Below are positions 1 through 20,000 of a DNA stretch of 20,000 bases, piece after piece. The DNA comes from an uncultured virus (IMG/VR IMGVR_UViG_2758568038_000001). Lineage: Duplodnaviria; Heunggongvirae; Uroviricota; Caudoviricetes. The first letter of the stretch is position 1. The number at the start of each line of letters is the position of its first letter. A model generated the notes under the pieces. The model had not been told where the DNA came from. It did not search any database and worked only from the letters and a program-made list of their open reading frames with translations. Where the stretch lies: the IMG/VR virus record IMGVR_UViG_2758568038_000001. One strand, given 5' to 3'. The position numbers and the translations under genes were made by a program.

Positions 1-651
1 ATGCCCGGCGACGCCTCCAGCACCGCAGCCGACGCCACCGAGTGGAAGATCGCCACGATCCAGGCTGTTGCAGCCGCCAAGGCTGTAGGCAAATTGCCTG
101 GTTCACTCCAGCGCTTCGTCGAAGACTCGACCCGGCCCCAGGTCGACTGGCGCGACCGTCTGCGCCAGTTCGTCACGCAGACCAACAAGGACGATTACAG
201 CTGGGCCCGACCCAACCGCCGCTATCTCAGCGCCGGTCTGTATCTGTCTGGCCTGTACAGCGAGAACATGGGGCCCGTTGTGGTCGGTATCGACACATCC
301 GGCTCCATCGACGATAAGACTCTGCAGACCTTCGGTGGCGAGATCCGCGCGCTCGTGCAGGCTGTACGCCCGTCCGAAGTCCACATCGTCTACTGCGACG
401 CCGAAGTGAACCACGTCGATGTTTTCTCGCCCTACGACGACATGAAGTTCGCCCCGCACGGCGGTGGCGGCACGGCGTTCAAGCCGGTATTCGACTACGT
501 GACCGAGAAGAACCTCAAGCCCGAGTGCCTGGTGTATTTGAGTGATCTTTATGGCGATCACCACTTCACCCCACCCGACTTCCCCACCCTGTGGTGCTGC
601 ACGACGAACGAGACCGCGTCGTTCGGTGACACGATTCGCATTGAGGTATAG
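1..651 (+). CDS. VWA-domain protein (DUF2201-like), probably 5'-truncated by the window edge
   Basis: MIDAS-like DTSGS motif, DWRxxL, YSWxRPNRR, GGGGTxF and YLSDLYG motifs typical of DUF2201/VWA-like proteins. Confidence 0.8.
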   Translation: MPGDASSTAADATEWKIATIQAVAAAKAVGKLPGSLQRFVEDSTRPQVDWRDRLRQFVTQTNKDDYSWARPNRRYLSAGLYLSGLYSENMGPVVVGIDTSGSIDDKTLQTFGGEIRALVQAVRPSEVHIVYCDAEVNHVDVFSPYDDMKFAPHGGGGTAFKPVFDYVTEKNLKPECLVYLSDLYGDHHFTPPDFPTLWCCTTNETASFGDTIRIEV

Positions 652-684
652 TCGTTCATCTTTGGACGACATGAAGAAGACAAC

Positions 685-1512
685 ATGACAATTTCAAGCT
701 GGTCACACTCCAAGCTCGGCGACTTCGAGAAGTGCAAGTTCCTCTGCTGGCTCAAACATGACCAGAAGATCCCAGAGCCCGAACGACCGTTACCACCCGG
801 CCGGTCGGAGCACGCCAATGATCGCGGCACGCGCATCCACACGTCCTGCGAGCTCTACATCAACGGCACGAACAACGAACTCGCGCCAGAAGCCGAGAAA
901 TATTTTGGCTTTCAGATCGAACTTCTTCGTTCGATGCACAAAGATGGTCTCGTAAGCCTGGAAGGCGAGTGGGCCATGAACCGCAACTGGGAGCCCTGCG
1001 GCTGGAACGGCGATTGGATCGAATCCGACGACCTGCAGCACACCGGCACCGCCCGTAAGCTGCCCGAGCGTGGCCGCGAAGGCGACATCATCAAGGTCGG
1101 CAAGAAGGTCTTCGCGTGGGTGCCCGCCTGGCTGCGCCTGAAGCTCGACGCGATGGTCATGCACGACGAGCGCACAGCCACCGTCATCGACTTCAAGTCC
1201 GGGCGCAAGTTCGGCAACGAAGTCAAGCACGCCGAGCAGCTGCAGCTGTACCAGCTGGTCACGTTCTTGCGCTACCCCAAGCTCGAGACTGTGTTTGCCG
1301 AGCTGTGGTACCTGGACCAGAAGGAAGGCGAGAACCTTACCTCTCAGAAGTTCATGCGCAGCCAAGGCCTGCGCTTCAAGCCTCGCTTCCACCAGCGCGG
1401 TGACGCACTCACGACATGCGACACCTGGCCGGCCAACCCTTCCCGCTTCACCTGCCAATGGTGCCAGTACGGCCCCTGGAACGGTGGGCAATGTCAAGTA
1501 GGTGTGAGATGA
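685..1512 (+). CDS. PD-(D/E)XK (Cas4/RecB-like) exonuclease
   Basis: N-terminal SWSHSKL..FEKC, GTRIH, catalytic E..KLD..IDFKSG, QLQLY motif, C-terminal CQWC..C (1+3 Cys Fe-S pattern). Confidence 0.85.
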   Translation: MTISSWSHSKLGDFEKCKFLCWLKHDQKIPEPERPLPPGRSEHANDRGTRIHTSCELYINGTNNELAPEAEKYFGFQIELLRSMHKDGLVSLEGEWAMNRNWEPCGWNGDWIESDDLQHTGTARKLPERGREGDIIKVGKKVFAWVPAWLRLKLDAMVMHDERTATVIDFKSGRKFGNEVKHAEQLQLYQLVTFLRYPKLETVFAELWYLDQKEGENLTSQKFMRSQGLRFKPRFHQRGDALTTCDTWPANPSRFTCQWCQYGPWNGGQCQVGVR

Positions 1513-2864
1513 CCAAAGCCTTCGCACATCAGCTCAAGTCCCTCAAACACGACCTCACCACTGACGTCGTGTTCGACACCAGCGACCCCGGCACTGGCAA
1601 GACATTCGTCGCCATCAAAGCCTTCGAGCGCCGGCGCAAGAAAAAGACCGGCTGCGCTCTCATCCTCGCGCCAAAGTCCCTGCTGCGCAGCACCTGGGCG
1701 GCCGACTTCAAGAAGTTCGCCCCCGCACTCAAAGTCGTGGTGGCTACGGCTGACGTGCGCGCCTCGACATTCGACCAGGACGCCGACGCCTATGTCACCA
1801 ACACTGACGCCGTCAAGTGGCTGGCCAAGCAGCCCAAGGCGTTCTTCAAGCGCTTCGACACACTCATTGTTGATGAGTCCAGCGCCTACAAGCACGCCAC
1901 CAGTCTGCGCAGCAAAGCGGTTGCCAAGATCGCCAGCTACTTCAAATACAAGCGAGCGATGACCGGCACGCCCAACGGCCGCTCGATCACGGACGTGTGG
2001 CACCAGGTCATGCTGCTCGATGGCGGCCACCGCCTGGGCCGGTCGTTCTTCGCCTTCCGCAACAGCGTGTGCGTGCCTACCCAGGTCGGCCGCAACGACA
2101 AAGCAATTCGTTGGGACGACAAGGACGGCGCGGAAGAGGCCGTGTTCGGTCTGCTCAGCGACATCGTCATCCGCCACAAGTTCGAGGACTGCGTCGACAT
2201 CCCGGCCAACCACCGGTACACGATGAGCTACGAGCTGACGGCCAAGCAGCGCAAGGCCTACGACCAGATGGAGCAGACGCAGATGCTCTGGCTCAAAGGC
2301 AAGGAACCATCTGTCATCGCCGTCAACGCTGCCGTGGTGGCCAACAAGCTGCTGCAGGTCGCTTCAGGTGCCGTGTACGGTACAGGCCCGGACCCCGTCA
2401 TTGTCGACGACGGGCGCTACAAGATGGTGCTTGACCTGGTCGAAGAGCGCAAGCACAGCCTGGTGTTCTTCCACTGGAAGCATCAGCGCGATGCCCTAGC
2501 AGCCGAAGCCGACAAGCGGGGCATTGAGTTCTGCGTCATTGACGGCTCAGTGAATGAACATGAACGCGACCGCCTCGTTACTGCCTACCAGGCAGGGCGC
2601 TACCAAGTCATGTTCGCGCACCCCCGCTCCGCAGCCCACGGCCTCACGCTCACGCGCGGCACGGCCACGATCTGGGCCTCACCGACCTATGACCTGGAGC
2701 TGTTTGAGCAAGGCTCCAAGCGCCAGCACCGCATGGGCCAGACGCAGAAAACCGAGACCATCACGGTCCTCGCACCCGGCACGATTGACGAGCGGGTGTA
2801 CGAGATCCTGCAGAAGAAGAACGCCCGCATGTCCAACCTTCTCGACCTGTTCGCTACGCTATGA
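1509..2864 (+). CDS. SNF2-family (superfamily 2) DNA helicase
   Basis: Walker A DPGTGKT, LIVDESS, MTGTP, AAHGLTL, QGSKRQHRMGQ. Start moved to ATG 1509, which overlaps the upstream stop (ATGA). Confidence 0.9.
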   Translation: MTKAFAHQLKSLKHDLTTDVVFDTSDPGTGKTFVAIKAFERRRKKKTGCALILAPKSLLRSTWAADFKKFAPALKVVVATADVRASTFDQDADAYVTNTDAVKWLAKQPKAFFKRFDTLIVDESSAYKHATSLRSKAVAKIASYFKYKRAMTGTPNGRSITDVWHQVMLLDGGHRLGRSFFAFRNSVCVPTQVGRNDKAIRWDDKDGAEEAVFGLLSDIVIRHKFEDCVDIPANHRYTMSYELTAKQRKAYDQMEQTQMLWLKGKEPSVIAVNAAVVANKLLQVASGAVYGTGPDPVIVDDGRYKMVLDLVEERKHSLVFFHWKHQRDALAAEADKRGIEFCVIDGSVNEHERDRLVTAYQAGRYQVMFAHPRSAAHGLTLTRGTATIWASPTYDLELFEQGSKRQHRMGQTQKTETITVLAPGTIDERVYEILQKKNARMSNLLDLFATL

Positions 2865-3040
2865 AATTCTCTGACATCTTCCGCAAGCCCTCCGCGCGCA
2901 CATTGGCCCAGGTCGAGCTCGAGGAGGCCCAGCGCCAGCTCCTGCTGGCCCAAAGCAGCGCCGAGTACGCTGCTGCCATGGCGCAGTACCACCAAGAGCG
3001 CATCACCCGACTGCGGGCCATGCTGAATGAGGTTGCGTGA
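2861..3040 (+). CDS. Small helical hypothetical protein (59 aa, MKFSDIFRKPSARTLAQVELEEAQ...), absent from the ORF track
   Basis: Open frame exactly filling the helicase-polymerase gap, with ATGA overlap at its start and TGATG overlap with the polymerase start. Confidence 0.8.
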   Translation: MKFSDIFRKPSARTLAQVELEEAQRQLLLAQSSAEYAAAMAQYHQERITRLRAMLNEVA

Positions 3041-6018
3041 TGGGTTGGGCATCCGCTGTCCGTAAACCTACGGCCCAGACCAAGGTCGCCGCTGCCGTCA
3101 AGATCGTTTCTCGTCCGCAGATCGAGACGGCAGACGTCGACTGGGACCGGCTGGTCTCGCTTGACTTCGAAACTTTCTATGACGCCGACTACACGCTCTC
3201 CAAGTTGTCCACGTCCGAGTACGTGCGCGACGAGCGCTTTGAAGCGTCGATGGTCGGCATCAAGATCGGCAACAAAAAGACCAAGGTGGTGCCCCACAGC
3301 AAGATCGCCGCCGAGCTGGCCGCGATCAACTGGGAGACGCACAGCGTGCTGTGCCACAACATCCAGTTCGACGGCTTCATCCTGAGCCACCACTACGGTG
3401 TCTTCCCCAAGCGCTACTACTGCACCCTGGGCATGGCCCGGGGGCTGCACAGCAACGAAATTGGCGCAGGCCTGCACGACGTGTCGGTCTTTTACGGCGG
3501 CAAGGGCAAGATCGACGGCGGCGTCGAGGGCATGAAAGGCGTGCGCTTCAAGGAGCTTTTCGCCAACAAGCCCCTGTGGAAGCGCTCCGCCGAGTACTGC
3601 GCCAACGACGTCGACGAAACGTTCCGCATCTTCTGCGCCATGCACCCGCTGTTCCCGGCCAAGGAGATGGACCTGATCCACATGACGGCGCGCATGTTCT
3701 GCGCTCCGGTCCTGAAGATCGACATCCCGCGCGTCCAGACCGAGTACGAACGCGAGGTCACGCGCCGCGAAGAGCTGCTGCTGAACTTGCTGAACCCCCG
3801 TGACTACGACGATGTCCTCGACGGCAAAGACAAGAAGCTCGAAGGCAAAGAGCGCGACATGCGCATTGTCAAGAAAGTCGTCGGTAGCAACGAGCGCTTC
3901 GTTGCGCTGTTCGAAGCCCTCGGCATTGCACGCGATCAGCTGCCCCGCAAGCTGAGCCCCGCCTGGATGAAGAAAAACCAGGCCGAGCGCGAGGAAGCCA
4001 TCGACAGCAAGTGGGCCTTTGCCTTCGCCAAGGATGACCTGGACTTCGTCAGCATGCCCGATCGGGTGTGGGGGTACTTCCCTCACCTCGACCCGGCCAA
4101 CCCCAAAGACGTCCTGGAAGCAGCTGAGCTGTCCGAGAAGCTCCAGCAGCTGATCGACACGCGCATCGCGGTCAAGTCCACGATCAATATTACCCGGGCC
4201 GAGCGCTTCCTGAAGGCCGGCGCCAACGGTATGGCATTGCCTGTGGGCTATGCGTACTATCGCGCCCACACAGGCCGTTGGGGCGGCAACAACAAGATGA
4301 ACATGCAGAACCTCACCCGTGGTGGTGAGCTGCGCCTGTCCATCCTGGCCGACAAGGGCCACCAGATCGCTGTGGCCGACTCAGGCCAGATCGAAGCTCG
4401 CGTGAACGCGTGGCTGTGGGATCAGTTCGACCTTCTGGATGCGTTCCGCGACAAGCGTGACGTGTACAGCGAGTTCGCTACAGACATCTACGGCCGCAAG
4501 ATCACGAAGGAAGATAAGAACGACCGCCACGTAGGCAAGGTCTGCTTGGCTGGGGACACGCGCGTATTCACAAACCGTGGTCTTTTATCTATAACAGATG
4601 TAAAACCGACGGATTTACTATGGGACGGCCTCGAATGGGTAAAACACGACGGACTGATCTACCAGGGGTACAAGCCAGTACAAAAGCACCGGGGGCTGAG
4701 TGCGACCGGGGACCACGAAATTCTGACGGCACGTGGGTGGCAGGAGTGGCGCGAGGTCCGTACAAACCCTTCCCTATTCCAGTCGGCGCTATCTTTGGCG
4801 AACTCACCGTCGTGCGCTGGGAACCCTATGTCCGCGCCGATGGCAAGCTCGAAGGCCACCGGCCTGTTTGCCGCTGTACGTGCGGCAACGAGTCCCCTGT
4901 GGCCGCGGGCAACCTACGTGCTGGCCGTTCCACGCGCTGCAACGTGTGCGCCAAGCGCGCTTCCGCTGTCAAACGGTACCGGGTCTACAAGCACGCCATG
5001 GCGGATGACGACCACCGGGCGCGGCTACTCAACCGCCTTTCGTCTGCTATCAGTCGGTGCAGCAACCCGCGCAACGCATCGTATAAGCACTATGGCGAAC
5101 GCGGCATTGTCGTCTGGGATGGTTGGCGCAACGACCGAGCATCATTTTTGGTGTACGTGCAAACGCTTCCTGGCTGGGACGACCCGTCTCTGGAGTTTGA
5201 TAGGGTCGACAACGACGACAGCTACCGACCCGGCAATGTCCGGTTTGCAACCAAGTCTGTCAACACTGGCAACAAGCGCAAGGTCGAAAACCTGGAGCGG
5301 CGCATCCGCGAACTCGAAGACGAGAACGCACGTCTACGATCTCGCAAACGCCGGACCTCGTAGTCGCTTCACAGTCATGACCGATGACGGCCCCGTCATC
5401 GTCCATAACTGCGTTCTCGGGTTGGGCTATCAGATGGGCGCACCGAAGCTCCAGATGACTCTGGCCAAGGGTGCCCTGGGCGGCCCCAAGATCGCGCTGT
5501 CCATCGACCAGTGCCAGCACATCGTCAACACTTACCGGCGCAAGTATTACGCCATCAAACAGGGCTGGGATCGCAGCAAGGACTTCATCGAACACATGTC
5601 CAACCCGGACCTCGAGCCCATCCAGTACAAGTGTCTGGAGATCGGCTTCGAGTACATCCGCCTGCCCAACGGCATGTGTCTCAAGTACCCCGACCTGCGC
5701 ATGGCCAAGGGCGAAAAAGGCTGGGACGAGTGGAGCTACCAGTCAGGCGACATCCGCAAAAAGATCTACGGCGGCCTGCTGTGCGAAAACTTGGTGCAGG
5801 CCCTGGCCCGCATCATCGTCGCAGAGCAGATGCTGATGATCGACACGAAGTACCCCGTCGTGATGACGACACACGACGAAGCCGTCACGCACCCAAAGAC
5901 GAAGGACGCAGCCAAGTGCTACGCCTTCATGGAGAAGTGCATGACGACTCCGCTGTGGTGGTGCCCAGAAATCCCGCTCGCTGCTGAAGGCGGATTCGCG
6001 GAAAATTACAGTAAGTAG
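3040..6018 (+). CDS. Phage family A DNA polymerase with 3'-5' exonuclease domain, interrupted by an intein
   Basis: Exo motifs LDFETF, HNIQFD, YCANDV; AHTGRW; motif A ADSGQIEAR; motif B rebuilt after splicing as RHVGKV|CVLGLGYQMG; motif C TTHDE. Start is ATG 3040 or GTG 3037. Confidence 0.93.
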   Translation: MGWASAVRKPTAQTKVAAAVKIVSRPQIETADVDWDRLVSLDFETFYDADYTLSKLSTSEYVRDERFEASMVGIKIGNKKTKVVPHSKIAAELAAINWETHSVLCHNIQFDGFILSHHYGVFPKRYYCTLGMARGLHSNEIGAGLHDVSVFYGGKGKIDGGVEGMKGVRFKELFANKPLWKRSAEYCANDVDETFRIFCAMHPLFPAKEMDLIHMTARMFCAPVLKIDIPRVQTEYEREVTRREELLLNLLNPRDYDDVLDGKDKKLEGKERDMRIVKKVVGSNERFVALFEALGIARDQLPRKLSPAWMKKNQAEREEAIDSKWAFAFAKDDLDFVSMPDRVWGYFPHLDPANPKDVLEAAELSEKLQQLIDTRIAVKSTINITRAERFLKAGANGMALPVGYAYYRAHTGRWGGNNKMNMQNLTRGGELRLSILADKGHQIAVADSGQIEARVNAWLWDQFDLLDAFRDKRDVYSEFATDIYGRKITKEDKNDRHVGKVCLAGDTRVFTNRGLLSITDVKPTDLLWDGLEWVKHDGLIYQGYKPVQKHRGLSATGDHEILTARGWQEWREVRTNPSLFQSALSLANSPSCAGNPMSAPMASSKATGLFAAVRAATSPLWPRATYVLAVPRAATCAPSALPLSNGTGSTSTPWRMTTTGRGYSTAFRLLSVGAATRATHRISTMANAALSSGMVGATTEHHFWCTCKRFLAGTTRLWSLIGSTTTTATDPAMSGLQPSLSTLATSARSKTWSGASANSKTRTHVYDLANAGPRSRFTVMTDDGPVIVHNCVLGLGYQMGAPKLQMTLAKGALGGPKIALSIDQCQHIVNTYRRKYYAIKQGWDRSKDFIEHMSNPDLEPIQYKCLEIGFEYIRLPNGMCLKYPDLRMAKGEKGWDEWSYQSGDIRKKIYGGLLCENLVQALARIIVAEQMLMIDTKYPVVMTTHDEAVTHPKTKDAAKCYAFMEKCMTTPLWWCPEIPLAAEGGFAENYSK
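4581..4599 (+). promoter_or_regulatory. Repeated motif copy 1, TCTTTTATCTATAACAGAT (candidate phage operator or promoter)
   Basis: Matches the copies at 6721 and 10753 and contains an ATCT-N5-AGAT palindrome. A TTCACA(4567)-17 nt-TATAAC(4590) sigma70-like arrangement overlaps it. Confidence 0.5.
4620..5363 (+). CDS. HNH-type (beta-beta-alpha-metal) homing endonuclease nested in an alternative frame within the intein; start uncertain (ATG 4620, ATG 4635, GTG 4737 or GTG 4746)
   Basis: FGELTVV, CRCTCGN, NLRAGRSTRCNVC, RCSNPRNASYKHYGERGI and EFDRVDNDDSYRPGNVRFATKSVNTGNKR match the widespread phage YGGRGI...DRIDNDGNYEPGNCRWAT endonuclease pattern. Confidence 0.85.
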   Translation: MGRPRMGKTRRTDLPGVQASTKAPGAECDRGPRNSDGTWVAGVARGPYKPFPIPVGAIFGELTVVRWEPYVRADGKLEGHRPVCRCTCGNESPVAAGNLRAGRSTRCNVCAKRASAVKRYRVYKHAMADDDHRARLLNRLSSAISRCSNPRNASYKHYGERGIVVWDGWRNDRASFLVYVQTLPGWDDPSLEFDRVDNDDSYRPGNVRFATKSVNTGNKRKVENLERRIRELEDENARLRSRKRRTS

Positions 6019-6045
6019 CCTTAATAGTGTAGTAAAGGAACCCCC

Positions 6046-6720
6046 ATGACCGCACTCGAAGACCCCCGGTGGCTGGCGCTTAGCAAAGAGCGCCGTGACG
6101 CCCTGCTCGAGAAACACCGCGACATCAACGTCTTCGATGAATGGTGGGACAGTGTCTACGAGATGTTCGTCGAGGACTGCGCCGAAAAGGGCATCGAGGT
6201 CGACACCCACACCATCAGGACCGTGGGCGGCAAACAGGCTCAGCGCCATTCGATCTATTTCTCCGGCTTCTGGAGCCAGGGCGACGGCGCATGCTTCGAC
6301 GGCAGAGTCAACAACTGGATCAAATTCTTCGAGGCTATGAAGCGCCCCGATCTGGTTACGTTGTACCAGAAGACCGATGAGGGCCTTACACTGGCCTGGT
6401 CCCATGAAGGCCGCTACTACCACGCAAACTGTGTCTCGTTCTCCAGCGAGCTGTGCCTCGACAACCCGCACGACGACGATGAGGACCCCTTGCTACATGC
6501 CGCTTGGAACATAGCGTACGAAGAAGGGTACGTTTTCGACAAGCTCGAGGAGACCTTTGCCGAGTTCGTCCGCGACCTCATGCACGACCTCTACATCTTG
6601 CTCGAAGAAGAACACGACTACCTGACCAGCGATGAGGCTATCGCCGAGTACATCCTGGGCCATTGCGAAGAAGAGCTCGTCGAGGAAGACGACGAAGAAG
6701 AGCTTTCGCTCGAACATTGA
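6046..6720 (+). CDS. Acidic phage protein of unknown function
   Basis: SD AAAGGA before the ATG, FSGFWSQGDGACF motif, Asp/Glu-rich C-terminus. Confidence 0.8.
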   Translation: MTALEDPRWLALSKERRDALLEKHRDINVFDEWWDSVYEMFVEDCAEKGIEVDTHTIRTVGGKQAQRHSIYFSGFWSQGDGACFDGRVNNWIKFFEAMKRPDLVTLYQKTDEGLTLAWSHEGRYYHANCVSFSSELCLDNPHDDDEDPLLHAAWNIAYEEGYVFDKLEETFAEFVRDLMHDLYILLEEEHDYLTSDEAIAEYILGHCEEELVEEDDEEELSLEH

Positions 6721-6739
6721 TCTTTTATCTATCTTAGAT
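6721..6739 (+). promoter_or_regulatory. Repeated motif copy 2, TCTTTTATCTATCTTAGAT
   Basis: Intergenic and AT-rich, with ATCT-N5-AGAT palindrome and -10-like TATCTT; lies ahead of the 6774-8519 gene block. Confidence 0.6.
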
Positions 6740-6773
6740 CAGTGATATGATTCACACCACCAAAGAGGACGAA

Positions 6774-7187
6774 ATGCCTACAGCCACTGTAAGCCCCAAA
6801 GCAAAGAAGCCGGTGAAAGCCACGCCCGGCGCCATGATCGACTCGATGTGGGAGCTGCGCGAGAAGAAGCGCAAGCTCGAAGCATCGATCAAAGATCTCG
6901 ATGGTCAGCTGGCTGACATCGAGTCCAAGCTCATGGAAGACATGGAGGCCAACGGCATCGACAAGATGACCGGCAAGGCCGCCGGCGTCTCCATCAGCAC
7001 GTCCACAGTCGCCAACGTCGAAGACTGGGACGCGTTCCTGGCCTGGGTCTACAAGACCAAGAACGGTCACCTCCTGCAACGCCGCGTCTCCGACCCTGCG
7101 TGGCGCGAAATGGTCGAGCTCAAGGGCGTCGTCCCCGGCACCCAGCCGTTCACCAAGAAGCGCTTAAATCTGCGCGCCCTGTCCTAA
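6774..7187 (+). CDS. Phage coiled-coil hypothetical protein (possibly Gam-like)
   Basis: SD AGAGGA before ATG 6774; N-terminal heptad pattern, then V.DWDAF..WV and LLQRRVS..PG motifs common in PolA-phage replication modules. Confidence 0.75.
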   Translation: MPTATVSPKAKKPVKATPGAMIDSMWELREKKRKLEASIKDLDGQLADIESKLMEDMEANGIDKMTGKAAGVSISTSTVANVEDWDAFLAWVYKTKNGHLLQRRVSDPAWREMVELKGVVPGTQPFTKKRLNLRALS

Positions 7188-7207
7188 CCCCACCACTGAA
7201 AGTACCT

Positions 7208-7993
7208 ATGGCCACCGCCAAGAAAACCCCCAGCACTGCCGTTGCAGTCAAGAAACCCGTCAGCTCCGCTGTTGTCTCCATCCAGGAGCAACTCAAGGCC
7301 CAGGTCGCCGCCATGGCCGGCAAGATCGCCCCTCCTTCGGGCATCAACATCCGCATCACGCAGGACAAGAAATTCCAGCTGCCCGACGGCTCCAAAGTCG
7401 AAGGCCCGCTGGATTTGGTGATTGTTGATTTCGTTTCTCGCAATACGTTCTACGAAGGAACGTACGATCCGAACAACATCACCCCGCCCGCCTGTTTCGC
7501 CATCCATCCCGAGCCCAAGCAGATGACGCCCAGCGACAACAGCCCGATCAAGCAGAGCGACGACTGCGCCAGCTGCCCCATGAACCAGTTCGGTTCGTCT
7601 GGCAAGGGCAAGGCCTGCAAGAACGGTCGCGTGCTGGCCGTGCTGCCGCCCGACGCCGACGCAGACACCCCGCTGTGGCTGCTGCAGGTCTCGCCTACTG
7701 CGCTCAAGGGCTTCGACGGCTTCGTCGGCTCCGTGGCCCGCACGTTCCAGATGCCGCCCATTGCCGTGGTCGCCTCGGTGGACTTCAACCCCAACGAGAC
7801 CTATGCGTCGCTCACGTTCGGCGACCCCCGCCCGAACGAGAACGTGGCCGTGCATTTCGCACGCCAGGGCGAGGCCAAGGAGCTGCTGATGGTCGAGCCC
7901 GACGTCTCCGGTTTCGGCCAGGAAGCCGCCAAACCTGCGCGCGCACCCGCCCGCCCTGCAGCGCGCAAGCCTGCAGTGGCTGGCCGCCGCTAA
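7208..7993 (+). CDS. Cys-containing phage protein, putative ssDNA-binding or recombination factor
   Basis: PACFA..CASCPMNQFGS..GKGKACKN motif and position in the replication module. Start placed at ATG 7208. Function is an inference. Confidence 0.7.
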   Translation: MATAKKTPSTAVAVKKPVSSAVVSIQEQLKAQVAAMAGKIAPPSGINIRITQDKKFQLPDGSKVEGPLDLVIVDFVSRNTFYEGTYDPNNITPPACFAIHPEPKQMTPSDNSPIKQSDDCASCPMNQFGSSGKGKACKNGRVLAVLPPDADADTPLWLLQVSPTALKGFDGFVGSVARTFQMPPIAVVASVDFNPNETYASLTFGDPRPNENVAVHFARQGEAKELLMVEPDVSGFGQEAAKPARAPARPAARKPAVAGRR

Positions 7994-8002
7994 GGAGCAC
8001 CC

Positions 8003-8224
8003 GTGGCAGTTCGCAAATGGTATCTGGACCGCGCTCTGGCTTCGTACCCGAGCTTGAAGGCTGTCATCGGCGAGCTGACGCTGGAAGAAGTAATTGCCGC
8101 TCTCGATCTTGAGAGCAGCACTTTGCGCCGGAGGTCGCTGATCGACCGGCTGGTTTCCCGAGCCGTCCGGCTCAACGAAGTTTCATTCAATCGCCAACTC
8201 AAGGAGAAATACCACCATGGCTAA
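8003..8224 (+). CDS. Small hypothetical protein
   Basis: SD AAGGAG before GTG; overlaps the next gene start. Confidence 0.7.
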   Translation: MAVRKWYLDRALASYPSLKAVIGELTLEEVIAALDLESSTLRRRSLIDRLVSRAVRLNEVSFNRQLKEKYHHG

Positions 8225-8519
8225 AGCAATCAAGACCCTGTCCAAAGCTGAACTCAAGGACGCCAAGACCAACCTCAAGGCCGCCCTGGGCGTCGTGAAC
8301 GCCGAGCACGGCAAGTTCGTGTCGGACCACAAGGCTGCGGAGAAGGCCCTGGCAGCCGCCAAGAAGGAAGCCGACAAGGCCATCGCCGTCGCACAGAAGG
8401 CCGTGGACGCTGCCGGTAAGAAGCTGGAAAAGGCCACTGCCGCTGCCGACAAGGGCCGCGCCAAGATCAACGCCCAGCTGGCCGCCCTCGAGCCTGCGGC
8501 CGAAGCCGCAACTGCCTGA
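8217..8519 (+). CDS. Ala/Lys-rich coiled-coil or histone-like protein
   Basis: SD AAGGAG, strong A/K compositional bias, followed by a terminator. Confidence 0.8.
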   Translation: MAKAIKTLSKAELKDAKTNLKAALGVVNAEHGKFVSDHKAAEKALAAAKKEADKAIAVAQKAVDAAGKKLEKATAAADKGRAKINAQLAALEPAAEAATA

Positions 8520-8541
8520 TTCGGTACTTCGCAGTGCCCTT

Positions 8542-8569
8542 CCCTGCGCCGAAAGGCGCAGGGTTTTTT
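8542..8569 (+). terminator. Rho-independent terminator
   Basis: CCCTGCGCC-GAAA-GGCGCAGGG followed by TTTTTT. Confidence 0.9.
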
Positions 8570-8596
8570 ACACCTAGATGATTGGACCGCGCAGAC

Positions 8597-9175
8597 ATGA
8601 AGCACATCATGATTGATTTGGAGACACTCGGCACCCGCGCGGATGCCGTGATTCTCAGCCTCGGTGCCGTGAAGTTCGACCTGACTTCCGGCAAGATCGA
8701 CGACCAGGGCTTCTACGCATCGATTTCCATCGACAGCAACCAGGAACTCGGCCGTCATATTCAGGAAGACACGCTGCTGTGGTGGCTCAAGCAAGACATT
8801 GCTGCCCAGTCTGTGTTCCATGAAGACAAGACCACCCTGCCGCAGGCACTCGAAGATTTCAGCGACTGGGTCGGCACTGACGACTACGAAGTCTGGAGTA
8901 ACGGCGCTGACTTCGACATCCCCATGCTGGCCCACGCATATGCGCAGATCCAGATGGAAATCCCCTGGAAGTTCTGGGCCAGCAACTGCTTCCGCACCTA
9001 CAAGAAACTGCCCGGGGCCAAAGCCCTTGCCCAAACCGTTCCGTCCGCCGGCGTGAAGCACAACGCCCTGGCCGACGCTGTCCATCAGGCCCAGGTCCTG
9101 CACGCCATCCACACGGGTATCTTCGGCAAGGCCGCTGCAACCAACAACCCCTTCAAACCGAAAGCAAAGACATGA
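8597..9175 (+). CDS. DEDDh 3'-5' exonuclease (Rv2179c/RNase T-like)
   Basis: MIDLETLG, WSNGADFD, CFRT and HNALADA motifs. Confidence 0.85.
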   Translation: MKHIMIDLETLGTRADAVILSLGAVKFDLTSGKIDDQGFYASISIDSNQELGRHIQEDTLLWWLKQDIAAQSVFHEDKTTLPQALEDFSDWVGTDDYEVWSNGADFDIPMLAHAYAQIQMEIPWKFWASNCFRTYKKLPGAKALAQTVPSAGVKHNALADAVHQAQVLHAIHTGIFGKAAATNNPFKPKAKT

Positions 9176-9669
9176 GCGCACTCGACACCCAGATTGGCGG
9201 CAACCACTACAAAAACATGCCCATCCAACCGATGCAGTACAGCATGGCGAATGAGCTGGACGCATGCCAGCACACCATCATCAAGTACGTGACCCGCTTC
9301 CGTGAGAAGGGCGGCATCCAGGATCTGGAAAAGGCCAAGCACGTCATCGACATGCTGATCGAGTTTGAGCAGAACGGAGTGAAGCCGGCCCCCGCCCAAA
9401 AACCGTTCGACTTCGACGCGAAGCTGAATGAAACGCTGAAGGACAGCGCAGAAGCAGCAAACACCAAGAAGCCCCTCGACTTCGGCGCGATGCTGCGTGA
9501 CGCGATCGAAGCGGCCGAAGCGGCTGAAGCCGCCAAGGCGGCCATGCCAGCCGGGCCTTACGACTGCCCCTGCGCCGCATGTACGCTGCGCCGCAAACTG
9601 AGCGCCATGTTCCCTGATGCTGAGATCGACGTCACGTTCCTGTCGGAAGACACTGGGCGCGCTGACTGA
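9172..9669 (+). CDS. DUF3310 (T7 gp1.7/SaV-like) protein with C-terminal extension
   Basis: QIGGNHY..IQP..IIKYVTR..KGGIQDLEKA motif. Confidence 0.8.
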   Translation: MSALDTQIGGNHYKNMPIQPMQYSMANELDACQHTIIKYVTRFREKGGIQDLEKAKHVIDMLIEFEQNGVKPAPAQKPFDFDAKLNETLKDSAEAANTKKPLDFGAMLRDAIEAAEAAEAAKAAMPAGPYDCPCAACTLRRKLSAMFPDAEIDVTFLSEDTGRAD

Positions 9670-10088
9670 TGCCCAAAGGACCCGAGAACACCTTCATCAG
9701 CAGTGTGCACAAGCACCTGCCTGCCGGGCTTTACCGCATGAAAAACCACAACGCCTATGTCGGCGGCATCGCCGATGTCTGGTACAGCGGTGTGCGCGAC
9801 CTCTGGGTCGAATACAAATTCATCGTGGTGCCCAAGCGCCCAGACACCGCCATCGACCTCCTCACCGGAAAGAACCCGGCGATCTCGTACCTGCAGCAAG
9901 AATGGCTGCGCTCACGGCACGGGGAGGGTCGCTCTGTCGGCGTGATCGTCGGGTCCAAGGACGGCGGGGTCTGGCTCCCAGGTACATCCTGGGACCAGCC
10001 CTTCGCCACAAAAGATTTTCTTCGGCATCTCATGTCGAGGAAAGAGTTGGCTGACACAATACTGAAAGAAGTCCATCATCATGGATGA
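9669..10088 (+). CDS. VRR-NUC-like nuclease / putative Holliday junction resolvase
   Basis: PE..F, GIADV, WVEYK and SYLQQEWL pattern of the PD-(D/E)XK fold. Confidence 0.7.
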   Translation: MPKGPENTFISSVHKHLPAGLYRMKNHNAYVGGIADVWYSGVRDLWVEYKFIVVPKRPDTAIDLLTGKNPAISYLQQEWLRSRHGEGRSVGVIVGSKDGGVWLPGTSWDQPFATKDFLRHLMSRKELADTILKEVHHHG

Positions 10089-10302
10089 GAACTTTGTGGA
10101 GCAGGCCGAACGGCTTGCAGAATCCGAGGTTCAGGCCGGAATCGCCCGCGCCCGGATCAAAGACACCCCACCGCCGGATTTCGACGGTGACTGCGCATGC
10201 GGGGAAGCCATACCGCCCGAACGGGTCGGCCTTGGCTACCATCGCTGCATCCGCTGCCAGACCCTACTCGAACGAAGAGGAGGCGTCGGCAAATCAAGAT
10301 AG
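10081..10302 (+). CDS. TraR/DksA C4-type zinc-finger protein
   Basis: N-terminal helix followed by CACGEAIPPER...RCIRCQ, 73 aa, the size of TraR. Confidence 0.8.
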   Translation: MDENFVEQAERLAESEVQAGIARARIKDTPPPDFDGDCACGEAIPPERVGLGYHRCIRCQTLLERRGGVGKSR

Positions 10303-10317
10303 AGGAGTGAATAAACC

Positions 10318-10713
10318 ATGACCCCTGAAGGCCACAACGAGCTTCTACCCGCCATCGAGGCGGTGCTAAGAACCGCTACCGAGCCGCTAGATTGTAACCA
10401 GCTGTTTGACATGCAGTCGATCAGGGCCGTCGCCCCGTCGGCCAATCGCGTCTCGGATTACCTGGGCATCCTCTTTCGCAAGGGGAAAGTCAGTCGGGTG
10501 GCCAACGAACGCAGCGACACCGTCGCCGGTCGTGCCCGCTGGGCCTACGTCTGGAAGAACAAGGAGTTGCCGGCATGGAAGCACCCCAAAGAGGTCATCG
10601 ACTACAAGCCCAAGGCGATCCTCGACCGCCCGAGTATCTACATCACGGAGGACGGAGACAACATCAACATCGAGTTGCCTCACCTGTCCATCGTGATAAA
10701 GAAAAAGAACTAG
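10318..10713 (+). CDS. Hypothetical protein, possible winged-helix DNA-binding protein
   Basis: SD GAGGAG; helical N-terminus with VSDYLGILFRKGKVSR, resembling a wHTH recognition helix and wing. Confidence 0.65.
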   Translation: MTPEGHNELLPAIEAVLRTATEPLDCNQLFDMQSIRAVAPSANRVSDYLGILFRKGKVSRVANERSDTVAGRARWAYVWKNKELPAWKHPKEVIDYKPKAILDRPSIYITEDGDNINIELPHLSIVIKKKN

Positions 10714-10719
10714 TCGACG

Positions 10720-10742
10720 GCCCGCTTCGGCGGGCTTTCTTC
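10720..10742 (+). terminator. Rho-independent terminator
   Basis: GCCCGC-TTCG-GCGGGC (cUUCGg loop) followed by TTTCTT. Confidence 0.8.
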
Positions 10743-10752
10743 GGACCAAAAA

Positions 10753-10771
10753 TCTTTCATCTATGTTCGAT
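10753..10771 (+). promoter_or_regulatory. Repeated motif copy 3, TCTTTCATCTATGTTCGAT
   Basis: Directly after a terminator, at the head of the 10763-15703 gene block; matches copies 1 and 2. Confidence 0.5.
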
Positions 10772-11023
10772 CTTCTAACGAACCAAGAGTCGGCCCACGC
10801 GGCGGCTCTCGGCTGGAACCTGTGCCCTGTCTATGACATGGACAAGGCCCGCTGGGCGCTAGAAGCCCTGCCGACGGACCACCCCGCGTCGAGCGCTGTC
10901 GCCGCGCAGGCCCGTATCTACAACCTGGCCCTCAGTGGTGATGCCGTGGCGGTCAAGACGCTGCAGCTCATCGTGCGCTCCCACCAACCTGCCCCACCCG
11001 CCAAGAAAGCCCGCAAGAAATGA
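10763..11023 (+). CDS. Small hypothetical protein
   Basis: Fills the gap and has an ATGA overlap with the ligase; start codon uncertain. Confidence 0.65.
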   Translation: MFDLLTNQESAHAAALGWNLCPVYDMDKARWALEALPTDHPASSAVAAQARIYNLALSGDAVAVKTLQLIVRSHQPAPPAKKARKK

Positions 11024-11970
11024 CCATCAAGCCCCAGCTCGCCGAAGACGCAATCCTCGACCAAGTCAAGTTCCCCTGCATCGTGCAACCCAAGATCGAC
11101 GGCGTACGTGCCTTGAATCTTCGGGGCACGCTCACGGGGCGCAGCCTCAAAGAGTTCGATGGCTTCGGCATCACCGAACGTTTCAGCGGCGACCAATACC
11201 TGGGGCTGGACGGCGAGATGATTCTGGGCTCCAAACCAAACTGCACCGATCGCCTGTGCAGCCTGACCACGGGCGCGATGGGTCGGTTCAAGGGCGTGGA
11301 CGCCATGCCCGACCTGCAGTGGAACGTGTTTGACCTGGTGCTCAGCGTGACGGTAAACCTCCCTTACGAAGAACGCTACCGGCTCCTGGCCCGGCATGTC
11401 GACCAGCTGCACGACGAGCGCGTCAAGCTCGTGCCGATGTACGTGGTGGACAACACCAAGCACCTCGAACACAACATCAGCGAGTTCTTCGCTGCGGGCT
11501 ACGAAGGCACCATCATCCGCAACCCAAACGCGCCCTACAAGTCTGGCCGGGCCACGCAGAAGGGCCAGGAACTGTGGCGCGTCAAGCCCTGGGCCGACGC
11601 TGAGATCCTCGTCACCGGCGTGAGCGAGGGCGAGGTCAATACCAATGAAGCCAAGACCAACGCGCTGGGCCGCACCGAGCGCTCGTCGGCCAAGGCTGGC
11701 ATGGTGAACAACGGCCAGATTGGCTCGATCCAGGGCGTGCTGCTGGCCGACTTCCACGACCCCTTCACCGGCAAGCTGCTGTTTGCCAAGGGCCTGCCAA
11801 TCACCGTGGGCAGCGGCGAGATGACCGTGAATGAGGCCGAGTATTACTTCAAGAACCAGAAGGAAATCATCGGCCACGTCGTCAAGTTCAAGCACATGAC
11901 ACACGGCGTCAAAGACTTACCGCGGTTCCCGACCTACATGTCCCATCGCCTGCCGCAAGACATGTCATGA
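11020..11970 (+). CDS. ATP-dependent DNA ligase
   Basis: Motif I QPKIDGVR, LDGE, VFD, YEGTIIR, RVKP and a C-terminal OB fold ending in PRFP. Confidence 0.92.
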   Translation: MTIKPQLAEDAILDQVKFPCIVQPKIDGVRALNLRGTLTGRSLKEFDGFGITERFSGDQYLGLDGEMILGSKPNCTDRLCSLTTGAMGRFKGVDAMPDLQWNVFDLVLSVTVNLPYEERYRLLARHVDQLHDERVKLVPMYVVDNTKHLEHNISEFFAAGYEGTIIRNPNAPYKSGRATQKGQELWRVKPWADAEILVTGVSEGEVNTNEAKTNALGRTERSSAKAGMVNNGQIGSIQGVLLADFHDPFTGKLLFAKGLPITVGSGEMTVNEAEYYFKNQKEIIGHVVKFKHMTHGVKDLPRFPTYMSHRLPQDMS

Positions 11971-12179
11971 AGCACTGCAGGACCATCATCAAGCGGCTCA
12001 AGGACGAGATCCCCGGACTGCAGATCGCGCTCCTGCGCCAACGCACACACCAGGTCTACGAGCTGCGGCTCGGCGACAAAGTACGCCACCTCACCATGAG
12101 CGTGTCGCCCAAGAACTACGACCGCGCCATTGAGCTGACGGTCAAGGCAGCAAAGCAACTGCTGAATTCAGCCAGATGA
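11967..12179 (+). CDS. Small basic protein, possibly HicA-like fold
   Basis: Coupled at both ends (ATGA); alpha-beta-beta-beta-alpha pattern with RTHQVY and SVSPKNYDRA. Confidence 0.6.
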   Translation: MKHCRTIIKRLKDEIPGLQIALLRQRTHQVYELRLGDKVRHLTMSVSPKNYDRAIELTVKAAKQLLNSAR

Positions 12180-12394
12180 ACGAATTGCCATACATCGCCG
12201 GTGACGCTGTCTACCGGTACCCGGCGGCGGGTGATGAGCCCGCCGTACCCGGCGCCAAGAGTCTCATCCTCACCCAAGGTGGCGTTTGCGTCATCGGAAC
12301 GTGGGGCGATGACGCCGTTGCCTGGGCGCCCCTGCCCAGGCGCAACCACACCAAAGAGGAACAGATCCGTGCTCTCCAACATTCAGCTTCTTGA
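12176..12394 (+). CDS. Small phage protein (DUF551-like C-terminus)
   Basis: ATGA overlap; GTW..VAWAPLP motif. Confidence 0.7.
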   Translation: MNELPYIAGDAVYRYPAAGDEPAVPGAKSLILTQGGVCVIGTWGDDAVAWAPLPRRNHTKEEQIRALQHSAS

Positions 12395-13046
12395 GCAGCT
12401 TGCGCTGCAGCACAAGATGAACGCCACTGTGAACCCTGACTGGGTGCGCGCCAAATACAACTGGACCCGGGCCGTCATGGTCGAGGCCGTCGAAGCCCTC
12501 GACCACCTTGGCTGGAAGTGGTGGAAGGCCAAGCCCGTTGCGGATGAGAGCCAGTTCCGGCTGGAGCTGGTGGACATCTGGCACTTCATCCTGTCCAACG
12601 AACTGGTCCACACCGAAGGCGATCCGCACGAAGCGGCGGCAAACCTGCGCGCCGCATCCCGCCAGCCTACCTACGCCATCACGGCGTCGGCCGGCACGGT
12701 GGACCTGCGCGAGCTTGCCGCCCGCGACTTGCTGCACGTCCTGATCGGGGCCGCTGCCTTTGGCGACGTCCACCTGACAGCATTCACCCTGCTGCTGGCC
12801 CGCGCAGACATGACCTGGGATGACCTGCACAAGAGCTACATCGCCAAGAACGTCCTGAACCTGTTCCGCCAGGCGCACGGCTACAAGGACGGCAGCTACA
12901 TCAAGGAATGGGACGGCCGCGAGGACAACGAGGTCCTGTCCGAGATGGTCGCCCTCGACCCCCAGCTCACCCCCGACGAACTCATGGCCCGCCTGCGCGC
13001 CGTGTACGTCCAATTCCAGCCCGCCATCCAGGAAGCATCCGCATGA
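12369..13046 (+). CDS. Dimeric all-alpha dUTPase (dUTPase_2 family)
   Basis: LQHKMN, VEAVEALDHLGWKWWK, LELVDIWHF, YIAKNVLNLFRQAHGYKDGSYIKEWDGREDNE. Start placed at GTG 12369 after SD AGAGGA. Confidence 0.9.
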   Translation: MLSNIQLLEQLALQHKMNATVNPDWVRAKYNWTRAVMVEAVEALDHLGWKWWKAKPVADESQFRLELVDIWHFILSNELVHTEGDPHEAAANLRAASRQPTYAITASAGTVDLRELAARDLLHVLIGAAAFGDVHLTAFTLLLARADMTWDDLHKSYIAKNVLNLFRQAHGYKDGSYIKEWDGREDNEVLSEMVALDPQLTPDELMARLRAVYVQFQPAIQEASA

Positions 13047-13252
13047 AGCTCTACAAGATTGCTGCCACAGGCAACCCCGGCTCTACCACCCCCGACACTG
13101 AGACCCACTGGGTCGGTTCACAGGCCGACGCGGCCTCGCGCCGCAAACAGCTCAACGCTGACGGCTTCAAGCGCGCGGACATCGAGACCCACGAAGTCGA
13201 CGTCCCGACTGACAAGGCGGGCCTGCTGGCCTGGCTGAACGCGAACGTGTAA
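13043..13252 (+). CDS. Small hypothetical protein (69 aa)
   Basis: ATGA overlap with the dUTPase stop and TAATG overlap with Xis. Confidence 0.75.
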   Translation: MKLYKIAATGNPGSTTPDTETHWVGSQADAASRRKQLNADGFKRADIETHEVDVPTDKAGLLAWLNANV

Positions 13253-13590
13253 TGACCGCACCGCGCTCGCTTGGCCTCATCGAGGCCGCCGCCCTGCTGC
13301 GTGTTCACAAGAACACGCTGGCAGCGCGTGCGCGAGCGCGGGTCATTCCCGGCGCAAAGATTGGTAAAGAGTGGGCTTTCCTGGAGGCCGACCTGGTGGC
13401 CTACATGCGGGCCCAGTACCAGGAGCCCCTATGCCCCTCTATAAGCAAGCTGGAACCGACATCTGGTCGGTCAACATTTCCGTCCCGGGTCACCCACGGG
13501 TACGTCGATCAACTGGAACGGCTGATCGCCTCGAAGCGCAGCGCATCCACGACGAGATCAAAGCGGGCCTCTGGTCTGCCCCCAAGCTGA
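13252..13590 (+). CDS. Excisionase-like HTH_17 protein
   Basis: EAAALLRVHKNTL..IPGAKIGKEWAF motif, immediately upstream of and overlapping the integrase. Confidence 0.85.
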   Translation: MTAPRSLGLIEAAALLRVHKNTLAARARARVIPGAKIGKEWAFLEADLVAYMRAQYQEPLCPSISKLEPTSGRSTFPSRVTHGYVDQLERLIASKRSASTTRSKRASGLPPS

Positions 13591-14414
13591 AAGGCAAGAC
13601 CTGGGGCGACGCCGTCGTCCACTGGTGCAAGCTGGCGGATCGCTCCGAATCTGATCTGCTGAGCCTGGCCAAGTTCGGCCGCAACTACAAGGACCGCGCG
13701 CTGCAGGACGTGACCCGCGAGAGCATCGTCGCCGCGCTGGCCTTCTGCCGCACACCCGCCACGTTCAACCGCTACCGCAATACTATCGCGGCCATCCTGC
13801 ATGCGGCCCAAGCCGAGGGCTGGCTGCGCGACGTGCCCAAGCTGCCGGTGCGCGACGTGCAGGCAAAGCCCCGCGAGTGGATCACCCCGGAGCAGTGGGG
13901 CAAGCTGTATGTGCAGCTGCCCCAGCACCAGCGAATGATGGCCACCTTCGCCATCGAGACCGGGCTTCGGCAGGCCAACGTCCTGGGCCTGACCTGGGAC
14001 CGCGTGAGCATTGAGCGCGCTGTGGTCTGGATCGAGGCCCCGGACATGAAGGCCCGCCACGCCCTGGGCATCCCGCTCAACGACCGCGCCATTGAGGTGC
14101 TGAAGGCCGAGCTGGGCAAGCACGAGGTCTGGGTGTTCACGTTCCGTGGCAAGCCCATCAAAGAGATCAAGACGGCCTTTCAAGCGGCGTGCGTGCGCGC
14201 CGGGGTGGGCCAGACCGTCGATGGCCTGTACCAGGGCTTTACCTGGCACGGCCTTCGGCACACCTGGGCCACCTGGCACCTGCAGAACGGCACACCCCGT
14301 GACGTACTGCAGAAGCTGGGCGGCTGGGAAGACGAGCGCATGGTCCAGAACTATGCGCACCACTCGCCGGGCTACCTGGCGCAATTTGCTAACAACGTGA
14401 GGAAGAAATCATGA
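13431..14414 (+). CDS. int: Tyrosine recombinase (phage integrase)
   Basis: SD AGGAG before ATG 13431; catalytic R (TGLR), K (DMKA), HGLRH, W (LGGW) and Y (NYAH). Confidence 0.93.
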   Translation: MPLYKQAGTDIWSVNISVPGHPRVRRSTGTADRLEAQRIHDEIKAGLWSAPKLKGKTWGDAVVHWCKLADRSESDLLSLAKFGRNYKDRALQDVTRESIVAALAFCRTPATFNRYRNTIAAILHAAQAEGWLRDVPKLPVRDVQAKPREWITPEQWGKLYVQLPQHQRMMATFAIETGLRQANVLGLTWDRVSIERAVVWIEAPDMKARHALGIPLNDRAIEVLKAELGKHEVWVFTFRGKPIKEIKTAFQAACVRAGVGQTVDGLYQGFTWHGLRHTWATWHLQNGTPRDVLQKLGGWEDERMVQNYAHHSPGYLAQFANNVRKKS

Positions 14415-14623
14415 GCTTCAAACCATCTGTGAGCACCGACGGCGGCCAGACGTTCCACCAGAACGCTCTGGCCTTCGCCACGGAAGCCGAAGCCCTGGCC
14501 AATGCCAAGGACCTGTTCAACCGCTGGCTGTCCTGCACGGACTGCCGCGCCGTGGAGAGCGACGAGCCGGTGAACTACACGCTCAAGGACGGCGTGCTGG
14601 AGAGCGTCGGGGTGACGACATGA
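14411..14623 (+). CDS. Small hypothetical protein
   Basis: ATGA overlaps at both ends; NALAFATEAEA motif. Confidence 0.75.
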   Translation: MSFKPSVSTDGGQTFHQNALAFATEAEALANAKDLFNRWLSCTDCRAVESDEPVNYTLKDGVLESVGVTT

Positions 14624-14853
14624 CCGATACCAAAATCGACCTCCCGCCTGACGGCGTCTGCCCCTGCGGCAGCCACGACCTGGTGCTCGCCAGAGACCAG
14701 ATCGAGTACACGCCCGTCTCGAAAGAAGGCGGTGCCTGGGACTACGGCGCGAGCTACGCAGAGCAGATGTACAGCGATGATCCCATGGGCAACGTGCGCC
14801 TGTTCTGCACAGCGTGCGGGCAGTATTTCAACGTGCCGGAGGAGCTGGAATGA
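14620..14853 (+). CDS. Small zinc-ribbon-like protein
   Basis: CPCGS and CTACG pairs; ATGA overlaps. Confidence 0.75.
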   Translation: MTDTKIDLPPDGVCPCGSHDLVLARDQIEYTPVSKEGGAWDYGASYAEQMYSDDPMGNVRLFCTACGQYFNVPEELE

Positions 14854-15218
14854 AAACCACCGACCAACTCTACGAAGAGCTCCGCGCCGTGATCGACAAC
14901 GGCAGCGAGTCGATGACCCACGAGGATGCGCTCGAACATGTGCGTGCGCTGCAGGCGGCCACGGAGGTTGTACATGGCCGGTACACCGTCCTGGTGCTGC
15001 GCCCGGACTGGATTGCTGACCCATACGGCCAGGACACCTACATGGCGCACGTCATGGCGGGCAGCGTTGAAACGGCCCAGATCGCCGCGCAGCGCGAAGC
15101 GTATCAATGCGACGCCTCTCCAGACGACGAGGGTTACGGCGACCCAGACTTCTGGTCCGACTACTTCGTGCTGGCGGTGTTCGAGGGGCACCTCAGCGAC
15201 AAGCGGGTGACGGAATGA
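14850..15218 (+). CDS. Acidic hypothetical protein
   Basis: SD GGAGGAG; ATGA overlaps at both ends. Confidence 0.75.
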   Translation: MKTTDQLYEELRAVIDNGSESMTHEDALEHVRALQAATEVVHGRYTVLVLRPDWIADPYGQDTYMAHVMAGSVETAQIAAQREAYQCDASPDDEGYGDPDFWSDYFVLAVFEGHLSDKRVTE

Positions 15219-15703
15219 GCGCTCTGACACTCGAGCGCGCCCGAGAGCTGCTTTGCTATGACCCAACCACAGGGCTGTTGACTTGGAAGGTCAGGGCCGG
15301 CCCTCGCGCCCTGCAAGGCGGCGTCGCGGGGTACCTCGACAAGAAGGGCTACGTCTACGTAGGGCTGGACGGCAAGTATTACTTTGGGCATCGGGTGGCT
15401 TGGCTGCTGCACTTCGGCCGGTGGCCTGCGGGGCAGGTCGACCACTGGGATGAAGTAAAGAGCAACAACCGTATATCCAACCTCCGCGAAGTGACCTCGG
15501 TCGAGAATATGCACAACCAGCGCCAAGCCAGGAAACACAACCGGCTCGGGCTGCGTGGTGTCTCGAAGAACCACACCAAGTTCCAGGCTGAGATCCTCGC
15601 CGACGGAAAGCGTATCTACCTCGGGGTGTTCGACACACCCCTCGAAGCGCACGCGGCATATCTCGCCGCCAAGAAACAGTACCACCCGACCAGCGCACGC
15701 TGA
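15215..15703 (+). CDS. Free-standing HNH endonuclease with C-terminal AP2-like domain
   Basis: YDPTTG.LTW, HRVAW, VDHWDEVKSNNRISNLRE, then LRGVS..FQAEI..RIYLGVFDTPLEAHAAY. Confidence 0.9.
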   Translation: MSALTLERARELLCYDPTTGLLTWKVRAGPRALQGGVAGYLDKKGYVYVGLDGKYYFGHRVAWLLHFGRWPAGQVDHWDEVKSNNRISNLREVTSVENMHNQRQARKHNRLGLRGVSKNHTKFQAEILADGKRIYLGVFDTPLEAHAAYLAAKKQYHPTSAR

Positions 15704-15720
15704 TTGAGCCAACCACCAAG

Positions 15721-15750
15721 AAACCCGCCACTCGGCGGGTTTTCTGCTTT
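15721..15750 (+). terminator. Rho-independent terminator, possibly bidirectional
   Basis: AAACCCGCC-ACTC-GGCGGGTTT with a T-rich tail and an A-rich 5' side. Confidence 0.8.
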
Positions 15751-15762
15751 CTGGACCTACAA

Positions 15763-16473
15763 ATGGAACACACCTACCACTTCACGCGAGTGAGCGGTAA
15801 TGCGAAATGTGGCCCGATCCCTGTGACCACCACCAGCGCCGACAGCTGCCCACCCACCTGCAGCTTCAAGGGCAACGGCTGCTACGCCGAGTCCGGCCCG
15901 CTTGCCCTGCACTGGAAGGCCGTCAACAGCGGCAAGCGCGGCGGCACGCTCGATGAGATGTGCGCCAAGGTCGCCGCCCTGCCCCGACATCAGCTCTGGA
16001 GGCACAACCAGGCTGGGGACCTACCGGTGAGCGCGCCGGGGCGCATCCACTACGCCTCTGTGCGCCAGATCATCGCCGCCAACAAAGGGCGTCGTGGGTT
16101 CACTTACACCCACCACAAGCCCACGGCGGCCAACCGCGCCATCGTGGCTGAGGCCAACAACCAGGGCTTCACGGTGAACTGGTCAGCCGAGACGCTGGAG
16201 CAGGCTGATGCGTACGCCGCCCTGGGCACGGGGCCAGTGGTGTGCGTGCTGCCTGCCGACCAGCTCACGCCCGTGCGCACACCGGGCGGGCGCCTCGTGA
16301 CGGTGTGCCCTGCGGTCACCGGCAACACCGACTGCCTCAACTGCGGCATCTGCCAGCAGCGCGACCGCCAGGCTATCGTGGGCTTCCCTGCGCACGGCTC
16401 GGGCGCCAAGCGCGTGCAGAAGGTGTTCTTCATGCAGAAGGTCCCGACTATGTCCGAGGCTATGACAACATGA
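15763..16473 (+). CDS. Cys-rich phage protein (Gp88-like, radical-SAM-like Cys motif)
   Basis: NAK.G, CPPTC-x6-CYA, RHNQAGD, FTYTH, CPA..CLNCGIC and FPAHG motifs. Confidence 0.75.
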   Translation: MEHTYHFTRVSGNAKCGPIPVTTTSADSCPPTCSFKGNGCYAESGPLALHWKAVNSGKRGGTLDEMCAKVAALPRHQLWRHNQAGDLPVSAPGRIHYASVRQIIAANKGRRGFTYTHHKPTAANRAIVAEANNQGFTVNWSAETLEQADAYAALGTGPVVCVLPADQLTPVRTPGGRLVTVCPAVTGNTDCLNCGICQQRDRQAIVGFPAHGSGAKRVQKVFFMQKVPTMSEAMTT

Positions 16474-16484
16474 CGCGTTATGAC
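16449..16484. repeat. Four short direct repeats YATGWC (16449, 16461, 16469, 16479), candidate integrase arm-type sites
   Basis: TATGTC, TATGAC, CATGAC and TATGAC clustered about 100-130 bp from the tRNA 3' end. Confidence 0.5.
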
Positions 16485-16517
16485 GTTGCTCTACGCGTTC
16501 TTTCAACGAACGGGCCA

Positions 16518-16552
16518 AGAAAAAAGGACTTAGCCGTTACAGCTAAGTCCTT
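16518..16552 (-). terminator. Terminator for tRNA-Val, located on the prophage side
   Basis: Perfect 11-bp stem AAGGACTTAGC-7 nt-GCTAAGTCCTT (16524-16552) followed by a U-rich run on the minus strand. Confidence 0.7.
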
Positions 16553-16556
16553 GATT
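16544..16556 (-). promoter_or_regulatory. IHF binding site at the att junction
   Basis: Minus strand AATCAAGGACTTA matches the consensus WATCAANNNNTTR exactly, 25 bp from the tRNA end. Confidence 0.65.
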
Positions 16557-16580
16557 TCATTCAGTTTTTGGTCAGAAAAC

Positions 16581-16657
16581 TGGTAGGCGCGATTGGACTC
16601 GAACCAACGACCCCCACCATGTCAAGGTGGTGCTCTAACCAGCTGAGCTACGCGCCT
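16581..16657 (-). tRNA. tRNA-Val (anticodon GAC); probable attachment site
   Basis: Reverse complement AGGCGCGTAGCTCAGCTGGTTAGAGCACCACCTTGACATGGTGGGGGTCGTTGGTTCGAGTCCAATCGCGCCTACCA folds as a cloverleaf with TTCGA T-loop and encoded CCA. Confidence 0.97.
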
Positions 16658-16669
16658 GTTTGTATTCGA

Positions 16670-16685
16670 GAGAGCGATTGTAGCA
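16670..16685 (-). promoter_or_regulatory. tRNA promoter with extended -10
   Basis: Minus strand TGC-TACAAT followed by a GC-rich discriminator CGCTCTC, about 20 nt upstream of the tRNA. Confidence 0.6.
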
Positions 16686-16755
16686 GTAAAAAACCGGGTT
16701 TTGGACACCTGCGAAAAATTGGTGAAACCTTCAGCCTGAGTGGCAGCACAGTCGG

Positions 16756-18969
16756 TCAGCGTCGCCGCGCCGAGCGCACGCCCGCCACGCTGGCGACAAT
16801 CGCGAGCACCTTGTTGAGGCGGCCGGAGTCGGCGACTTCCACGGTGAAGGTCATCCATGCCGTGCCCTTGACCGACTGGGTCTGCACACCGATGACGTTG
16901 GTTTTCTCCCGCGCAAACACTTCCGAGATATCGCGCAACAAACCCTGACGGTCGGCGGCCTCCACCGCCACGTCGACGGGATACACGGCTGCACCCGCCG
17001 CGGATTTGGGCGTGCCCCATTCCACTTCGATCACCCGTTCGCTGCTGCGCGCCGCCATCTCCCGGAAGTTGCTGCAGTCTGCGCGGTGCACGCTCACGCC
17101 CTTGCCCCGGGTGACAAAGCCACGGATATTGTCGGGCGGCGCCGGTTTGCAGCACTTGGCCAGTTGCGTCATGAGCGAGTCGATCCCCACCACCAGCACG
17201 CCGCCCTTGGGGGCAGATTCGTTGGTGCGGGTCTTTTTCAGCAGCAGGTAATCGTCGGGTTGCAGCACCGGCTCGGGTGGGCGCAGAAGGGTTTCGATGC
17301 TGCGCAGTGAAAACTCGTCCTTGCCCACCACCTCGAACAGCGCGTCGGCCGACTTGAACCCCAGCTGCACCGCCAGGTCGTCCAGCTTCATGGCCGTCTT
17401 GCCTTCGCGCTGCAGCAGTTTTTCAACCGCCTCGCGACCCCGGGCCACCGTTTCGTGGGTGACCTGGGCGTTGAACCAGGCGCGCACCTTGGCCTTGGCC
17501 CGGTTGCTGATGAGGTAGCCCAATTCGGCATTGAGCCAGTCGCGCGAGGGGCGGCCTTCCTTGACGGTGACGATCTCCACGGTCTGGCCGTTCTGCAGCG
17601 GTGTGTTGAGCGGCACCATCACGCCGTCGACCTTTGCGCCGCGGCAGCGGTGGCCCAGGCTGGTGTGCACGCTGTAGGCAAAGTCCACGGGGGTGGCGCC
17701 CTGGGGCAGGTCCACCACGGCGGCCTCGGGGGTCAGCACGTAGATGCGATCTTCGAACAGGCCGCGGTTCTGCACGGTGCCGGCCAGATCGCGCTCCCAC
17801 GCCAGCAACTGGCGCAGCACCGCGATCTTGGCGTCGTATTCGCCGCTGGCCGACACGCCCGCATAGCCCTTGCTGCCCGCCTCTTTGTAGGCCCAGTGCG
17901 CCGCCACACCGTGCTCGGCATGGTCGTGCATGGCCTGGGTGCGGATCTGGATTTCGATAGGTTTGCCGGCGGCGTCGCGCACGATGGTGTGCAGCGACTG
18001 GTAGCCATTGGGCTTGGGGCGCGCGATGTAGTCATCGAACTCCTCCACGATAGGCGTGAACTGCTCGTGCACCCAGCTCAGGGCTGCATAGCAGTCCTTG
18101 ACCGACGGCACCACCACGCGCAAGGCCCGGATATCCAGCACCTGATCGAAGTTGAGCGACTTGCCGCGCATCTTCTTGACGATGCTGTAGATGTGCTTGG
18201 GCCGCCCCTGCACGCTGGCGCTGATGCTGCGCGCGCGCAGGTCGGACTCCAGCCGCGCGCGCAGCTGCTCCATATAAACCTCGCGCTCGCCGCGCTTTTC
18301 GTCGAGCAGGCGGGCAACCTCCTTGTAGGTCTCGGGCTCCAGAAAGCGGAACGACAGGTCCTCCAGCTCCCATTTCACCTGCCAGATGCCCAGCCGGTTG
18401 GCCAGCGGGGCAAACACCTGCAGCGATTCGCGCGCCAGGCTGGGCGACACCGGGGTTTTGCTGGCCGCATGAAAGCGCAGCGTCTGCAGACGCGACGCCA
18501 GGCGCAACATCACCACCCGCAGGTCGCGCGAAAAGGCCAGCAGCATTTTGCGCACGTTCTCGGTCTGCACCGCCGGGTCGTCCACCTGCTGGGCGCCACG
18601 CGCCTGCCGCTGCACGCGCATCAGATTGGTGGTCTCCACCGCCAGGGCCGCAAAGTTGTCGCCAAAGGCCTTGGCGATCACCTCGTGGGGCTTGGTCAGG
18701 TGCCCGCAGGCATACACCAGGTAGCTGGCTGCCTGCATGGCCTCTGACCCCCCAATGGCTTTGAGGATGGCGGCCACGGCGTCGGCATGGGCCAGGGTGT
18801 TCTCACCGGAATCGAGCGTCTCGCCCACCATGAGGGGCTCGGCAAAGGCGCGCGCGCGCGCCAGGGCATTGACCTGCTCAGGCAATGTGTGGGCCGTTGC
18901 GGCAATAAGTTGCGGCAATGTATCAGCCATAGGCGCATGCACCGCCGCCGACGGAGAGTGCGTTTTCAT
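16756..18969 (-). CDS. relA: (p)ppGpp synthetase RelA (long RSH with degenerate hydrolase)
   Basis: APLANRLGI, GRPKHIYSI, EFDDY (ExDD), NGYQSLHT, EIQIRT, AAHWAYK, then TGS, CC zinc-finger and ACT domains. The HD motif is replaced (AASYLVY). Confidence 0.95.
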   Translation of the reverse strand: MKTHSPSAAVHAPMADTLPQLIAATAHTLPEQVNALARARAFAEPLMVGETLDSGENTLAHADAVAAILKAIGGSEAMQAASYLVYACGHLTKPHEVIAKAFGDNFAALAVETTNLMRVQRQARGAQQVDDPAVQTENVRKMLLAFSRDLRVVMLRLASRLQTLRFHAASKTPVSPSLARESLQVFAPLANRLGIWQVKWELEDLSFRFLEPETYKEVARLLDEKRGEREVYMEQLRARLESDLRARSISASVQGRPKHIYSIVKKMRGKSLNFDQVLDIRALRVVVPSVKDCYAALSWVHEQFTPIVEEFDDYIARPKPNGYQSLHTIVRDAAGKPIEIQIRTQAMHDHAEHGVAAHWAYKEAGSKGYAGVSASGEYDAKIAVLRQLLAWERDLAGTVQNRGLFEDRIYVLTPEAAVVDLPQGATPVDFAYSVHTSLGHRCRGAKVDGVMVPLNTPLQNGQTVEIVTVKEGRPSRDWLNAELGYLISNRAKAKVRAWFNAQVTHETVARGREAVEKLLQREGKTAMKLDDLAVQLGFKSADALFEVVGKDEFSLRSIETLLRPPEPVLQPDDYLLLKKTRTNESAPKGGVLVVGIDSLMTQLAKCCKPAPPDNIRGFVTRGKGVSVHRADCSNFREMAARSSERVIEVEWGTPKSAAGAAVYPVDVAVEAADRQGLLRDISEVFAREKTNVIGVQTQSVKGTAWMTFTVEVADSGRLNKVLAIVASVAGVRSARRR

Positions 18970-20000
18970 GCAGTCACCGTTTCTTGGGGGGCCAGCAAAA
19001 AGTCCATCACGGCCGTCACCTGGTCTTGCGCCATCAAGGTGGGCGCATGCCCCACGCCCTCGAACTCCACGAGTTTTGCCCTCGGCCCACGGCGCGTCAT
19101 GGCCTGGGCGGTTTCTGGCGCCAGCAAGTCGGACTGCGTGCCGCGCAGCAGCAGCGTGCGCGCCTGGATGCGGTCATAGAGCTGCCACAGCTGCAGCGCA
19201 CCTGCAGCAGAGGCCTCGGGTGTCATGGCCCCAAAAGCCTGCGCGATGGCGGGGTCGTAATGCAGCGCCAGGCCGCCACCCGGCAAGGCCCGCACCATGG
19301 GCCGCGACAGTTCCAGCCATTGCTCGGGGGTGTGCGGGCCAAAGCTCGACGAAATGGCCCACATGGCATCGGCCGCCTGCTGCAGCGAATCAAAGCGCAC
19401 CGGCGCGCCCAGATACTGGCCGATGCGCTGCAGGGCCAGCCATTCGATGGCGGGCCCCACATCGTTGAGCACCAGCCGGCGCACCGGCACGGCCAGCGGC
19501 CACAGGCTGCCCACGGCAGCGGCAGACGTTGCAGCGGATGGGCGAGGTTCTTGGGGTTCATCGGGCACGCCCAGCCCCGGCTGGCCACACAGGGCCATGC
19601 CGATCAGCCCGCCCATGCTAGTGCCCACCCAGTCCAGCGTCTGCACCGGGGCCTGGCGCTGCAGTTGGCCCAGCAAAGCCAGCATGTCGGCCACGTATTG
19701 GGGAATCTGGTAGCCGGCGGGGTCGGCCAGCCAGTCGCTCTGGCCGCGGCCCACCACATCGGGGCAGATGACCCGGGCGTGGCGACCCAGCGTGCGCGCC
19801 AGGGTGTCGAAATCACGCCCCTGGCGCGAGAGGCCGTGCACGCACACCACCACATGCGGATGGGCCGGATTGCCGGTGCCGTTCCACTCCCAGTACGCCA
19901 TGCGGTGCTGCGCTGGCGGGCTGGCCAACGCCCCACCGAAGGGGCCCGCCGCAGAGGCGGCGCCAGGGCACAGTACGTAGTTCAGCGTAGGTTCAATCAT
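18966..20000 (-). CDS. Alpha/beta-fold hydrolase
   Basis: CVHGL, PDVVGRGQS, nucleophile GTSMGG, and GVGHAP; overlaps the relA start. Confidence 0.92.
   Translation of the reverse strand: MIEPTLNYVLCPGAASAAGPFGGALASPPAQHRMAYWEWNGTGNPAHPHVVVCVHGLSRQGRDFDTLARTLGRHARVICPDVVGRGQSDWLADPAGYQIPQYVADMLALLGQLQRQAPVQTLDWVGTSMGGLIGMALCGQPGLGVPDEPQEPRPSAATSAAAVGSLWPLAVPVRRLVLNDVGPAIEWLALQRIGQYLGAPVRFDSLQQAADAMWAISSSFGPHTPEQWLELSRPMVRALPGGGLALHYDPAIAQAFGAMTPEASAAGALQLWQLYDRIQARTLLLRGTQSDLLAPETAQAMTRRGPRAKLVEFEGVGHAPTLMAQDQVTAVMDFLLAPQETVTA

Follow-up and report, generated by a model that had tools for sequence, protein, structure and literature searches.

A putative homing endonuclease gene nested out of frame within a stop-free intein of a phage family-A DNA polymerase

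The locus described here raises the question of whether a single stretch of DNA can serve both as the interior of an intein and as a separate endonuclease gene that is read in another frame. It lies in a 20,000-nucleotide stretch of DNA from an uncultured virus of the Caudoviricetes (IMG/VR record IMGVR_UViG_2758568038_000001), the whole of which is referred to below as the window. A first-pass annotation had proposed that a polymerase intein in the window encloses an HNH-type endonuclease gene in a different, fully overlapping frame, and that the intein frame is merely kept open. The two-frame layout on which this proposal was built was recovered at the same positions, as follows:

3037..6018, + strand: ORF of a family-A DNA polymerase precursor (993 aa), a prophage gene that stays open across 4543–5409
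4543..5409, + strand: class-1 intein of 289 aa in the polymerase frame, inserted at Pol A motif B (RHVGKV / CVLGLGYQMG)
4620..5363, + strand: nested ORF in the −1 (+2) frame, a putative HNH_3-like homing endonuclease gene ending at TAG 5361–5363

The polymerase ORF matches DNA_pol_A in Pfam (E=6.5e-12) and phrog_17 (E=9.9e-63), and on either side of the insert it shares 36–41% identity with the intein-less polymerase of KPP25, which reads HVGKTSILGLGYGMG without interruption at the intein site. In the polymerase frame, the intein starts with CLAGDTRV and ends with VIVHN followed by Cys, and it shows the features of class 1, namely a nucleophilic Cys in block A (4543–4545), a TxxH motif in block B (TGDH in the window) and the C-terminal junction VIVHN/C (5395–5412); the splicing blocks are intact at both ends, as the first-pass annotation had read them. 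Five residues (C1, T55, H58, D266 and N289) do not vary among the 38 sequences, the +1 residue after the intein is Cys or Ser in the relatives, and the stretch containing TGDH matches the RecA mini-intein in a profile comparison (E=5.6e-5). Protein splicing of the precursor, with a predicted product of 704 aa, would be expected from these sequences, since the insert breaks motif B, which is essential and is uninterrupted in intein-less homologues.

Structure prediction on the polymerase frame divided the intein into three parts:

4543..4812, + strand: HINT N-lobe, intein residues 1–90 with blocks A, N2, B and N4 (AlphaFold2 pLDDT 89–98)
4822..5307, + strand: polymerase-frame linker, intein residues 94–255, a stop-free, off-frame reading of the nuclease gene
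5320..5409, + strand: HINT C-lobe with blocks F and G (VYDL ... VIVHN), residues 260–289 at pLDDT 96–97

Along the AlphaFold2 model, pLDDT passes from ~98 to ~35 and back to ~97. The lobes adopt a HINT fold at pLDDT 96–98, and the best Foldseek matches of the intein model are the mini-inteins of DnaB, DnaX, gp41-1 and RecA (probability 1.00, E=3e-4 to 1e-3). The linker has a pLDDT of 30–47, lacks secondary structure and is predicted to be disordered; the polymerase-frame product is accordingly predicted to be a mini-intein whose HINT domain is interrupted by a linker of ~165 disordered residues. The intein middle has no Pfam match in this frame at E<=0.1.

The openness of the polymerase frame exceeds what chance would provide. 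When the nuclease part of the window was shuffled among synonymous codons, the polymerase frame was free of stops in only 11 of 2000 trials, and the window linker contains no stop against a mean expectation of 3.07; the median stop-free fraction in such shuffles was 0.009. Furthermore, polymerase-frame stops are absent from 49 of 49 distinct related inteins, in which the third frame, used as a control, contains 8–41. No signal of selection for hydrophilicity or disorder beyond stop avoidance was found in the linkers of the 40 representatives, whose hydrophobic fraction is 0.277 as compared with 0.270 in synonymous shuffles (mean z +0.96), in a test that is conservative because the shuffle retains the codon pool. 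The avoidance of stop codons is therefore the only constraint detected on the middle of the intein in the polymerase frame.

The same two-frame layout recurs at 57 loci (the window and 56 others) with genome GC contents of 36–66%, and the nuclease is always in frame +2 relative to a polymerase ORF of >450 aa; all of these loci were recruited via the nuclease, and the set covers nuclease-bearing inteins. Every one of the 49 distinct related inteins shows it, those of Jerseyvirus Salmonella phages included. The annotated members come from phages or prophages of Gram-negative hosts (Salmonella, Pseudomonas, Escherichia and Proteus), to which uncultured viral contigs are added. A blastn search of positions 4300–5700 against the phage collection gave no match, and the relatives were detected by protein-level searches. 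A search among 1026 candidates of 434–2000 aa found no in-frame fused nuclease at E<=1e-10, which is weak evidence.

In an alignment of 40 representatives, the most variable codon position is the third position of the polymerase frame from 4545 to ~4735, moves to the third position of the −1 frame at ~4740, and returns to the polymerase frame at ~5325. Within the overlap, diversity is 0.53–0.72 at the third position of the −1 frame, as against 0.13–0.62 at its first and second positions. These observations show purifying selection on the −1 frame over ~4740–5320, where selection on the polymerase frame is relaxed; beyond this stretch, it is the polymerase frame that is under purifying selection. 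In one relative (L055), a single stop interrupts the nuclease frame and the polymerase frame is still open, which speaks for the dual-coding reading. In 5 of 44 distinct sequences, a −1-frame stop lies downstream of the usual ATG, which implies either a start elsewhere or a broken gene as in L055 and speaks against this reading. The two-frame layout is real and under selection.

Translation of the nested gene has two candidate ATGs, 4620 and 4635, which would give products of 247 and 242 aa, respectively. The following elements bear on its expression:

4622..4637, + strand: likely start of the nested gene, with an SD-like GGGACGG (4622–4628), a 6-nt spacer and ATG 4635–4637
4764..4770, + strand: A_AAC_CCT, a probably incidental heptamer whose phase would let ribosomes in the polymerase frame slip by −1 into the nuclease frame

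GGGACGG, the spacer and ATG 4635 all fall within the codons of the conserved intein motif LWDGxEWV. At ATG 4635, an A precedes TGG in 30 of 39 representatives as compared with 12.3 expected from codon usage (P=3e-11), and before the other W codon of LWDGxEWV in 26 of 40 as compared with 5.5, although the P values are inflated by the mutual relatedness of the representatives. The A at ATG 4635 is kept whatever amino acid precedes (GAA, TCA, GCA, CAA or AAA). All 40 representatives show pairing with the anti-SD sequence at this ATG, of −6.0 to −7.7 kcal/mol against a background median of −2.3; this signal may be a by-product of intein conservation, since the SD-like sequence is built from the invariant W-D-G codons. 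No consistent SD-like signal was found for ATG 4620, at which 12.5% of the representatives reach the top fifth of the background. A simple consensus scan, which does not prove absence, revealed no sigma-70-like promoter within 4000–5600, and the public runs consist of contigs, of which those labeled RNA cover the extein flanks only. Taken together, the evidence favors internal initiation at the conserved ATG 4635 behind GGGACGG as the probable start, as judged from sequence conservation.

Structure prediction on the −1 frame gave a well-folded protein (pLDDT 83.5 on average, and 82–97 over residues 51–247 when averaged in blocks of ten). In the model, a disordered N-terminus is followed by a Cys4 β-barrel, a helical domain, a ββα element and a long C-terminal helix. 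Two of its features can be placed on the DNA:

4875..4949, + strand: Cys4 cluster (C86, C88, C107 and C110 of the nested protein), all four invariant in 38 sequences
5193..5273, + strand: predicted ββα element, residues 192–218 of the nested protein, FDRVDNDDSYRPGNVRFATKSVNTGN

The Cys4 cluster sits in the small β-barrel (residues ~52–105), which aligns weakly with Tudor/CarD-type domains (Z 4.2–4.5). The ββα element comprises predicted strands at 192–195 and 207–210 and a helix at 212–218, and its residues D194-R195, N206 and N218 are invariant in the 38 sequences. In HNH nucleases, a His is expected after the conserved Asp (D-H...N), and DH is the consensus in HNH_3; in the nested protein, R195 follows D194 in 38 of 38 sequences.

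The nuclease assignment draws mainly on PHROG families. The nested ORF matches phrog_374, labeled “HNH endonuclease”, over residues 56–222 (E=4.5e-33), as well as phrog_3377, 2081 and 8790, and weakly phrog_1035, “endonuclease VII” (E=5.7e-6). By hhalign, the ββα element aligns with another window protein (15107–15700), in the second half of its HNH_3 domain; the match is weak and covers 23 columns (E=0.003, probability 10%). Searches of Pfam found no family for the window protein at E<=0.1, and hence no PF02945 match, and neither HNH nor any other family in any of the 38 members; NCBIfam contains no family for the protein, a profile search of the PDB yielded nothing meaningful, and Foldseek against the PDB returned nothing at E<=0.001. 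A wide VIA-align structure search reached Z<=5.5 at best, with PacI as the best-scoring nuclease in a weak alignment (Z 5.0, rmsd 3.4, 85 residues). The neighbors in a protein atlas are unnamed viral clusters, and the named ones (NUMOD and AP2, at 0.82–0.83) serve as leads only. Free-standing relatives carry an HNH endonuclease annotation in many phages. The homology claimed for the alternative frame therefore holds in PHROG and finds no counterpart in Pfam or NCBIfam, and the term “HNH-type” draws on the labels of PHROG families and on a weak match to the motif, with no Pfam HNH match. The nested protein is a putative nuclease, an assignment that we regard as weak.

Alleles lacking the intein are found among close relatives. 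In Jerseyvirus ER7, the polymerase (733 aa) lacks the intein and matches the two flanks of the EnJE6 polymerase (1034 aa) at 98% and 93% identity, and in one metagenome run (X1) two contigs pass directly from 4541 to 5409, leaving out 867 nt, alongside intein-bearing contigs. The element is thus polymorphic for presence and absence at its exact site, as is a homing element. The same insertion site is also occupied in strongly divergent exteins, and the GC content of the element is lower than that of its extein in 39 of 40 representatives. Cleavage and homing would be directed at the intein-less junction between GGCAAGGTC and TGCGTTCTCGGG.

We consider the window, with a probability of about 0.78, to carry a dual-coding homing element that combines a nested nuclease gene with a stop-free mini-intein frame. 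Ribosomes in the polymerase frame would produce the 993-aa precursor, in which residues 1–90 and 260–289 of the intein would act as a mini-intein joined by the disordered linker; this linker would be the off-frame reading of the nested gene, with stop avoidance as its sole detectable requirement. Splicing would restore motif B (RHVGKV-CVLGLGYQMG) and yield the 704-aa polymerase. In the −1 frame, independent initiation inside LWDGxEWV, most likely at ATG 4635 and alternatively at 4620, would give a free protein of ~242–247 aa, which presumably cuts or nicks intein-less polymerase alleles, and repair of the cut allele would copy the intein and nuclease as a unit into it. The first-pass view of a separate nuclease in an intein frame that is merely kept open agrees with the selection map, the restriction of the constraint to stop avoidance, the model of HINT lobes and linker, and the conserved ATG; the nuclease activity itself is presumed. 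A narrower proposition, that the nested gene has recruited LWDGxEWV to provide its ribosome-binding site and start codon and that the nested protein is an active nuclease with Arg in place of the general-base His, is tentative and, as a whole, rather doubtful; it would imply that, on one RNA, translation of the polymerase competes with initiation of the nuclease, and, if true, an Arg-for-His ββα nuclease would be a catalytic variant so far uncharacterized.

Three other explanations were weighed against the dual-coding homing element. An artefact or relic, in which two compensating indels mask an ordinary in-frame HNH intein or a dead ORF stays open by chance, might be suspected in a window whose GC content is 62%, a level at which spurious ORFs of great length often arise, as illustrated by an antisense ORF of 502 aa at 2854..4362. 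However, independent metagenome-run contigs span 4494–5490 without gaps relative to the window, and together with the recurrence of the layout at 57 loci, at GC contents down to 36%, they exclude the sequencing error against which the first-pass annotation had advised a check. The third-position variability, the confident −1-frame fold and, as weak evidence, the lack of an in-frame form among the 1026 candidates point the same way, and this explanation, to which we give hardly any credence, is already refuted by the conservation data. A programmed −1 frameshift at A_AAC_CCT, producing a fusion of N-extein, N-intein and nuclease instead of a free protein, would fit the −1 position of the nuclease frame and the in-phase X_XXY_YYZ heptamer just upstream of the conserved nuclease part in the window. 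Nevertheless, a slippery heptamer is found at the window position in 3 of 50 distinct sequences and anywhere in phase in 15 of 50, it is preceded by the conserved ATG and SD-like signal, and a −1 slip cannot serve the related APSE-5 intein, whose nuclease ORF is in the +1 frame. The frameshift is accordingly rejected as a conserved feature and is very improbable as the mode of expression.

More weight is due to the possibility that the nested protein is expressed and is something other than a homing nuclease, such as a catalytically dead, HNH_3-like DNA-binding protein, with the intein kept mainly by vertical descent. The replacement of the general-base His by Arg in all 38 sequences, the failure of Pfam and NCBIfam to report HNH and the weak structural matches would all be expected of such a protein. 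It is less easily reconciled with the presence or absence of the intein, at its exact borders, both among polymerases that are 98% identical and in a single metagenome, with the filling of the same site across very divergent exteins, with a GC content of the element that is lower than that of the exteins, with the HNH endonuclease annotation of free-standing relatives and with the invariance of the motif Asn residues, and we judge it unlikely.

The caution of the first-pass annotation as to novelty was well placed, as an out-of-frame endonuclease within an intein has already been described in 2025–26, and the window adds another example. The idea was first proposed by Gorbalenya (1998), as cited by Phillips et al. 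(2026; bioRxiv 10.64898/2026.09.14.751524). In the phage inteins reported by Gosselin et al. (2025), as in the window, a same-strand endonuclease ORF in frame 3 fills the endonuclease slot and the in-frame reading has no recognizable structure; invasion of the intein by a free-standing endonuclease gene was proposed there as the origin, a likeness shared with the window. The present family differs in its hosts, which are Gram-negative phages and prophages besides uncultured contigs (the words “Salmonella” and “Pseudomonas” are absent from the main text of Gosselin et al., 2025), in its host gene and site, Pol A motif B, and in its nuclease, which has no Pfam Endonuclease_7 match and carries its catalytic-like element C-terminally, whereas the nuclease of Gosselin et al. 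(2025) matched 1E7D over residues 1–67. The cyanobacterial dnaX intein of Phillips, DeSimone and Gogarten (bioRxiv 10.64898/2026.09.14.751524) likewise contains a +2 ORF and is reported to show frame-dependent selection with low omega in the endonuclease frame, but its endonuclease is of the LAGLIDADG type and its host gene is cellular; an analysis of start codon and SD sequence is given here for the window family, and none was noticed in that preprint.

In the ShiLan domain (Arsenault et al., 2025; PMC11855218), an HNH gene is likewise overprinted on a stop-free host ORF, there a phage DNA methylase, and the question of how the hidden frame is translated is common to both. ShiLan has no splicing domains, and its insert therefore remains as a loop in the host protein, whereas the HINT domain of the window would remove the insert; no RBS was detected for ShiLan and leaderless initiation was proposed in that report, in contrast to the conserved SD-like sequence and ATG of the window family. 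The fractured genes of Dassa et al. (2009; PMC2677866) also place a free-standing-type endonuclease gene in the intein slot as a separate protein, but their host gene and intein are split into two ORFs that undergo trans-splicing; the polymerase frame of the window is continuous, and cis-splicing would therefore be expected. Closer to the nested protein itself are the HNH_3 (PF13392) phage homing endonucleases, such as the window protein at 15107–15700, with which it shares half of a motif (...NLR..T..eN..N..), a predicted ββα element, a phage-borne state and many free-standing copies. It differs from them by the lack of a Pfam HNH_3 match, by its additional Cys4 barrel and helical domain, and by DR where HNH_3 proteins read DH.

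Hundreds of phage records in GenBank, including 155 from Salmonella phages, many of them Jerseyvirus, name the gene just “DNA polymerase” or “intein-containing DNA polymerase precursor”; since these records carry the polymerase label only, the overprinted nuclease gene is generally missed. An intein annotated as “decaying” or “endonuclease-less” may thus be fully mobile. The family provides a large natural data set of diverged sequences (36–66% GC) in which two proteins share the same DNA and one reading merely avoids stops, and it is useful for asking how hidden frames are initiated. It can also be used to ask how endonucleases are acquired by invasion of inteins, a question that bears on the “splicing first” view discussed by Gosselin et al. 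(2025).

The family-A DNA polymerase of the window is interrupted within its motif B (between RHVGKV and CVLGLGYQMG) by an intein. In Pseudomonas phage KPP25, whose polymerase has no intein, the motif is uninterrupted at that position (HVGKTSILGLGYGMG). A second ORF is nested in the intein in a different frame, and all coordinates of the two-frame arrangement read in the first-pass annotation were borne out. The relevant features are as follows:

3037-6018, + strand: family-A DNA polymerase ORF, 993 aa (Pfam DNA_pol_A, E=6.5e-12; phrog_17, E=9.9e-63)
4543-5409, + strand: intein in the polymerase frame, starting CLAGDTRV and ending VIVHN, then Cys
4620-5363, + strand: nested ORF, 247 aa, in the +2 (= -1) frame, with TAG at 5361-5363 and PHROG matches
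13371-14411: integrase
15107-15700, + strand: free-standing gene for a canonical HNH_3 endonuclease (Pfam, E=6.8e-17; phrog_99, E=1.1e-61)

Residues 56-222 of the nested ORF match phrog_374 'HNH endonuclease' (E=4.5e-33), and three more PHROG nuclease families were matched at E<=5e-17; the polymerase-frame reading of the intein had no match in Pfam. The polymerase stands in a replication module of exonuclease, helicase, polymerase, ligase and nucleotide kinase genes. The element is present once in a 4.4-Mb genome, the same stretch also exists as a 32.6-kb viral contig (L003), and it is a prophage.

The HNH_3 gene, located just past the integrase gene, is a second mobile-nuclease gene of the element. 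A further ORF (1-648, + strand) matches phrog_1314 'HNH endonuclease' (E=4.4e-60), as against DUF2201 (VWA-like) and a putative metallopeptidase domain in Pfam, and its PHROG label looks doubtful. A 502-aa antisense ORF (2854-4362, - strand) opposite the N-extein, the polymerase part preceding the intein, is probably a high-GC artefact.

A tblastn search of 50,697 phage records identified homologues of the nested protein in 811, the top matches being Pseudomonas phage MR14 and numerous Salmonella phages of the Jerseyvirus group; in both, relative to the annotated polymerase, the homologous ORF is likewise in the +2 frame. Viral contigs were then searched by pattern with alignment A1, which yielded 55 loci. 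The two-frame layout was scored where a nuclease homologue with an identity of 39% or more has, in the next frame, an open polymerase ORF exceeding 450 aa; it was found in 57 loci, including the window and two GenBank loci. Free-standing distant homologues (L004-L011, 30-39% identity) had no open overlapping polymerase-type frame. In H146 (Ralstonia phage Gamede) and H105 (Sodalis phage SO-1), the features over the nested-protein homologues are annotated as 'DarB-like antirestriction' and 'gp38 | gp39', and each homologue may be another copy that is nested or splits a gene.

In 55 loci the intein could be delimited at both ends (left out were L033, which stops at a contig end, and L070, which is without the WDG motif used by the script), representing 49 distinct inteins of 253-299 aa. 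The absence of stop codons from the intein frame, described initially for the window, extends to all 49 distinct inteins, the remaining frame containing 8-41 stops, in genomes of 36-66% GC. When synonymous codons were shuffled inside the nuclease part, 3.3 polymerase-frame stops were expected on average; the window stayed free of stops in only 11 of 2000 shuffles, and across the 49 inteins the median fraction of such shuffles was 0.009. The first-pass annotation had also considered two compensating indel errors that would place the nuclease in the intein frame. Contigs of the public metagenome run X1 span 4494-5490 without gaps and differ at five bases and at one base, although X1, possibly the sample from which the window itself came, is not taken as independent, and no insertions or deletions relative to the window are listed in any of the four public runs compared. 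The open polymerase frame is not a product of chance, and the layout is not a sequencing error.

Nucleotide diversity per codon phase was calculated for 40 representatives with less than 90% nucleotide identity, drawn from an alignment of 48 distinct inteins from which L055, a relative with a broken nuclease ORF, was left out. From 4545 to ~4735, the polymerase third position is the most variable (0.48-0.70, versus 0.20-0.57 for the other two); from ~4740 to ~5320, it is the -1-frame third position, corresponding to the polymerase second position (0.53-0.72 versus 0.13-0.62); and from ~5325 to 5409 it is again the polymerase third position. Therefore, the splicing lobes of the intein are under purifying selection in the polymerase frame and the nested protein in the -1 frame. 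The first-pass annotation had proposed a per-frame dN/dS comparison; the diversity map places the switches at ~4740 and ~5325, with short hand-over zones at ~4735-4785 and ~5320-5363, the latter being where the last dozen codons of the nested ORF overlap block F.

Structure prediction of both products, which had likewise been proposed, was performed using AlphaFold2 on 38-sequence alignments (GenBank-only loci left out) and gave mini-intein lobes with a disordered-looking middle for one frame and a folded protein for the -1 frame. In the intein model, residues 1-90 have pLDDT values of 89-98 and residues 260-289 values of 96-97; residues 94-255 have values of 30-47 and lack secondary structure. 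Foldseek matched the model best to the DnaB, DnaX, gp41-1 and RecA mini-inteins (probability 1.00), and the RecA mini-intein was also matched by the intein sequence profile (E=5.6e-5). The nested protein model has a mean pLDDT of 83.5, with ten-residue block means of 42-59 for residues 1-50 and 82-97 for residues 51-247, and comprises the following predicted elements:

beta-barrel with an invariant Cys4 set, C86/C88/C107/C110 (model and alignment)
helical region
strands 192-195 and 207-210, then helix 212-218
C-terminal helix 222-246

The identity of this protein as an HNH nuclease is the weakest link of the case. Pfam contains no family for it or for any of 38 members, NCBIfam contains none for it, no solved relative was found by sequence search, and Foldseek returned nothing at E<=0.001. 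In a wide VIA-align search, the HNH restriction enzyme PacI ranked second (Z 5.0, rmsd 3.4, 85 residues, model residues 116-220), and the barrel resembled Tudor/CarD-type domains (Z 4.2-4.5), both below what the tool rates as trustworthy. Alignment by hhalign with the window's own HNH_3 protein (15107-15700) covered only 23 columns (E=0.003, probability 10%), 'YePGNLRF.Tr.eN..NkR' against 'NRISNLREVTSVENMHNQR'; the element of the nested protein therefore resembles the second half of an HNH_3 motif, with invariant Asn residues. The HNH motif is expected to carry the general-base His at the position after the Asp, and in the nested protein invariant Asp194 is directly followed by an invariant Arg. 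The 'HNH-type endonuclease' of the first-pass annotation agrees with the PHROG matches; given the weak HNH matches and the Arg in place of His, the protein is termed here an HNH_3-like putative homing endonuclease rather than a canonical HNH enzyme.

The -1-frame ATGs arise from the two Trp codons of the intein LWDGxEWV block. An A precedes the second TGG in 33 of 44 distinct sequences, irrespective of the preceding amino acid (GAA, TCA, GCA, CAA, AAA), and the first in 30 of 44. Judged against each sequence's own codon usage, 30 of 39 were observed for the second (12.3 expected; Poisson-binomial P=3e-11) and 26 of 40 for the first (5.5 expected; P=2e-15), both P values being inflated by relatedness. 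The W-D-G codons upstream of the second ATG (4635) constitute a Shine-Dalgarno-like GGGAYGG, whose pairing with the anti-SD ranges from -6.0 to -7.7 kcal/mol across all 40 representatives, on average within the top 6% of same-gene positions; no comparable signal precedes the first ATG in the same representatives. GC around the nested start is lower than in the exteins, the flanking polymerase parts, in 39 of 40 representatives. In the window, GC dips to 0.42-0.50 over 4540-4690 (62% window GC), with rare AT-rich codons TTA, ATA, GTA and AAA. A simple consensus scan of 4000-5600 for sigma-70-like sites found no promoter-like site. Alternatively, ribosomes would leave the polymerase frame by a -1 frameshift and so reach the nuclease frame, for which the window offers an in-phase A_AAC_CCT (4764-4770); however, an in-phase heptamer occurs upstream of the conserved part in only 15 of 50 distinct sequences, and at the window's position in 3 of 50. 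Because the ATG and the SD-like signal are conserved and the heptamer is mostly absent, internal initiation is the preferred mechanism, and the nested gene would be translated from ATG 4635. A -1-frame stop follows the second ATG in 5 of 44 distinct sequences, which must use a later start or be broken, as in L055.

L055 (2501-3289) has one in-frame stop (CAKK*SGYW) in an otherwise conserved nuclease ORF, with the polymerase frame intact. Either this copy was inactivated recently or the stop is a sequencing error; a homing cycle in its degenerative phase would give rise to such a stop. The polymerase of Jerseyvirus ER7 (L071, 733 aa) is without exactly the intein present in the EnJE6 precursor (L001, 1034 aa), with extein identities of 98% on the N side and 93% on the C side. 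Both alleles also occur within run X1, in which 867 nt, the exact intein length, are missing from two contigs that connect 4541 directly with 5409, with four ambiguous letters at the joint. The same motif-B site is filled in polymerases with very different exteins (CVLGLGYQ, CGYGMGGA, CELGLGYE and CGYQGSVG after the junction). Between EnJE6 and ER7, N-side amino-acid differences crowd in the dozen residues leading up to the site (KKERKDLRQIGKAC against KKNFKDIRQIGKAC), a cluster that, with the lower C-extein identity, resembles co-conversion tracts or target-site divergence. In wastewater run X4, contigs diverge from the window after 4550 and still read like an intein start, which may represent a different intein allele at the same site; coverage there is much deeper over the extein flanks than over the intein.

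A related intein (VWDGIEWV ... EVYDL ... GPLIVHN) interrupts the P45 polymerase of bacteriophage APSE-5 (L072, EU794055, 1-2322) at a different site (YGGKL, then CLAKGTLV...LIVHN, then CENICQ). Inside it, a homologue of the nested protein (216 aa, 1367-2017, 31% identity) is encoded in the +1 rather than the +2 frame, with the polymerase frame open, and the out-of-frame state is therefore not bound to one frame. The existence of +1 and +2 variants argues that free-standing genes invaded inteins, rather than for a single frameshift accident. No in-frame form of the nested domain was found at E<=1e-10 among 1026 candidate proteins of 434-2000 aa, which is weak evidence.

Actinobacteriophage inteins carry 'in reading frame 3' an endonuclease resembling endonuclease VII, a layout called previously unreported and predicted to be widely missed (Gosselin, Arsenault, Gogarten; bioRxiv 10.1101/2025.01.02.630785), in text that contains neither 'Salmonella' nor 'Pseudomonas'; cyanobacterial dnaX inteins carry a LAGLIDADG enzyme as a +2 ORF, with Gorbalenya 1998 credited for the first proposal (Phillips, DeSimone, Gogarten; bioRxiv 10.64898/2026.09.14.751524); an out-of-frame HNH lies in a methylase with no intein (Arsenault et al. 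2025, PMC11855218); and a Jerseyvirus genome paper mentions inteins and not the overlapping gene (PMC8425127). A full-text literature search, beyond whose reach bioRxiv supplements lie, located no paper on the Pol A motif-B intein family. The observation and interpretation of the first-pass annotation, a separate nuclease in an overlapping frame, hold in this analysis, and the Pol A motif-B element belongs to a kind of layout whose descriptions date from 2025-26. To this are added a map of the frame switches, the conservation of an ATG with its SD-like signal inside an intein block, the replacement of His by Arg, which leaves the nuclease chemistry open, an empty allele in a natural population, and the +1-frame APSE variant, for an element that probably represents a very large family.
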